Part shown: positions 1-64,000 of the stretch, one piece after another
How positions within the stretch are numbered: the first letter of the stretch is position 1
How the letters are laid out: each line of letters starts with the position of its first letter
NCBI GenBank assembly: GCA_039588275.1
Contig: JBDHAC010000010.1
Location: 32,001 to 96,000, forward strand
Reading direction: 5' to 3'
Length of the DNA stretch: 64,000 nucleotides
DNA from: Gemmatimonadota bacterium
Lineage (GTDB): Bacteria > Gemmatimonadota > Gemmatimonadetes > Palauibacterales > Palauibacteraceae
Position numbers and translations under genes: made by a program
The notes under the pieces: generated by a model
What the model saw: the letters and a program-made list of their open reading frames with translations, nothing else
Database searches by the model: none
Told to the model about the DNA's origin: nothing

Positions 1-3000
1 AGAGGAGCCCAACGGAGTCGAGCCATCGCGATCGATCTGCAACGCGCCGCCGAACCGACCGGGGATCCACGTCGGATCGTTGATGTCGGCCCCCGTCGTC
101 GAACCGAGCTGACCGTCCAGCCCCGCGACGAGTTCGGCCGCGACCTGTCCGGCCCCGTCGTCGAGCGTCCACAGCGCGGCCATGTCCGGGTCGACGGGCG
201 TCGAGCCTACCAGGACCGGCTCGTTGCGGTCGACCATCGTGCCGTCGGCGAGCTGGCCGCTGGAGTTGAAGCCCCAGCACATCGTCTCGCCGTCGTCTCG
301 AATCGCGCAGGTGTGCGACCCTCCAGCGCTGATCGACTCGAAGAGGTGCCCGCCTTCGACCATGACCGGCGTCCCACTCTGGCTATTCGTACCATCTCCG
401 AGCTGACCGGCATTGTTGAGGCCCGTGCACCAGGCCTCCCCCGCGAACGTGACCGCGCAGCTGTGCGCGAGTCCGGTGCTGATCGATTTCAGCCCCGAGA
501 GCGAGCCCGAGATCCCCGAGCGACCGTTGCCTCCGGAGCCCCAGCAGTACGGGCCGTCGTCCGTCGTGATCCCGCACGTGTGCGAGTTCGCCGCCTCCAG
601 GGACACGAACTTCCGCATTCCGGCGACCGTGACGGGGACCGGCTCGGACGTTACTCCGCCTCCGATCGTGGTGTTACCGAGTCGGTTGAAGCTGCCCCCC
701 GACCCCCAGCAGAACGCCGAGCCGTCACGCGTGATCGCGCACGTATGCCGCTGGGCGGCGCTCACAATCACGTAGGTCTGTGGCCCGTCGACCGAATCGA
801 CGACCTTCTGTGGGATGTTTCCGTTTGACGTGCCGCCGTCTCCCAGTTGGCCGACGTCGTTCGAGCCCCAGCAATAGACGTCACCGACATCGTTGACGGC
901 ACAGGCGTGGGTCTCACCCATGCTCACCCCCGTCCAGGTCTGCGGCCCTTCGATCGGATCGCTCGTCGCGACCGGGGTGTTGATGCCCACGTTCCCGCCG
1001 TTTCCGAGCTGACCGACGGTGCCGAATCCCCAGCAGTAGATGTCTCCGCTGGTCGTCAGCGCACAGCTGGACCGTCCGAAACCGCCACCCTGGCCACCGC
1101 CCGAGCTGACCCTGGCCCAGGTCTGCGGTCCCTGTGGCGGATCTTCGATCTTGACCGGAGCGGTCTCAGTAAACGTCATGCCGTTCCCCAGCGGGCCGCT
1201 GCCCCAGCACTCGATGTCGCCGGCCTGCGTGACCTGGCATGTGTGCGACGCGCCCGCGCTGACGGGAGAGGGCAAGAGGGGGGTAATGGGCGGGGTCGGG
1301 TCCGGCAGCCCCTGGACCGGGCTCGGGCTCGTGACGGCGCCGCCCGCGCTGCCGGTGCCGGCCTGGCCGGCCCAGTTACCCCCCCAGCATTCGATGGCGC
1401 CGGCCGGTGTCACGCCGCAGGTCGTCCAGTAACCCGCCGCGATTGCATCGTAGGGTCCACCAAGCACGGCTCCCGGTATCGTCTGATCCGACGTGCTGCC
1501 GTTCCCGAGTTGCCCGTTAGCCCCGTAGCCCCAGCACTCGACCGTCCCGCTCGACTGCCGACCGCATGTGTGGTAGCCCCCCAGCGCGATTTCATCATAC
1601 GGCCCCCCCTGGACCTGTACCGGTATCGATTGTTTGTTTGTCGTCGTGCCGTCCCCGCGCTGCCCGAAGTTTCCGCGACCCCAGCACTCGACCGTCCCGC
1701 TCGACTGCCGGCCGCACGCATGATCGAAGCCGATGCTGATCTCGTCGTACGGGCCACCCTGGACCTGTACCGGTGTCGATTGGCGAAGTGTCGTCGTGCC
1801 GTCCCCGCGCTGCCCGTTAGCCCCCCACCCCCAGCACTCGACCATCCCGCTCGACTGCCGGCCGCACGTGGTCGAGCCGCCGGCCCGGATCTCATCGAAC
1901 GGGCCGCCCTGGACCTGCACCGGTGTCGGTTGCCGACGTGTCGTCGTGCCGTTCCCAAGCTGCCCGTTAGCCCCGGATCCCCAGCACTCGACGGTACCAC
2001 TCGACTTCCGCCCGCAGGTGTGGAAAAAACCGGCTGCGATCTCATCGTACGGACCGCCCTGGACCTGCACCGGTGTCGGTTGCCGACGTGTCGTCGTGCC
2101 GTTCCCAAGCTGCCCGTTAGCCCCGGATCCCCAGCACTCGACGGTACCACTCGACTTCCGGGCGCACGTGTGCGACTGGCCGGCGCTGATTTCGTCGTAC
2201 GGGTCGCCCTGCACCTGAACCGGCCTGGCGGAGCTGACGAGGGTTCCATCCCCCAGCTGCCCGGAGCGGTTGTCCCCCCAGCAGAAGGCGTCGCCATTCA
2301 CGAGCGCGCAGGTGTGAGAACCTCCTCCCGTAACGCCCACCGCCTTGGTGCTGAAGCCCTCGATCTGAGCGGTAACGGTGTTCGCGTCGAAGTCGATCAC
2401 GGTCGGGAGCTCGATCCACTGCCCGTTCTCCTCCGTGTAGATCGCCAGCCGCGTGATGTCCGCGTCCGGCGGAATCTGAGCCTCGTCGAAGCTGAGCGTC
2501 AGGTCCACCGGCTCGTCGAACGTGGTCCCGTCGGGCCCGAACTCGTACACGCTGCCCTGCAGCGCCTGCACCTCCGCTGGGATTCCGCTCAGGTCCGTCA
2601 CCGGGTCGACCGTGATGCCTACCTCCTCGCTCAACGCGCCGGCCGGGACGTCGAGCACCACGTCTCCGTCCTCCGCCGTGATCGTGACGGGATCGCTTCC
2701 GACCACGAACACCGCGCCCTCCTCAATGCGGAACTTGATCGGGAGCGTGCGGCCATCCTTGAGCAGGATGTACTCGTCCGTATCCACGTTCTTCAGCTGG
2801 TTGCCGCCGCTCACTGCATCTACATCAGCGTAGCCCAGCACCGTCCCGGCCACGCTCACGATGATTCGGTATGTCTTCTGATCATCCAGCACGAACTCGT
2901 CGGTGTGCCAGTTCACGACGTAGTGCTCGTTCGCCGGCTCCATCCGGACCGTCTCCGAGCCGGGGCCCGTATCCATCGTGAACAGCGCCGGCTCCGGCCC

Positions 3001-3354
3001 GAGGTCCAGGCAGTCGGTCACCTGGGGCGGGTCCGAGGTCTCGAACACCAGCTCGCACACCTCGACCTGAGGCGAAAGCGACCCGTCGAAGGCCCCCTCC
3101 ACCGTCGGGTCCGGGACCATCGGCGGCAGGAAATAGAAGTGCTCGATGGCCAGGCTGTGGGCCGCATCGGCGATCTCCGCCGACGGCCCGGGTGTCGCCA
3201 CGGGAGGTCCTCCAACGAGCCCGGCCCCGGGTCCGAGGACCGCCTGGTCCCGACACGCCGACGCCGTAATCGCTGCGCACAGCGCGATAATCGGCGCGAT
3301 TGAGGGAAGGCTCCGGCGATGCTTGCCGGTCGAGTGTGAGCGCGCGTACGACAT
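1..3354 (-). CDS. Large secreted lipoprotein: N-terminal domain, ZU5-like domain, 14 RCC1/BLIP-II repeats (two 7-bladed propellers), then the start of a LamG/ConA-like domain; 3' end runs off the window
   Basis: Absent from the ORF track because there is no stop in the window; translated by hand. ATG at 3354 follows AGGAGG. Lipobox-like ALCAAITASAC; HFYFLPPMV; ZU5-like LDVPAGALSEEVGITV...YEFGPDGTTFDEPVDLTL; 14 C(W/T)G-containing repeats (GxxHTC...CWGxxxxGQLGxG); ALWTLDDGAG...WIPGRFGGALQID at the window edge. Confidence 0.9.
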   Translation of the reverse strand, partial: MSYARSHSTGKHRRSLPSIAPIIALCAAITASACRDQAVLGPGAGLVGGPPVATPGPSAEIADAAHSLAIEHFYFLPPMVPDPTVEGAFDGSLSPQVEVCELVFETSDPPQVTDCLDLGPEPALFTMDTGPGSETVRMEPANEHYVVNWHTDEFVLDDQKTYRIIVSVAGTVLGYADVDAVSGGNQLKNVDTDEYILLKDGRTLPIKFRIEEGAVFVVGSDPVTITAEDGDVVLDVPAGALSEEVGITVDPVTDLSGIPAEVQALQGSVYEFGPDGTTFDEPVDLTLSFDEAQIPPDADITRLAIYTEENGQWIELPTVIDFDANTVTAQIEGFSTKAVGVTGGGSHTCALVNGDAFCWGDNRSGQLGDGTLVSSARPVQVQGDPYDEISAGQSHTCARKSSGTVECWGSGANGQLGNGTTTRRQPTPVQVQGGPYDEIAAGFFHTCGRKSSGTVECWGSGANGQLGNGTTTRRQPTPVQVQGGPFDEIRAGGSTTCGRQSSGMVECWGWGANGQRGDGTTTLRQSTPVQVQGGPYDEISIGFDHACGRQSSGTVECWGRGNFGQRGDGTTTNKQSIPVQVQGGPYDEIALGGYHTCGRQSSGTVECWGYGANGQLGNGSTSDQTIPGAVLGGPYDAIAAGYWTTCGVTPAGAIECWGGNWAGQAGTGSAGGAVTSPSPVQGLPDPTPPITPLLPSPVSAGASHTCQVTQAGDIECWGSGPLGNGMTFTETAPVKIEDPPQGPQTWARVSSGGGQGGGFGRSSCALTTSGDIYCWGFGTVGQLGNGGNVGINTPVATSDPIEGPQTWTGVSMGETHACAVNDVGDVYCWGSNDVGQLGDGGTSNGNIPQKVVDSVDGPQTYVIVSAAQRHTCAITRDGSAFCWGSGGSFNRLGNTTIGGGVTSEPVPVTVAGMRKFVSLEAANSHTCGITTDDGPYCWGSGGNGRSGISGSLSGLKSISTGLAHSCAVTFAGEAWCTGLNNAGQLGDGTNSQSGTPVMVEGGHLFESISAGGSHTCAIRDDGETMCWGFNSSGQLADGTMVDRNEPVLVGSTPVDPDMAALWTLDDGAGQVAAELVAGLDGQLGSTTGADINDPTWIPGRFGGALQIDRDGSTPLGSS
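1531..2280. repeat. Intragenic tandem array of five 150-bp RCC1 blade units
   Basis: Units start with CCAGCACTCGAC at 1531, 1681, 1831, 1981 and 2131. 1904-2010 is identical to 2054-2160 (107 bp). Confidence 0.95.
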
Positions 3355-3473
3355 GTCGCCTCCTGGGTTCCGGGTATCGCCCGGGACGCGGCCTTCCTAG
3401 CTTCCCACCCGGAACAGGGCAGCACGGAAGCAAGGAGGACCGCGTTCCACGGGCCAATCGCTGCAACCGTCGC

Positions 3474-3529
3474 AGGCTAACCCGGGCCCGTGACATCGCC
3501 GTGAAACCGGCGTGACACCTCCTGTCACG
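3474..3529 (-). promoter_or_regulatory. SARP/OmpR-type operator-promoter: three heptamers at 11-bp period plus a -10 box, and one inverted heptamer
   Basis: Minus strand reads TGTCACG-CCGG-TTTCACG-GCGA-TGTCACG (3517-3489), 9 nt, then TAGCCT (3479-3474). An inverted TGTCACG lies at 3523-3529 on the plus strand. Confidence 0.7.
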
Positions 3530-3555
3530 CCCGGTTGTTGGATGGAGTACCGCGT

Positions 3556-6291
3556 TTGATCCGACTTTCCTTACTGGGGCCGACCACTTGCCTGGACCCG
3601 TCCGGGGCCGACCTGGAGCGGGTGGTTCGATCCCCGAAACGGCTGGCGCTCCTCTCCTACCTCGCGGCGGCTTCCCCGCACGGCTTCCACCGACGTGACA
3701 CCCTCCTCGGCCTGTTCTGGCCGGAGTCCGACCAGAAGCGCGCCCGCGGTGCCTTGCGGCAGACCGTCCGACACCTGCGCAGCGACCTAGGCGATGTAGT
3801 GGTGAGTCGCGGGCAGGAGGAGTTGGGCTTGGACTGGGATCGCTTCTGGTGCGACGCCGTCGCCTTCGAGGAGGCGCTGGACGAGGGCCGGGTCCCGGAC
3901 GCGATCGAGCTCTATCAGCGCGACCTGCTCGACGGGTTTTACTTGTCGGGCACTCCCGAGTTCGAGCGCTGGCTGGACCGGGAGCGGCGCCGGCTCCAGC
4001 GCCGGGGGGCGGAAGCCGCCTGGGCGTTTGCCGGTCAATTGCAGGAGCCGAGCGAGGCAGCGCGCTGGGCACGGAGGGCTGCACGGTTTACTCCTCGCGG
4101 AGAGACTGCGGTTCGCCGGCTCATGCAGTTCCTGGACGCGCGTGGGGACGCGGTCGGTGCCCTGCGCGAGTACGAGCGCTTCCGCGTGCGTGTGCACGAA
4201 GAGCTGGGCGCGGGGCCCGGGTCGGAGACCGCAGCGCTGGCGACCGCGATCCGAGAAGGTACCAACGTCCCGACGAGCCAGCCGGCAAAGGTCGAGGGAG
4301 AGGCGCCGAAAGAGGGTCCGACGTCCCCCGAGCTCGATGACGAGGCGTCGGCGCAGGACACGAGTGCTACTCCGAGGCGTCGAGGGCTGGCGCTCCCGGT
4401 CAGCGTCGGCAGCACCGCTCCGATCGTCGCATCACGCGCGCTCACCGGAGAGACCGCGACCCTCGCGGACGGAATCCACTCCCTCACGCAGGAGATCGAA
4501 ATCCGACCGCATCGTCTTTCGGCCTTTGAAGGCGCCCTCATGGCCGTCGGTATCGGCGTCGCGCTGCTGGCGACTCTCGGCACCGCGCGCCTTATCAACG
4601 ATGTGGGTGATGGCATACGCTTCCGCGCGGCGATGAGGATCACCGACAGTGAGGGTCTCGAGATCCAGCCGGCCCTGTCCCCAAGCGGGGATCGGGTCGC
4701 GTACGTGACCGGGCAACTCAGCGCGACGCGCGTGGAGGTACGCCGAGTATCGGGCGGCCGTCCCGTTCGACTGACGAGTGAGCTTCGGGGCACACACCGC
4801 TCGCCGACGTGGTCTCCGGACGGAGAGCGGGTGGCCTTCATCACCCACGAGGTGAGCGGCGCCTCGACGTTGTACGCGGTGCCGGCCACGGGAGGAGCCC
4901 CCCGAGTCCTGTTGCGCGCCGAGCCCAGTCCCGCCGGGCTGTGGGGACTCAGCTGGTCACCGGATGGGAGGCGGATCGCACTCAAACGTGACCGGAGCCT
5001 TTACACGCTCGACACAGACACGGGCGAGCTGACACACCTCACCGACGCGTGGGCACCTCACTCGCTCGCCTGGTCACCCCGGGGTGACCGGATCGCGTTC
5101 GTGTCCGAGAACTCCGGGTACCCGTACGGCTCCAACATTGCGCCGAGCTCCGTCTGGGTCGTGCCGGCGATAGGGGGAGAAGCAAGACGCATCACGTCCG
5201 GGGGTGACTTGAACCAGAGTCCAGTCTGGTGGCCCGATGGGCGTCGACTCCTCTTCATCTCGGACCGTGACGGCACGCCCGACATCTACTCGCAAAGGCT
5301 CGACGATTCGTCCGAGCCGGCCGGTTCCCCGGTCCGGCTGACCTCGGGCCTCCAACCGCTGAGCTTCTCCCTGTCCGCCGATGGCTCGCGGCTCACCTAC
5401 TCGGTGCCAACGGTCGATGCAGATATATGGGTTCTCCCCATGCACGAGGGGAACGACGACCAAGTGCCCCCCCGCCTGGCGGACGCGACCCGGCTCCTCG
5501 ACACTCGCCAGGTCATCGAGACCGTCAGCCTGTCACCCGACGGGGCGTGGCTGGCGTACGACTCGAACGCCAGCGGGAACCAGGACATCTACAAGGTCAG
5601 CGTGGACGGCGGGGAGCCGATCCAGCTCACACGCGATCCGGCGGATGACTTCGCGCCCGAATGGTCACCGGACGGGAGCGAGCTCGTGTTCTACTCGTTC
5701 AGAAGCGGGAACCGCGACCTGTTCGTGACCGACGCCGACGGGCGGCGGGTGGAGCAGGTGACGACGAGCGACGGCTCCGACGCGTTCCCCAGCTGGTCAC
5801 CCGACGGCGACGCGATCGTGTACCAGCACAACCCCTCCGAGGCCCCTGGAGACTTCCAGACCCTTCGCCGGGTGGAACGAGACCGCCCCGGAGCCGATTG
5901 GAGCCCCCCGGTCCAACTCAACCGGACCTTAAGCGGGAGGCCGCGTTCGTCGCCGGACGGTCGCTGGATCGCATACTGGGGGCTCGGCAACCTATCGGTC
6001 CTATCGGTGACGACGGGCGAGGAGTCGGTGCTGCTACGGGGCGCGTCAGGCAGGGGCGCGCCTGTGTGGTCCGCGGACAGCGAATCGCTGCTCTTCGCCG
6101 CCAGGCTGGACGGTGTCTCCGCGATCTGGAGGATCCCGAGAACCGGGGGTCAGCCTCAGCCCGTAGCGGTGGATGGGGGTCCCGCATTCGTCCGGTTCTG
6201 GTTCGACACGGATGGGGAGGAGATCGTGTTCACCCGGCTCGAGTCCCAGGAGGCCGACATCTGGGTGGTCGAGTTGGAGGGCCACCCCTAG
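3556..6291 (+). CDS. Membrane-anchored transcriptional regulator: SARP-like wHTH + BTAD, linker, single TM helix, TolB-like PD40 beta-propeller repeats
   Basis: TTG start after GGAG (MIRLSLLG). SPKRLALLSYL...RRDTLLGLFWPE...LRQ and DLLDGFYL...EFERWL are AfsR/BTAD-like. TM ALMAVGIGVALLATLG; many PxWSPDG repeats. Confidence 0.88.
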   Translation: MIRLSLLGPTTCLDPSGADLERVVRSPKRLALLSYLAAASPHGFHRRDTLLGLFWPESDQKRARGALRQTVRHLRSDLGDVVVSRGQEELGLDWDRFWCDAVAFEEALDEGRVPDAIELYQRDLLDGFYLSGTPEFERWLDRERRRLQRRGAEAAWAFAGQLQEPSEAARWARRAARFTPRGETAVRRLMQFLDARGDAVGALREYERFRVRVHEELGAGPGSETAALATAIREGTNVPTSQPAKVEGEAPKEGPTSPELDDEASAQDTSATPRRRGLALPVSVGSTAPIVASRALTGETATLADGIHSLTQEIEIRPHRLSAFEGALMAVGIGVALLATLGTARLINDVGDGIRFRAAMRITDSEGLEIQPALSPSGDRVAYVTGQLSATRVEVRRVSGGRPVRLTSELRGTHRSPTWSPDGERVAFITHEVSGASTLYAVPATGGAPRVLLRAEPSPAGLWGLSWSPDGRRIALKRDRSLYTLDTDTGELTHLTDAWAPHSLAWSPRGDRIAFVSENSGYPYGSNIAPSSVWVVPAIGGEARRITSGGDLNQSPVWWPDGRRLLFISDRDGTPDIYSQRLDDSSEPAGSPVRLTSGLQPLSFSLSADGSRLTYSVPTVDADIWVLPMHEGNDDQVPPRLADATRLLDTRQVIETVSLSPDGAWLAYDSNASGNQDIYKVSVDGGEPIQLTRDPADDFAPEWSPDGSELVFYSFRSGNRDLFVTDADGRRVEQVTTSDGSDAFPSWSPDGDAIVYQHNPSEAPGDFQTLRRVERDRPGADWSPPVQLNRTLSGRPRSSPDGRWIAYWGLGNLSVLSVTTGEESVLLRGASGRGAPVWSADSESLLFAARLDGVSAIWRIPRTGGQPQPVAVDGGPAFVRFWFDTDGEEIVFTRLESQEADIWVVELEGHP

Positions 6292-6398
6292 AGCGGTCTG
6301 CCGGTGGTGGGACGAGACCGGAGCCGGTTCTGGGTGCGGAAGACTCCTTGTCGCCCCGCCGAGGCCGACGACGCCCGCTTTCGCGTTTCCGCCGGTGG

Positions 6399-6418
6399 GA
6401 CGTTTCAGCGGAAACGTC
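6399..6418. terminator. Perfect 8-bp hairpin between convergent genes
   Basis: GACGTTTC-AGCG-GAAACGTC; no clear U-tract. Confidence 0.35.
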
Positions 6419-6492
6419 ACCCCTCGATCAACAGGCTCTCAACCCGTCGGTGGCGCCGTTTCCAGCATGACCGACGTGCTTGCGACACACAA

Positions 6493-6906
6493 CTACACCT
6501 TCAGCGCCGCGGCCGCTCGCTCGTAGTCTTCGGGCTTCACGTACAGGACGTAACCGTAGCTCCCGCTGTCGTCCGCCACCCCGCTCGAGGCGAACACGTT
6601 GACGTTGGCCTGATACAGACGCTCGTGGACCCTTGCCAGCGCCCCCAACTCGTCATCGCCCTGGACGAGCAGCGCCGGGTTCGGGCCATCCAGCTTCACG
6701 CCGGCGTTCTTGGCGGCCCTCTGAAGCTGTCCCGAGTCGTGGGGAAAGAGCGTGAGCTGTGCGCGCATCGGCCCGACCGGCACGGCAGTGAACGCTACGA
6801 GGTTGATCCCTTGATCGGCGAGCGCGGAAAGGAGCGAATACGCCGCACCCGGCTCATCTCGAACGGTGGTGTAGAAGTAGTCGACCCGTCTGATCGTGTA
6901 GGCCAT
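6493..6906 (-). CDS. ACT-domain-like protein (two ACT repeats)
   Basis: ATG after GGGGAG. VRDEPGAAYSLLSALADQGINLVAF and GDDELGALARVHERLYQANVNV are ACT-like. Confidence 0.75.
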   Translation of the reverse strand: MAYTIRRVDYFYTTVRDEPGAAYSLLSALADQGINLVAFTAVPVGPMRAQLTLFPHDSGQLQRAAKNAGVKLDGPNPALLVQGDDELGALARVHERLYQANVNVFASSGVADDSGSYGYVLYVKPEDYERAAAALKV

Positions 6907-7161
6907 CGTCGACTCCCCGCCGGTCGCCATTGAAACCTGAGTCACCCGCCGCCCACGCACGTCTTCCCCGCCCCAATCAACCGAATCAAACTCCGGGTGG
7001 CAAGCACCCGTAGAGCCTCGATGAGCGACCCGGGTGAGCACGCTTCGCTTGCGTCTGGATCCAGCCGGGTATCGGTTCACAAGCTTTGGATGGACCTGAG
7101 GCGCTCACTACGACGCTGACGGCTCGAGACTCTCCACGGAGATCAGATGCGGGAAGGCTAC

Positions 7162-8742
7162 ATGACGGAATCCCACTCGAAAGAAGGCCCGTCCTCGCGA
7201 TCGACCGGGACGCTCCCACTCCTCGCGATTCCGCTCCTACTCTCGGCGCCCGGCGCGCTGATGGCGCAGACCCCGGAGCCCGAGCCAGGTACGGAAGCGG
7301 AGTCGCACGCACCGGGGACACTCCTGGTCTCGTCGGTCGAGATTCCGCGCGAGGAAGGCGGTGTGTACGAGGCCGAGCGGGGTGTGCTGTACGTTCCGGC
7401 CAATCGGTCGACGCCCGGCACGGGGGTGTTCGCTCTGGAGTTCCACCGCTTCCCCGCCTCGAGCGAAGCGGACCCCGCCACGCCCCCGATCTTCCAGCTG
7501 AACGGCGGGCCGGGGTGGCCCGGCTTCGGCGACCGGCTCGAGCGCTCCGGTTTCTTCGAAGAGAACATCGAGCCCCGCATCCGGCTGGCGGATGTGGTCG
7601 TCGTCGGCCAGCGCGGGATCGGCTCGTCCGGTCCCGATACCGCATGCGAGGCGGCGGAGCCGCTGGGCGCCGAGGTGGAGCCCACTCTCGAGGCGCGCGC
7701 CACGCAGATGTTTCTGGCCACCCAACGGTGCCGCGCGAAGTGGGAGGCCGAGGGCGTGGACCTCAGCGGGCTCACCGTGATCGAGGCGGCCGCGGATGTG
7801 AACGATGTCCGCGAAGCCCTCGGCTACGACAAGATCCAGGTGCACGGCGGGAGCTTCGGGTCGCACTGGGGCATGACCGTGCTGCGCTACTACCCCGAGA
7901 TCGTCGAGCGCGCGGTCCTGAACGGCATGGAGGGCCCCGACCACACGTACGACATGCCCGGTTGGGTCCTCAAGGCTCTGGAGCGTACGGCGGCTGACGC
8001 GGAGGCGTCCGGCGCCCTGGGCGACCGGGTTCCCGAGGGCGGCCTCATCGCCGCCTTCCGCGAGCTGATCGAGCGCGCCGACTCCGAACCCATCGCAGTT
8101 CGTATCAAGCGGCCCGGGTCGCGGGATTCGGTCGACGTGATCCTCACGGGTGACGATTTCCGAGCGCTGTGGGGTGGCTTTACGCCGAGCCTGCGTGGGC
8201 ATCGCATGGCCGGCTGGCCGGCGGACATCATCCGGCTGTACGAGGGAGATCTTCGGGTGCCCGCCAACCGTCGCCTCGCGGCGCGGACCCGCGCTCCCGG
8301 GGTCCCCACGGCCGCGTTCTTCATGTTGGATTGCAGCTCTGGAATCAGCCCCGCCCGAGCGGCTCGGATGCTCGAGGATCCGGGCGCCGAGGTCGTAGGC
8401 GCCCTGGGCTGGTTCTATCAGGTGACGTGTCCCGCGTGGGACGCGGATTTGGGTGAGGAGTTCCGGGAGAACTTCGACACCGACATCCCGACCGTCATCG
8501 TCCACGGCAACTGGGATGTCTCGACGCCGCTCGAGAACGCGCTCGAGCTCGTCCCCCACTTCAAGGTGAGCCGCTTCGTGCTGGTGGACCGTGGGACGCA
8601 CGGGGCGCTCCGCGAAGCCCTCGATGCTTCGGATGAGTTCCGTCTGGCACTCGAACGGTTCGTGACGACGGGCGACATGTTGGCCCTGCCCGAGAAGGTG
8701 GTGCTCCCACCCCTTGAGTGGAGACAGCCACCCGAGCGCTAA
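7162..8742 (+). CDS. Secreted alpha/beta hydrolase (TAP-like/S33 family)
   Basis: Signal peptide; LNGGPG, QRGIGSS, GGSFG nucleophile elbow, GNWDVSTP, GTHG. Confidence 0.85.
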   Translation: MTESHSKEGPSSRSTGTLPLLAIPLLLSAPGALMAQTPEPEPGTEAESHAPGTLLVSSVEIPREEGGVYEAERGVLYVPANRSTPGTGVFALEFHRFPASSEADPATPPIFQLNGGPGWPGFGDRLERSGFFEENIEPRIRLADVVVVGQRGIGSSGPDTACEAAEPLGAEVEPTLEARATQMFLATQRCRAKWEAEGVDLSGLTVIEAAADVNDVREALGYDKIQVHGGSFGSHWGMTVLRYYPEIVERAVLNGMEGPDHTYDMPGWVLKALERTAADAEASGALGDRVPEGGLIAAFRELIERADSEPIAVRIKRPGSRDSVDVILTGDDFRALWGGFTPSLRGHRMAGWPADIIRLYEGDLRVPANRRLAARTRAPGVPTAAFFMLDCSSGISPARAARMLEDPGAEVVGALGWFYQVTCPAWDADLGEEFRENFDTDIPTVIVHGNWDVSTPLENALELVPHFKVSRFVLVDRGTHGALREALDASDEFRLALERFVTTGDMLALPEKVVLPPLEWRQPPER

Positions 8743-8793
8743 GCGGCCGGCCGGAGGAGCGGTAGGCGACCGGTGGAGAGATGAGCGGCCGCT

Positions 8794-9234
8794 TCAGCCT
8801 TTCTTCTTCAGCCTTACTGCGGTCAGCACGCCAACCGCGCCGATTAGCGGGTTCAACAACGCCAGCCACGTAGGCTGCTGCGCGCTCTGCATCGCCTCGA
8901 ACATGGCCACGTCGGCCGCTCGAGGCCCGGGGTCTTCAATGCCTCCGGTCAGTTGCGGGAGCGCGAACACGATCCCCAGGACAATCACGACCAACGCGAG
9001 TATGTGGGCCGCCCTCTTCTCTCGGGCAACCGCGAGACAGACCAACCCTCCCAAGACCGCGGCGATGAATCCGAGGACGATGCTGACGACGATCCACAGG
9101 GACGAGATGTCGTACGACCCCGGCTGAAACGAGCCTTCGGTCCCCAGCGCGAGGAAGGCGAGCGAGAAGGTTCCGAAGACCACGACGACCATCACCAGGT
9201 AACCCAGGATCACGCTACCGATCGTCTTACCCAT
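8794..9234 (-). CDS. Small integral membrane protein (about 4 TM)
   Basis: ATG after AGGAG; four hydrophobic segments. Confidence 0.8.
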   Translation of the reverse strand: MGKTIGSVILGYLVMVVVVFGTFSLAFLALGTEGSFQPGSYDISSLWIVVSIVLGFIAAVLGGLVCLAVAREKRAAHILALVVIVLGIVFALPQLTGGIEDPGPRAADVAMFEAMQSAQQPTWLALLNPLIGAVGVLTAVRLKKKG

Positions 9235-9441
9235 GACCTGCGCTCCTTGCCGAGGAAACGGGAACCGGTTGAGCCACGGAACGCCGCTCGCGGGACAACG
9301 ATGCACGCCGATCATTCGACGCGCCATGGCTCCGCCCGTGATAATGTCATCTCTCTGCCATCAGCCTGCCTCGCGGTAATCCGTCCAAGGGGGCTACTGA
9401 GAGATGCGGGATCCATCGAGAGAGCAATCACGGGAGGACCC

Positions 9442-10011
9442 ATGAGCGAGGACATCCATTCGAGCGGCGCCCTGAGTCGTCACGATCTGGAGGCGCTGCG
9501 CTTCCCCATCGGGCGGTTCTCACCCCGGGACGACTTCACCGCCGATGACCGGGCGGCGTTATGGAACGAGATCGCCGCTGCGCCCACCGATCTGCGGGCG
9601 GCCGTGGACGGGCTCGAGGAGGCGCAACTCGACACCGCCTATCGCCCCGGAGGGTGGACGATCCGACAGGTCGTGCACCACGTTCCGGACAGCCACCTGA
9701 ACAGTTACATGCGGTTCAAGCTGACGGTGACGGAAGATGTCCCGACGATCCGAACGTACGACGAGGCGGCCTGGGGTGAGCTGGAGGACGCCCGCCACGC
9801 GCCCATCGACGTGTCGCTCGACCTGCTCGATGCGCTCCACGCCCGATGGGTGCCCTGGCTTCGCTCGCTCTCGGACGACGACTACCGTCGCCGGCTCGAC
9901 CACCCCGAGTGGGGCGAGATGAACCTCGACGTGCTCCTCCAACTGTATGCGTGGCACGGGGCGCATCACGTGGCCCACATCACATCGCTTCGTGAACGGA
10001 TGGTCTGGTGA
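9442..10011 (+). CDS. bstA: YfiT/BstA-family bacillithiol transferase (DinB superfamily)
   Basis: GGAGG RBS; LRFPIG, LDTAYRPGGWTIRQVVHHVPDSH, YAWHGAHHVAHI. Confidence 0.88.
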   Translation: MSEDIHSSGALSRHDLEALRFPIGRFSPRDDFTADDRAALWNEIAAAPTDLRAAVDGLEEAQLDTAYRPGGWTIRQVVHHVPDSHLNSYMRFKLTVTEDVPTIRTYDEAAWGELEDARHAPIDVSLDLLDALHARWVPWLRSLSDDDYRRRLDHPEWGEMNLDVLLQLYAWHGAHHVAHITSLRERMVW

Positions 10012-10018
10012 CTGAACC

Positions 10019-11773
10019 GTGGCTGAACGAATCGGGCCCGATCGTGTCGCCTCCGATCATGGCGTGGCTCCCGTGATCCCACCATCAGGCGACGGATCTC
10101 TCGGGGACCTGCGCCGTCTCCTCCAGAGCGTCGACGGCCAGGGGTACCGAGCCTACAAGCGGGCCAAAGGTGCATGGCGGGGGGATGACTTCACGCTCCA
10201 CATCGACCACGTGCAAGGAGATCCGTTCGCGACGCCCAGCAAGCTTCGGCTCTGCCTCTCTCCCGACGTTCACGGCATCCCTGACGAGGCCTGGTCGACC
10301 GCAGCACGCAGGATCGGGTCCTGCGACTTCTTGCTGCGGACTTTCAAGCGCGCGTGCGAGGCTCTCCCGCGTGTCGGTGGCTCCGGCAAATCGGGGCTGG
10401 TGCTCGTCAGCGTCGACAGCCCCATCGTGGTGGAGCGCGCCGGTTGCTCCATCGATGCGGAGGGACTCACGCTCCGTTTCAGAGTGGGTTTGCCCGCCGC
10501 CGGACGCCGCTGCCTCGGACGCTCGGCTGCCGACCTCCTCACGCAGCATCTTCCGCGCGCGTTCGAGACGGTGCGCTGGGGCCACGTCGATCAGGAGCTC
10601 GCGTGGAGCTGGATCCGGACCACGGAAGATCAGGACCATCTACAGGCGTGCCTCGCGGATCACGGCCTCGTCGCGTTCGTACGCGACGGGAGCATCCTCC
10701 CCCGAAAGAGCGGTGTGAGCAGCGACCCGCTCGCGGGAGCGCTGCCCTTCGAGGGTCCGCCCGAGCTGCGAGTCACCCTCGGCACTCTGCACCACGGCGA
10801 GGTCGAGGGAATGGGGATCCCTGCCGGGGTCACGGTCGTCACGGGGGGAGGCTTCCACGGCAAGACCACCCTGCTCGAGGCACTGCAGTTCGGGGTGTTC
10901 CCGCACGCTCCCGGAGACGGACGCGAGTGGACGGTGACGGTCGCGGACGCGGTCAAAGTCCGCAGCGAGGATGGCCGAGCCGTGTCGGGCGTAGATCTGC
11001 GGCCCTTCATCCACGATCTGCCCCTCGCCCGTGACACGGTGAGCTTCTCCACGGCGGACGCATCGGGGAGCACGAGCCTCGCGGCCGACATCATGGAAGC
11101 GCTGGAAGCGGGCACCTCGCTTTTGTTGATGGACGAGGACACGTGCGCCACAAACCTGATGGTCCGCGACGCCCGCATGCAGGAATTGGTCGAGCGTGAG
11201 ACGATCACCCCGCTGATCGACCGCGTGCAAGAGCTCCTCGAGCTGGGGGTGAGCACGATCCTCGTGACCGGTGGTGGGGGTGACTACCTAGACGTGGCGG
11301 ACACCGTGCTTCTCATGGAGGAGTACCGAGCGCGGCTCGTCACGGAGTCGGCCCGGCGAGTAGCGGCGCAGCACCCTACCGGCCGACGAATCGGAGAGCC
11401 CGACCACCCGCTCCGCGCGACTCACCGCATCCCTCGGCCGGAGAGCTTCGACCCACGTCGTCGGGATGGGAAGATTGCCATCAAGACTCGCGGCGCCGAC
11501 GCTATCCAGTTCGGGGGTGCTGAGCTGGAATTGGGCGCCGTGGAACAGCTCGCCGACTACGGTCAGACCCGAGCCATCGGCGCGCTACTCGCGGAGCTCC
11601 AATCACGGTGCGACGGCACCAAGCGGGTGGGCGAGCTCGTCCACGACGCCGTCCGGCGCGCCCGCGAGGAAGGCCTGATCGCGATCGAGCCCAGCCCCGA
11701 GTTGGCCATGCCCCGGCCACAGGAGCTGGCCAAGGCTCTCAATCGTCTCCGCTCCCTCCGAATCCTGCCCTAG
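10019..11773 (+). CDS. ABC-ATPase domain protein (COG3044 type); start uncertain
   Basis: HVQGDPFA, LPAAGRR, GSILPRKSG, Walker A GGGFHGKTT, DASGSTS, Walker B LLMDED. Confidence 0.9.
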   Translation: MAERIGPDRVASDHGVAPVIPPSGDGSLGDLRRLLQSVDGQGYRAYKRAKGAWRGDDFTLHIDHVQGDPFATPSKLRLCLSPDVHGIPDEAWSTAARRIGSCDFLLRTFKRACEALPRVGGSGKSGLVLVSVDSPIVVERAGCSIDAEGLTLRFRVGLPAAGRRCLGRSAADLLTQHLPRAFETVRWGHVDQELAWSWIRTTEDQDHLQACLADHGLVAFVRDGSILPRKSGVSSDPLAGALPFEGPPELRVTLGTLHHGEVEGMGIPAGVTVVTGGGFHGKTTLLEALQFGVFPHAPGDGREWTVTVADAVKVRSEDGRAVSGVDLRPFIHDLPLARDTVSFSTADASGSTSLAADIMEALEAGTSLLLMDEDTCATNLMVRDARMQELVERETITPLIDRVQELLELGVSTILVTGGGGDYLDVADTVLLMEEYRARLVTESARRVAAQHPTGRRIGEPDHPLRATHRIPRPESFDPRRRDGKIAIKTRGADAIQFGGAELELGAVEQLADYGQTRAIGALLAELQSRCDGTKRVGELVHDAVRRAREEGLIAIEPSPELAMPRPQELAKALNRLRSLRILP

Positions 11774-11788
11774 CGCGAGCCACCGGGC

Positions 11789-11850
11789 TCCGGCCCCGCC
11801 AGCGTTCGGCCCCACCAGCATCCGGCCCGCGTCCGGCCCCCTCAAACCCG
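11789..11850. repeat. Degenerate 16-bp C-rich tandem repeat
   Basis: TCCGGCCCCGCCAGCG / TTCGGCCCCACCAGCA / TCCGGCCCGCG / TCCGGCCCCC in an intergenic spacer. Confidence 0.6.
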
Positions 11851-12059
11851 CATCCTGCCCCCCTGCGTGGCAACCTGAGCGACCACCGACGGCATGCCGT
11901 CCCGCATATCTCCATGTCGCGCGGTCAGTTGTAACACGGCCCCGAAACTTGCAGCAGGACCCCCCGCGCGCCGACCGGATCGGATGGGGAGGTCGAGGCC
12001 GCGGGAGGCCGGCCCACGGCGCGCGAGGACTCAGAGAGAATACGTAGAGCGGAGTTCGG

Positions 12060-14048
12060 ATGGACCTGCTTACCGTACTGGTGGTCTTTGTGGCCCTGGT
12101 CTGGGGCACGAGACTGCTCGTCCTCACGACCGTTTGGCTGAGGCTTCGCCGCCTGCGGCTGCGTACGGCGAGAGTCGAGGTGTGTGATCCTGCCGAGCTA
12201 CCGCACGAGATCGATTCGCTGTTCGAGGTAGCCGGTCAGCATTTCGAAGAGCTCGGCTTCGTGTTCTCGCACGCCCAGTGGACCGATGCCGTCGTGACGA
12301 CCGAGGGCCGCCGCCCGTATCACGTCTTCCACCACCCATGGACCGGGACGTATGCAACCGTCGGCCCCCCACTCCCCGGGACCGGCGAGCGCGCGTTCCA
12401 GGCAGGATTCTCGACCGCCTTCGACGACGGAACCGTGGTCGCCACCTTCGACGGCGTCGAGCATCTCGCACTCTCGCTTCCCCCATGCTGGGAGAGCCAC
12501 GACCACCGGCTGAATGACCTGGACCGGCAGTGGGAGCGTCACGAGGCCGCTATCCGGGAGCGGCTCACCGCGCATGAGACCGTGAGCTACTCTCCGGCGG
12601 AATTCGCGGCCCGGGAAGAGTTCATGCTAGCGGCGACCCTGGCGTTTTGGGAGGAGAAATGTTGGATCGCTCGCGGCCGCGCCGACGGTGGGGGCAGAGC
12701 CGGCGCGAGCTGGCGTATCGTCTCCGCGGCTGCGTGGAGCTTCGCCCGCAGGCTAGTTGCGGAGAACCGGCGGATCGCAAAGCTCCAGCGGGCAGAACGG
12801 ATCGAAACGGCCGCCGCACACCGCGTCGAGCGAGGCGCAGTCATGCCGGCGGTAGGACCCGCAGCGGTCACCGCCGCGCGACCGGCGGCGGAGCGCATCA
12901 GCGCGCCTTGGCCCGCGGAGGTGCAGGGACGCGCCGACCGTGACGTGGTCGAGGGTGGGATCGAGGGAAACGCTACGGCCGCGAGTTCCGAATCGGCATC
13001 CGAGCGAGAGGCGCACGCCGCCGCGATGGCCTGGGAGTTCGAGTACCTGCGCGAGGCGAAGGAGAGGCAGCGCCGCCCCCTGTTCGGCAAGGCACTCATC
13101 TTCGTCGTGAGCACCGTCCTGTTCGCGCTCGCGCTCGGATGGTTCGCGTCCTGGAGATTGGTGGGGTTCATCTTCGTGGCCGTGCTCATTCACGAGCTCG
13201 GTCACCTCGTCGGGATGACCGTGTTCGGATACAAGGACCGGCAGATCCTCTTCCTTCCCCTCTTGGGCGCGGCTACGGTCGGCCGGAATCCGGGAGCGAG
13301 CGCCTGGCAGCGCACTGTCGTCTATCTGCTGGGTCCGGTGCCGGGTCTGATACTCGGCGTCACCTGCCTCTTCCTCTTCTATGGGGGTGGGGCATCCTGG
13401 TGGCTGGAGTTCGGTCTCGTGGTGCTCGTCATCAACTACCTGAACCTGCTTCCTTTCGTACCGCTCGACGGAGGCCGCGTGGTCGAGACCCTGATCCTGG
13501 GGCGCTTCCCTCGAGCGCAGGCGGTCTTCTTGGGGGTCGGAGCCATGGCGTTCGCCTGGGTGGCCTGGCGCTTCGGTGATCCGGTACTGGGGGTGCTGGC
13601 CCTCATCCTCGCGGGAGCGCTCCCCGCCAAGTGGCGCTGGGCCGAGGCCGTGAGACGGATCACTCCGCGCATGCCGAGGGACGCCGGGCGCGCGGAAAAG
13701 CTGAAAGCCGTGTTCGAAACGCTGTGTGAGCCCCCGTTCGGAGCGATACCGGCCGCGACCCGGATCGGGATGGCCGACGGCATTCTCGAGCACCTCGAGT
13801 CCCGCAGGCCGACGCTGGCGACGGCCGTCGCCGGTACGATGTTGTACGGCGCGCTCCTCATCATTCCGTTCACGCTCGCGACGCCCTATCTGTTCATCGG
13901 CGGAGAGGGGGCTGCCGTCGAGGAGACGCTGGAGGCGGCGCAGGATCCTCAGCCCGACCAGGCCTCGTTCCTGCTGCGAGACGGGCCACCCGTCTCCGCT
14001 CTGTCACGCGATGGTGATGCGATCCCGCGTCGCAGGGGCGTCGAGTAG
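12060..14048 (+). CDS. Site-2 (M50) intramembrane metalloprotease with a large N-terminal extension
   Basis: HELGH and NLLPFVPLDGGRV motifs; multiple TM helices. Confidence 0.88.
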   Translation: MDLLTVLVVFVALVWGTRLLVLTTVWLRLRRLRLRTARVEVCDPAELPHEIDSLFEVAGQHFEELGFVFSHAQWTDAVVTTEGRRPYHVFHHPWTGTYATVGPPLPGTGERAFQAGFSTAFDDGTVVATFDGVEHLALSLPPCWESHDHRLNDLDRQWERHEAAIRERLTAHETVSYSPAEFAAREEFMLAATLAFWEEKCWIARGRADGGGRAGASWRIVSAAAWSFARRLVAENRRIAKLQRAERIETAAAHRVERGAVMPAVGPAAVTAARPAAERISAPWPAEVQGRADRDVVEGGIEGNATAASSESASEREAHAAAMAWEFEYLREAKERQRRPLFGKALIFVVSTVLFALALGWFASWRLVGFIFVAVLIHELGHLVGMTVFGYKDRQILFLPLLGAATVGRNPGASAWQRTVVYLLGPVPGLILGVTCLFLFYGGGASWWLEFGLVVLVINYLNLLPFVPLDGGRVVETLILGRFPRAQAVFLGVGAMAFAWVAWRFGDPVLGVLALILAGALPAKWRWAEAVRRITPRMPRDAGRAEKLKAVFETLCEPPFGAIPAATRIGMADGILEHLESRRPTLATAVAGTMLYGALLIIPFTLATPYLFIGGEGAAVEETLEAAQDPQPDQASFLLRDGPPVSALSRDGDAIPRRRGVE

Positions 14049-14053
14049 CCCGG

Positions 14054-15175
14054 CTAGAACCCGCCCGGCCGGACGATGAGATCGGGACCCATCTCCCGCA
14101 GCTCGTGCGGAGAGGTGGCACCGCACAGACCCATCGCGGTGTCGGTCTCGGCCCGCAGGAGCTCCAGGACGCGAACGACGCCGTCCTCGCCGTCCACGGC
14201 AAGCCCCCACAGGATGGGGCGGCCGACGCACACCGCGTCCGCCCCCATGGCCAGCGCCTTGACCACGTCCGTACCACGACGGATCCCACCGTCCAATAGG
14301 ACCGAAAACTCGGCCGACTCTCGGCTGTCGCGAGCGAGTGCCTCGCGCGCGGCCTCGGTCACCTCCGGCAGCGCCGAGATGGTCGCGACCGACGTATCCA
14401 GCTGGCGTCCGCCGTGGTTGGAGACGATCACGCCCGCCGCCCCATGCTCGATCGCGAGGCACGCATCGGCGGCGTGTACGACGCCCTTTATCAGGACGGG
14501 TAGATCGGTGAGGCTGGCAAGCCACTCGACGTGCTCCCACGACAGCTCCGGATCGAACATCTCGGCCACGTAGGCCGCGAGACCGGAGTCAGCGTCCGCA
14601 GCCCCGAGGCGGCTCATGTCGCCCCTGAGGTTGGGCATCGAGAGTCCTTCGAGCAGCTGGAAGCGGTTTCTCACGTCCCGCTCGCGCACGCCCCAAAGCT
14701 GGGCATCCACCGTCAGCACGATCGCCGTATACCCTGCGGCCTCCGCTCGCCGCACCAGATCTGCCGTCGCCTCGCGGTCACGATAGAAGTAGAGCTGAAA
14801 CCACGCCGGCCCGCCCGCAACCGCCCTCACCTCCTCCATGGCCGTTGTGGAGAGCGTGCTCAGGATCAGGATGGTCCCGGTTCGGTCGGCTCCCCGCGCC
14901 GTGGCCAGCTCGCCCTCTTCACATGCCAGCCGGTGGAACGCAGTGGGTGCGACGAGGATCGGCATCGACACCTCCTGACCGAAGATCGATGTTGACAGAT
15001 CACGTCCGCTGATATCTCGTAACACACGATATCGTAGTGTGATGCGGCTGTACGCCTCACGGTTGTCCCGCAACGTGATCTCGTCGTCCGACCCGCCGGC
15101 GTAGTAATCGAAGGCCATCTGCGGGAGCTTGTCTCGAGCGGCAGATTCGTAGTCGAACAGGTTGATCGGATCCAT
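14054..15175 (-). CDS. FMN-dependent alpha-hydroxy-acid oxidase/dehydrogenase
   Basis: DYYAGG, APTAF, WFQLY, LTVD, IKGV, SNHGGRQLD, DGGIRRGTDVVKALAMGA. Confidence 0.95.
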   Translation of the reverse strand: MDPINLFDYESAARDKLPQMAFDYYAGGSDDEITLRDNREAYSRITLRYRVLRDISGRDLSTSIFGQEVSMPILVAPTAFHRLACEEGELATARGADRTGTILILSTLSTTAMEEVRAVAGGPAWFQLYFYRDREATADLVRRAEAAGYTAIVLTVDAQLWGVRERDVRNRFQLLEGLSMPNLRGDMSRLGAADADSGLAAYVAEMFDPELSWEHVEWLASLTDLPVLIKGVVHAADACLAIEHGAAGVIVSNHGGRQLDTSVATISALPEVTEAAREALARDSRESAEFSVLLDGGIRRGTDVVKALAMGADAVCVGRPILWGLAVDGEDGVVRVLELLRAETDTAMGLCGATSPHELREMGPDLIVRPGGF

Positions 15176-15215
15176 GCGAGAGAGACTACGACGTGCCCGG
15201 GCACGGAGGCCAGTA

Positions 15216-15461
15216 CTAGGACCGCCCGACCGCGCGCGCACCGGCTCGGCGAGCGGCGAGCTCGACGTATATGGCGTATGCCGTCGGCAGGGGAAGCTCG
15301 AGAGAGTGATGGCGCAGTCCACACAGGTGGAACTCGAGGACCCGCCCGATCTGCTCCTCCACCTCCGGTCGCGTACACGCCGTGGCGACGCAGCCATCGA
15401 AGTCCGGGCAGTGCGCCGAGTATCCGGACTCGGTCTTCTCGATCACGACGAGATACCTCAT
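15216..15461 (-). CDS. HicB-like (UPF0150) antitoxin-family protein, orphan
   Basis: MRYLVVIEKTESGYSAHCPDFDGCVAT...LEFHL.GL matches the HicB N-terminal pattern. Confidence 0.8.
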   Translation of the reverse strand: MRYLVVIEKTESGYSAHCPDFDGCVATACTRPEVEEQIGRVLEFHLCGLRHHSLELPLPTAYAIYVELAARRAGARAVGRS

Positions 15462-15591
15462 GTGGCCTGAATCCTCTCTCGGGAATCGGACGTCTGGCTG
15501 ACACGAGGGATGACCAGGCGGCTCAATCACTCATCAAACGGGTACACGGGGGCCAGGCGAGAGAGCGAGCCAGATCCAGAGGAGGATCAAC

Positions 15592-16182
15592 GTGAGATCG
15601 GGAATCGGCGCCGCGGGAATGGCCCTGATCGCGCTCCTGGTGGCGGTGCCCCTGACAGGTCAGGGGCGGCCGAGCAGCGATCGAGCCTCCGCCCCGATTC
15701 GAATCAGCGGAGGCAAGGTGCGGATCGGGAGCCAGCCCGCCGGATCGCTCCGCAGCCTCTCGGACCGCGGAGGGCTGGCGCGGGTCATCCGCGGCCGGCT
15801 CGAGCGCGTAGGGGACGCTCGCTCGAATCGGTTCGGGCCTGACGCCGGTGAGCTCGGTCGATCAGGGCGCCGAGGCCGACCGCTGCGCGGTGCGTATTAC
15901 GACCCCTACGGCTACTACCGCGACTTCCGCTATCGCAGCTCCGGAGAGGAGGGACCGCGCTACGACGCCCGACGCCTCCTTCCGACTTTCGGCCGCCCCG
16001 AGCCACGGACGCTCGGCCGCGCCTACAATCTCCAGGGATCACCGAGCTACACGCCGATTCGCACGCACGGCGAAGGGTTCGTGCGAGCCGGCTTCCGCCT
16101 CCGACCGCTCCTCCTACCGACCCTCGTCATCTTTGCGCCGTATCCGGTATGGCGCGGGAGCCTGTTCGACGGCCGACGATAG
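15592..16182 (+). CDS. Hypothetical secreted Arg/Gly/Tyr-rich protein
   Basis: Strong GAGGAGG RBS before GTG; signal-peptide-like N-terminus; overlaps the convergent gene by 69 bp. Confidence 0.55.
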   Translation: MRSGIGAAGMALIALLVAVPLTGQGRPSSDRASAPIRISGGKVRIGSQPAGSLRSLSDRGGLARVIRGRLERVGDARSNRFGPDAGELGRSGRRGRPLRGAYYDPYGYYRDFRYRSSGEEGPRYDARRLLPTFGRPEPRTLGRAYNLQGSPSYTPIRTHGEGFVRAGFRLRPLLLPTLVIFAPYPVWRGSLFDGRR

Positions 16183-17376
16183 CCGCCCCTCCGGCCCCCG
16201 GGGCCGAACCGGCTCGAGGGAGGCGCCTCGCGGCAGGCGCGTCGCGAATGCCGGGATGACGTAGTCGTCGAAGAAGTCCCGTATCCTTCGCGTGTGCCCG
16301 CGCTGCCTGCGGTTGAGCGATGAGGTGACCACGGCCACCAGATCCAGCCGCGGGACGACGACTACGTACTGTCCACCGTATCCCCAAGCGAAGTGGGCGA
16401 TCTCCCCGCCCCAATCGTCCATCCACCACAGATAGCCGTATCGGTGGCCGTTCCACGGCGATCGGTTCCTCGGTTGCCAGGACAGATCGATCCACTGCTC
16501 CGGGACGAGCTGCTCGCCGGCGTATTGCCCGCCATCCAGAAAGAGCTGACCGAACTTGAGCAGGTCCCGTGGCCGCATAGCCATGTTGTTACCGCCGAGG
16601 TAGTAGCCCTGCGGGTCCCGATCCCATTCGTAGAGCGGGATGCCGAGCGGACGGAAGAGGACCTCACGCGCATACGCCCGCAAGCTCTTTCCGGATCGTC
16701 TCGACAGGATCACCGAGACGAGGTGTGTGTTGCCGGTCGAGTAATCCCAACAGCGCCCGGGATCGCACTCCATCGGTCGGCGGAGCGCGTCCCATGTCCA
16801 GTTCCTCGACGACACCCACGCCCCGTAGTTACCGAAGCTCGTCCCCTCGATGCCGGTCGTCATGCTCAACAGATTATGCAGCGTGACGCTCCGCTTGCGA
16901 GGATCGAGACGCCCGTTCGCCTCGAGCTGATCGAACGTCTCGGGCAGGAGCTCATCGATCGTTTGCTCCGGGCCCTCGAGAAGGCCATCCCGAATGGCGA
17001 TACCGACCAGGGGCGACAGGAGCGTCTTCGACACGGACTTCACGTTCACCGCGCGATCGGCGCGCATGCCGCGGTAGTAGTTCTCCACCACCACCTCCCC
17101 CCGGCGTGACACGAGAAGACTGGATAGCGGCGTGAGCTGCCCGGCTCGCTCCAGCATGCGCTCGAGCAGATCCGGATCGTAGTACGCGGACACGTCGGGG
17201 GTATCTACCGCGATCGCCGCGGTCGTCGGGACGCGAGCGGTAGTGCCCCGATCCATCGGCGAGCTGCCGGCCTCCTGAGCGAGGGCGGTCACCGCCAGCA
17301 GGGTAGCTGAGAGGACGCCGAGGGCGGCCCAGCCGGTCTGCCGACCGCGATATCGAATTGCGTGCGAGATCCTCAT
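16114..17376 (-). CDS. Serine hydrolase, beta-lactamase class C / S12 family
   Basis: Signal peptide; SVSK, LLSMTTG, YSTGN, RDLLKFGQL, YGYLWW, AWGYGGQ. Confidence 0.9.
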   Translation of the reverse strand: MRISHAIRYRGRQTGWAALGVLSATLLAVTALAQEAGSSPMDRGTTARVPTTAAIAVDTPDVSAYYDPDLLERMLERAGQLTPLSSLLVSRRGEVVVENYYRGMRADRAVNVKSVSKTLLSPLVGIAIRDGLLEGPEQTIDELLPETFDQLEANGRLDPRKRSVTLHNLLSMTTGIEGTSFGNYGAWVSSRNWTWDALRRPMECDPGRCWDYSTGNTHLVSVILSRRSGKSLRAYAREVLFRPLGIPLYEWDRDPQGYYLGGNNMAMRPRDLLKFGQLFLDGGQYAGEQLVPEQWIDLSWQPRNRSPWNGHRYGYLWWMDDWGGEIAHFAWGYGGQYVVVVPRLDLVAVVTSSLNRRQRGHTRRIRDFFDDYVIPAFATRLPRGASLEPVRPRGPEGRLSSAVEQAPAPYRIRRKDDEGR

Positions 17377-17471
17377 TAAGAGCACACTAGGGAGCGCCGT
17401 GGCGTCAGAAGCAAGTCTGACGATGCGCCGGTCCACGTTGCGGGCGCGAGCCTGCGCCCCCAGATCATCGC

Positions 17472-18929
17472 ATGACCTGGCTCGCCGCGCACTGGCCGTT
17501 CCTTCTCCTTCTCGTCCTGTACAGCACCATGCTGGTGCGGCATGCGCTGGAGGGGCGACGCCGAACGCACGGCCGGGCCGATTACTACGTGGGTGGGCGC
17601 TCCATGGGAGGGTTGGTGCTCGGGTTGTCGTTCTTCGCGACGTATTCGAGCACCAACAGCTTCGTCGGCTTCTCCGGGCAGTCGTACACCTACGGTGCCC
17701 CGTGGCTGCTGCTCGCACCCGGCATCGTGCTCTTCTCGCTCGCTTCCTGGGTGTGGGTCGCCCCGCGGCTGAGGGCGTTCACGGGCGCCGTCGATTCGGT
17801 GACGCTCCCCGACTACATCGGCTTTCGCTTCGACAGCGAGGCCGCGAGGGTCCTCGCCGCCCTCATCGTGATCTTCGCCAGCTTCCTGTACATGACCGCC
17901 GTGTTCAAGGGGATAGGGAATCTGCTCGAGATCTTCCTGCATATCCCGTATTCCGCCGCGATCGTCTTCGTCCTCCTGGCCGTCATGGCATACACGGCTG
18001 TTGGCGGATTCATCTCGGTCGTGAAGACCGACGCCGTTCAGGGAGTCCTGATGGTGCTGGCGGCCATTCTTCTGTTCGGAGCCACGGTCCGGGCGGCAGG
18101 TGGCTTGGGGGCCCTCGACCAGGTTCGAGGGGGCATCGATACGGGGCACCTGTTCACATGGGACGCGGCGATGCCCTTCCCCGTCCTCATCGGGATCATC
18201 GTGGCGGGCACCATGAAGACCGTCGTGGAGCCGCGACAGTTGTCTCGCTTTTACGGACTCGCGGACCGTGGAGCCCTCCGACGCGGCATGTGGGCATCGA
18301 CGCTGGCCTTCCTCATAGCGTACGTGCTCCTCGTCCCCATCGGGCTCTACGCCCACCTAATCCTCGGGGGAGCCGTCGCGGAATCTGATCTGGTGGTCCC
18401 GACGCTGCTGGGGCAGGCGGGGATCGTCCCGCCGCTCGTAGGCGCGTTCCTCGTTATCGCGATGCTGGCCGCGGCCATGTCCTCTCTGGACAGCGTGCTC
18501 CTGGTGATGGCCTCCACGTGGGAACGGGACGTGGTCTCGCTGCTGCGTCCCGAAGGGTCCGAGGCGGCTGCCGTGCGGGCGACGCGCTTCTACGTGGCGC
18601 TGTTCGCGCTCGTGACCGCCCTGATCGCCCTGCGTCCTCCGGGCAGCATCGTGACCCTGACCGCGTTCTCGGGAAGTCTGTACGCGGCCTGTTTCTTTCC
18701 CGCCGTGGTGCTGGGGCTGTACTGGCGGAAAGGAAATGGGGCGGCGGTGACCGCATCCTTCGCGGTGGGGATTCTCACCCTCCTGCTGTGGAAGGAGCTA
18801 CCGGTCGGCGGCCTGATCCACGAGGTGTTTCCCGCGATCGCCTTTTCGACCCTCGCGTACGTCACGCTCGCGGCGCTGGGACCGCCGTCACCGCTGGCGT
18901 CCCGGGCGGGTCAGGATCCTCGCTCTTAG
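17472..18929 (+). CDS. Sodium:solute symporter (SSS family)
   Basis: DYYVGGRSMG, ATYSSTNSFVG, YTAVGGFISVVKTDAVQG, AAAMSSLDS. Confidence 0.92.
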   Translation: MTWLAAHWPFLLLLVLYSTMLVRHALEGRRRTHGRADYYVGGRSMGGLVLGLSFFATYSSTNSFVGFSGQSYTYGAPWLLLAPGIVLFSLASWVWVAPRLRAFTGAVDSVTLPDYIGFRFDSEAARVLAALIVIFASFLYMTAVFKGIGNLLEIFLHIPYSAAIVFVLLAVMAYTAVGGFISVVKTDAVQGVLMVLAAILLFGATVRAAGGLGALDQVRGGIDTGHLFTWDAAMPFPVLIGIIVAGTMKTVVEPRQLSRFYGLADRGALRRGMWASTLAFLIAYVLLVPIGLYAHLILGGAVAESDLVVPTLLGQAGIVPPLVGAFLVIAMLAAAMSSLDSVLLVMASTWERDVVSLLRPEGSEAAAVRATRFYVALFALVTALIALRPPGSIVTLTAFSGSLYAACFFPAVVLGLYWRKGNGAAVTASFAVGILTLLLWKELPVGGLIHEVFPAIAFSTLAYVTLAALGPPSPLASRAGQDPRS

Positions 18930-19129
18930 AGAGCTCGAGGTTCGAGGGTCCGTTCGTGCAGGCCGCTCTGAACGGCCTGATCCACCGACGCGAGACGCGC
19001 CGCCGTCCGGTCACATTGGAGGATGGACGTCCGTCGTCCCGAGCTTCAGCGTCCCAACTCCCGGGCAAGGCCCGAGCGTCCCACCGACGGAAAAGCACGG
19101 CAACCGTCTCGGTATGATCCGGGGAACCC

Positions 19130-20788
19130 TCAGCCGACGAGCCCCAGCTCGGCCAGGTGCGCGAGCGCCTGCTCGACGGACCATGCTACCGTCTGATGCG
19201 TGCTGACCACGCCGAGCTGCGATCGGGTATCTTCCGAGGGAGCTTCCCAGCGCTCGGCGGCAGCCTCGTAGATCGCCCAATCGGCGTCCGAGGCCCCTCC
19301 CCTGCGCCCCGCGATGTGCGCGTGCACGATTTCGGGCGGCGCGTCGCACAGGAGGAACACCCCCGGCACCCCGTGCTCCGCGGCCAGGTCCAGCAAGGTG
19401 CGCCGTCGCGCGTCCTCGCGGAAGCTCGCGTCCACGATCACGCGCTCTCCGTCGAAAAGCCGCTGCTTCGTTTCCTCGACGAGCGCCGCGTAGGTACGCT
19501 CGTTCCACTCGGGCGTGTAGATCCCCTCCCCGAAATCCGCCGCGCCCGAGGTCGTTGGATCGAGGCCCGCGAGTCCCTTCCGCGTCCTGTCCGATGAGAG
19601 CACGGTGAGCCCGAGGCGAATAGCCAGCGCGTCGGCGAGCGTCGACTTGCCCGTGCCGGGGAGCCCGCCGACCAGGACCAGACCCGGGCGCCGCTCGGGC
19701 GGCTCGAGCTCGGACAGCGCGAGGAGCCAATGCGCCCGCGCGCTCCGGACCGCGGCCCTGCGCGACTTCTCGGGCACTTCGGGCCCTTCGGCCGCCATCC
19801 CCTCGACCTTCCCACGCACCGCGGCCCGGTACGCCGTGTAGAACCGCAGCAGCCCTTGTCCCTCGACATCTTCTGCGGCGTCGAAGTATGCGTCCGCGAA
19901 CACCTCGGCGAGGTCGCGGCGCCCGCGAAACCCGAGGTCCATGGCCAGAAACGCCATGTCCGCCACCGGGTCCGCGAAACGGAAGCGCTCATTGAACTCG
20001 ATGCAGTCGATGATCACCAGGTCCCCGGGGGGTTCCTGTTCCGGGAACAGGTATACGTGCTCCAGGTGGAGATCGCCGTGCGTGTCTCTGGGCACGTCGG
20101 ACTCGGCACGTCCCTCGATCAGCGGGCGGAGCCTGCGGAGTTCCCTCTCGAGCGCCTCCGTCATCCGTCCGTGAACGGTGGCACTCAAGGTGGTCCCGAT
20201 ATGGGCGCGCGATTGGTCGAGGTTCTCGCGGGCGTTGCCGGCCACCGTCTCGAACCGGCCCCAGCGGCTGACCTCGGGACCCGAATGAGCCTCGGCATGA
20301 AACCGGGCCAGGCGACGGCCCAGCACCGCCACGTGATAGTCGCGCAGGGCACCCTCCAAGACCCACGCCAGCAGCCTCGCGTCGTCGGGCAACCGCCGCA
20401 TCTTGACCGCGTACTCGACAGCTTTGCCCTCCTCTGCTTCGCCCTCCTCCGCTTGGCCCTCGACAGCTTCCCGGCCGGCCGCGGGTTCGTCGAACCGCTC
20501 ACGCACTCCGAGGCCGTCGGGCGTCTCCACGATCGGGACGACGCCGAGGTACACATCCGGCGCCAGTCGGCGATTGAGCCGCACCTCTTCATGACAGTAG
20601 TGGCGTCGGAGTGCGAGCGTGGTGAAGTCGAGGAACCCGAGCTCGACGGGCTTCTTCACCTTGTACGCGGAGGACCCGGCGAGGAAGACGACCGAGATGT
20701 GAGTCTGGTGCACTTCCACGTCCGAGACCGGGTGCTCATAGGCATCCGGACTGGAGCAGGCTTCGATGATCCGCGTCAGCTCCGACAT
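19130..20788 (-). CDS. Bifunctional aminoglycoside-phosphotransferase-like kinase + AAA_33 P-loop kinase
   Basis: QTHISVVFL, YKVKKPVELGFLDFT, HGDLHLEH, IDCIEFNERFR, GLPGTGKST, SDRTRK, DASF. Confidence 0.92.
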   Translation of the reverse strand: MSELTRIIEACSSPDAYEHPVSDVEVHQTHISVVFLAGSSAYKVKKPVELGFLDFTTLALRRHYCHEEVRLNRRLAPDVYLGVVPIVETPDGLGVRERFDEPAAGREAVEGQAEEGEAEEGKAVEYAVKMRRLPDDARLLAWVLEGALRDYHVAVLGRRLARFHAEAHSGPEVSRWGRFETVAGNARENLDQSRAHIGTTLSATVHGRMTEALERELRRLRPLIEGRAESDVPRDTHGDLHLEHVYLFPEQEPPGDLVIIDCIEFNERFRFADPVADMAFLAMDLGFRGRRDLAEVFADAYFDAAEDVEGQGLLRFYTAYRAAVRGKVEGMAAEGPEVPEKSRRAAVRSARAHWLLALSELEPPERRPGLVLVGGLPGTGKSTLADALAIRLGLTVLSSDRTRKGLAGLDPTTSGAADFGEGIYTPEWNERTYAALVEETKQRLFDGERVIVDASFREDARRRTLLDLAAEHGVPGVFLLCDAPPEIVHAHIAGRRGGASDADWAIYEAAAERWEAPSEDTRSQLGVVSTHQTVAWSVEQALAHLAELGLVG

Positions 20789-20812
20789 GACTCGCCCGCG
20801 CATCGTATGTGA

Positions 20813-21559
20813 TCAAAGATAACGCTGCAGGAGAAGCATCCCGACCAGGCACAGCGACAGGAGTATCCCGACCGGGGCGCGCCTGCCGTGCTCGTACGAC
20901 TCGGGGAGCAACTCCAGCAACACCATCAGCACCATCGCACCGGCGGCGAACCCGAGCGCGTACGGTAGCGAAGGTCTGAACGCCTCGACGAACACGAAGG
21001 CGGGCACCGCCATCAGCGGCTGCGGGATCGAGGAGAACACGCTCCAGCCCGCGCATGCCGCGATGCTCCGACCCCGCGGCCGAAGGACCGCGCTGATCGC
21101 GAGCCCCTCCGGGATATTGTGGACCGCGATCGCGATCGTCACGAACGCCGCCAGCGTCAGTCCGCCCGCGAATGCCGCGCCGACGGCCACCCCCTCCGCG
21201 AACGAGTGCACCGCCATCACGATCACGATCAACAGCATCTTGCGGGCTCCCTCGCCACGCACCGAGCCGAACTCGATGTCGCGCTCGTCGAGCCACCGCC
21301 TGGTGCCGAGGATAAAGAGGACGCCGACGTTGGCACCCACGAACGGCTGCCATGCACCGTACTCCGTTCCCTCGGCGAGCAGGCCGAAGCTGGCCCCCAG
21401 CATGAGGCCGGACGCGATCGCATTCGCGTACGCCACCGCCCCGGTGGTGACCCGTCGCAGGAAGGCGAACGGGAGCGCTCCGAGACCGGTCGCCAGAGCG
21501 GTCACCGTGGCCCACAGCAGGACGCGAAGAACCTCCGACGTCTCGGGACCCGCGGTCAT
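20813..21559 (-). CDS. ZIP-family metal transporter (ZupT/GufA-like), copy 2
   Basis: TALATGLGALP, ASGLMLGAS, HSFAEG, HNIPEG, GFAAGAM, ELLPE. Confidence 0.9.
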   Translation of the reverse strand: MTAGPETSEVLRVLLWATVTALATGLGALPFAFLRRVTTGAVAYANAIASGLMLGASFGLLAEGTEYGAWQPFVGANVGVLFILGTRRWLDERDIEFGSVRGEGARKMLLIVIVMAVHSFAEGVAVGAAFAGGLTLAAFVTIAIAVHNIPEGLAISAVLRPRGRSIAACAGWSVFSSIPQPLMAVPAFVFVEAFRPSLPYALGFAAGAMVLMVLLELLPESYEHGRRAPVGILLSLCLVGMLLLQRYL

Positions 21560-22293
21560 GGCAGCAGGACGCGCAGCAGCGCAACCGCGCTCATGGCTAC
21601 GGCGGCCGTGACGCCGATCCCCACCTCGTGCGCCTGCGTGTAGGCTTCGGGGAGGAGCTCGACCACGGTCAGATAGATGATGGCACCAACCGCGAAGCCG
21701 AGGGTGGGAGGAAGGATGACGGGCGCCGCGAGTAGCACCGCGTACGTCGCCACCGCCATGAGCGGTTGGCTCACGTCGGTAAGCACCGAAAGCGCGGCCG
21801 CCCGCCTCAGCGAAACGCCCCGGGGCACGAGTACGGAGCAGAGCGCCGTCGCTTCGGCCACGTTGTGAACCGCGAACGCCAGCGCCATGAAGATGCCGAG
21901 GCGGAGCTCGAGAAACATCGCCACGCCGATCGCGATCCCCTCCGAAGCCGAGTGGAGGCTGTTGACCACCACCACCTTGTAGCCGTACTCGGGGGACATC
22001 TCATCCGTGAGGTTGAGCTGCAGGTCGGAGGTTCCTCCAAAGGCGTGGGACCCGTACACGAACAGGATGCCGAGCACGGCCCCCGCGGCCCCGGGCGCCG
22101 CAGGGCCCGTCAGCCCTTCGCTCACGAGGATGTACGCCGCCCCCAGCATGAGTCCCGCAGCCAGCGCGTTCGCGAAACCGATCAGCGCCGTGGACGGGCG
22201 ACGACCGAACGCCCACGGGCCCACACCCAAGGCGGCGGCCGCGGCCGCGATCGAGCCGTACAGGAGCGTCGCGAGCGTCCGGTCTACGGGCAT
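21556..22293 (-). CDS. ZIP-family metal transporter, copy 1 (degenerate motifs)
   Basis: AAGLMLGA, HSASEG, HNVAEA, ELLPEA; ATGA overlap with the next gene. Confidence 0.85.
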   Translation of the reverse strand: MPVDRTLATLLYGSIAAAAAALGVGPWAFGRRPSTALIGFANALAAGLMLGAAYILVSEGLTGPAAPGAAGAVLGILFVYGSHAFGGTSDLQLNLTDEMSPEYGYKVVVVNSLHSASEGIAIGVAMFLELRLGIFMALAFAVHNVAEATALCSVLVPRGVSLRRAAALSVLTDVSQPLMAVATYAVLLAAPVILPPTLGFAVGAIIYLTVVELLPEAYTQAHEVGIGVTAAVAMSAVALLRVLLP

Positions 22294-22320
22294 GATCCCT
22301 CGCTGGTCCGCTCCACCCGG

Positions 22321-24621
22321 TTAGTGGGGCTCACCGATGACCTCGAGTGCCTTCTCCAATAGCTCGTCTCGACCGTCGATGACTCCCTGCAGCGTTCGAC
22401 GCACCGGCACCGTCGGCTGAATGCCGACGAGGTGGTGCTGGGAACCGTCGTGTTTCACCACCTTCATTCCGGTCCAGGTGACGCGGAACCCGCCGGGCAG
22501 CGCCATCGGATTCGCGTTCCCGTTGGTTCCGGCCGTAGGCTGCCCAACGATCTCCGCCAGGCCATAGCCTTCGATGAAGCCCATAAAGGACTCGGCGTAG
22601 CTGATGGCTCTTCCATCGGTTATGAAGACGACCTTCCCGCCGATATGTGGCTTTCGCGCGGGAAGTCGCCAACCGTGATTCTGATAGCCGGCGATGTTCG
22701 CCCGGTCGGGGTAAATGATTTGCGGAACCCTCATCCAGGCGCCGGACGTGTCCGGGGACGCCAGCAGGTGACTGATGACCTCGTGGTTGCCGTTCGGGTA
22801 GCCGCGTAGATCGAAGATGACGCCCGGGGCCGAAGCCAGCTCCTGGATCCTCGCGCTGATCTCCGACATTTCCGCTTTGTCCAGGTCCACGTAGAAGACG
22901 CCGTCATCCAGTGCTTCGATGTCGGCGCGCTCGAACTCGGAAAGGGCTGGATCGAGCTGCTGCCTTTCGACCTCTACGTGCAGCTCTTCGCCTGCACGCA
23001 GGATCGTCAGCCCGACGAGCCCTCCAATCTCCCCCGAGCCCAGGGCTCGCAGGGCCTTGACCCGCTTCCACTGTGGAGATCCGGAGATGTACTCCTCCGC
23101 CTCGGCGAGGGCCCGTGTCGCGTCCACGCCGTCGACTCCAACCACGACATCGCCACGTCGGATCGTTTCGACCAGCGGTTTCGTCACGACAATCTCGTCC
23201 TCGACCCAGTCCAGAAGCAGAGGCAGCCGACCCTGCTGCGAGTAGTCGGGGTGCGACACGTTCCCGTGCCCGTCCTGGAGGCTCGCCACGAGCCTGCCCA
23301 GCGTCAGGAAGAAGTCCTCACCCCCGCTGTCGTCGAGCGCGTCCTGGAGGGCGCGCGTCAGTTCCGCATCCCAATCCACTCTTACGACATCGAAGTAGGG
23401 ATAGAAATGCTGAAAGACGTTCCAGGCGATGACCACGTCGCCCAACCGCACATCCTCCTCGTCTGCGGAAAGCTCTCTCAGGTGGACGGTCTCGAGGCGC
23501 GCCGTGAGTGCCTCGACCGAATACTCGGTGGTCGGTCCCCAGGTTGACGCACTGTCGCCCAGGAGTGCGAGCGGTATCCGGCACGAGAGTCCAGCTCCCA
23601 GCTCTCTCTGTATCACCTCGCCGAGTTCCGGATGTGCCGCAAACAAGGGGAGAGAAACGACCAAGTGTTCGCTGTCGATCAAGAGGGCACGATCACCGCG
23701 ATACCGATCGCTCGACGTCACTTCGTACCGATACCCGGGGCTCGGCGTGAACCACTGCGACGGTGGTTCGCCCTCTTCTCCTTCTTCGAATCCCGGGTTG
23801 CCGATCTCGATCGATTGCCATTCGCCGGCTTCGTTCCGGGTCAGGAGCTCGAAGTCATCCAGAAACAGCGGACCCCGCCCGACGAGGAACCCCCCGAACG
23901 CGACGCGCTCGGCGTCGTCTGCGATCGTTCCGTCGATCTCGTAGGCACCCCATTCGCCCGAGGTGATCGGCCGGTCCCGCATGTTATCGAAGAAGCCCCT
24001 CTGGCCTCCGGGCCGATCCACGCGGAGCCAGAGCTGGGCCTGGCCGCCGCTGGCCGGGACGTCGACTCGCGCGAACGCTCTCAGCCGAACCGGCTTGCCC
24101 CGATGTGGGGCGGCTTGCACGGCTTGGGTTATCGTGCCGAACGCTCTAGGGGTGACCTCGATAGCCCGGTTGAGACGCTTACTCCGGTAGATGGAGCCCT
24201 GCCCGCCCAGGTGTACACCGAGATGTTGCCAGGCCACCAGGTCGAGCCCCGCAGTGTCCCGCGGCATGAGCGTGACCGGGGGCGGCTCGTGTGCGGTGGT
24301 GTAGATTCGAGCCGTCGGTGCGATGGGCCGGAACAGCTCACGTAGCGTACCGAGCAGCTCCTCGCGTGAGTTGGCCCCCTTTACTCGCCCAGCACCGTAG
24401 ATCGCGAGCCGATCCCAGTCGATGGCGCTCGCTTCCTCGCTCGGATGGAAGAAGCGTACGTAGCCGTAGAGCTTCGCGAAGGCTCGTAGATTCTCTACCT
24501 CCCGGCCGGCTCGAGGCTCCTGGCCGGCTCGAGGCTCCTGGCCGGCGTAGAACGCCAGCGCGGCGGGGAGCGCGGCGCACAACAGGAGCCGCCTCATCGT
24601 TTTCGGACGATTCCACGACAT
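22321..24621 (-). CDS. S41-family secreted peptidase with an inserted CBM-like jelly-roll domain and a PDZ-like region
   Basis: GAGGAGG RBS; LYGYVRFFHPS, WNVFQHFYPY, LQDGH, IFDLRGYP, AISYAES, GQPTAGTNGN, GIQP. Confidence 0.9.
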   Translation of the reverse strand: MSWNRPKTMRRLLLCAALPAALAFYAGQEPRAGQEPRAGREVENLRAFAKLYGYVRFFHPSEEASAIDWDRLAIYGAGRVKGANSREELLGTLRELFRPIAPTARIYTTAHEPPPVTLMPRDTAGLDLVAWQHLGVHLGGQGSIYRSKRLNRAIEVTPRAFGTITQAVQAAPHRGKPVRLRAFARVDVPASGGQAQLWLRVDRPGGQRGFFDNMRDRPITSGEWGAYEIDGTIADDAERVAFGGFLVGRGPLFLDDFELLTRNEAGEWQSIEIGNPGFEEGEEGEPPSQWFTPSPGYRYEVTSSDRYRGDRALLIDSEHLVVSLPLFAAHPELGEVIQRELGAGLSCRIPLALLGDSASTWGPTTEYSVEALTARLETVHLRELSADEEDVRLGDVVIAWNVFQHFYPYFDVVRVDWDAELTRALQDALDDSGGEDFFLTLGRLVASLQDGHGNVSHPDYSQQGRLPLLLDWVEDEIVVTKPLVETIRRGDVVVGVDGVDATRALAEAEEYISGSPQWKRVKALRALGSGEIGGLVGLTILRAGEELHVEVERQQLDPALSEFERADIEALDDGVFYVDLDKAEMSEISARIQELASAPGVIFDLRGYPNGNHEVISHLLASPDTSGAWMRVPQIIYPDRANIAGYQNHGWRLPARKPHIGGKVVFITDGRAISYAESFMGFIEGYGLAEIVGQPTAGTNGNANPMALPGGFRVTWTGMKVVKHDGSQHHLVGIQPTVPVRRTLQGVIDGRDELLEKALEVIGEPH
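24504..24546. repeat. Exact in-frame 18-bp tandem duplication (GQEPRA x2)
   Basis: GGCCGGCTCGAGGCTCCT at 24504 and 24522. Confidence 0.9.
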
Positions 24622-24819
24622 CGGGGCCTCCTCTCGAGGCAGCTAAGGCCACGGTCGCCTGCAGCGTTACGGACCGGACGCGCATCGGCAAGGGGCAGCG
24701 GCTAATTCGGCTCACACGGGGTATTCCCCGCCCGGAGTTCGTATATTCTTCCACGGTCCCACGGGGGCCCTGCCCCGAGTAAACCATCCGAGAGCGTACG
24801 CGCGAATGGATCAGGCAGA

Positions 24820-25620
24820 ATGAGGATCAATCCGAAGCTCTGTGTCGGGTGTGGCAACTGCGTGGCCGTGTGCCCCATGGCGGCCATTTCGATCGACCCC
24901 GCCACCGAACGGGCGACCGTGGACCACTCCGAATGCGTGGAGTGCTTCGCGTGCTACCGCAACATGAGCACCGAGGGGCTGAATCCCACGCTCGTCCGCG
25001 GCGTGCGCAAGCTTCTCCGTTTCGCGCGTGTCCGCTTCGATCCAGAGCCCGACGTGTGTCCCACCTCCGCCATCGAGCCGGAAGAGCTCACGTGGCCTCG
25101 AACCGTCCGCCGCGCCTTCAGCGATACGCAGGCGCCACACGAAGAGACCGGCGTGCATGGCCGCGGCACGGAGGAAGTCAAGACGAATGACGTCACGGGC
25201 CGGGTACGGGAGGGCGACGCGGGCTTTGTCGTCGAGTTGGGTCGACCCGCGGTCGGGGTCTGGTTCCGTGACATCGAACGGGTCACGCGCCACCTCGCCG
25301 CGACCGGCGTGACATTCGAGAGCAACAACCCCGTGACCGGCCTCATGGTGGACACCGCTTCCGGTACCCTGAACCCGGACGTCCTGGGAGAGAAGGCCAT
25401 GTCGGCCATCGTCGAGTTCAAGGTCGGATTCGACGAGGTTCCGCGCGTGCTGCGCGCGCTGGAGGAAGTCGCGAAGCGGATCGACACCGTGATGGCGGTC
25501 GGGGCATCGGGGCGGTGTGACGGAAACGGAGACAGTCCTCTCCAGCGTGTGCTGGCGGGCTCCGGGTACATGCCCATCCGCGCGAAGACCAACCTCGGCC
25601 TGGGACATCTGTCAACATGA
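24820..25620 (+). CDS. 2x[4Fe-4S] dicluster protein with a C-terminal domain of unknown function
   Basis: CVGCGNCVAVCP and CVECFAC...CP; GRGTEEVKTNDVTGR. Confidence 0.88.
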   Translation: MRINPKLCVGCGNCVAVCPMAAISIDPATERATVDHSECVECFACYRNMSTEGLNPTLVRGVRKLLRFARVRFDPEPDVCPTSAIEPEELTWPRTVRRAFSDTQAPHEETGVHGRGTEEVKTNDVTGRVREGDAGFVVELGRPAVGVWFRDIERVTRHLAATGVTFESNNPVTGLMVDTASGTLNPDVLGEKAMSAIVEFKVGFDEVPRVLRALEEVAKRIDTVMAVGASGRCDGNGDSPLQRVLAGSGYMPIRAKTNLGLGHLST

Positions 25621-26294
25621 CCCACACGCTCCATCGATCCGGATCCGCGGAAGACCAGAGGGACGACTTCCTCGTCCTCGCCATGCCTGCGAGCGGTTTC
25701 GACTCCGAGCTCGCGGTCGAGAAGCAGAAGGAGTTCCTGCGGCGCGCGCTTCGCCACGGCCCGGTAAACATCGGTGATACCGCTCACCACGGTTGGCACC
25801 ACGCCAGAAGGAAGCTGAGACCCACCGTTCACTGGCGGCGCGATTCGACCCCGCGCCCGGAAGAAGTGATCGACGCCGTGGACGCGCCATCACCGGTCAC
25901 CGCCGTGTTCGACAACTACGAATCGATGCGCGCATTCGTAGAGGAGTTGCGAGACGCCGACCTCGGGTTGTCCATCAACGTGAGCGCCCTCACGGCCGTG
26001 GCGGAGGAATGCTGCAACTCGGTCGGGATCGCGCGGCACAGCGTGGAATACTCATTGGGGTTCTTCGGTCGAATCGAGTGCCTGCCCGATGCCACGGCGC
26101 TACGCCTGTGTACGATGTGTGGCCACGGAATGATCAGTCACGCGCTGGCGCAAAAGATGATCTCTCGGGTAAGGAACGGGCGACGGACGCCGGGGGAAGC
26201 GAGTGTCTGCCTGGCTCGCTTCTGTAACTGCGGAGCCTTCAACCCGCGCCGGGCCGCCCGCATCCTCGAAGGAGCATCCGTGGGTGGAGGGTAG
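25617..26294 (+). CDS. Cys-rich hypothetical partner of the Fe-S protein
   Basis: ATGA overlap; MTHTLHR, ECC, CTMCGHGM, CNCGAFNP. Confidence 0.82.
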   Translation: MTHTLHRSGSAEDQRDDFLVLAMPASGFDSELAVEKQKEFLRRALRHGPVNIGDTAHHGWHHARRKLRPTVHWRRDSTPRPEEVIDAVDAPSPVTAVFDNYESMRAFVEELRDADLGLSINVSALTAVAEECCNSVGIARHSVEYSLGFFGRIECLPDATALRLCTMCGHGMISHALAQKMISRVRNGRRTPGEASVCLARFCNCGAFNPRRAARILEGASVGGG

Positions 26295-26366
26295 AGCGTG
26301 GTCGTCGACGCGAGAACGAGCCGACGGGGCGGGAAAGAGCGGGCGGATACAACGGAGGAAAGAACA

Positions 26367-27170
26367 TTGAAGCATAGACAAAGTCGACGGTGCGCGGTTC
26401 GCGGCTCGATTCTCGCGGCCACGCTGGCCCCGCTGGCAATTGCGGCGTGCAGCTCGATCACGAGCCGGGATTGCTGTTCGGCCGAGGTGCGCGAGGACTT
26501 CCGATTCGATCTGGACGCTACGAGCCGGTCACGCTTTCGTGTCAACGCTATTGATGGTCGAGTACTCGTGATCATCTCCTCGGGTGAGGACTTCATCGTT
26601 CGAGGCCAGAAGCGCGTCGGTGGGACCGATCAGGCCGATGCAGAAGCTCACCTCGCCAACCTCACGATCCAGATTACCGAGCAGGCCGAAGAAATCGTTG
26701 TGACATCGATCCACCCGCGCACGGACGGGCGGCCGTACGTCGTCGACTATACCCTGGAGGTGCCCGCTCGGCTCGTGCCTGAGATCTCGACCGTCAATGG
26801 AGACGTAACGATCGAGGGTGTGGAAGCCGGTCTAGCCGTGCAGATCATAAACGGCGCGGTCACTCTAAGGGACATCGTGGGCAGTAGTGAGGTGGACGTG
26901 ATCAATGGCAGCATTGTCGCGCAGGTCCGTATCCGGGACGACGAGCTGATCCGCCTGGATGGTCTGAATGGAGACGTCTCGCTCTCGATCCCAGCGGACA
27001 CGAACGCTCAGCTCGAGGCGACGGCCGGGAATGGAACGGTGACCGTCACCAATCTCACGCTCACGAACGAGCTCATTACGAGCAACGTGGTGACGGGCAC
27101 GATCGGAACGGGCGCCGGAAGCATCATGTTGAACGCCGACAACGGTAACATCACGCTCACCGGGTTCTAG
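26367..27170 (+). CDS. DUF4097-family beta-strand repeat lipoprotein
   Basis: GGAGG then TTG; lipobox IAAC; repeated xxNGxV/I motifs (TVNGDV, IINGAV, VINGSI, GLNGDV). Confidence 0.82.
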   Translation: MKHRQSRRCAVRGSILAATLAPLAIAACSSITSRDCCSAEVREDFRFDLDATSRSRFRVNAIDGRVLVIISSGEDFIVRGQKRVGGTDQADAEAHLANLTIQITEQAEEIVVTSIHPRTDGRPYVVDYTLEVPARLVPEISTVNGDVTIEGVEAGLAVQIINGAVTLRDIVGSSEVDVINGSIVAQVRIRDDELIRLDGLNGDVSLSIPADTNAQLEATAGNGTVTVTNLTLTNELITSNVVTGTIGTGAGSIMLNADNGNITLTGF

Positions 27171-27199
27171 AGCCGCTCGCCCGCTGGCCGGGTCACCCC

Positions 27200-28381
27200 A
27201 TGAGAGTGCTTCTCCTGGGCGTCGGTATGCAGGGCAAGGCCGCGCTGCACGACCTGGTCAACAGTGAGTCGGTGCGCGAGGTGGTGGCCGCCGACCGCGA
27301 CGTTGGCGGTCTCGAGACGTACGTCGCGGAGCGAGGCTACGGCGGGGTGGTCCGCTGCGAGCCGTTTGATGCGACCGACGAGGCGGCTGTCGATCGCCTG
27401 ATGGAATCGGCGCCCGACGTGGCGATCGACCTCCTCCCCACTCCCCTCATGTCTGTCGTAGCGGCGTCCGCCGTCCGACACGGTATTCACCTGGTCAACA
27501 CGAATTACCTCACGCCGGAGATCCACGCGCTGCACGAGCCGGCGCTCGAGAACGACGTGACGCTTCTCCCGGAGTGCGGCATGGATCCAGGGCTGGATCT
27601 CGTCATGCTCGGGCACGCGGTTCGTTCTCTCGACCAGGTGACGGGGCTCCGAAGCTACGGGGCAGGGATCCCGGCCCGCGAAGCCGCCACGAACCCCCTC
27701 CGGTACAAGGTGAGCTGGACGCTCGAGGGCGTGCTGCGTGCCTACCGGCGGCCCGCGCATCTCATCCGGGATGGAGCTCGGGTGTCGATCGGTGGAGACG
27801 AGATCTTCCACGCCGAGAACGTGCATGAGATCGAGATCGAGGGATTGGGCCTGCTCGAGGCATATCCCAACGGTGACGCGCTTCAGTACCTCGATCCGCT
27901 CGGGCTCGACCGATCGCAGCTGGAGGACGTCGGACGCTTCACGATGCGGTGGCCTGGGCATTGCGCGTTCTGGCGTGCGCTCGTCGACCTGCATCTGTTG
28001 GATGAGGCACCCGTGGTCGTGGGAGGCATGCCCGTGGATCGGCTGGAGTACCTGACAGCCGCTCTCGAGCCTCGACTCCGGTACGCACCGGATGAGCGCG
28101 ATGTGGCCGTGCTCCGCGTCGAGGTCGAGGGGCTGCGGGCCGGCCTTCGAACGCTCGCGGTGTCGCAGGTGGTGGATGCGCGCGACCTCGAGACCGGGCT
28201 GACGGCGGTCAGTCGGCTGACCGGATTCACGGCCAGCGTCGGCGCTCAGATGATCGGCGGCGGTCTCATCACCCAGCGCGGATTACTGTCGCCTCTCACC
28301 GACCTACCGATGCGGCTCGTGTCGGAGGCGCTCGCCAAGCGGGGCATCCACGTCTCCTTCGAGCTGGGCGCGCTCGGCTGA
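27200..28381 (+). CDS. Saccharopine dehydrogenase-family oxidoreductase
   Basis: LLGVGMQG, CGMDPGL, YGAGIP, NPLRYKVSW, EAYPNGD, TMRWPGH. Confidence 0.9.
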   Translation: MRVLLLGVGMQGKAALHDLVNSESVREVVAADRDVGGLETYVAERGYGGVVRCEPFDATDEAAVDRLMESAPDVAIDLLPTPLMSVVAASAVRHGIHLVNTNYLTPEIHALHEPALENDVTLLPECGMDPGLDLVMLGHAVRSLDQVTGLRSYGAGIPAREAATNPLRYKVSWTLEGVLRAYRRPAHLIRDGARVSIGGDEIFHAENVHEIEIEGLGLLEAYPNGDALQYLDPLGLDRSQLEDVGRFTMRWPGHCAFWRALVDLHLLDEAPVVVGGMPVDRLEYLTAALEPRLRYAPDERDVAVLRVEVEGLRAGLRTLAVSQVVDARDLETGLTAVSRLTGFTASVGAQMIGGGLITQRGLLSPLTDLPMRLVSEALAKRGIHVSFELGALG

Positions 28382-28423
28382 CGTCGAGCTGCGAAGGCCG
28401 GCCGCTCACCGCAGCCCCCGGCA

Positions 28424-30787
28424 TCAGACAGCAAGCGGCCAGATGATCGGTAGGACGAATAGAACCACCAGGAGGAGGACGATCACCTGCGGGATTCCCA
28501 CCTTCGCGTAGTCGGCGACGCGGTATCCACCCACACCCATGACCAACAGGTTCACAGGGTGCCCAAACGGACTCATGAACGCTGCCGACGCCCCCACCGC
28601 CACGACCATCATCAACGCATAGGGCGACACGCCTACCTCTGCGGCGGTGTTGAGCGCGATGGGCGACATGAGGACCGCTACCGCCGCCGTGGGAATGAAC
28701 TGCGCGGCCAGAGCGGTTACCATGAACAGTCCACCCAGGAGCGCCATCGGTCCGAGCTCCGCCGCGCGTCCGAGAACGCTGCGGGCAATGAGGGTCGCGG
28801 TCCCCGACTCCTGCATCGCTACCCCGAGCGCCAGCATCCCGCCGATCAGAAGGATGACCTTCCACTGAACGGCCTCGTAGGCCTCATCCGCGGTCATGCA
28901 ACCCGTGAATACCATCATCAGCGCCCCCGCGGGCGCTGCGATGAAGATCGGTAGCAGCCCCGTGGACGCCGACAGCACGACGGCCGCCATGATCGAGAGC
29001 GCCAGGGGTGCCCTCGGTGCGCGGAATATCTCGCGCATCTCCTCGGTGAGCACGAGGAATCCGGGATCTCGCGCCAAGAGTCGCAGCCTGGCCCGCTCGC
29101 CGTACACGAGGAGCGCATCCCCGAAGCGCAGCGGCATCGATCGCACCTCGACGCTCGAGTGGTACGAGCGCCCACCTCGCCAGATGGCGAGCACGCTCAA
29201 CCCGTATTTCTCCCGGAAGAAGAGTTCCTTGAGGGACCTGCCGGCGAGCGTGGCACGCGGAGCCAAGGTCAGCTCGGCAAACCCGACTTTCTCCGACTCC
29301 AACTCACCGATGCCTGGCGCCGTCGGGCGGAGCTCGAGGTCGACCAGCGAGTCCAAGACGAGGAAGTTGTCCCTCCGCCCCTCTACCACGAGCACGTCCC
29401 CGGCCTTCAGCCGCGTCCCGGGGCTAGGGAGCACGATGCCCTTCCCGTCTCGTTGGATCTCCAACACCGCGAGATCGAACGCCCGTCGCAGGCGGGTTTC
29501 CTCGAGCGTGTGTCCCTCGAGACGCGAGCCGGATGGGACCTCGAGGCGCAGCAGCCAGCGGCTGAGCTGGTACCGCCGGGTCGCCTCATTCGCCGTGAGT
29601 CGTTGGATGTGGCAGAACTCCGACGCATAACGAAGCTGCTGAAGCTTGTCGCGCGTCCCGAGGACCACGAGCACGTCCCCCGCCTTGAGCTTGGTCTCGT
29701 GGATGCGGGCTCGCCGGACTGCACCTTCGCGCGCGATGGCCACCACATGCGCACGGTACCGATTGCGGAAGTCGATCTCGCCGAGCGTCTGTCCCGCGAT
29801 CGGCGAGTCGCCCGCGACTTCCATCTCGGCCAGATCTACCGGACCGGAAACGAGCTGTCCCGTAGACGGAGGCTCGCCACCGGGCTCGATGAAATGCCCC
29901 CAACCGCGCAGCGTCTCGAACGCCTCCGGTTGCCCGGCCGCCACCACACGGTCTCCCCCACGCAGCTTGAAGTTGGGTCGCGGGGCCAGGATCATTCGCC
30001 CTTCGCGGCGCACGGCCAGGACGCCGAGCCCGAGCGCGAGTCCGAGGCGGCAGTCTACGAGCGATCGACCCGCGAGCCCTGAATCCTGAGGCACGGAGAT
30101 CGTGAACAGCATCTCTTCTATCTCGTATTGGCCTCGCAAGTCGACGTCGGCGGACTCCCCCGAGCCCTCCGCATATCGGCGTGGGAGCAGGCGCCCACCG
30201 AACAGGACCATACACAGTGTGCCCGCCAACAGGACGGTGAGCCCCAGCGGGGTAAAGTCGAACATCTCGAACGGCTCGAGGCCCGCCTCGAACAGGGCTC
30301 CGGCGATCAGGATGTTGGGGGCCGTCCCGATGAGCGTGGTCATGCCTCCGAGCAGCGTGGCGAAGGCGAGCGGGATCAGCAGCCGCGATGGCGGTTGCCC
30401 GATCCGGCGTGCGATGTCGAGTACTACCGGCAGTAGAAGCGCCCCCACCGCGATGTTGTTCATGATCCCCGACAGGAGACCCGCGGTCATCATCAGGACG
30501 AACGTGATCCGGACGGCTGACGCGCCCGCGAGGCGGAGCACCTGGCGCCCGAGCAGGTTCGCGACCCCGGTGCGGTACAGGCCCCCGCTCAGCACAAGGA
30601 CGCCCGCGATCGTGACCACAGCGGGGTCCCCGAAGCCCTGGATGGCCTCGGTCGCCGGGATCGTGCCCGTTACCGCGAGGGTCACGAGGATGAGCAGGGC
30701 GATCATGTCGTACCGCACCCACTCGGTGACGAACAACACGACCGCCACCGCGACGATCGCCAGAACGAGGACCACGTCCGCCGTCAT
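28424..30787 (-). CDS. SLC13-family permease with TrkA-C (RCK_C) domains
   Basis: LSGIMNN, PSRLLIPL, GGMTTLIGTAPN, repeated SxLxGxxL...LxxGD domains, FMSPFGHPVN. Confidence 0.92.
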   Translation of the reverse strand: MTADVVLVLAIVAVAVVLFVTEWVRYDMIALLILVTLAVTGTIPATEAIQGFGDPAVVTIAGVLVLSGGLYRTGVANLLGRQVLRLAGASAVRITFVLMMTAGLLSGIMNNIAVGALLLPVVLDIARRIGQPPSRLLIPLAFATLLGGMTTLIGTAPNILIAGALFEAGLEPFEMFDFTPLGLTVLLAGTLCMVLFGGRLLPRRYAEGSGESADVDLRGQYEIEEMLFTISVPQDSGLAGRSLVDCRLGLALGLGVLAVRREGRMILAPRPNFKLRGGDRVVAAGQPEAFETLRGWGHFIEPGGEPPSTGQLVSGPVDLAEMEVAGDSPIAGQTLGEIDFRNRYRAHVVAIAREGAVRRARIHETKLKAGDVLVVLGTRDKLQQLRYASEFCHIQRLTANEATRRYQLSRWLLRLEVPSGSRLEGHTLEETRLRRAFDLAVLEIQRDGKGIVLPSPGTRLKAGDVLVVEGRRDNFLVLDSLVDLELRPTAPGIGELESEKVGFAELTLAPRATLAGRSLKELFFREKYGLSVLAIWRGGRSYHSSVEVRSMPLRFGDALLVYGERARLRLLARDPGFLVLTEEMREIFRAPRAPLALSIMAAVVLSASTGLLPIFIAAPAGALMMVFTGCMTADEAYEAVQWKVILLIGGMLALGVAMQESGTATLIARSVLGRAAELGPMALLGGLFMVTALAAQFIPTAAVAVLMSPIALNTAAEVGVSPYALMMVVAVGASAAFMSPFGHPVNLLVMGVGGYRVADYAKVGIPQVIVLLLVVLFVLPIIWPLAV

Positions 30788-30850
30788 GGGCTGAAGAGCG
30801 GTCCCGCGTGGAGGTTGCGTACCACCGGCAGTCCGCCTAAACCGGCCCGG

Positions 30851-32779
30851 TCAGCGCTCGACCTCGAACGCGAGCAATACGTTGCCGGAGATCTGCCCGA
30901 AGAGCCCATATCCGGAGTTCACGAGCAGCATGCCGCGCGATACCACAGGACCCGGGCCGTCGAGCGCACCTCCCCGCCCCGGAATCCCGTTGGCGGTCTC
31001 GAACTCGCGCACGGTGTCGAAGTCCCACAGCACGGACCCGTCCTCGGTCGAATACGCCCGCAGGTGACCGTCCAGGCTCCCCGAGAGGACCGCACCGGGG
31101 ATCGCCGTGGGCGCGGCTGAGAGGGCCGGGACGCAACCCTCCCTGTTGGCACACGCCGATGGATCCGCGGGGGCGCTCCACAGCACCTCGCCACTCCCGA
31201 GATCCAGGGCGTAGAGACCCGGGGAGGCCGGGAAGTCCGGCTCGATCCCCATCATTCCGGCAGGCGTGTCCGAGTTCGGCGCGTAGACGCGCTCTCCGTC
31301 ACTCGCGAGCCCCCAGTGCACGCCGCCGAGGGCGCTCCCCTTCCCGACCTTCGTGGCCCACAAGACCTCACCGTCCGTGTCCGGGTCCAGGGCCCACACG
31401 ACACCCGACTTCTGGCCGGCCACGAGGATCTCTTTCCCGCCCGGCTCGGTCACGAGGACGGGGGCCATGCCAAAATCCACATCCGGACCGATGGGATCGG
31501 GACAATTCTCATCCTGCGGCGAGCCGCACGACAGATTCCACGAATCGTCGCTCGTCCCCTGGTACGACCACGCGAGCTCCCCGGTGAGCAGATCGAGGGC
31601 GAGGATCGCATCGCTGTACTCGGTCGATGGACGGGTGTAGTTCTCGCCCGTCCCCACGTACAGCAGGCCGCGCTGCACGTCCACCGTGGGGCTGGACCAG
31701 ACCGGCGCCCCCGATGGCGCGAACGTCCTGGCTCCGGCGGCGTTCGTCCCCACCTCGCGCGGCTCCTCGCGGATCGCGCGGTGGCGCCAGACCTCGACCC
31801 CACTCGCCACTTCGAGCGCGATCACCTCGCCCGATGACGTGCAGCACTCGTATTCGGGGTTCCCGGCCGTCGCGACCTCCATCGAGGAGACCGGCACGTA
31901 TACGCGGCCGTCATGGAGCGCGACGGTCCCTGTGTTGCTGGCCTCCGGGTGCGAGCCCACGCGAGTCGTCCACAGGAGCTCGCCGGTGGCGGCGTCCAGG
32001 GCGTATACGTCCGTGCGAAAGTCGGCGAAGAACGCGGACTGCCGCCGATCAGGTCCCTCGCCGATGACGATCCCCCCCCGGACCGCGGCACCGGCCGCGA
32101 ACACCCAATGGGCGCAGCCGGTCTCGAGGTCTAGCGAATAAACCTCTCCGAACTGGCTGCCGACCAGAATCCGATCACCGACTACCGCGGGCTTCGAGCG
32201 CACCTGCACGGCATCCGGGAACCCGAACGCCCACTTGAGCCTCAGCTGCGGCAAATCCTCGACCGTGAGGCCCGCCTGGCCGGTCGTTCGGAATCCCGTG
32301 GCCTCCGGATTCCCTCCCCAGCCCGACCAATGGACCGCCTCGGCTCCCGTCACCTCGTCCGAGGACGCGCAGTATGCAGCGTCCGGGAGCGGTGTCTCGA
32401 CGAGCATACGACCGGTGAGCCATTGCGCCACGGCCACGCGCTCCTCATCCGAAAGCTCGTCACCATGGACCTGCATCCGCCCTTCCTCGAGCGCGTCCAC
32501 GATGGCGCGCGGCGACATGCCGGAGAGCGCCGTATAACCCGGGGCGCGAGCCGGGCCGGCGCCGGCGTGGCACTGGCCGCAGACCGTTCCGAACACCTGC
32601 CCGCCCAACCCGGGAGCGGGGGTCGCACCCAACGAGATCCCGGGGGCTTCTGAGCTCACGGACAGTGCCTCCTCCGGGGCTTCTGGCGCGTCCGCCTCCG
32701 GTGGCGGGGCGCCCTCACCGCAGGCCGCCAGAGTGATCAACGCAAACGCTGACAGCAGGGATGGGACACGTCGGTTCAT
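30851..32779 (-). CDS. Quinohemoprotein PQQ dehydrogenase with N-terminal cytochrome c (polyvinyl-alcohol dehydrogenase-like), lipoprotein
   Basis: Lipobox LAAC; CGQCH heme motif; LKWAFG, YECCT vicinal Cys, GAPVWSSP, GPDVDFG, GQKSG. Confidence 0.9.
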   Translation of the reverse strand: MNRRVPSLLSAFALITLAACGEGAPPPEADAPEAPEEALSVSSEAPGISLGATPAPGLGGQVFGTVCGQCHAGAGPARAPGYTALSGMSPRAIVDALEEGRMQVHGDELSDEERVAVAQWLTGRMLVETPLPDAAYCASSDEVTGAEAVHWSGWGGNPEATGFRTTGQAGLTVEDLPQLRLKWAFGFPDAVQVRSKPAVVGDRILVGSQFGEVYSLDLETGCAHWVFAAGAAVRGGIVIGEGPDRRQSAFFADFRTDVYALDAATGELLWTTRVGSHPEASNTGTVALHDGRVYVPVSSMEVATAGNPEYECCTSSGEVIALEVASGVEVWRHRAIREEPREVGTNAAGARTFAPSGAPVWSSPTVDVQRGLLYVGTGENYTRPSTEYSDAILALDLLTGELAWSYQGTSDDSWNLSCGSPQDENCPDPIGPDVDFGMAPVLVTEPGGKEILVAGQKSGVVWALDPDTDGEVLWATKVGKGSALGGVHWGLASDGERVYAPNSDTPAGMMGIEPDFPASPGLYALDLGSGEVLWSAPADPSACANREGCVPALSAAPTAIPGAVLSGSLDGHLRAYSTEDGSVLWDFDTVREFETANGIPGRGGALDGPGPVVSRGMLLVNSGYGLFGQISGNVLLAFEVER

Positions 32780-33135
32780 CGTCGCTTCTCCTGATCTTCT
32801 CGGTCAAACCGCCCTCGCGCGGGAGCATCGCAGACTCGCGCCTCTACCGTATCCCCCCGCACGCCACCCGCGCTACCCGCGCCCGGACCGCGTGACTGCC
32901 GGGGCGGCACGGTCTGCGCGACCCTCCTCGTTTGTCCTCCGACGCCGCACCATTCTAGATTACCGTCCCACAGGCGGGATCGTGCGACCCGCCTCGAGGG
33001 ACCGCGGCGCGCTGTGAGGTCGGGGCGCGCCCCCCCTGGGTTGACCGGACTCCACATTCCGGCTCGGTGCCGCGTCCCATTCATCATCCATCGTCATTCG
33101 GCGTTACTCCGTCGAACCGGAAAAAGGAGACCTCC

Positions 33136-33894
33136 ATGAGACGCTTCGCACCCATGGCCGCCCTCTTCGGAGCCGCGTTGGCGATCGGCTTCGCGCCGAT
33201 CGCAGCGCAGGAAGAGGAGGCCGACCCCTACGTCCGCGAGAGCTACTGGCAGATCGGCTTCGCGGATCTCGAGGGCTGGATCGACGCCTATACGGACTAC
33301 GTCGTTCCGGCGCTCGCCAGCATGCAGGAAGAGGGACTGATCAACGGGTTCACTGCCGGCCAACACAACACCGGTGGAAAGTACAATTTCCGCTTCGTGA
33401 TGATCGTGCCCGATTGGGGCTCGATCGATACCGCCCTGGAGGCGCTGAACAGCAAGATGGCAGAGGCCGGGACTCCCGACTTCAGCGGCATGATCCAGGC
33501 GCACGAGGATCACATCTGGCGCCTCACCGACCTCTATCAGAGGGAGGGCGCGGACCCCAACCAGCACCTCTACATCGCCAAGTTCAACGTCCGCCCCTCC
33601 GAATTGGAGATGTGGAACACATACTACGACGAGGTGTGGAGACCCGCGCTGATGGGCGCGACCGAAGCCGGCACCATGAACGGGTTCGCGGTCGAGCAGC
33701 ACGAGCACGGCGGGGCCATGAACTGGCAGCTCCTGCTCCTCATGCCCGATTGGGATTCGATCGACGATGCGTGGGCCGCCCAGTTCGCCGCGTTCGAGGC
33801 CTCGGGAGAGCGGTTCACGGCGCTCGCGCGGGCGTTCACCGCGCACGAAGACGACATCTGGGATACGATCTCGGTCGAGACCGGAAGCAACTAG
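33136..33894 (+). CDS. Secreted hypothetical protein with two internal repeats (NIPSNAP/dimeric alpha-beta-like)
   Basis: AGGAG RBS; signal peptide; repeats HNTGG...PDWGSID...HEDHIW and HEHGG...PDWDSID...HEDDIW. Confidence 0.8.
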   Translation: MRRFAPMAALFGAALAIGFAPIAAQEEEADPYVRESYWQIGFADLEGWIDAYTDYVVPALASMQEEGLINGFTAGQHNTGGKYNFRFVMIVPDWGSIDTALEALNSKMAEAGTPDFSGMIQAHEDHIWRLTDLYQREGADPNQHLYIAKFNVRPSELEMWNTYYDEVWRPALMGATEAGTMNGFAVEQHEHGGAMNWQLLLLMPDWDSIDDAWAAQFAAFEASGERFTALARAFTAHEDDIWDTISVETGSN

Positions 33895-33907
33895 TCGCCC
33901 TGGCGAG

Positions 33908-35341
33908 TTATCGAGCCGCTGTGCCGGAGGGCGGCTCGAACCTCGCTGGCTTCAGCCCGGCTCGTCTTGCGCCTTCGGCGCGCGCGCGCCGGATGGCCCG
34001 CAGGTAGGGGTGGTAATCCACCTCCATCGTGTGTCGGCTGGACTCGACGAAGCGGCTTCGCAGACAGCGCTCGGATCCGTCGATCGCGGCACGCATCTGG
34101 TCAGGCGAAGGCGGTCGCGCGATCACCTGCACGAGGTCCGCGACCCACTCCGCTTGCGCCTCGGCGAGGGGCGGAATCGCTCCAAGCGGTTGGATGAGTC
34201 CGAGGAAATAGACCCCGCCGCGCTCGGGCGGGACGACGTGCAGGTAGAGCGGGAGCCGATTGTCGGTCGCGACGCCGCCCGCCTCGAGGGCCGGCAGGAA
34301 GCCTTCGTCCAGGAACGGGAACGAAACGCGGTAGCCCGTGGCGTAGATCACGACACCGACCGTCTCCTGCGTGCCGTCGACGAAATGAACCTCGTCACCG
34401 GCCAACCGTTCGACATTCGGTTTCACCACGATCCGGCCCTCTCCGGCAAGCCGCGTCAGATCCTGCGAGATCGTGGGATGCTCCTGCCCGAGACGGTGGC
34501 GCGGGCGCGGGACGCCGAGTCGCGCCTGGTCGCCATATGCGAGCCGCACCAATGCTCCGATGAGGGCCGTCTGCGCGCGGATCGGGAGACGCGAGGTGAG
34601 GGGCGTAATCCAGTGGTCCAGCGGGCGACCGAAGAGGTACTTGGGTAACACGTGCGCGCCGCGCCGCGTGGACAGGACGGTTCGTGCGGCAACCCCGGCC
34701 GCCTCGCACGCGATGTCGCACGCCGAGTTGCCGATCCCGACGACCAGCACACGACGACCTTCCAGGCGCACCGGGCGCTCGGGGCTCCGGTAAGCGTGCG
34801 AGTGCATCTCCAGGCCGTTGAAATGTCCCGGCCGGCCGGCCGACTTCTCGCCGCGGCTTCCCGGGAACCACGGCCAACTCGGGTCCCAGTGGTGCCCGCT
34901 CGCGATGAGGACGGCCCCGTATCGGCGAACCTCCGTCTCTCCCGTCCGGAGCGAGCGCACGGCCACGTCGTACGGTCCCTCTCGATCGTCTTCTTCACCC
35001 ACCGGTGAGACCCGCACCACCTGGGTGCGAAACGTGATGGAATCCGCGAGACCGAAGTGGTCGGTGAAGGCGTCGAAGTAGTCGGCGAGCTCGGAGTTGT
35101 GAGGATAGGGGGAGTCGCCCTCGGGCATCGGAAAGCAGGCGTACCCGGTGCGATCGCGTGATGTGTTGGTCTGGAGCGACGCGTACGCCGGCGAGCGGCC
35201 GGTGTCATTCTCGTATCGCCACAACCCGCCGACCTGGGAGCCCAGCTCGAAGCAATCGAACGGCACGCCGCGCTCCCGGAGGACCTTGGCCGCTACGACG
35301 CCGGAGGAGCCGGCACCGATGATACACACGCGATCGGTCAT
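33908..35341 (-). CDS. Flavin-containing monooxygenase (class B FMO)
   Basis: GAGSSG, GGLW, FNGLEMHSHAY (FxGxxxHxxxY), GIGNSA, ATGY. Confidence 0.93.
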   Translation of the reverse strand: MTDRVCIIGAGSSGVVAAKVLRERGVPFDCFELGSQVGGLWRYENDTGRSPAYASLQTNTSRDRTGYACFPMPEGDSPYPHNSELADYFDAFTDHFGLADSITFRTQVVRVSPVGEEDDREGPYDVAVRSLRTGETEVRRYGAVLIASGHHWDPSWPWFPGSRGEKSAGRPGHFNGLEMHSHAYRSPERPVRLEGRRVLVVGIGNSACDIACEAAGVAARTVLSTRRGAHVLPKYLFGRPLDHWITPLTSRLPIRAQTALIGALVRLAYGDQARLGVPRPRHRLGQEHPTISQDLTRLAGEGRIVVKPNVERLAGDEVHFVDGTQETVGVVIYATGYRVSFPFLDEGFLPALEAGGVATDNRLPLYLHVVPPERGGVYFLGLIQPLGAIPPLAEAQAEWVADLVQVIARPPSPDQMRAAIDGSERCLRSRFVESSRHTMEVDYHPYLRAIRRARAEGARRAGLKPARFEPPSGTAAR

Positions 35342-35481
35342 GGCGCGGGTATTCTTGCCGATGTGACTCGCGGGCGCCATGTGCGGCCCGTCCGACGGAC
35401 GGGGCCCGGATGGCCGCGGAGCGGGAGGGTCGGGCCGAACCGCAGGTCTACGGGCAGCCGGGAGGGACCGCCCGTCTGGGC

Positions 35482-35895
35482 TCAGGAGCCGATCTGGGCG
35501 GTGAAGCTGCTCGCGCTCAGAAGCCGGTTCATGTCATCGGCCACTTCGACCACCTGAGCGGTATACGTCGACGCTTGCCTTACGTCCGGGACCTGGATCC
35601 GAGCAACCGGACCCGACGCGACGGCGCCGATCAGTATCAATCGCAGCCCGGGACCGGTCGCGATGTGAAAGAGAAGGTGGCTGTCGTTGACGGCGGTCGG
35701 GCTCGAAGCCTGTCCCACGATCTCGATCAGGAACGCGTGCCCCTGCCCGCCCGATGCCTGGATGGAGAGCGTCAGCGTACCTGGCTGCGGCGTGTCCGGC
35801 TCCACGATGGCGGTCGGCTTGCAGCCCGCCAGCAGTATCACCAGGCCGAGGGCCGCCGGACGACCCAATCCGAGACACACCGATCTGATGCTCAA
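35482..35895 (-). CDS. Small, apparently all-beta lipoprotein (possibly cohesin-like)
   Basis: TTG start 4 nt after the upstream stop; lipobox LLAGC; about 110-aa beta-strand pattern. Confidence 0.75.
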   Translation of the reverse strand: MSIRSVCLGLGRPAALGLVILLAGCKPTAIVEPDTPQPGTLTLSIQASGGQGHAFLIEIVGQASSPTAVNDSHLLFHIATGPGLRLILIGAVASGPVARIQVPDVRQASTYTAQVVEVADDMNRLLSASSFTAQIGS

Positions 35896-35899
35896 CTCA

Positions 35900-38124
35900 T
35901 TACCCTCCCGGAATGGTGGAGGCAAGTAGACCCAACATCTGCACGTATGCCCGGAAATCGCCTACATCGTAGCGACCGTTCTGGTTTCCGATGGAGTCCA
36001 GGAAGGCCACCACATCCGGCGTCAGCGCATTGGGCCCCAGGAGACTGTTGGCGGCTTCGCCGACCGTCGGCTGCCGGAGCGCGGCCGCTACGCCGAGCGT
36101 CACGGCAGCCGTTTGCGGCGAATTACTTGCAGCCGGGTCCGAGATCGTGATGGTGGCGGCGTAGCTTCCGGGGCCGAGGTCCGAGCTGTTCACCGAAACC
36201 GTGATCGTCTGCGACTGTCCCGCTCCCCGCGCCCCTGTCTCTGGGCTGAGGCTCACCCAGGTCTGATCCGTCACCGCCCGCCAGTTGAGCGTTCCGCCCC
36301 CGAGGTTCGTGACTGTGAGCGGCTGATCGGCGGGGTCGCTCCCCTCGTCAGCCGAATAGGTGAGCGCGTTCGGTGCTACCCCGATCGCCGGCGATGACGA
36401 GACCGCCAAGTTGACGACGACGACTTGAGGGGAGTTACTCGCGCCCGTGTCGCTGATCGTGACCGCGCCCGCGTAGTTGCCTGCCGCCAGGTTGGCGCTG
36501 CCCACACGGACGGTCACCGCCTGCGACTGGCCAGAGGTCAGAGAGCCGCCCTTCGGGCTTACGCTCAACCACGGTTGGTTGACCGCCGCTCCCCAATTGA
36601 GCGTGCCGCCTCCCGTGTTTGTCACGGTGACGGTCTGGGTCGGCGGATCGCGCCCTATCTGAGCGTTGAAGCTGAGAGAGCCGGGGGAGAGACCGATCGC
36701 GGGGAGCGCGGACACGGTCAGATCGACCGTCACGATCTGAGGGCTGTTACTCGCGGCCGGGTCACTAATCGTCACCGTCCCCGTGTAACTGCCGGTCGCC
36801 AGGCCGGCACTTGTCACCGTGACCGTGACCACCTGTGATGCGCCAGACGTCAGTGACCCTGAGCTCGGGCTGGCGTTAAGCCAGCTCTGGTCGACCGTCG
36901 CGCTCCAGTTGAGGGTGTTGGTCCCCGTGTTCGTCACGGTGACGGTCTGGGTCGGCGGATCGGTCCCGACCTGCGCTGCAAACGTGAGCGTGTTCGGGCT
37001 CACGCCGATTGCCGGGGCTGAAAACACGGCCAGGTTCACGGTTACCGTCTGGGGGGAGTTGCTCGCGCCGGGATCGCTGATCGTGATGGTTCCGGCGTAG
37101 CCGCCAGCCGGGAGGTTCGCGCTGCTGACCATCACCGCGACGGCTTCGGACTGGCCGGCACCAAGCGACCCGCTGGTCGGGCTCACGCTGAGCCAACTCT
37201 GGTTCACGTTCGCAACCCAATTGAGCGTGCCACCCCCGGTGTTGGTGATCGTGATCGTCTGGCTTGGTGGATCCGTGCCCAGCGGGGTTCCGAATGTCAG
37301 CGTCGGCGGAGCCACCCCGATCGCGGGGAGCGCCGTCACCGTCAGGTCCACAGCCACGGTTTGGGGCGTGTTGCTGGCCGCCGGATCGCTCACGGTCACC
37401 GTGCCGCCGTACGTCCCCGCCGCCAGCCCGGAGCTCGTCACCGTCCGGAGCTCGTCACCGTCACGGTAATGTCCTCGGACGCGCCGGCCGCGAGCGAGCC
37501 CGAGCTGGGCGCCGCGTCGAGCCAGCCCTGGTCGACCGTGGCCGTCCAGTTGAGCGTTCCGCCACCCGTGTTGGTGACCGTCACGACCTGGGTCGGCGGA
37601 TCCGTCCCCACCGTGGCCGCATACGTCAGCGTCGTCGGGTTCAGACCGATGGCCGGGGCCGCCGTCACCGTTGCAGCGAGACTGTTGTTGGTCTCGTCGC
37701 TCTCCGTCTCCGCGTCGTTCACGTCCACGATCGCGCCCAGGAAATACGTGCCCGGGGTGACGCTGGGTACCACGAACGTGCCGACGTGGGAGTCCGACGC
37801 CCCCGGGGTCAGATCCGTATTCTGGACCCAGGTGTCGACGTGGATGTCCGCCGTGGTGATGGTCTGGTCCGTGGAGAGGTATATGCGACCCTGCCACGTG
37901 TTACTCGAGGTGGCCGTGCCCTGGTTCTCGTAGACGACGGTCGCCTGGATCGATTGCCCGATCTGAGCCGAGGCGGGTCCCGTGACGGAGGTTGGCACCA
38001 GATCGGGGCTCTGGGCTACCAGCGTCGCTGCGGCGAGCGTCGTGAGGGAGAGCCCGATCGCGGCCGGGCCGACGATATTCAGCAGAGCACCGCGTGCGCC
38101 GCGGGCCCGTTTGGAAAACGGCAC
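35900..38124 (-). pseudogene. Secreted CARDB + 5x BACON/Ig-like repeat protein with a dockerin-like C-terminus, frameshifted at about 37428-37461
   Basis: ORFs 37438-38124 and 35900-37897 join into one 735-aa ORF if one copy of the 17-bp duplication is removed. CARDB PDL...ENQG...ESDETNN; five TNTGGGTLNW...WL...SGSL units; LDSIGNQNGRYDVGDF. Confidence 0.85.
37428..37461. repeat. Exact 17-bp tandem duplication causing the frameshift
   Basis: CCGGAGCTCGTCACCGT at 37428-37444 and 37445-37461. Confidence 0.95.
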
Positions 38125-38447
38125 GTCAGGTCTATCCAGGGTACGTCGGGTACGTCCAGTTACGTCGGGTGCGCCAAAACGGCACCGCGCACCGGTACGT
38201 CACGGCCTCAGAGCGACCCCACGATCACCGCCGACCCGCTAAACCCTGCACGGTGAATCGGCCGGTCGCTAACGTCACTATAAAGCTAGCACGATTCGCC
38301 TGGACCTCCAAAACGCTCTTCGAGTCACATCGACCCCGCCCTTTGCGGCTCTTCCGGTCCTCGGTGGTTGACGCGCCCGGGCCGAGCGCGTATCTGGAGG
38401 CGTCTCTGGTCGCACCTTCCAGCCAACCCCTCACCAGGAGCATCTCG

Positions 38448-38741
38448 ATGAAGTTTCTCATCAGCTGGCGCGTTCACGACGACAAGCGACACGAAGTGCT
38501 GAAGGTCTTCTCCGCCATGACGGCCGAGGACGATCAGGCGGATGCGGGAGGAAGCATCAACGTCATCGGACGGTGGCACGACCTCGTTGGTTTCACGGGC
38601 GCCGCTATCTGCGAAACCGATGATCCCACGGCAGTCCACAAGTGGATCCTCAACTGGAACCACGTCTGCGACATCGAAGCGATCCCCGTACTGGACGACG
38701 AAGAGTGCAGGGCGGTCGGGCGTGAGAAGCTCGGCGACTGA
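38448..38741 (+). CDS. DUF3303-family small protein
   Basis: AGGAG RBS; MKFLISW...GRWH...G.AICETDD...W...W...PVLDDEE. Confidence 0.82.
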   Translation: MKFLISWRVHDDKRHEVLKVFSAMTAEDDQADAGGSINVIGRWHDLVGFTGAAICETDDPTAVHKWILNWNHVCDIEAIPVLDDEECRAVGREKLGD

Positions 38742-38886
38742 ATCACGATCGTGCCGCGACCGAACCTCAGCCCTACAACCCGCGTAGTGGCCCCGGCGCC
38801 GTAGCCGCGGCAAGGCGGGAGTGACTCGCAAGTGAGAGTGAACGGGGGACACGCCGCAGAGCGTGCCCCCGCTCGCCGCGAGAAGG

Positions 38887-41562
38887 CTAGAAGCCGGGCG
38901 CGAGCATCACTGCGTTCTGAACCAACCGGGAGGCGCCGACCCAAAACATCCGGTATTGCGTGTCGTCGACCAGGAAGACGACCTGCCCCTGCCCCAACGG
39001 CTGTACCGCCGCGAACGCCTGCCCCGCCAGCTTCTCGAGGTTCTCCCCGGAGGCGTACCCGGCGGTCAACAAGGTTGCCGCATCCCCATCGTAGCGCCCG
39101 ACCGTTCGTAGGCCTTCACCTGGCTCGAGCGCGCTCGAGCCGAACTTGAGCATGTACACCCGCTCGGGGAGCCCGGCAGCCATGGGGTGGGACGTGTCCA
39201 GCATCCCGCGCAGGGCTGATCCCGGGACCTGCTGCAGACCGAAGAACCGTTGACGATCCTCGAATCGCAGGTACGCAGCGGGATCCTCGCCTGTCGCCTC
39301 GGCGGCTGCACCGGCCTCGGCGGCTGCACCGGCCTCGCCACCTTCCGCGTCCAGGCTCGGCGTGAGCTTCGCGCTGGTCAGGCCTGATCTCCCCTCCGTA
39401 AAGATTATCGCGCTCGCCTGTGTGCCGATGAGCGTCCCCCCGGCACCCACCCACTCACGGAGCTGCTCCACACCCTCGTCGCCGAGCAAGCCACCCAGCC
39501 CGCCCGCGCTGGGGATCAGGATGACGTCGTACTCGTCCAGCTCTTCGGAGAGGAAATCCTGGGCCCGCAGCCGGGTGAGCCCGAGCTCCGTCTCCCGATC
39601 GAACAGGAACCAGAGAAACCCCGCCGAATACGTCGAGATCGGGCTGTCGACCAGCATGGCGATCTTTGGCTCAGGAATCGGCCGGCTGTCATCCGAACCC
39701 AGATCGATGCCGGAGGGCATCCGACCGCTATTCGACCCGACGATCTGGACACCGGCCGCCTGCGCGACCCGCTCCATGTCCGCGGCCGGATCCAATCCGG
39801 CGGGCTGCCGGCCGAGGAGGACGATCAGGGTGCCGATCCCGAACTCCCTGGTCCCATCGCCGAACGGCTTGCGCGCGAACCGGACCCGGTAGCCGGCGTC
39901 CCACAATCTCGCCAATGCCTTGGGAGCGCCCCGCTGCCGCCACTCGACCAGGTACGCGTACGTCGCGCCGGGATTCACCACACCCGATGGCGCGCTCGGT
40001 GCCGCCGTGAGGGGGGTCGTGACGACTCCCGTCCCGCTGGCGGTCCAATACGCGTCGAGGTTATAGGCCAGCGGCGCCGACCAGGTGGCCATGTCGTACA
40101 TAACCGAATCCTCGATCGCCAGGTTTCGGCCGAGCACCGTGTTGATGAACAGATGACGCGGTTGATCGGCGCGGACGATGAAGGTGCCCGCCGCGAACGT
40201 CCGGCGCTGCGGAACATCATCCCAGTAGTCGCGGGCGTCCGCGACCGTGAAATCCGCACTCGCCCTATCCACCTCCACGCCGTGCCGCAGCAGCATGTCG
40301 ATGACCCCGTAGAGCCATGTCGAGCGCTGCGGATCGTCGGGGAACAGATACGCCGCCGCGGGCCCCTTGTTGGTGCCCTGGCCATGCGCGTCGCGAAAAT
40401 AGCGCAGGAGCTCGGCCCGATTCTCGACCGCCGTTCGGATGGTGGCCATCGATGTCGTGTAGTGGTCGAAGATCCGCTGGCGGAGCGTGAGGACGTATCC
40501 GTCGTTCGTCTCGACCGCGCGGGCGCCGCGTCCCCCGCCCCCCTGCTCCACCAACATCCCGATCCCACCCATGACGCTCGGATAAGAAGAACCGTAACCG
40601 GGATAGAAGAAGTCGAACGACTCGCCCGTGGCATACATGAGACGGTTCTGATCGAACGCATCGGTGTTCGCGCGCCCGAAGGTCGCGTCCCAGCGCTCGT
40701 AATCATCCGGGAGCAGCAGGTTACGAGGAGTGGTGCCGGGGTGCGTGAAATAGTTGTCGTTGAAGCTCTGCTCGTGGTGGTCCACATGGACCTGTGGAAG
40801 CCACCGCTGGTACGCCGCGATTCGGCCCCGTGACTCCGGGTGCACGAGCCACACCCAGTCACGGTTCAAGTCGAACCAGTAGTGGTTGGTGCGTCCGCCC
40901 GGCCACGGCTCATCGTGCTCGAACTCCCTCGAGCTCGTGGTCAGGACGTTGCTCTGCACCGATCGATACCAGTTCACGTACCGGTCGCGGCCGTCCGGGT
41001 TGATGCAGGGATCGAGGACAACGACGGACTCTCCGAGCCAGCGCTCGATGTCGGCGTCGCGGCCTGCCGCCAGCCCATACGCGACCTGCATCGACGCCTC
41101 GGTCGATGAGGCCTCGTTCCCGTGCACGTTGTAGCTCAACCACGTGATCACGGGCTCGGAGGCCATATGTGTCTCCGCGTCCGCATCGCTCATCGAGCCC
41201 GGGTCCGCGAGCCCGAGATTGGCCTGCCGAATCTGCTCCAGTCGGCCGTGGTTCGCGGGGGTGGTGATGACCAGCGTGTAGAGCGGGCGGTCTTCGTAGG
41301 TCCGGCCATACTCTTCCATGGTCACGCGATCCGAGGCGGCGGCCAGGGCCTGCAAGTACGCCACGACGCGGTGGTGCGGCGTGAACTCGACTCCCAACTC
41401 GTAGCCGAGAAATTCGGCGGGAGACTGAATCGCCGGGTCGTAGCTCCCCTCCGGCGAGAAGGCGAACCGTTCCGGAACGAGAGGGTCCTGCGCGTGAAGC
41501 CAACCACCGAGGCCCAGGGAGAGGGCCGCAGCCGCCATCGGTGCTCGTATCCTGTCGATCAT
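38887..41562 (-). CDS. M14 zinc carboxypeptidase family, secreted
   Basis: YGRTYEDRP, YNVHGNE, NPDGR, NHYWFDLNRDW, DHHEQ. Confidence 0.92.
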   Translation of the reverse strand: MIDRIRAPMAAAALSLGLGGWLHAQDPLVPERFAFSPEGSYDPAIQSPAEFLGYELGVEFTPHHRVVAYLQALAAASDRVTMEEYGRTYEDRPLYTLVITTPANHGRLEQIRQANLGLADPGSMSDADAETHMASEPVITWLSYNVHGNEASSTEASMQVAYGLAAGRDADIERWLGESVVVLDPCINPDGRDRYVNWYRSVQSNVLTTSSREFEHDEPWPGGRTNHYWFDLNRDWVWLVHPESRGRIAAYQRWLPQVHVDHHEQSFNDNYFTHPGTTPRNLLLPDDYERWDATFGRANTDAFDQNRLMYATGESFDFFYPGYGSSYPSVMGGIGMLVEQGGGGRGARAVETNDGYVLTLRQRIFDHYTTSMATIRTAVENRAELLRYFRDAHGQGTNKGPAAAYLFPDDPQRSTWLYGVIDMLLRHGVEVDRASADFTVADARDYWDDVPQRRTFAAGTFIVRADQPRHLFINTVLGRNLAIEDSVMYDMATWSAPLAYNLDAYWTASGTGVVTTPLTAAPSAPSGVVNPGATYAYLVEWRQRGAPKALARLWDAGYRVRFARKPFGDGTREFGIGTLIVLLGRQPAGLDPAADMERVAQAAGVQIVGSNSGRMPSGIDLGSDDSRPIPEPKIAMLVDSPISTYSAGFLWFLFDRETELGLTRLRAQDFLSEELDEYDVILIPSAGGLGGLLGDEGVEQLREWVGAGGTLIGTQASAIIFTEGRSGLTSAKLTPSLDAEGGEAGAAAEAGAAAEATGEDPAAYLRFEDRQRFFGLQQVPGSALRGMLDTSHPMAAGLPERVYMLKFGSSALEPGEGLRTVGRYDGDAATLLTAGYASGENLEKLAGQAFAAVQPLGQGQVVFLVDDTQYRMFWVGASRLVQNAVMLAPGF
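39296..39337. repeat. Exact in-frame 18-bp tandem duplication (EAGAAA x2)
   Basis: GCCTCGGCGGCTGCACCG at 39296 and 39314. Confidence 0.9.
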
Positions 41563-41759
41563 CGATCCACTCTGGTGAGGGGGCTCCGCTAGGCGCCTGC
41601 CTCTCCGCGAGGCCGCGGAGCGCGAGAACGCCGTTGAACATGGGTCGGCAATCTACGGGGAGGATTGCGTCGTAGGCACGGGCGGCCCACTCCTCGCCGT
41701 AATCCGGTTCCACCTGCATACTGGTTCAGTCCAGCAACCTCACTCACAGAGGCGAAACG

Positions 41760-43844
41760 ATGATCCGCTTCACCGCGCGCACGCTCGCACGAATCGTTGT
41801 CCTCCAGATATTCCTGCTGGCGTCAGGCATGACGCTTTCGGCACAGGAGTCGCCCGCATCGGAAACGAGCCCGCGTCCCATGACCGTTGAGGACGTGCTC
41901 GCGCTCAAGAGCGTCGGGCAGGTGACGATAAGCCCCAACGGAGGCTGGGTTGCTTACGTAGTGACGACGCGCGACTTCGAGGAGGACCGCAACGAAACGG
42001 ACCTATGGGTCGTCTCCACCGACCCCGACGGCGGACCGCCGCGTCGGCTCACGTACCGTGAGGGCGCCGATAACGCGCCGCGGTGGCACCCCGACAGCGG
42101 GTGGCTCGCGTTCGGATCGGACCGCGGCGAGAAACGTCAGGTGTACGGCATCCGACCCGACGGGGGCGAAGCCTGGCAGGTGACGGACTTCGAGACCGCT
42201 GTGGGCCAATTCCGCTTCTCTCCCGACGGATCGCAACTCGCGTTCACGTCCTCCCCGGAGCCCACCGAGGCGGACGAGGAGCTCGAGAAGACGCGCGGCC
42301 GCCCCATCGTGTGGGACAGCGCGTACACGGACCAATGGTCCCGGCTTTACTCGGCCCCGCTCGAGGATGACCGGATCGGTGAGGCGAGCCGGCGTTCTCC
42401 CGATTCCGTGTACGTCAACGGGTTCACGTGGGGACCGGACTCGCGGGCGATCGCGTTTGGCGGCCGGCCGTCACCGGCCCTGCGCACGTATCGGCTGGGC
42501 AGCGTCTACGTGCAGATGGAGCCCGATGTTCCCGCACGGCAGGTGACCACGATGCCCGGCGGTGAGAATCCGGTGGCGTGGAGTGAAGGTGTGGGTCTTA
42601 TCGTATCGGGCTCCGGCCACGAGCTCGGCACCCACAACGGGCAGCTGTGGGGGATCCCGCTGAGCGATGCGGGCGAGGCGGCCGGCGAACCAGTCTCGCT
42701 CACGGGCGGCCTGGACGAGAACGCGGGCTTCGTCGTCGTGACGTCCGAGGAGCTCCTCGTGCAGGCCGCGCACCGGACGGGGCGGCGTCTCTACCGCATC
42801 CCGCTCGAGGGCGCCGGGGCGGGTGGTGCCGGGGTCCGCGCGTCAGGCCCTCCAGAGGCCTTGACCGACGACGCGCGTTTCTATTCAGGGTTCTCCGCCA
42901 CGAAGGATGGCTCTCAGGTGGCCTTCACGGCAGAGGATGCGGCCAATCCCGCCGACGTGTACGTCACCACCACCACTGGGTTCGGTGTTCAGCGGCTCAC
43001 CGACATGAACCCACAGGTGCAGGACTTCGAGCTCGGCGACCAGCGCGTGGTGTCGTGGCGTTCCCGCGCAGACGGCGAGGAGATCGAGGGAGTTCTCACG
43101 CTTCCGGTCGGTTACCGCGACGGAGACCGTGTTCCCCTCGTGCTCGTGATCCACGGCGGACCCTCCGGAGTCTCTTCGGATCGGTTTTCCGCCACGCGGG
43201 GCGCGTATCCGATCCAGGTGTACGCCGGGCTGGGCATCGCCACCTTGCAGCCCAACTACAGGGGCTCGACAGGATATGGCGAGCGATTCCGCGGCCTCAA
43301 CCGCGGCGACATATCGGGTCGCGACTGGATCGACATCGACTCGGGGGTCGACACGATGATCGAGCTCGGGATCGCGGATCCGGATCGCCTCGGCGTGAGT
43401 GGATGGAGCTTCGGTGGCCACCACACTTATTGGGGAATCACGCAGACCGATCGGTTCGCGGCGGCCAGCGCGGGGGCGGGCGCCAATGACCTCGTCTCCA
43501 TGTACTCGCAGACGGACCTCCCGGAGTTCTACCACACGTACTTGGGCCCGAGACCGTGGGAGGACTTCGATCTGTACGAGGAGCGCTCCGCCTACCGCTA
43601 CGTCGAGAACGTCACGACACCGTTGCTCATCCAAGTGGGCGAACGGGACGAGCGGGTTCCCGCCGAGCAGAGTATTCAGTTCTACGAGGCGGTGAGGGCG
43701 ATCGGGAAAGCCCCCGTTGCGCTGGTCCTGTATCCAGGTCAACCACACGGGGTTAGGGCACCGCGTCTCGTCCGAGATCTCATGTCCAGAAACGTGGAAT
43801 GGCTCACGAAGTGGCTCCTCGAGGAGCAGAAGCTCGTGCCGTAA
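41760..43844 (+). CDS. S9-family (acylaminoacyl/dipeptidyl) peptidase, secreted
   Basis: Signal peptide; PD40 repeats; IHGGP, PNYRGSTGYG, GWSFGG, DERVP, QPHG. Confidence 0.93.
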   Translation: MIRFTARTLARIVVLQIFLLASGMTLSAQESPASETSPRPMTVEDVLALKSVGQVTISPNGGWVAYVVTTRDFEEDRNETDLWVVSTDPDGGPPRRLTYREGADNAPRWHPDSGWLAFGSDRGEKRQVYGIRPDGGEAWQVTDFETAVGQFRFSPDGSQLAFTSSPEPTEADEELEKTRGRPIVWDSAYTDQWSRLYSAPLEDDRIGEASRRSPDSVYVNGFTWGPDSRAIAFGGRPSPALRTYRLGSVYVQMEPDVPARQVTTMPGGENPVAWSEGVGLIVSGSGHELGTHNGQLWGIPLSDAGEAAGEPVSLTGGLDENAGFVVVTSEELLVQAAHRTGRRLYRIPLEGAGAGGAGVRASGPPEALTDDARFYSGFSATKDGSQVAFTAEDAANPADVYVTTTTGFGVQRLTDMNPQVQDFELGDQRVVSWRSRADGEEIEGVLTLPVGYRDGDRVPLVLVIHGGPSGVSSDRFSATRGAYPIQVYAGLGIATLQPNYRGSTGYGERFRGLNRGDISGRDWIDIDSGVDTMIELGIADPDRLGVSGWSFGGHHTYWGITQTDRFAAASAGAGANDLVSMYSQTDLPEFYHTYLGPRPWEDFDLYEERSAYRYVENVTTPLLIQVGERDERVPAEQSIQFYEAVRAIGKAPVALVLYPGQPHGVRAPRLVRDLMSRNVEWLTKWLLEEQKLVP

Positions 43845-43919
43845 CGGACCCACGCGTGAGTGGTCCCGATCGTCATGGTCCGTGCACGCTCGCATAGAAC
43901 ACAGACACAGGAGAATCCG

Positions 43920-44600
43920 ATGAGGAGACGACCCCGCGCCTCTGTCGGGCGGGCCCGAGCATCGGTGGAGCCGACCCTCGGCCGACTCCTGTCGGGCATC
44001 GCGATCTGTCTGCTCTTGGCCTCGAGCCTACACGGCCAGGTTTCGGCTGCCGAGGTCGTCTCACAGGAACTTCGCGAAGCACCGCAAGAGGATTCCCGGT
44101 CGTGGATGACGCGGCTGATCGACGTGATGGACCTCCAACCCGGCATGACGGCGGCGGATGTCGGGGCAGGCAACGGACGGTGGGCGGCAGGCATGGCCCG
44201 GCATATCGGCTCGGATGGACAGGTGTTCGCGAACGAGATCGTGGAGCGTCTGCTCGAGCGGATTCGCCGCACGGCGGACGAGCTCGGCGTCGACAACGTG
44301 GTCCCCGTGCTCGGAAGCGAGACCGATGCCAACCTTCCGCCCGAATGCTGTGACCGAATGCTGGTGCGGTTGGCGTACCACGAGTTCCGGCACGAGGAGC
44401 CGATGAGCGCCACGATGCTCGCAGCTTTGAAGCCGGGAGGGTTCCTCGTGATCATCGAGAACTCCGGACAGCACTCTCACAGCATCGCGCCTGCACTAGT
44501 GATCCAGCAGCTCAGCGCCGCGGGTTTCGAGTTCGTCCGCCAGATAGACGGGTGGGATGACCGCCCGAGCCGATACCTGCAGCTGTTCCGAAAGCCGTAG
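43920..44600 (+). CDS. Class I SAM-dependent methyltransferase with a signal-peptide-like N-terminus
   Basis: CAGGAG RBS; ADVGAGNG, YHEF, LKPGG. Confidence 0.88.
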   Translation: MRRRPRASVGRARASVEPTLGRLLSGIAICLLLASSLHGQVSAAEVVSQELREAPQEDSRSWMTRLIDVMDLQPGMTAADVGAGNGRWAAGMARHIGSDGQVFANEIVERLLERIRRTADELGVDNVVPVLGSETDANLPPECCDRMLVRLAYHEFRHEEPMSATMLAALKPGGFLVIIENSGQHSHSIAPALVIQQLSAAGFEFVRQIDGWDDRPSRYLQLFRKP

Positions 44601-44639
44601 CCCGCCCCGCCACCCTACGATCGAAGAGGACTCTGCCAA

Positions 44640-44996
44640 GTGACACTCCTTAGACTGATCCCGTTCATCCTGGCTTCCCTGGTCCTGGGAGCACACTTCC
44701 TCAGGGATGGGCTCGTCGTTCTCGTGGCTGTCTGCGCGCTGCTCCCCTTCCTACTCCTGGTCCGGAGACGCTGGGTTCTGCCGCTCCTGCAGGTCTACAT
44801 CCTCGTGGGTGCACTCGTTTGGGCGCAGACGACGTACGCCCTCGTGCGATCCCGCGGGGCAGAGGGAGAGCCATGGACACGGATGTTCCTGATCCTGGGT
44901 GGGGTCACGGTCTTCACGCTGTGGGCCGGATATCTCCTGCGTTCCCAGCGCGTGCGGGAACGGTACACGCGTGATTCAGGAGAGATGGACCGATAG
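44640..44996 (+). CDS. Small 4-TM membrane protein
   Basis: LVLGAHFLR...PWTRMFLILG; hydrophobic segments. Confidence 0.78.
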   Translation: MTLLRLIPFILASLVLGAHFLRDGLVVLVAVCALLPFLLLVRRRWVLPLLQVYILVGALVWAQTTYALVRSRGAEGEPWTRMFLILGGVTVFTLWAGYLLRSQRVRERYTRDSGEMDR

Positions 44997-45079
44997 TGGA
45001 CGGATCTCGGCGGGGTCGGTGCCGGGGAGTCTGCCCACGGGGGATGCACAGCGAGAGGAGAAGGAGCGTGGAAGCGCGA

Positions 45080-45760
45080 ATGCACCGGGGCCTCACCCTT
45101 GCCGCCTTGCTCTCATGGGCCTTCATGGGATTCCCGGGAGCCGTTCTCGGCCAACCCGCGCGTCAGCCACTTCGAACCATCGTCGAGGATTTCGAGGCCG
45201 GCTGGGAGGACCGTTGGCGGACGCAGAATCTGGGACGCGGTCGGACGGCGTATACGGCCGTGGACGGTGGTGACTCTCGCGCACTGCGGGCGATCAGCGA
45301 CGATGCAGGCTCGGCCGTTGTCCGACCCCTATACCTCGCTGACCTGACCGAGGGCACGATCGAGTGGCGGTGGAAAGTTGCAGGCAGTATCGCGGGCAAC
45401 GATCGCGAGCGCGAGCGAGCCGGTGACGACTACGCGGCGAGGCTGTTCGTCGTTTTCGGCTCCAGAAGTTCCATCCGTGATGCCATCTGCTACGTGTGGG
45501 CGGCGGGGGAGCCTTCCGGGAGCGTGTACCCGAGCCCGTACGTCAAGAGCGTCGCCATGATCGTGCTGCAGAGCGGTGACGCGCGGGCCGGGGAGTGGAT
45601 CACCGAACGCCGGGATGTGCTCGCCGATTATCGAGCGTTCTTCGGCGAGGATCCGGAAGCCCCCACCGCGATCGCGTTGATGGTCGACACCGATGATACC
45701 GGGTCGAGCGGCCTGGCCTGGTTCGACGACATTCGCCTCGAGGTGAGGGAGAAACCGTAG
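45080..45760 (+). CDS. DUF3047-family secreted protein (start uncertain, 45044-45080)
   Basis: WRWKV, GDDYAARLFVVF, ICYVW, ERRDVLADY, MVDTDDTG, FDDI. Confidence 0.88.
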   Translation: MHRGLTLAALLSWAFMGFPGAVLGQPARQPLRTIVEDFEAGWEDRWRTQNLGRGRTAYTAVDGGDSRALRAISDDAGSAVVRPLYLADLTEGTIEWRWKVAGSIAGNDRERERAGDDYAARLFVVFGSRSSIRDAICYVWAAGEPSGSVYPSPYVKSVAMIVLQSGDARAGEWITERRDVLADYRAFFGEDPEAPTAIALMVDTDDTGSSGLAWFDDIRLEVREKP

Positions 45761-45784
45761 CCCGCCTCGTAGAACTCGGGCGAC

Positions 45785-46498
45785 CTAGGCCGCGGCCTCC
45801 GCGGCTTCGGTCAGCGCCAGCCGACCGGCGGTCCCGGCCACAAGGTCGTACGCGGCGTGGGCGACGATCGGCGCCCACAAAGACCCCGACAGCAGGTACA
45901 GACCTCCGAGCAGGGCGCCCGCGGCGGCGGTCTTGAAGACACCGGCGATCTCCTGATAGGCGTGCGCGAGCCCGAATGCCGCGGTGGAGAGCGCCCACGC
46001 GGCCGCGACGGGCATGTACGCCCCCAGGTAGGCGATCAGGAAACCCCTGTACAGGATCTCTTCGCAGATTCCGGCGGTGATCGCCAGCGCGGTGAACCAC
46101 CGCGCCTCCTCGTCATCGTGTGGAAGGTAGTCCGCGACGTTGCCCATCTGTGTTCGCAGCTTCGCCCGGGCATCGGCGCTGTCGCGTACGCCTCTCAGCT
46201 GCGTCAGCAATACCGCGACGAGCAGGATCGTCAGACCCGCACCGATCCACCCGCCCCGTCCCGCGAGCGGCCCGAACCCCAGCACGCTCCAGCCCCTCCC
46301 AATCAGAGTCCAGAAGACGAGCAGCGCTATCGTGGGAACCCACTCCAGGAACAGGTCCTCGCGATAAATCCGGATCCGCGCGTCGCGGCGCCCAGCGGCG
46401 ATCTCCCGTTTCAGACGCTTGAAGGACCGGATACCATACGCCGGAATGAGGGCTGCGAGGACGATCAGGAGCAGGTGGTCGAAGAGTTGGGGGATCAC
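45785..46498 (-). CDS. CPBP/CAAX (Abi) intramembrane glutamic endopeptidase
   Basis: AGICEEILYRG, FGLAH, HAAYD. Confidence 0.92.
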   Translation of the reverse strand: MIPQLFDHLLLIVLAALIPAYGIRSFKRLKREIAAGRRDARIRIYREDLFLEWVPTIALLVFWTLIGRGWSVLGFGPLAGRGGWIGAGLTILLVAVLLTQLRGVRDSADARAKLRTQMGNVADYLPHDDEEARWFTALAITAGICEEILYRGFLIAYLGAYMPVAAAWALSTAAFGLAHAYQEIAGVFKTAAAGALLGGLYLLSGSLWAPIVAHAAYDLVAGTAGRLALTEAAEAAA

Positions 46499-46560
46499 CT
46501 TTCCGCCTTCGCGGTCTTACCGGGCAACGGCAGCGGTCTTACGTCGCAGCATCAGCTGTC

Positions 46561-48858
46561 CTATCCCGCGCGTCCACCCAACCGTGCGAGCGCTTCCCTG
46601 GCCCGGACCGCCGGCTCGAACGAGGCGTCCGCCGATTCCCACGCGGTCATGGCCTCCTGCAGGACCTCGCGCGCTTCGTCCGCGGACCCCTGCTCCTCGA
46701 GCACGAGCGCGAGCTCGTAGTTGGCCACGGGATCCCCTGGCTCCACGAGCAGCGCCTCTTGGATCGACGCGGCGGCGGCGTCCAGCTCGCCCAGCTCACG
46801 CTGACAGCGGCCGATCGCGATCTTCGGGTCGAGATCCGTCGGCGTGAGGGCTACCTGCCGACGATACTGCTCGATCGCCTGCGACCACTCCTCTCGATCT
46901 TCGTGGATTCTTCCCTGGGCTTCGACGACGATGCGGCGCAGCGCTTCTGCGCTCAGCGTCCGGATCAGCTCCTCCATCCCTGGCAGCGATGCTTCAGCCC
47001 GGTCGGGCTCGTGCATCTCGAGATGGATGCGCAGCTCCCCGAGAGCCGCGAGCTTGTCGAACGGTGTAGAGAGCTCCGCCGACAGGCTCTCGAGCCTACG
47101 AAGCGCTTCGTCCGGACGGCCCGCCTTCACGTACAGTGACAGTGCCAGCATCTGCTGAGCGACAAGCACGAAGGGCGGCTGGAACGATCGACTCTCGGCG
47201 AGCCTCCGCTCCGCAAACTCGAGCGCCAGCGAGATCTGGCCGCGAAGCTCGTAGTAATCCGCGAGCGCGTCGAGCGCTTCCTCACGCTCCTGGGCGGTCC
47301 TGGCCACGGCGAGCATGTTCTCGTACTGCTCAAGCGAGCCCGAATAGTCGCCCAGGGACAGGTCGAGGTTCGCCAGCCTCAGCATCGGACCCTGATCCGC
47401 GGGATCGAGCAGCGTCGCGCGCTCGAAGTTGGCCCGGGCCTCGTCGTGGTCTCCGCGCTGGCGGTGGATATCGCCGACCTCAAGCATCGTCTCCGGGTCG
47501 TCCGGGAACAGCTCGAGGTAGCGGAAGTAGTAGTCCAGGGCCTCGTCGAACTTGGCCTGTGATTCGTACAGGTCCCCGATCTGTCGGAGGATCTGATTCT
47601 GCCCGGGATCCAGCTCGACCACCCGGCTCAGCGAAGCGATCGCGTCGTCCGGCTCGTTCATGCTGAGCCACACCTGCGCGAGCACTTGATGCGGCGCGAT
47701 GTCGTCCGGGAACAGCTCCGCCCACATGTTCAACACCGCGATTCCGCGCTCGGTGTCCTGCCGTAGGAAGTAGTGCTCGGCCTTTACCCTGAATTGCAGG
47801 CGCTCCGGCATCCGGTACATGTACTCCATGGCCGCTTGCAGTCGCGCGATCCCCTCAGGGCCCCGATTGGCCAGGATCTGGACCTGGTAGAGGATGAGGT
47901 TCGCCAGCGCGAAGGTGGGATCCAGCGCCACCGCCTCGGAGAGGGAGCGAGCGGCCGCTTCGTAGTCGTCCCGGACTGCGAGCTCCCTCACCCCGTCCGC
48001 GAACAACCGGAAGACCACCGGATCCGAGGTGAGGATCTCGGAGACCGGAAGATCGACCGCACCTTCCAGGCTCTCCGCGCTCGGAATCTCGAGGTCCTCT
48101 CTCAGCTGACCGGCGATCCGATCCGCGAGCTCGAGCGGCTCGATTCCGGAGTATTCGTGTCGGGCCACCACCTGCGCGCGGGCCGTGCGGTACAGCGTCA
48201 CGGTCGCCTGGATGCTGTCACCCGCCGTCGACACGGTCCCCGCGACGAAGTGATCGCGGTGCAGGTCTTCGGAGAGCTCCCGCTGGAAGATCAGCGGGAC
48301 CCCCGTCAGATCGTCGAATCCGGCCTCTCTCAGCCGGTCCTTGAACAGGGCCGGGATCTGTATCTCGACGAACTGCTCCTGAAAGAGATCGGTAGCTATC
48401 GCTTGCGGGAGCGCATACTGAAGCCAGGCACCGGAGGTGTCTGCGCTCTCGAGGTCGAAGTTGAACAGGGCCAGCCGACGCCGGAACGACTCCTTGGGGA
48501 TGACGCGCTCGACCTCGTTTCCCTCTTCGTCCTCGACCGTGACCACCGTCGTGACCGCGCCCAGATCGCGCCCCCAGAAGACCGCGCCGAGTACCGCGGC
48601 GGCGACGGCCAGGTTCAACGGCACGCCGATCTTCTCGGAGCGCGTTACGGGATCCGCTCCGGCGCGGCCGTGATGATACGCGATCAGCACCACGCTCGGA
48701 ATTACAAGCGCCGCCGTGAGCAGCGCGAAGTCCGTGAGGGCCGGAGAGAGCAGGTAGCGGTTCACGAGGAAGTCGAGGAACTCCACGAGCCCCCAGCACA
48801 CGCCGATGTACAGCAGCAGGTACCGGAACACGTGTCGCTCGCGCAGGTCGTTGATCAA
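46561..48858 (-). CDS. Membrane-anchored TPR protein (3 N-terminal TMs, TolB_N/FlgO-like domain, TPRs)
   Basis: LRERHVFR + TM helices; LALFNF; repeated A/LxxLDP TPR turns. Confidence 0.85.
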   Translation of the reverse strand: MINDLRERHVFRYLLLYIGVCWGLVEFLDFLVNRYLLSPALTDFALLTAALVIPSVVLIAYHHGRAGADPVTRSEKIGVPLNLAVAAAVLGAVFWGRDLGAVTTVVTVEDEEGNEVERVIPKESFRRRLALFNFDLESADTSGAWLQYALPQAIATDLFQEQFVEIQIPALFKDRLREAGFDDLTGVPLIFQRELSEDLHRDHFVAGTVSTAGDSIQATVTLYRTARAQVVARHEYSGIEPLELADRIAGQLREDLEIPSAESLEGAVDLPVSEILTSDPVVFRLFADGVRELAVRDDYEAAARSLSEAVALDPTFALANLILYQVQILANRGPEGIARLQAAMEYMYRMPERLQFRVKAEHYFLRQDTERGIAVLNMWAELFPDDIAPHQVLAQVWLSMNEPDDAIASLSRVVELDPGQNQILRQIGDLYESQAKFDEALDYYFRYLELFPDDPETMLEVGDIHRQRGDHDEARANFERATLLDPADQGPMLRLANLDLSLGDYSGSLEQYENMLAVARTAQEREEALDALADYYELRGQISLALEFAERRLAESRSFQPPFVLVAQQMLALSLYVKAGRPDEALRRLESLSAELSTPFDKLAALGELRIHLEMHEPDRAEASLPGMEELIRTLSAEALRRIVVEAQGRIHEDREEWSQAIEQYRRQVALTPTDLDPKIAIGRCQRELGELDAAAASIQEALLVEPGDPVANYELALVLEEQGSADEAREVLQEAMTAWESADASFEPAVRAREALARLGGRAG

Positions 48859-48979
48859 CGCCGATATCTACCTTCCCGTCATTCGCGGCCAGGATTCTCG
48901 GAACTGTCCCGGTGCCCGCCCGGGACTCTCCTCAACGGCGCCTAAATGTCGGCGTGCTGGCCTTTAATTCAAGTCCGAG

Positions 48980-50206
48980 TCACGGGGAGGACTTCTCGAT
49001 CCGTGCTCGCACTACGAAGGGAACTTCGAGCTCGTCCTCCGTGACCCCGACCAGCGTGGATCCGCGGATCAAGGGATACGGCCGCCGGCTGAGCGCGAAC
49101 GGCAGACGAACGCGACCCAGGTAGCGGCCGATCGGGTCGAACACATCGAGGCGCGTCCCTTGGTCCTCTCTCTTGGTGACGGGGAAAACCCACAGATTGC
49201 CTTCGTCGTCGAAGAGGAACTCCTCGGTCGCGGGCTTCGTGTCGGGGATCTTCGACAGATCCACCTTGCCGCCCTGATCGGTGAACCACTCCAGCTCGGC
49301 CTCCGCCTCCGCCATGTCGGCGCCGGTCACGGGGAGCGGATCGAACTCGCGCGTGAGCGTTCGGAGCGTGTCACCCTCGGGGGTCAGCTCGAAGAACCGG
49401 TAGTTGCCGGAGAGCATTCCCCAGATCGAGCCCGAAGGCGCCAGCCGCCACCGGAAGGCGGCGGAGAACGGCACCGAGGCCATGGCGACACCGCCATCGG
49501 GGCTCCTCAGGACGAACCGTTCGCGCTCGACCGGATCATCGGGAACCGTGAGCGTGTCGAGGGCGGTGAAGCCGGCGTCGTACCGGACGAGCGCGATCTC
49601 GAAGCGCTCCTCATCCGGTCGTGGGACCGGTGCATAGTACCGACCCGCGTCGTCGAACCCGCCGGGCCACGGGATCATCACGAACCCGCCCGGCGATGCG
49701 TGCGAGTCGAGGAGGGCACCCACAGTATCGATCACCGATACTCGGTTGTTCGCGGGATCGACGACCCATAGATGACCGTCGGGCCCGAACTGGGCGTGCA
49801 AGGGACGGTTGAACTCGCCGGGGCCACCACCCTGGCGCCCGATCGTGCGCACGTGGGCCCCGTCCGGGGCGAAGACCCTGATCTCCTGCGCCTGCCCTTC
49901 CAGAACGTAGATGCGCTCCAAAGGGTCGATCTCCAACGACATGATCTCGCCGAACAAGCTTGGACCGACCTCATCCCTGCTTCCGATCCGAAGCTCCTCG
50001 GTGACGCGCCAGGTCGCCTCGGGGGTCCAGAGCGGATCCGCCGTGTTCGTGACCACGACCTGTCCGGATGCGAGCGTGTCGATGGTTCCCGCCCAGGAAG
50101 GTTCGGCTTCGCCGGAGGGGACGCAGCCTGCCGCGAGCGATGCTGCGAGCCAAGACAGGTGGAGTGGAAGACCCGGGCTTGGAGCGCACATTCGCAGGTT
50201 CACCAT
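48980..50206 (-). CDS. 6-bladed beta-propeller (NHL-like) lipoprotein
   Basis: Lipobox AAGC; EELRIG, IGRQGGGPGEF, DVFDPIGRYLG, DELEVPFVVR. Confidence 0.85.
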   Translation of the reverse strand: MVNLRMCAPSPGLPLHLSWLAASLAAGCVPSGEAEPSWAGTIDTLASGQVVVTNTADPLWTPEATWRVTEELRIGSRDEVGPSLFGEIMSLEIDPLERIYVLEGQAQEIRVFAPDGAHVRTIGRQGGGPGEFNRPLHAQFGPDGHLWVVDPANNRVSVIDTVGALLDSHASPGGFVMIPWPGGFDDAGRYYAPVPRPDEERFEIALVRYDAGFTALDTLTVPDDPVERERFVLRSPDGGVAMASVPFSAAFRWRLAPSGSIWGMLSGNYRFFELTPEGDTLRTLTREFDPLPVTGADMAEAEAELEWFTDQGGKVDLSKIPDTKPATEEFLFDDEGNLWVFPVTKREDQGTRLDVFDPIGRYLGRVRLPFALSRRPYPLIRGSTLVGVTEDELEVPFVVRARIEKSSP

Positions 50207-50321
50207 GTCGGAATCCGCTCTCTCGAGAGGGACTGGAAGCCAGGCTCCATGGACTAGACAACTTCCAACCCGCGGACGGTTGTCCGCCACCGCCCCACTC
50301 GCGCGGGTCTCCCTGCGTGGG

Positions 50322-50474
50322 CGTTTCAACGCGCGTTTCACACCGTTGCAGCGTCCCTCGTTGAAACGACCCCCCTGAGAGGATCCGGACTACCACCAAG
50401 TGGTCCAAGCCGTTGCCGCGCAACGTGGAAGCTGGATGGAACCTACGCGACCAGCCCCCGGCGCGGCCCGTGCC
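50322..50474 (+). promoter_or_regulatory. Putative sigma54 promoter with upstream activator boxes
   Basis: CGGCGCG-GCCC-GTGC (GG 50460-61, GC 50472-73, N10 spacing). Inverted repeat CGTTTCAACG (50322)...CGTTGAAACG (ends 50368); box CGTCCC-N5-GAAACG at 50352. Confidence 0.55.
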
Positions 50475-50549
50475 GAAGGATGGACCGGGCACGCGGCCGT
50501 CGAGAGCGCCGCGGACGTCATAAGGCATCATCATACGCAGGAGGTCGTA

Positions 50550-51317
50550 GTGGGCAGGAATCGAGCATTCACGTGGGTGGCCGCGCTCGCCGGCGTCGCG
50601 CTGTTGGCAGGCTGCGGGATGGACAGCATGACCGGCGCGCCGGAGGCGCAGGCGGGCTTCGGGAAGCGCAACGGCGGCGTCTCCAGGGCACGCACCTATA
50701 GCGTCACGATCGAAAACCTGACGGGCGGACAGTGGTTCACCCCGCCCCTCGTCGCCACGCACCAAGGGGGAGAAGGTCTCTTCGAGGTCGGAGCACCAGC
50801 CAGCCTCGGCGCGCGCGAGATCGCCGAGAACGGAAACCTGCAGCCGATGCTGGACCGGCTGAACGCGAGCGATCACGTGTCCGACGTGGTGGTCGCGGTC
50901 GCGGGCACTCCGCCGCCTCTCGCGCCGGGCGCGAGCGTGAGCTTCACCATCGACGCCCAGCCTGGCGCGCGCTTTCTCTCCGTCATGTCCATGCTGATCT
51001 GCACGAACGACGGGTTCACCGGACTCGACGGGCAGCGTCTGCCTTCGCGGGTAGGGCAGCAGATCGTCCTGGACACGAACGCGTACGACGCGGGGTCCGA
51101 GATCAACACGGAGGATTTCGCGGATCTCGTTCCGCCGTGCCCCGTCCTGACGAACGTGCCGAGCATGGATCCCGGCACCGGGATGAGCGATCCGGCGCTC
51201 GCCGAGAACGGTGTGATTCGCATGCACGCCGGGGTCGTCGGGAACGACGACCTGGACGCCGCCCTGCACGGGTTCTCGAGCCCGGTCGGGCGCATCACGA
51301 TTCGCCGCACCGGCTGA
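50550..51317 (+). CDS. Spondin_N-domain lipoprotein
   Basis: CAGGAGG RBS then GTG; lipobox LAGC; YSVTIENLT.GQ.FTP, AENGN, SMLICTNDGF, AYDAGSE.N.E. Confidence 0.88.
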   Translation: MGRNRAFTWVAALAGVALLAGCGMDSMTGAPEAQAGFGKRNGGVSRARTYSVTIENLTGGQWFTPPLVATHQGGEGLFEVGAPASLGAREIAENGNLQPMLDRLNASDHVSDVVVAVAGTPPPLAPGASVSFTIDAQPGARFLSVMSMLICTNDGFTGLDGQRLPSRVGQQIVLDTNAYDAGSEINTEDFADLVPPCPVLTNVPSMDPGTGMSDPALAENGVIRMHAGVVGNDDLDAALHGFSSPVGRITIRRTG

Positions 51318-51332
51318 CATGGCGACTCCAGT

Positions 51333-51396
51333 GGTCGGGGCCCGGATCCGGGTCCCGACCCGGGGTCGGTGGGCGGGAGCCCTCCCCGGGCTCCCG
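51333..51396. terminator. Two GC-rich hairpins between the spondin gene and the histidine kinase
   Basis: GGTCGGGGCCCGG-AT-CCGGGTCCCGACC and GGGAGCCC-TCCCC-GGGCTCCC. Confidence 0.4.
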
Positions 51397-51427
51397 GCAT
51401 CGTCTTCATCGGCCTTATGTTCCCATC

Positions 51428-53173
51428 ATGACTCTCACCTTTCACCGCGCATTCCTGGTCACACTGGGGGGAACGCTCCTGGCGGCTCTACTCGTGGGCG
51501 GGGTCACGCTGGAGCGTAGACTGGCTGCCGAGTTGGAGGAAGACGTGCGCCAGGATCTCGCGATGGCGCCGCCGCTCCTCGCCGACCGGCAGTCCACCCA
51601 GGCCGAGGCCCTACGCATGCACGCGCAGGTCCTGGCGCAGACGGAAGCGCTTCGGGCCGCTCTCGCGGCCGGCGACCGGTCAGGTACCGTGGCCTATGCG
51701 GAGCAGCTCGCGGGGGAATGGGGCGAGGACCCCGTGGTGCTCGAGCCCGGGGGACAAGTGTGGGTCGGACCGCGTCTCGAGCCCGACCTCGTGAGCGCGG
51801 CGGCGGCCGGCGAGAATCCCTACGCGCTGCAGTACACGGGCGGCGAGCTGCACCAGGTCGCGGTGGCCGCGGTCTTTCAGGGAGAAGAGCAGATCGGCGT
51901 CGCTGGAGTGGCGCTCGCGCTCGATGCGCGGGCGGCCGAGGTCCTCGCGGGACTCACGCATTCCGAGGTCGTGCTCGTGGGACGCGATGGGGCGGTCGTC
52001 GCCTCGACCGTGCCCCCGGAGGTAGCCGCTGCGATCGTGGGCGCGGGTGGCCCGGCGACTGCTGCGGGGCTCACCGAGACCGTCGAGGTGACCGAGCTGC
52101 AGGTTCCGGCCGTGGGGCGGTATTGGAGCACTGCGGCACCCCTCGCGGACGCCGGTGTCGCCTTCTTCGTACGCTCCGCCAGCCGCGAGCTGGCTGCCCT
52201 TCCCCGGCTACGTCGCGCCGCTCTGATTGCCGGGGGCCTGGCCCTGCTCGTCACGCTGCTGGTGGGCTCGGCCGTCGCACGCGGGATGTCGCGTCCCATT
52301 CGCGCGCTGGCGGGTGCGTCCCGCGACCTCGCAGCCGGCGACTTCGACGCACCGCTTCCCGCTTCGCGCGTATCCGAGGTCGCAACAGTGAGCAGGGCGT
52401 TCGGAGAAATGCGGCGCGCGCTCGCGGCCCGGCTCAAGGAGCTGGCCGAGACCAACGTGCAGCTCGAGGATCGCCAGGCGCGACTTCAGGCTCTCCAGAC
52501 GCAGCTAATTCAGCGCGACCGGCTCGTGGCGGCCGGACGCCTCGTGACCGAGCTGGCGCACGAGATCCGGAACCCCGTGGCAAACGTGCGGAACTGCCTC
52601 GAGGTCGTGCGCCGTCAGACCGGCGACCCCAAGTCGCGCGAGTTCACCGACCTGGCCATCGAAGAGCTCCTCCGGATGCACGAGCTCGCAGAGCGCATGC
52701 TCGACCTGAACCGGCCCGTCAGCCCGGGCGCGACCGCGTGCGATGCGCGTGCGGTGGTCGATGATGTCGTGTCGCTGGCTCGGCTGGGCGATCACGAGGG
52801 GCGCTGGACGATCAGCGTCTCGGGCCCGGAGACGGCGAACGCCGAACTGCCGCCCGACTCGTTGAAACAGGTGCTGCACAACCTTCTGACGAACGCGCAG
52901 GAGGCGAGCCCCGACGGGGGCCCCATCGAGGTCCGGCTCGAGTCGGCGAACGGCCAGCTACGGATCGAGGTTTCGGATCGCGGCCACGGAATCCCGGAGG
53001 ACGCGCGGTCTCGCATGTTCGACCCCTTCTTCACCACCAAGGAGGACGTGCACGGAGTCGGACTCGGACTGTTCATCGCTCAGGGTGTGCTGCGCCGTCA
53101 TGGTGGGAGCATCAGCGCCAGAAACCGCACCTCGGGTCCGGGCGCCACGATCCTGGTCGAGCTTCCGGCATGA
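51428..53173 (+). CDS. Sensor histidine kinase (2 TM, Cache-like periplasmic domain, HAMP)
   Basis: LAHEIRNP, NLLTNA, DRGHGI, FDPFFTTK, GVGLGL. Confidence 0.93.
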   Translation: MTLTFHRAFLVTLGGTLLAALLVGGVTLERRLAAELEEDVRQDLAMAPPLLADRQSTQAEALRMHAQVLAQTEALRAALAAGDRSGTVAYAEQLAGEWGEDPVVLEPGGQVWVGPRLEPDLVSAAAAGENPYALQYTGGELHQVAVAAVFQGEEQIGVAGVALALDARAAEVLAGLTHSEVVLVGRDGAVVASTVPPEVAAAIVGAGGPATAAGLTETVEVTELQVPAVGRYWSTAAPLADAGVAFFVRSASRELAALPRLRRAALIAGGLALLVTLLVGSAVARGMSRPIRALAGASRDLAAGDFDAPLPASRVSEVATVSRAFGEMRRALAARLKELAETNVQLEDRQARLQALQTQLIQRDRLVAAGRLVTELAHEIRNPVANVRNCLEVVRRQTGDPKSREFTDLAIEELLRMHELAERMLDLNRPVSPGATACDARAVVDDVVSLARLGDHEGRWTISVSGPETANAELPPDSLKQVLHNLLTNAQEASPDGGPIEVRLESANGQLRIEVSDRGHGIPEDARSRMFDPFFTTKEDVHGVGLGLFIAQGVLRRHGGSISARNRTSGPGATILVELPA

Positions 53174-54564
53174 TCCCGGCCTCCGCTTCGCCTCGGAGAT
53201 ACGACTCCAGCTTGCTGCTCATCGTGGATGACGACGTCGCGTTCCGGCGCTCGACCGCCGAGCTCCTGCGGGACGAAGGCTACAGGGTCGAGACGGCTGC
53301 CAGCGCGCCCGAGGCCTCGGAGGTCCTCGAGCGGGAGGCCGTGGACCTCATGCTCCTGGACGTGCGGATGCCGGGGCTCGGCGGGCTCGAGGTGGTGGAG
53401 GTCCTCCGGCGGCGAGGTTCGCCGATACCCATCCTCATGATCAGCGGATACGGCGATGTCGAAACGGCGGTGGAGTCGCTCCACCTCGGGGCGGACGATT
53501 TCCTCACCAAGCCCGTCGACCCCGAGGAGCTGAGCCGGCGGGTCGCCGAGCTACTCGAGCGCCGCCCGTCACCGGAACGTCTCGCAGCGGCCACGAACTA
53601 CGGGATCGTCGGACAATCCGCAGCCATGGCGGAGCTGATCGACTCCGTGCGCCAGGTGGCGGAGTCGGATGCCACCGTCCTGGTGATCGGTGAGACGGGT
53701 ACCGGGAAGGAGCTCGTGGCGCGAGCCATCCACAGCCTCTCTTTGCGTGAATCCGGGCCTTTCGTGCCCGTCAACTGCGCGGCGCTCGCGGAAGGGCTGC
53801 TGGAGTCCGAGCTATTCGGGCACGTACGGGGGGCGTTCACGGGAGCCACGCGAGACAAGGACGGACTGTTCGCCGCCGCGAACGCCGGCACCCTGTTCCT
53901 GGACGAGATCGGCGACATGAGCCTGAGGCTCCAGCAACGGCTGCTCCGGGTTCTCCAGGAGCGCGAGGCGATGCCGGTGGGAGCGACCCGCGCGCGGCCC
54001 GTGGATGTTCGCGTCGTAGCCGCTACCCACCGAGACCTGCGGGAGGAGATGGACGGCGGCCGCTTCCGAGACGACCTCTTCTATCGGCTCAACGTGTTCC
54101 CGATTCACATCCCCCCGCTACGCGCACGCAAGCGAGACGTTTCTCTCCTCGTGCACCACGCGCTCCGACGACTCGGGGAGCGCTCCGCCGGTGGCGTTCC
54201 ACCCGCAGTGTCGCTGCCCGCCATGCGCGCGCTCCGGGCGCATGATTGGCCCGGCAACGTTCGCGAGCTCATGGCGGCCGTCGAGAGCGCAGCGATCCGG
54301 GCCGGAACGAGCGAGATCGGGCTCGAGCACCTCCCCCCCGAGATCCGGGCCGACCGAACCGAGGGTGGACGGTACCACGCACCGACGCGCCCCGACGACG
54401 AGCGCGACGCGATCGTAGCCGCGCTGGAGGCGGCACACGGCGTCCGCGCACGAGCGGCCGAGCTCCTGGGGATGAGCCGGACGACCCTCTGGCGCCGGAT
54501 GCGGGCGCTCGGATTGGTCGACGGAGACGGAGACGGAAACGGAAACGGAGACGGCGAGAGCTGA
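53170..54564 (+). CDS. Sigma54-dependent response regulator (NtrC family: REC-AAA+-Fis HTH)
   Basis: VDDD, LLDVRMPG, GETGTGKE, ESELFGH.RGAFTGA, FLDEI, RDDLFYRL, WPGNVREL; ATGA overlap with the HK. Confidence 0.95.
   Translation: MIPASASPRRYDSSLLLIVDDDVAFRRSTAELLRDEGYRVETAASAPEASEVLEREAVDLMLLDVRMPGLGGLEVVEVLRRRGSPIPILMISGYGDVETAVESLHLGADDFLTKPVDPEELSRRVAELLERRPSPERLAAATNYGIVGQSAAMAELIDSVRQVAESDATVLVIGETGTGKELVARAIHSLSLRESGPFVPVNCAALAEGLLESELFGHVRGAFTGATRDKDGLFAAANAGTLFLDEIGDMSLRLQQRLLRVLQEREAMPVGATRARPVDVRVVAATHRDLREEMDGGRFRDDLFYRLNVFPIHIPPLRARKRDVSLLVHHALRRLGERSAGGVPPAVSLPAMRALRAHDWPGNVRELMAAVESAAIRAGTSEIGLEHLPPEIRADRTEGGRYHAPTRPDDERDAIVAALEAAHGVRARAAELLGMSRTTLWRRMRALGLVDGDGDGNGNGDGES
54520..54555. 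repeat. Hexamer microsatellite RACGG(A/C) x6 encoding DGDGDGNGNGDG
   Basis: GACGGA x3, AACGGA x2, GACGGC. Confidence 0.85.
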
Positions 54565-54574
54565 AGCGCCGGGA

Positions 54575-54892
54575 TTATTCCGGGAGCGTCTCCAACAACC
54601 GGGTAAGCCGGGTCCGGTACTCGCGGAACGCGGCTCTGCCTGCCCGGGTGAGCCGCAGCAGCGTGCACGGGATTTTGTCCCGGAACCGCTTTTCCACTTC
54701 GACGTACCCGGCCTGTTCCAGCTTCCCGAGGTGGAATGAGAGATTCCCGCCGGTGAGTCCGGTCTGGTTCGCCAGAAACGTGAAGTCCGCCTCATCGATC
54801 ACGTATAGATGCGCCATGACCATGAGCCGGGCCGGCTCGTGGACGAGCTTATCCAGATCCGCGAGCGTCTCCGTCTCGGGCGTCTCACTCAC
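54575..54892 (-). CDS. Winged-helix transcriptional regulator (HTH_34/ArsR-like)
   Basis: LDKLVHEPARL, DFTFL, LTGGNLSFHLGKLEQAGYV, LTRAGRAAF; GTGA overlap with the upstream gene. Confidence 0.92.
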   Translation of the reverse strand: MSETPETETLADLDKLVHEPARLMVMAHLYVIDEADFTFLANQTGLTGGNLSFHLGKLEQAGYVEVEKRFRDKIPCTLLRLTRAGRAAFREYRTRLTRLLETLPE

Positions 54893-55524
54893 GATGACGC
54901 CTCCACCTGCCGCGGCGGGTAGCGACGCATGAAGCGGATCAGCCTCGCGAATCCCGCCAGCGTGATCACGGCTCCGACGACGGCGAGCCCATACTCGGCC
55001 GGCACACCGAAGGGAACGAGCGCGGCCGCGATTACCGCGAGCAACGCGTAGCCCATGAACCACGGCGCTCGAAGGGCGAGTCCCGCCACGCCCAGGAAGA
55101 GCGCCACCATGAGCGCGAACGGGGCCAACCCGAGACCGATCAGCGTCTCCCGCATCGAATCCCCACCCCTATCGAACACGAGCCACACCGCGACCCCGGC
55201 GAGCGCCGTCCCCACCAGGGCCCAATGGAGAGTCCACAGCCCACGTCGTTCTCTCTTTCGGCGTGGCTCGCTGAAGCGAACGTAGCCGACGTGCCGGGTC
55301 GCGATCTTGTCGCGCAAAGGCTTCCACATCGTCGCGAGGAGCGCCGGCGCGAGGATGGTGAGCATCGGGAGCTCGAGGAGCACTCCGACCGCGAACCCGA
55401 GCAGCCCCAAACCCGCCAGCAGATCGATCAATCCGTCCTGCTGCGTCGTTCGGTAGGTGTGCTCCTCCAACTCGTCCAGATCACTCAGGCGCTTCAGATC
55501 GCTCGAATCGATTCGCTCATCCAT
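54889..55524 (-). CDS. Membrane protein co-transcribed with the wHTH regulator
   Basis: GAGGTG RBS; QDGLIDLLAG, VGYVRF, F.RRYP; about 6 TM. Confidence 0.8.
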   Translation of the reverse strand: MDERIDSSDLKRLSDLDELEEHTYRTTQQDGLIDLLAGLGLLGFAVGVLLELPMLTILAPALLATMWKPLRDKIATRHVGYVRFSEPRRKRERRGLWTLHWALVGTALAGVAVWLVFDRGGDSMRETLIGLGLAPFALMVALFLGVAGLALRAPWFMGYALLAVIAAALVPFGVPAEYGLAVVGAVITLAGFARLIRFMRRYPPRQVEASS

Positions 55525-55605
55525 CGTATTCACCTCGAAGCCCATTCGGGCCGATGCAGACGCGAGAGCCGACCGGTGTTTCCGGGCCGCGGGCAGCACC
55601 TGCTG

Positions 55606-55639
55606 AGTTTGCACTGCCATGTAGTCTGTACTACAAACT
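55606..55639. promoter_or_regulatory. Tandem 17-bp palindromic operators, likely for the adjacent wHTH regulator
   Basis: AGTTTGCACTGCCATGT followed directly by AGTCTGTACTACAAACT (7/8 arm match); AT-rich relative to the flanks. Confidence 0.55.
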
Positions 55640-55827
55640 ATTCTGCGCCGAGGAGATCGTCAAGGGTCTCCAGCCGAGCGAGGGTCCCCCACGTGCTCAG
55701 GGCTCCGTCCGTCGCGACCGTTCCGAAGACGTCTGGCGGGAGAGAAGCGACGCGGTAACGTACCGTAACCTTCAAGTGTCAAACCTAGTTGAATACGACA
55801 CCCAACCTCGTCACGGAGGGTGCGCAC

Positions 55828-57360
55828 ATGCGCCACCATCGTTTGATCCCTTTGTTGATCCTCCCCGCCGTGCTCCTCCCCCTCCCCGCTTCATCCCAGA
55901 TGGCCCAGGAAGCGGTGGACGTGGAGCTGGTTCAGCAGATCCGAGAAGAAGGTCTCGAGCGCTCGCAGATCGAAGCGCTCGCTCACCATCTGACGGAGAT
56001 CATCGGTCCCCGGTTGACGGGCTCTCCGGGCATGATGAAGGCCAACCAGTGGACGGCCGACATGTTCCGGGAGTGGGGCCTGGAGAACGTGATGATCGAG
56101 CCGTGGGGCGAGTTCGGGACCGGCTGGCGACTGGATGACTACCATGGCCGCGTGCTGACGCCGTTCGTCCAGCCCCTGCAGGCGCAGCCGCTGGGTTGGA
56201 GCGGGAGCACGGACGGGGTCGTCCGTGGCCCGGTCGTCCACATGATGGTCAGCGATTCGTCCGAGCTCGAGCAGTATCGAGGCCAGCTGGCGGGAGCGTT
56301 CGTGATGATCGATCCGCCACAGGACGTGGTCCCCGAGTTCGAGCACCGTGACAGGCGCACATCACTCGAGGACCTGCTCGAGCCCGAGCCGCGACCCGAG
56401 GCCGGCCCCGGCGGCCCGCCGGCGGACCTCGAGGCCCGTAGGGCCGCATTCCGCGCCCGCCGTGTGGTCACGAACGCCGCGATCCAGATGGCACGCGATG
56501 AGGGCGCGCTCGCTCTCATCAGCATCTCCTCTCGAAACGACGGCGTGATCCGCGGCGGAAGCGGCGGGCAGCGCGACCCGGGTGCCGAGAACATCGCTCA
56601 TCTGGCGCTCACCCGTGAGCAGTACAACCAGTTCTACCGGACGCTGGGGAGCGGCCATTCGGTCGAGCTCGAGGTGAAGGTCGAGACCACCTTCTTCGAA
56701 GACGACCTGCAGCAGTACAACACGCTCGCCGACATCCCCGGCACCGACAAGGCGGACGAGTACGTCATGATCGGCGCCCATCTGGATTCCTGGCACATGG
56801 GAGGTGGCGCCACCGACAACGCGGCCGGATCCATCGTCATGATGGAGGCCATGCGCATCCTGAAGACGCTCGGTGTGCAGCCCCGACGCACGATCCGAAT
56901 AGCGCTGTGGAGCGGTGAGGAGCAGGGGCTCCTGGGGTCACGGAATTGGGTCGCGAACCACGAGGAGCTGCACGACCGGATCTCGGCTTATCTGAACGTG
57001 GACAACGGCACGGGGCGGCTGCGCGGAATCTGGGATCAGTCCAACGCCAAGGCGATCCCGATCTTCGAGCAGCTCCTGTGGCCGTTCCGCGACCTGGGCG
57101 TGGTGGCGGTCCGGCACGGTAACACGGGCGGCACCGACCATCTCGCGTTCGACCGCGCCGGCATCCCGGGTTTCAACTTCATCCAGGACCCGATCGAATA
57201 CGGCATCAACACGCACCACACCGAGCTGGACACGTACGACCATCTGCTGCTCGAGGACCTCAGGCAGGCGGCGGTGGTGGTCGCCTCCACGGCGTACCAC
57301 CTGGCCATGCGTGAGGAGATGATGCCGCGTAAGGAGGAGGTGGTGTCACAGCTTCCGTAA
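55828..57360 (+). CDS. M28-family metallopeptidase (carboxypeptidase Q-like)
   Basis: GGAGG RBS; signal peptide; IGPRLTGS, GAHLDSW, GATDNAAG, SGEEQGL, NVDNG, TDH, HHTELD. Confidence 0.93.
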   Translation: MRHHRLIPLLILPAVLLPLPASSQMAQEAVDVELVQQIREEGLERSQIEALAHHLTEIIGPRLTGSPGMMKANQWTADMFREWGLENVMIEPWGEFGTGWRLDDYHGRVLTPFVQPLQAQPLGWSGSTDGVVRGPVVHMMVSDSSELEQYRGQLAGAFVMIDPPQDVVPEFEHRDRRTSLEDLLEPEPRPEAGPGGPPADLEARRAAFRARRVVTNAAIQMARDEGALALISISSRNDGVIRGGSGGQRDPGAENIAHLALTREQYNQFYRTLGSGHSVELEVKVETTFFEDDLQQYNTLADIPGTDKADEYVMIGAHLDSWHMGGGATDNAAGSIVMMEAMRILKTLGVQPRRTIRIALWSGEEQGLLGSRNWVANHEELHDRISAYLNVDNGTGRLRGIWDQSNAKAIPIFEQLLWPFRDLGVVAVRHGNTGGTDHLAFDRAGIPGFNFIQDPIEYGINTHHTELDTYDHLLLEDLRQAAVVVASTAYHLAMREEMMPRKEEVVSQLP

Positions 57361-57379
57361 CGTCTCGCCGCTCTCCGGT

Positions 57380-57399
57380 CGCCTCCGGCACCGGAGGCG
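57380..57399. terminator. Hairpin between convergent genes
   Basis: CGCCTCCGG-CA-CCGGAGGCG. Confidence 0.45.
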
Positions 57400-57476
57400 C
57401 CGCGGGCTCCCCCGGGTATCACACGCGCCCGGCACGCCGAACGGCGGGCCGGGCCGTCCTCATTCAGTCGTTCTCT

Positions 57477-60083
57477 TCAGCCGACGGCGCGCACCGGCTC
57501 TGCCAGCTGACCGCGTGCGGGATCCATCCGCTGGAGTCCTCCCCGCATGACGGCATACGCTCCGGCGTAGAACGCCACCGCGAGCCCGACGACGGTCGTG
57601 AACCCCCAATGCACCGCCGATAGCGTGGCTAGCGGCGGCGCGATGACCGACGCCGCTCCGTTCACCGCCCACGCCCACGGCACCATGGGTAGCCGGCGAT
57701 CCGAGACGATCTGAAGCCCGGTGGGGAACGGGATGCCCATCAGGAATGCGACCGGCGCCAGGAGCGCCAGGCTCAGCCCGACCCGTGCCGTACCGCCCCA
57801 CCCGCTCCAGACGGAGAACAGGTAGGGCAACAGGACCACGTAGAGACCCACGAGTGCCGCGATCAGGACGACGACGAATCCCACCAGTCGCCCGGCCCCC
57901 CACATGGCCATGCTCGCGTGCCCACCTGCGTGCCCGCCCGCGTGGCCGCTCCCGCCACGGGTGCCACGACCGCCCATGCGCCTGTCGGCCAGCGCGCTCC
58001 CGAGACCCGAAAAGACCAGGAAGGCCGAGAGCACGACCGCGATCGCGTACACGGGATGCGACAGGAAGAGCATCAGCTTCTGGATGAAGGCGATCTCGAG
58101 GAACAGGTAGGCGAGGCCGAGGAGACCGAAGTAGAGCACGACGCTCCCCGTGGCCGGAGGCCACGAACCTTCGTCGGTGTCGGGGGGCTCGGCAGCGGCT
58201 CGCCACCGTTTCCAACGCGAGACTGCGAGCAGCGGGACGAGCACGAGCAGCAGAGCCGCGGCGAGCGCCTGGAGCGCGGTCGCGATCAGCACCACGTAGC
58301 CCCACTCGACGACGCTGGTCCACCGTCCCCCGAGCGCATCCGTCAACCGCGGGAGCGACGCCCACTTGAAGAACCGGAAGAAGTACGGCCGGTCGTCGGT
58401 GGCGGGCCGCACGTGGAAGGCGTAGCGGTCGTAGAAGCGCTCCCTCGACCCCTCATCCGCGAGGACGCGACGGGCCGCCTCCCAGTACACGGGCTGCTCG
58501 AGCACCATGAACCGGTTCACCTCGGACTCCTCGAGCCCGGGAAGCCAGCTCAGGTCAAACCCACGCGCCCCGACCCACCTTCGGATCGCCTCCACCTGCT
58601 CCCCCGTCAGGGGCGAGCGAGTCAAGAGCAGCGTGGCCGTGTTCCACGAGCGGACGAAGGCGAGGTGTCGGGCCGGCGCCCGGATCCCCTTCTGCTCTGC
58701 AGCCTCGACGAGCGTCGCGAACATCTTGATCGCATCACGAGGTGGCGTTCTCAGCCAGCGCGTGATCGCCAGCGCGCCGCCGGGCGACAGCCGGTCCAGG
58801 TACAGCTCCACCGCCTGTCGCGTGTACAGGTAGCTCTCGCTCAGCGCTCGAACCCCCGCCGCGGAAGCCGTGAAGGAGTCGAGGAGCGAGATCTGGATCA
58901 GGTCGAACCGCGCATCGGGGTGTGCCTCCAACCAGCCGCGCGCCTCCGCCACGACGGGCGTCACGTCGGGCCGTGCGAACAAGCCCCCGGAGTGTGCGCC
59001 GAGCGGACCTTCGATCAGGGGCAGGACGTTCGGATCCACCTCCAGCGCGGTTACGCCGCTCGCCCCGTGGTAGAGCGCGTTGAGGACCTCGGTGCCCCCG
59101 CCCGACCCGATCACCAGCGTCCCGGGCCTGTCCAGCAGCTGGTACGGGAGCGCCGGGGTCACGTAGTCGAGGAACGCGAACGGTTCGAGCGACCCGTCGA
59201 ACCGGTGTACGGGGGAGACGGCGTCGGCATCGAAGTATAGACCCACCTGCTCGGGCAGCTCGCCCAGCTCCGCCATCGGATAGCCCGAGATCTGGCCCGG
59301 CGTCTCACGGATCAGGGATGAGCCGACGACGGTGAGGGTGGAGAGGGGGCTATGCGCGGTCGCCAGCACGCCCGCGTCCGGTAGATCCATGGCGTACGAG
59401 AGCCCCTTGTACGGAGACACCCGGATCGTGGGCGCACCGATCCACGCGGTGAGGAGGACCGACGCGAGTCCCGCGGCGAGCCACCGGGCGGTCGTCCCTC
59501 CGGGCACCCGGCGACCTGCCGCCGCGCCGGGGGCGAGAGCCAGCAGGAAGGCGGCGATCACGAGGACGGTCAGAAGAAGCGGGAGTCGCCCCGGCGGAGC
59601 CACGAACAGCAGCCCGATCACGCCGGCCGCTCCGAGACCGGACCCGAGCAGGTTGGCAAAATACACGCGGCCCACCCGGTCTCGCTCGAGCAGGAACGCG
59701 AAGAGGATGCACGAGGAGATGATGAAGAACGGGACGGCCAGGACCCCGTACAGCAGGAGCAGCCACGCAAACTGCACTCGACGCACGAGGAGCTCGAAGG
59801 TCTCGAACGGGATCGCTTGCGCGAGGGCGTGCGAGCCCGGGAGCGCGATCACCAGGAGGAGGGTAGCGGCCCGAAACAGGGTCGGCTCCCTGCCCCGCAC
59901 CCGGTCGCCGAGCAACGCGATCGCGGTCCCGCTCGCCGCGAAACCCAGCAGCGCTACGCTGATGATCATGTAGGCGAAGTGGTGCCACTCGGCTATGGAG
60001 AGGATTCGGGTGAGCGCCACTTCGTACCCGAGTCCCGCGGCGCTCAGGAGGAATACGGCCCCGAGCAGCGGCCGGGGCTTCAC
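57477..60083 (-). CDS. Polytopic membrane protein with a spermidine-synthase-like SAM-binding domain
   Basis: YEVALTR, VYFANLLGSGLG, LVIGSGGG, EARGWL, FDLIQ, SESYLYT, TDDRPYF, PWAWAVNG. Confidence 0.88.
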   Translation of the reverse strand: MKPRPLLGAVFLLSAAGLGYEVALTRILSIAEWHHFAYMIISVALLGFAASGTAIALLGDRVRGREPTLFRAATLLLVIALPGSHALAQAIPFETFELLVRRVQFAWLLLLYGVLAVPFFIISSCILFAFLLERDRVGRVYFANLLGSGLGAAGVIGLLFVAPPGRLPLLLTVLVIAAFLLALAPGAAAGRRVPGGTTARWLAAGLASVLLTAWIGAPTIRVSPYKGLSYAMDLPDAGVLATAHSPLSTLTVVGSSLIRETPGQISGYPMAELGELPEQVGLYFDADAVSPVHRFDGSLEPFAFLDYVTPALPYQLLDRPGTLVIGSGGGTEVLNALYHGASGVTALEVDPNVLPLIEGPLGAHSGGLFARPDVTPVVAEARGWLEAHPDARFDLIQISLLDSFTASAAGVRALSESYLYTRQAVELYLDRLSPGGALAITRWLRTPPRDAIKMFATLVEAAEQKGIRAPARHLAFVRSWNTATLLLTRSPLTGEQVEAIRRWVGARGFDLSWLPGLEESEVNRFMVLEQPVYWEAARRVLADEGSRERFYDRYAFHVRPATDDRPYFFRFFKWASLPRLTDALGGRWTSVVEWGYVVLIATALQALAAALLLVLVPLLAVSRWKRWRAAAEPPDTDEGSWPPATGSVVLYFGLLGLAYLFLEIAFIQKLMLFLSHPVYAIAVVLSAFLVFSGLGSALADRRMGGRGTRGGSGHAGGHAGGHASMAMWGAGRLVGFVVVLIAALVGLYVVLLPYLFSVWSGWGGTARVGLSLALLAPVAFLMGIPFPTGLQIVSDRRLPMVPWAWAVNGAASVIAPPLATLSAVHWGFTTVVGLAVAFYAGAYAVMRGGLQRMDPARGQLAEPVRAVG

Positions 60084-60898
60084 CTCTCCGGCTCGCCCCG
60101 CGTGAACGGCACGAACGCCACCGGGGCGACCGACCGCTGGGCCACCGATCCGTCCGTCCGTTTCTCCAGCAGCATGAGTTGCTGTGTTCGGAAGGGCGGG
60201 CCGACGGGGATCACCATGCGACCTCCCACCGCGAGCTGCTCCACCAGCGGAGGCGGGATGTGGGTGGCGGCGGCCGTGACCACGATGCCATCGAACGGTC
60301 CGTGCTCGGGCCAGCCGAAGTATCCGTCGCCGTGCTTCGCGCGCACCGCGGCGTAGCCCAGGCGTCGGAGCCGGGCCCAGGCGCTCGTTGCCAGCGGCTC
60401 GATGATCTCGATCGTGAACACGGAGTCGACGATCTCGGCCAGCACGGCCGCCTGGTACCCCGACCCGGTGCCGATCTCCAGGGTCCGGTCGCCCGGGTCC
60501 AGCTCCAGGAGCTGAGTCATCAACGCGACGATGTAAGGCTGCGAGATCGTCTGCCCGTGTCCGATCGGGAGCGGTTGGTTCAGGTAGGCCGCGTCACGCA
60601 GCTCGCGCGGTACGAACTCGTGCCGAGGCACGGCGCGGAGAGCCTCGATGACCTCCTGGTCGTCGATCGGCTCCAGGAGGGGATGCACCGAGGCGATGTA
60701 CCGCCGCACCATCTCCTCGCGTACATCTTCGTAGGGCTCGTTCTGGGCGACGGCCGGATGCGCCAGGCTCGTGAGACCGATCGCCCACAGGAACGCTCCC
60801 ACCAGTCCGACGGTCAGTCGCCGTACGGGCGCGGGCTCGATCACCTTCGGACTCGGCTCGCCTCGCGCGCGGACACTTCGAGTTCCCTCCTCACACAT
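60080..60898 (-). CDS. pcm: Protein-L-isoaspartate O-methyltransferase with an N-terminal signal-like extension (start uncertain)
   Basis: VPRHEFVP, AY.NQPLPIGHGQTISQPYIVA, LEIGTGSGYQAA, GDGYFGWPEHGPFD, FVPF. Confidence 0.93.
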   Translation of the reverse strand: MCEEGTRSVRARGEPSPKVIEPAPVRRLTVGLVGAFLWAIGLTSLAHPAVAQNEPYEDVREEMVRRYIASVHPLLEPIDDQEVIEALRAVPRHEFVPRELRDAAYLNQPLPIGHGQTISQPYIVALMTQLLELDPGDRTLEIGTGSGYQAAVLAEIVDSVFTIEIIEPLATSAWARLRRLGYAAVRAKHGDGYFGWPEHGPFDGIVVTAAATHIPPPLVEQLAVGGRMVIPVGPPFRTQQLMLLEKRTDGSVAQRSVAPVAFVPFTRGEPER

Positions 60899-61147
60899 GC
60901 AAGCCTCCGGGCTCGTCTCCGGGGATGCAACGGGATGAGTATACGCCGGTCTACGGTCCGGCACAGTGCGCTCACGCCCGACCCCGGGCGAGTCGGGGCT
61001 CGATGGGGACGCAGACCGCTTGCGGCCCCGTCCGGCAAGGCTCAAGGTTGCACCCGGCCCTCGGGTGTGACCGTTGCGGACCCGCGCCCCGGCTGCGGAA
61101 GTCCACCTCTCCCGGGTACACGCTCTCATGACCGAAGCCACGGCCCG

Positions 61148-62746
61148 ATGACGGAAGCCCAACTTCTCGCCACTTCGACCGGGACGGCGACGTCCGGCGA
61201 GCCGCCGGACCGGGATACCCACCCCCCCCTCCTGCTCCGGCAGGCCGTCAGCCGCGTGCGAATCGTGGCGTTGCTCGTGCTTGGCGTGGTCACGGTCAGC
61301 TGGCTGATTCAGGGAGCGATCGAGGGGTTCTTGTGGGAGGACTTCCAGGTGCTCGGACAGTGGGGGCCGCCCACCTCAATGATCGTCGGCTCGGTGCTCA
61401 TGTACTGGGCGGCGCGCAGCCCTGGCACGCCCGCGCGGACGGTCGTGGTGCTGGCCCTCGCGTACGAGGTTGCCGTGAGCTTCGGCATCGCGTTGTCCGA
61501 GTATTGGGGTGCCTTCGAGGGCTTGGAGGCCGCGGTCATCACCGGCGACGTCGTCGGATACACGAGCGTGGCATTGTGGATGTTGATGTTCACCGTGCTG
61601 GTGCCCGTGCGCCCCGGCCAGGCGGTGATCGGGCTTCTCGGATCTGCAGCCGCGACACCGATCACGTATCTCGTGGTCGTGGGGGCGGGCGATGCCCCTG
61701 TGCTGCCCGCCAGCCAGTTCTTCTGGGTGTTCGTGTTCCGCTACCTGGTCGTAGCCGCGCTGGCGTACATCGCCGCACGGGTCATCTACCGACTGGGCAA
61801 GGCCGTTCAACGCGCTCGCGAGCTGGGTAGCTATCGGCTCGAGCAACGCCTCGGCGAAGGGGGCATGGGCGAGGTATGGCGCGCGAACCATCGCATGCTG
61901 GCCCGGCCCGCGGCAGTAAAGCTCATCAGTCCAGCGGCGCTCGGTGACCCGACGAGGCACGCCGAGACCCTGGCTCGTTTCGAGCGGGAGGCACAGGCCA
62001 CGGCCGCCCTCCAATCGCCCCACTCCGTGCAGGTATTCGACTACGGCGTCGCGGACGATGGACGGCTGTACTACGCCATGGAACTACTCGAGGGAATCGA
62101 TCTCGAGCGACTCGTGGACCGGTTCGGCCCTCTCCCACCGGAGCGCGCCGTATACATCCTCGAACAGGCTTGCGAGTCACTCGCGGAGGCGCACCGGAGG
62201 GAGCTCGTTCACCGGGATATCAAGCCGAGCAACCTCTTCCTGTGCCGATACGCGCTCCAGTTCGACGTCGTGAAGGTGCTCGACTTCGGGTTGGCGAAGC
62301 ACACCCGCTTCGACCGTGACGATCCCATGTTGTCGCGCACGGGAGAGATCCGGGGCACTCCTGCCTATCTGCCGCCAGAGATGGCGCTGGACGAAGCACC
62401 GGTGGACGGGCGGGTGGACCTCTACGGGCTGGGTTGCGTGGCATATTGGCTGCTCACGGGGGCGCTCGTGTTCGACGCCGCATCTCCCACGGCGATGATC
62501 ATCGCCCACGCGACGCAGCCACCCGTCCCGCCCAGTCAGCGATCGGAGACCCCGATCCCTCCGGAGCTCGACGAGCTCGTCCTCGCGTGTCTCGCAAAGG
62601 CACCGTCCGAACGCCTCGCATCGGCCGAAGCTCTCGCGGAGGGTCTCGCTGCAATCCCGCTCGAGCATCCGTGGACCCAGGAGCGAGCGGCCGAATGGTG
62701 GGCCCTGCACGGATTGGCCGCGCCCGCCCCCGAACGGACTCCCTGA
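61148..62746 (+). CDS. Hanks-type Ser/Thr protein kinase with an N-terminal multi-TM sensor
   Basis: LGEGGMGEVW, AVKLI, HRDIKPSN, DFG, GTPAYLPPE, DLYGLG; about 6 TM upstream of the kinase domain. Confidence 0.93.
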   Translation: MTEAQLLATSTGTATSGEPPDRDTHPPLLLRQAVSRVRIVALLVLGVVTVSWLIQGAIEGFLWEDFQVLGQWGPPTSMIVGSVLMYWAARSPGTPARTVVVLALAYEVAVSFGIALSEYWGAFEGLEAAVITGDVVGYTSVALWMLMFTVLVPVRPGQAVIGLLGSAAATPITYLVVVGAGDAPVLPASQFFWVFVFRYLVVAALAYIAARVIYRLGKAVQRARELGSYRLEQRLGEGGMGEVWRANHRMLARPAAVKLISPAALGDPTRHAETLARFEREAQATAALQSPHSVQVFDYGVADDGRLYYAMELLEGIDLERLVDRFGPLPPERAVYILEQACESLAEAHRRELVHRDIKPSNLFLCRYALQFDVVKVLDFGLAKHTRFDRDDPMLSRTGEIRGTPAYLPPEMALDEAPVDGRVDLYGLGCVAYWLLTGALVFDAASPTAMIIAHATQPPVPPSQRSETPIPPELDELVLACLAKAPSERLASAEALAEGLAAIPLEHPWTQERAAEWWALHGLAAPAPERTP

Positions 62747-62778
62747 GGGGATACCCCGACTCCCTGAGGGGATGCCCC
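62737..62778. repeat. 21-bp tandem duplication spanning the kinase stop codon
   Basis: GACTCCCTGAGGGGATACCCC / GACTCCCTGAGGGGATGCCCC. Confidence 0.9.
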
Positions 62779-62836
62779 GGCCCGGGAACGCCAGGCGGGT
62801 CCGTGGCGAACCGCGTGCAGCGAGCCTCTCTCCGCA

Positions 62837-62869
62837 CGAAGAAGGGCGCCACGAGGGCGCCCTTCTTCG
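62837..62869. terminator. Likely bidirectional intrinsic terminator
   Basis: CGAAGAAGGGCGCC-ACGAG-GGCGCCCTTCTTCG, a 14-bp perfect stem between convergent genes. Confidence 0.75.
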
Positions 62870-62917
62870 GTTCAGGACCAGGTTCGGAAAGGCGCTCAGT
62901 GAGCGCGATTCGTACGC

Positions 62918-63766
62918 TCAGTCATCGTCATCTTCGTCATCATCGTCGTCCTCGAACTCGAGCTCCGAAAACCCGCGCTCCATCTCGGACTCGAACTCCA
63001 CTACCTGACCCTCGAACTGCGACAGGTCCATGACCGTGCCGTCGGGGCGAGCGAACCAGGCGGCCGGATCGACCACGACGTCAACGGTCGCGCTGGTCCC
63101 ATCGGTCAGATCGAGCGGCGGCTCGAACTCGATCTCGATTTCGATCTCCGCCTCGAAAAAGACGCTGAACGGTACCGCCGAGCCGCCTGTGGGCGTGAAC
63201 GAACCCATGACGAGCATGCTGGCCTCTTCCGGCCAGTCGGGAAACTGAGCGCGGATCGTGGTGACCAGCGTCTGAATCTCGCCCGCGTCCTCGTTACCGT
63301 CGTCCAGCTCGAGGTCTTCGACCTCGAACTCCAGCTCGTCGTACACCCCCGGCGGGACGGGCTGCGAGACCGTCGGCTCGCTGCCACCGTCCAGCGGGAG
63401 CTGGATGAACTGCGGGGGCGCCTCGAACTCCTCGCAAGAATCGTCGGAGCCCGAGTCGTCACAATCGTCGTCGTCCTCGAGCTCGAGCTCGAACTCGGCG
63501 ACGATCATCCAGATCTCATCGAGCGTGAGCGCCCCGTTTGATCCATCCAGTGTGAGCGACTGCGCGAGCGTGTTTCGCGCCACGCGTCCCAGATCGCCGG
63601 GTGCCACCGCAGGCGCGGCTCCGATCGTCGTCTGAAACGCGATCGACACGCGCGGTTGGCCGTCGTCGGGCCCGGTGGTCGAATCACACCCCGCCAACCC
63701 GAGCGCGACGAGCGGTCCGAGGATCACGCTCCGCGCCTTCTTGCCCACTGTCATGATCGTAGTCAT
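62918..63766 (-). CDS. Acidic DUF4382-like lipoprotein
   Basis: GGAAGG RBS; lipobox LAGC; EFELE...C...CEEFEAPP, PPGVYDELEFEV, VDPAAWF; Asp/Glu tail. Confidence 0.8.
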   Translation of the reverse strand: MTTIMTVGKKARSVILGPLVALGLAGCDSTTGPDDGQPRVSIAFQTTIGAAPAVAPGDLGRVARNTLAQSLTLDGSNGALTLDEIWMIVAEFELELEDDDDCDDSGSDDSCEEFEAPPQFIQLPLDGGSEPTVSQPVPPGVYDELEFEVEDLELDDGNEDAGEIQTLVTTIRAQFPDWPEEASMLVMGSFTPTGGSAVPFSVFFEAEIEIEIEFEPPLDLTDGTSATVDVVVDPAAWFARPDGTVMDLSQFEGQVVEFESEMERGFSELEFEDDDDDEDDDD

Positions 63767-63845
63767 CACGTCCTTCCGCCTCTCACTACCGGACCCGTAC
63801 CGCACGTCACGCCATCTCGTGACGCCGATCTGGTCCCTCTGCAGG

Positions 63846-63973
63846 GCAAGAGGCGTTCCTCGGGGGTTTCGCGACGTAAACGGTTTCAGGGAAAGCGTTT
63901 AGGAGGCTCCCGGTCGCCAGCGGGGTCGTCTCGCTCTGGAACATCGGTGCGGTACATGTCCCGATTCGAGACA
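63846..63973 (-). promoter_or_regulatory. Sigma54 (-24/-12) promoter with two 17-bp activator boxes
   Basis: Minus strand AGGAACG-CCTC-TTGC (GG 63859-58, GC 63847-46). Boxes TGTCCC-N5-GAGACA (63957-73) and CGTCTC-N5-GGAACA (63927-43), 30 bp apart. Confidence 0.72.
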
Positions 63974-64000
63974 GGTGCCCGCGGAGGAACGGCCCGGGGG

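Follow-up and report, generated by a model that had tools for sequence, protein, structure and literature searches.

A 64,000-nucleotide stretch of Gemmatimonadota DNA (the window) appears to encode a membrane-tethered transcriptional activator of the SARP type next to its own target gene. In this regulator a SARP head is followed by one predicted transmembrane helix and a double β-propeller, likely periplasmic, and the protein likely activates a divergently transcribed lipoprotein gene through three TCACG repeats that precede a TAGCCT element; from the sequence evidence, we assign this reading a probability of about 0.8. The preliminary description had already proposed that a membrane-tethered SARP directly controls the divergent promoter via 11-bp repeats, and that proposal now finds support in a paralogous module, three more loci, a promoter model applied to held-out spacers, a register shared with the afsS promoter, covariation between regulator and repeats, and the fact that no PhoB-like candidate was found.

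Domain organization and predicted topology of the regulator

The regulator gene (3556–6291, plus strand) encodes 911 amino acids from a TTG start codon, with GGAG 10 nt upstream. An OmpR-type winged-helix DNA-binding domain (3556–3831, residues 1–92, recognition helix at residues 62–75) is followed by a BTAD domain (3832–4263, residues 93–236; Pfam E 2.8e-9, above cut-off), and this N-terminal arrangement is the SARP layout. The Trans_reg_C match at residues 23–80 (E 2.6e-4) does not reach the curated threshold; of 18 aligned relatives, 13 match this model. A PDB search with the single sequence of residues 1–245 gave no match, and a profile was required to reach SARP structures: the head profile matched EmbR (2fez, E 2.2e-15) and AfsR (8hvr, E 1.4e-11) across positions 4–239. 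The DNA-binding domains of CadC and ToxR were weak matches of the winged-helix profile (E 0.025–0.05). The model of AfsR orthologues, NF053617 (SARP + NOD + TPR), did not match the regulator and gave one paralogue 31 bits as against 1430, and no P-loop motif was found.

Beyond the head lie a predicted disordered cytoplasmic linker (4273–4521, residues 240–322, pLDDT < 50), the single predicted transmembrane helix (4522–4599, residues 323–348) and the predicted periplasmic sensor, a double PD40 β-propeller (4618–6279, residues 355–908) recognized by Pfam (E 1.3e-47), by Foldseek and in the structure model. The AlphaFold2 model comprises a SARP domain at residues 1–236 (block pLDDT 81–97), disorder at 240–328, a lone helix of low pLDDT at 329–348 and the double propeller at 355–908. 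Foldseek matched the propeller to tricorn protease and TolB, TolB/Pal complexes among them; the TolB model TIGR02800 gave 222.8 bits, below its cut-off of 343.15. The same type of propeller is also found on Ser/Thr kinase homologues. The linker, of about 80 residues, differs in length among paralogues and is not conserved in sequence. HMM searches, hydropathy and the AlphaFold2 model thus agree with the original assignment of a winged helix, BTAD, one transmembrane helix and PD40 propellers to 3556–6291.

The helix call is based on hydropathy and on the lone helix of the structure model. The best 19-residue hydropathy (KD19) of the regulator, at residue 323, is a moderate 1.92, and that of its paralogue is 2.38. 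A hydrophobic helix (KD19 ≥ 1.6) is present in 62 of 62 aligned homologues, only three of which have a second such stretch. The positive-inside bias is weak in the homologues: 35 have more positive residues before the helix, 16 have more after it and 11 are tied. The predicted layout, with one membrane helix between DNA-binding and sensor domains, is that of ToxR and CadC. Given a cytoplasmic DNA-binding head and one predicted helix, the sensor would be placed on the far side of the membrane, that is, likely in the periplasm.

The divergent lipoprotein gene

Head-to-head with the regulator gene lies a gene of 1288 codons on the minus strand (1–3354, ATG at 3354), which extends 513 nt past the left edge of the window (in full, C10:31488–35354) and is preceded by a conserved Shine-Dalgarno sequence, AGGAGG (3359–3364, minus strand). 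Its product can be classed as a predicted bacterial lipoprotein, having a signal peptide (3253–3354) that ends at a lipobox-like Cys34, with a non-canonical Ala at –3. In the two paralogous lipoproteins alike, a hydrophobic stretch leads up to Cys34, and a Cys motif, as defined by a loose regular expression, precedes the N-terminal domain (NTD) at 26 of 29 homologous loci. This unnamed β-sandwich NTD (2716–3180, residues 59–213; model pLDDT 91) is followed by a weak ZU5-like domain (2488–2712), by two blocks of RCC1 repeats (190–2334, residues about 341–1055; E 1.6e-64) and by a Laminin_G_3 domain (residues 1120–1283, E 4e-27) encoded outside the window. A divergent ZU5/RCC1/LamG lipoprotein of >1100 residues had been described earlier; the size, the RCC1 repeats and the LamG domain are borne out, whereas the ZU5 match (Pfam E 0.031, 15 bits) is below its cut-off of 21.

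The NTD occurs in 76 of 401 genomes and has no match in Pfam. Foldseek found no match to its fold at E ≤ 0.001, the best VIA hit was to Ig-like folds (Z 5.2), and its Atlas matches were unnamed clusters only, of low recognition; these results do not show it to be a new fold. It is the one domain that the five partners of this sub-lineage of regulators have in common, their C-terminal cargo being variable (RCC1 + LamG, RCC1 + YVTN-type propeller + RCC1, RCC1, LamG and LamG).

The predicted promoter and leader

The spacer contains three TCACG direct repeats with an 11-bp period, the predicted SARP operator (3489–3515, minus strand; 3515–3511, 3504–3500 and 3493–3489). Nine nucleotides after the last TCACG lies the predicted –10 element, TAGCCT (3474–3479, minus strand), which is invariant in the paralogue and agrees with the family promoter model. 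The three heptamers first noted, their 11-bp period and the 9-nt gap to a TAGCCT facing the lipoprotein gene were thereby confirmed; the predicted transcription start is at about 3467 on the minus strand. According to PMC10936776, SARP target promoters contain 11-bp direct repeats, the last heptamer and the –10 element being 8 bp apart, and the AfsR-activated afsS promoter has TTCAGC at –38 to –33 with a –10 element ending at –7. Both descriptions fit the window, where the last heptamer, GTCACGG, is separated by 8 nt from TAGCCT, and where TTCACG (3505–3500, minus strand) occupies the –35 position and is followed by 20 nt and TAGCCT, in the same register as afsS.

The window has a single copy of the repeat/–10 pattern, and none of 100 shuffles contains it. 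The strict form of the pattern, derived post hoc from the site itself, has exactly two matches in the whole genome (4.1 Mb), this one and that of the paralogous module. Two further elements, a fourth repeat and an inverted copy at 3523–3529, were dismissed, being absent from the paralogue. A scan of L001:5800–20000 for consensus sigma-70 promoters returned none; a promoter that depends on an activator is expected to escape such a scan, so the result is not informative.

The lipoprotein gene has, in its predicted 5′ leader, a conserved hairpin of 76 nt (3379–3454, minus strand; z –3.0). It is present with compensatory pairs at five loci, and a hairpin model adds two more; the best Rfam match scored 22 bits (E 0.17), the gathering score being 42.5. 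The hairpin is neither a family-wide feature (z < –2 in 6 of 68) nor a dispersed repeat (two copies in the genome).

Related loci and covariation of helix and predicted operator

The whole module has a tandem duplicate at C10:24275–31355, just outside the window. The duplicate still has three cores, each TCAC(G/A), followed after the same 9 nt by TAGCCT; the bases between the cores differ. The same array geometry stands ahead of an NTD lipoprotein at loci L242 (regulator 45% identical), L223 and L222, all three of which retain regulator, partner NTD, array and 76-nt leader hairpin. At L222, whose regulator is convergent, the array has remained with the lipoprotein; at L362, array, leader and NTD lipoprotein are found together and the nearest SARP is 28 kb away. 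The partner is divergent at four loci and convergent at one. Five of nine PD40-type regulators with context have an NTD partner; those of L118, L120, L121 and the second gene of L242 do not. By heuristic calls, of the 61 transmembrane regulators that have a site, 36 face a lipoprotein-like gene, as compared with 198 of 2906 background ORFs. The SARP head is carried by 120 of 151 sampled genomes, with 1–16 matches per genome among close relatives.

An unseeded EM run on the spacers of 52 relatives recovered a triplet of cores spaced by 11 bp, together with TA..AT. The EM likelihood by itself was not accepted as a test (coding control 213, real 254). With a fixed matrix, sites above 8 bits were found in 25 of 51 held-out spacers of the transmembrane class, leaving 26 without one, whereas the opposite strand gave 6 of 51 and the control stretches gave 1 of 49; only this test was truly held out, an earlier leave-out test having been seeded from a diluted all-data matrix. 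The generic matrix gave the two window-type sites 5.2 and 6.9 bits held out, and 400 genome positions exceeded 9 bits; on its own, therefore, the generic model would not have singled out the window sites. Arrays are not special to transmembrane SARPs, lag-11 repeats being present also in 17 of 20 cytoplasmic BTAD-type genes. The (T/G)TCACG 11-bp motif suggested in the preliminary description applies to this sub-lineage but not to other paralogues, which carry different repeats even within one genome.

Across dozens of related genes, the repeat sequence appears to change in step with the DNA-reading helix of the regulator. R68, Q69 and H73 of the recognition helix align with R87, T88 and R92 of AfsR; W55 and R75, matching W74 and R94, two of the conserved residues by which AfsR contacts DNA, are invariant, and Gln and His take the positions of T88, another such residue, and R92. 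Arg at position 68 goes with an ACG core in 11/11 versus 1/27 in the first set, a seeded-matrix analysis, in 17/18 versus 2/10 when held out with the core columns masked, and in 27/28 versus 3/35 combined. On the tree, this covariation amounts to nine changes; well-supported branches yield only three independent pairs (sign test p 0.25). The AfsR counterpart of position 68, R87, is situated over positions –35 to –33. As AfsR has Arg there with AGC and a backbone contact, the helix code is not universal.

Proposed mechanism and alternative explanations

By analogy with AfsR, the SARP heads would align side by side over the –35 region, one per repeat, and would recruit sigma-70 RNA polymerase to the weak –10 element. 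More speculatively, a peptide or protein held by the propeller might cluster the tethered heads, the flexible linker of about 80 residues might let them reach DNA while they stay membrane-bound, and the output might be a lipoprotein with a fixed NTD and exchangeable binding domains. One possible but improbable version of this scheme is that the propeller ligand is the NTD of the partner lipoprotein, in a role like that of ToxS or VtrC, the regulator monitoring its own product. This would be consistent with the NTD being the sole domain shared by all five partners while the cargo changes, and with the binding of a lipoprotein by TolB-type propellers, as in the TolB/Pal complexes among the Foldseek matches. 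However, a divergent SARP lies within 1.5 kb at only 2 of 29 other NTD loci and a strict array at none of the 29; TPR proteins, a kinase and an ECF sigma + kinase pair are among the other neighbours. Moreover, four PD40-type regulators have no NTD partner, and the linkage is accounted for just as well by common descent of a two-gene cassette. About equally doubtful is activation of the same target through the same operator by proteolysis, a signal-triggered cut in linker or helix freeing a soluble SARP head. The long disordered linker would suit it and CadC would provide a precedent, its activation being reported to depend on proteolysis (PMC11484849). Against it, the linker is conserved in neither sequence nor length, and neither a conserved cleavage motif nor, within the module, a protease gene was seen.

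The remaining alternatives concern what binds the array, for which gene, and from which side of the membrane. The array lies 41–67 nt ahead of the regulator start, and the sites of relatives begin 21–48 nt from it in 15 of 16 cases; it thus probably overlaps the promoter of the regulator itself. That it should chiefly autoregulate this gene, by repression or activation, with the lipoprotein a bystander, nevertheless seems unlikely, since the –10 element is on the side and strand of the lipoprotein (25 versus 6 of 51) and the array stays with the lipoprotein at L222, where the regulator is convergent, and at L362, which lacks an adjacent SARP. A cytoplasmic 'large SARP', in which the hydrophobic stretch would not be membrane-spanning and the propeller would be an intracellular sensor like the FHA domain of EmbR, would accord with the moderate hydropathy, the low-pLDDT helix and the weak positive-inside bias. 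We regard it as still a little less likely, because the stretch is retained in all the aligned homologues and is more hydrophobic in the paralogue; a hydrophobic stretch at residues 250–380 also marks, by definition, the transmembrane class of 79 relatives and was not found in the 20 of the cytoplasmic class. OmpR/PhoB boxes are also 11-bp direct repeats, and a shared response regulator of that type might bind here, as another regulator could be missing from a genome that is 86% complete. This is very improbable: no such protein was found in that genome, where 5 of 5 Trans_reg_C matches are SARPs and none of 27 PhoB-model matches reaches the DNA-binding domain, and the repeats differ among paralogues in one genome and track the helix of the neighbouring regulator.

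Relation to known systems and significance

The regulator resembles AfsR of Streptomyces coelicolor (PDB 8hvr, 8k60 and 8jke) and EmbR of Mycobacterium tuberculosis (2fez) in its full-length winged-helix + BTAD head. It differs from them in having a transmembrane helix and double PD40 propeller in place of NOD + TPR or FHA, three repeats rather than two, a lipoprotein target and a Gemmatimonadota host; as compared with AfsR, Q69 and H73 replace T88 and R92 at base-reading positions. With the ToxR/CadC transmembrane regulators (TTRs) it shares an N-terminal OmpR-type winged helix, one transmembrane helix and a C-terminal domain that is here predicted to be extracytoplasmic; beyond these, it has a BTAD activator domain and a promoter geometry of the SARP type. 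The sensor is like PD40 propellers of the TolB/tricorn type in sequence and fold, but, unlike TolB, it is doubled, fused behind a transmembrane helix and below the TolB cut-off.

In co-component systems, the partner is co-transcribed downstream of the regulator, and VtrC and ToxS reportedly have a lipocalin-like fold. Here, in contrast, the partner is divergent (four loci) or convergent (one), is the predicted target, and has an Ig-like sandwich as its conserved domain. The two arrangements are alike in that a transmembrane regulator lies beside the gene for an exported partner, as for ToxR/ToxS and VtrA/VtrC (cf. 10.1101/2022.04.08.487670).

Transmembrane BTAD proteins are listed, without comment, in a published supplement. 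Supplement 2 of that survey of TTRs lists 321 PD40 TTRs, Trans_reg_C + PD40 ones among them, and 213 BTAD TTRs, including J421_2152 of Gemmatirosa (one transmembrane helix, 861 amino acids); none of 60 of the 214 BTAD rows combines BTAD with PD40, and BTAD, SARP and PD40 each have no occurrence in the main text (PMC10269533). No paper on a transmembrane SARP was found in the open-access literature.

It is tempting, though speculative, to regard these genes as a modular trans-envelope kit of the Gemmatimonadota, in which SARP heads with a readable helix–operator code would be combined with swappable periplasmic sensors (TPR or PD40) and with exported targets of their own. In this sub-lineage the propeller would read the NTD of the induced lipoprotein, as feedback, and the leader hairpin would add control at the RNA level, the whole replacing OmpR/PhoB two-component signalling where none was found.

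Work on SARPs has dealt with them as actinomycete antibiotic regulators that reside in the cytoplasm. In the present case, the SARP head is predicted to be coupled to the cell envelope, and it has expanded through a phylum with few cultured members, of which Gemmatirosa, with J421_2152, is a cultured representative having a listed member. The module also points to an unnamed family of lipoprotein domains and to a candidate for a structured leader RNA. Because the operators are legible in the sequence and vary among paralogues, regulator–target pairs should be predictable and testable with the soluble 240-residue head alone. If the helix code holds, these proteins would constitute a natural set of orthogonal membrane sensor-activators.

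The regulator–lipoprotein module

The regulator gene (3556–6291, +) encodes a protein of 911 aa, whose named relatives belong to Gemmatimonadales/Gemmatimonadota. The architecture proposed for it in the preliminary description, a winged-helix/BTAD head, one transmembrane helix and PD40 propellers, was upheld by the domain searches, which matched BTAD and PD40 and, weakly, Trans_reg_C, as well as by a 19-residue hydrophobic stretch present in 62/62 homologues, only 3 of which have a second one. Along the entire SARP head, a profile built from 20 N-termini matched both EmbR (E 2.2e-15) and AfsR (E 1.4e-11). In the AlphaFold2 model (62 sequences), this head is followed by a disordered segment (residues 240–328), one helix and a double propeller similar to tricorn/TolB.

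The divergent lipoprotein, described earlier as exceeding 1100 aa, is a 1288-aa protein with Cys34, an unnamed N-terminal domain (NTD) of 155 aa, RCC1 repeats and LamG, its ZU5 match being weak. The near-identity of its internal RCC1 repeats of ~123 nt (1700–2220, −) suggests a recent repeat expansion. The spacer is laid out as first reported, with three TCACG repeats at an 11-bp period (3489–3515, −), a 9-nt gap and the putative −10 element TAGCCT (3474–3479, −). Downstream, an ACT-domain protein (6493–6906, −), convergent with the regulator, and a secreted alpha/beta hydrolase (TAP-like; 7162–8742, +) show no sign of belonging to the module.

A complete tandem duplicate of the module lies directly left of the window (L001:6275–13355; G000:C10:24275–31355). 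Its 865-aa SARP–transmembrane–PD40 regulator is ~50% identical to that of the window, and its 1427-aa lipoprotein has the same NTD/RCC1 start with other cargo (NTD, ZU5-like, RCC1, YVTN-type propeller, RCC1). The duplicate's spacer has retained all three cores along with the gap and the −10 element, whereas bases lying between the cores have changed; the copies probably cross-talk with each other. At three further loci a close PD40 regulator accompanies an NTD lipoprotein, all with the array and an equally spaced −10 element: the lipoprotein is divergent from the regulator at L242 (NTD+RCC1) and L223 (NTD+LamG) and convergent with it at L222 (NTD+LamG). Since the four repeats of L222 precede the lipoprotein even with the regulator downstream, the array is tied to the lipoprotein promoter. 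An NTD partner is absent at four other PD40 regulators (L118, L120, L121 and the second gene of L242).

A 76-nt stem folds in the predicted 113-nt lipoprotein leader (3454–3379, −), with z-scores of −3.0 in the window, −4.5 in the paralogue and −3.8 in L242. Over five loci its basal 15 pairs are 98.6% paired, three of them with double-sided changes; 4/500 shuffles came out as high, on an alignment of only five related rows. The hairpin may act on RNA stability, attenuation or translation. Rfam gave no match for it, and as a family-wide feature it was ruled out (6/68). When only the leader was used to build a covariance model, 8/145 genomes gave matches, with two strong new ones, L362 and L354, and the hairpin was found at 7 loci. 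L362 has a three-core array, a −10 element and an NTD lipoprotein, and its nearest SARP lies 28 kb off, suggesting control in trans. At a contig end, L354 (1440–1676; G009:C6) combines a degenerate array with an intact hairpin and has no start codon after the Shine–Dalgarno sequence; this copy is possibly a relic.

A promoter pattern shared by SARP genes

The sample comprised 100 regions around matches from 30 related genomes and four loci of the source genome, G000. Its 121 profile matches included 79 of the transmembrane class, 20 cytoplasmic and 10 other proteins; 7 partial and 5 N-fused matches were left out. Within 170 nt upstream, 4-mers repeated at lag 11 in 58/76 transmembrane genes as against 29/72 control stretches (45 genes at lag 22, 22–40 at other lags). 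The same was seen upstream of 17/20 cytoplasmic SARP genes, so that arrays are a trait of SARPs rather than of membrane attachment. The expected enrichment of repeats beside BTAD genes held for the period (lag-11 5-mer pairs in 14/37 after 60% clustering, 1–6 at other lags) but not for a single sequence, as the paralogues differ.

EM run without seeding on 52 representatives converged on three cores spaced 11 bp apart, joined by a TA..AT hexamer, on the strand that points away from the regulator; the posterior exceeded 0.8 for 35/52. A coding control reached a likelihood of 213 versus 254 for real spacers, so likelihood alone is weak evidence. The fixed matrix was then applied to 80 new representatives with <65% identity to the training set. 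Scores above 8 bits were found in 25/51 transmembrane-class spacers (other strand 6/51, controls 1/49) and 12/25 of the 'other' class (other strand 0/25, controls 0/24). The two sites of the window type, when held out, scored only 5.2 and 6.9 bits, yet each was the top site of its own spacer. By heuristic gene calls, a lipoprotein-like gene stands opposite 36/61 site-bearing and 11/42 site-less transmembrane regulators, compared with 198/2906 background ORFs. Of 37 sensors behind the helix, 23 were TPR and 3 were PD40, the other 11 being unassigned. The spacers of one paralogue group (L094, L098, L114, L116, L124, L135) carry long CTGAT-type arrays further from the regulator start.

G000, in which the window spans C10:32001–96000, has 10 BTAD matches, five of them head–linker–helix–sensor genes. 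Paralogues with non-PD40 sensors on contigs C14, C19 and C5 (L002, L003, L004) each oppose a lipoprotein-like gene, every spacer having its own, different repeat sequence. Elsewhere in the genome, a Ser/Thr kinase–SARP fusion (L139:2018–4782; G000:C2:95919–98782) lacks a transmembrane helix behind its head. Immediately downstream of this fusion is the genome's highest-scoring family-type site (C2:97943, +), which precedes a signal-peptide gene. The second-best site (L140:5603–5650, contig C47) precedes a lipoprotein-like gene; a gene for a cytoplasmic BTAD-ATPase lies ~10 kb away.

Who binds the array

According to a study of SARP targets (PMC10936776), the repeats are spaced by 11 or 22 bp, and 8 bp separate the final one from the −10 element; at afsS, TTCAGC occupies −38 to −33 and the −10 element ends at −7. 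The window spacer has the afsS register, with TTCACG (3505–3500), 20 nt and TAGCCT. Recognition-helix residues R68/Q69/H73 align with AfsR R87/T88/R92. Among the relatives, Arg68 goes with ACG cores, and Ser, Ala or Asn with AT- or ACC-type cores; ACG cores accompany Arg68 versus non-Arg in 11/11 versus 1/27 cases, in 17/18 versus 2/10 held-out cases with core columns masked, and in 27/28 versus 3/35 combined. Residue 68 changes 9 times on a helix-free tree, one Arg/ACG case (L002) falling within a non-Arg clade. Because well-supported branches hold only 3 independent residue/core pairs (p 0.25, with none opposite), this covariation is suggestive, not proven. In AfsR itself, Arg at that position occurs with AGC and contacts the backbone.

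We consider it probable (roughly 0.8) that the tethered SARP controls the lipoprotein gene via the phased repeats, which would identify both operator and target. Its heads would align on the repeats across the −35 region and, as in AfsR, recruit RNA polymerase to the weak −10 element; the trigger might be a peptide or protein outside the cytoplasm that binds the propeller and so clusters the heads. Release of the heads by proteolysis, with the same target, is a rather unlikely variant. That the array serves autoregulation only seems very improbable, given that at L222 it sits at the lipoprotein promoter, away from the downstream regulator. Still less do we favour a cytoplasmic regulator, even though the positive-inside bias around the helix is weak in the 62 homologues. 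Binding by a PhoB-like protein is hardly credible: no OmpR/PhoB-type response regulator was found in the G000 assembly (4.1 Mb, 67% GC, 86% complete), where every Trans_reg_C match is a SARP.

Within the preferred reading of direct control by the tethered SARP, the propeller ligand could be the NTD of the partner lipoprotein, which we regard as doubtful. The NTD (2716–3180, −), which has no Pfam family, is modelled with pLDDT 91 as a beta-sandwich, and Ig-like domains are its best structural match (Z 5.2). It is widespread (76/401 genomes), in lipoproteins with varied C-terminal cargo. At 29 other NTD loci a divergent SARP was found in 2 and the strict array in none; the NTD is thus not an obligate SARP partner, and its role as ligand remains a minority reading. 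At the NTD loci L327, L339, L331 and L342, the neighbours are membrane-signalling genes of the ECF/kinase, kinase or TPR type.

Excerpts of the text of a survey of transmembrane transcription regulators (PMC10269533) make no mention of BTAD, SARP or PD40; its tables count 213 BTAD and 321 PD40 regulators, including a one-helix Trans_reg_C+BTAD protein of Gemmatirosa, and none of the 60 BTAD rows covered, out of 214, pairs BTAD with PD40. Proteins of the present kind already bear the name 'Tol biopolymer transport component/SARP activator' in public annotations, and no study of a transmembrane SARP was found in the open-access literature. Transmembrane SARPs are therefore a kind already known from survey tables and annotations, and uncharacterised; their putative operator code is directly testable.
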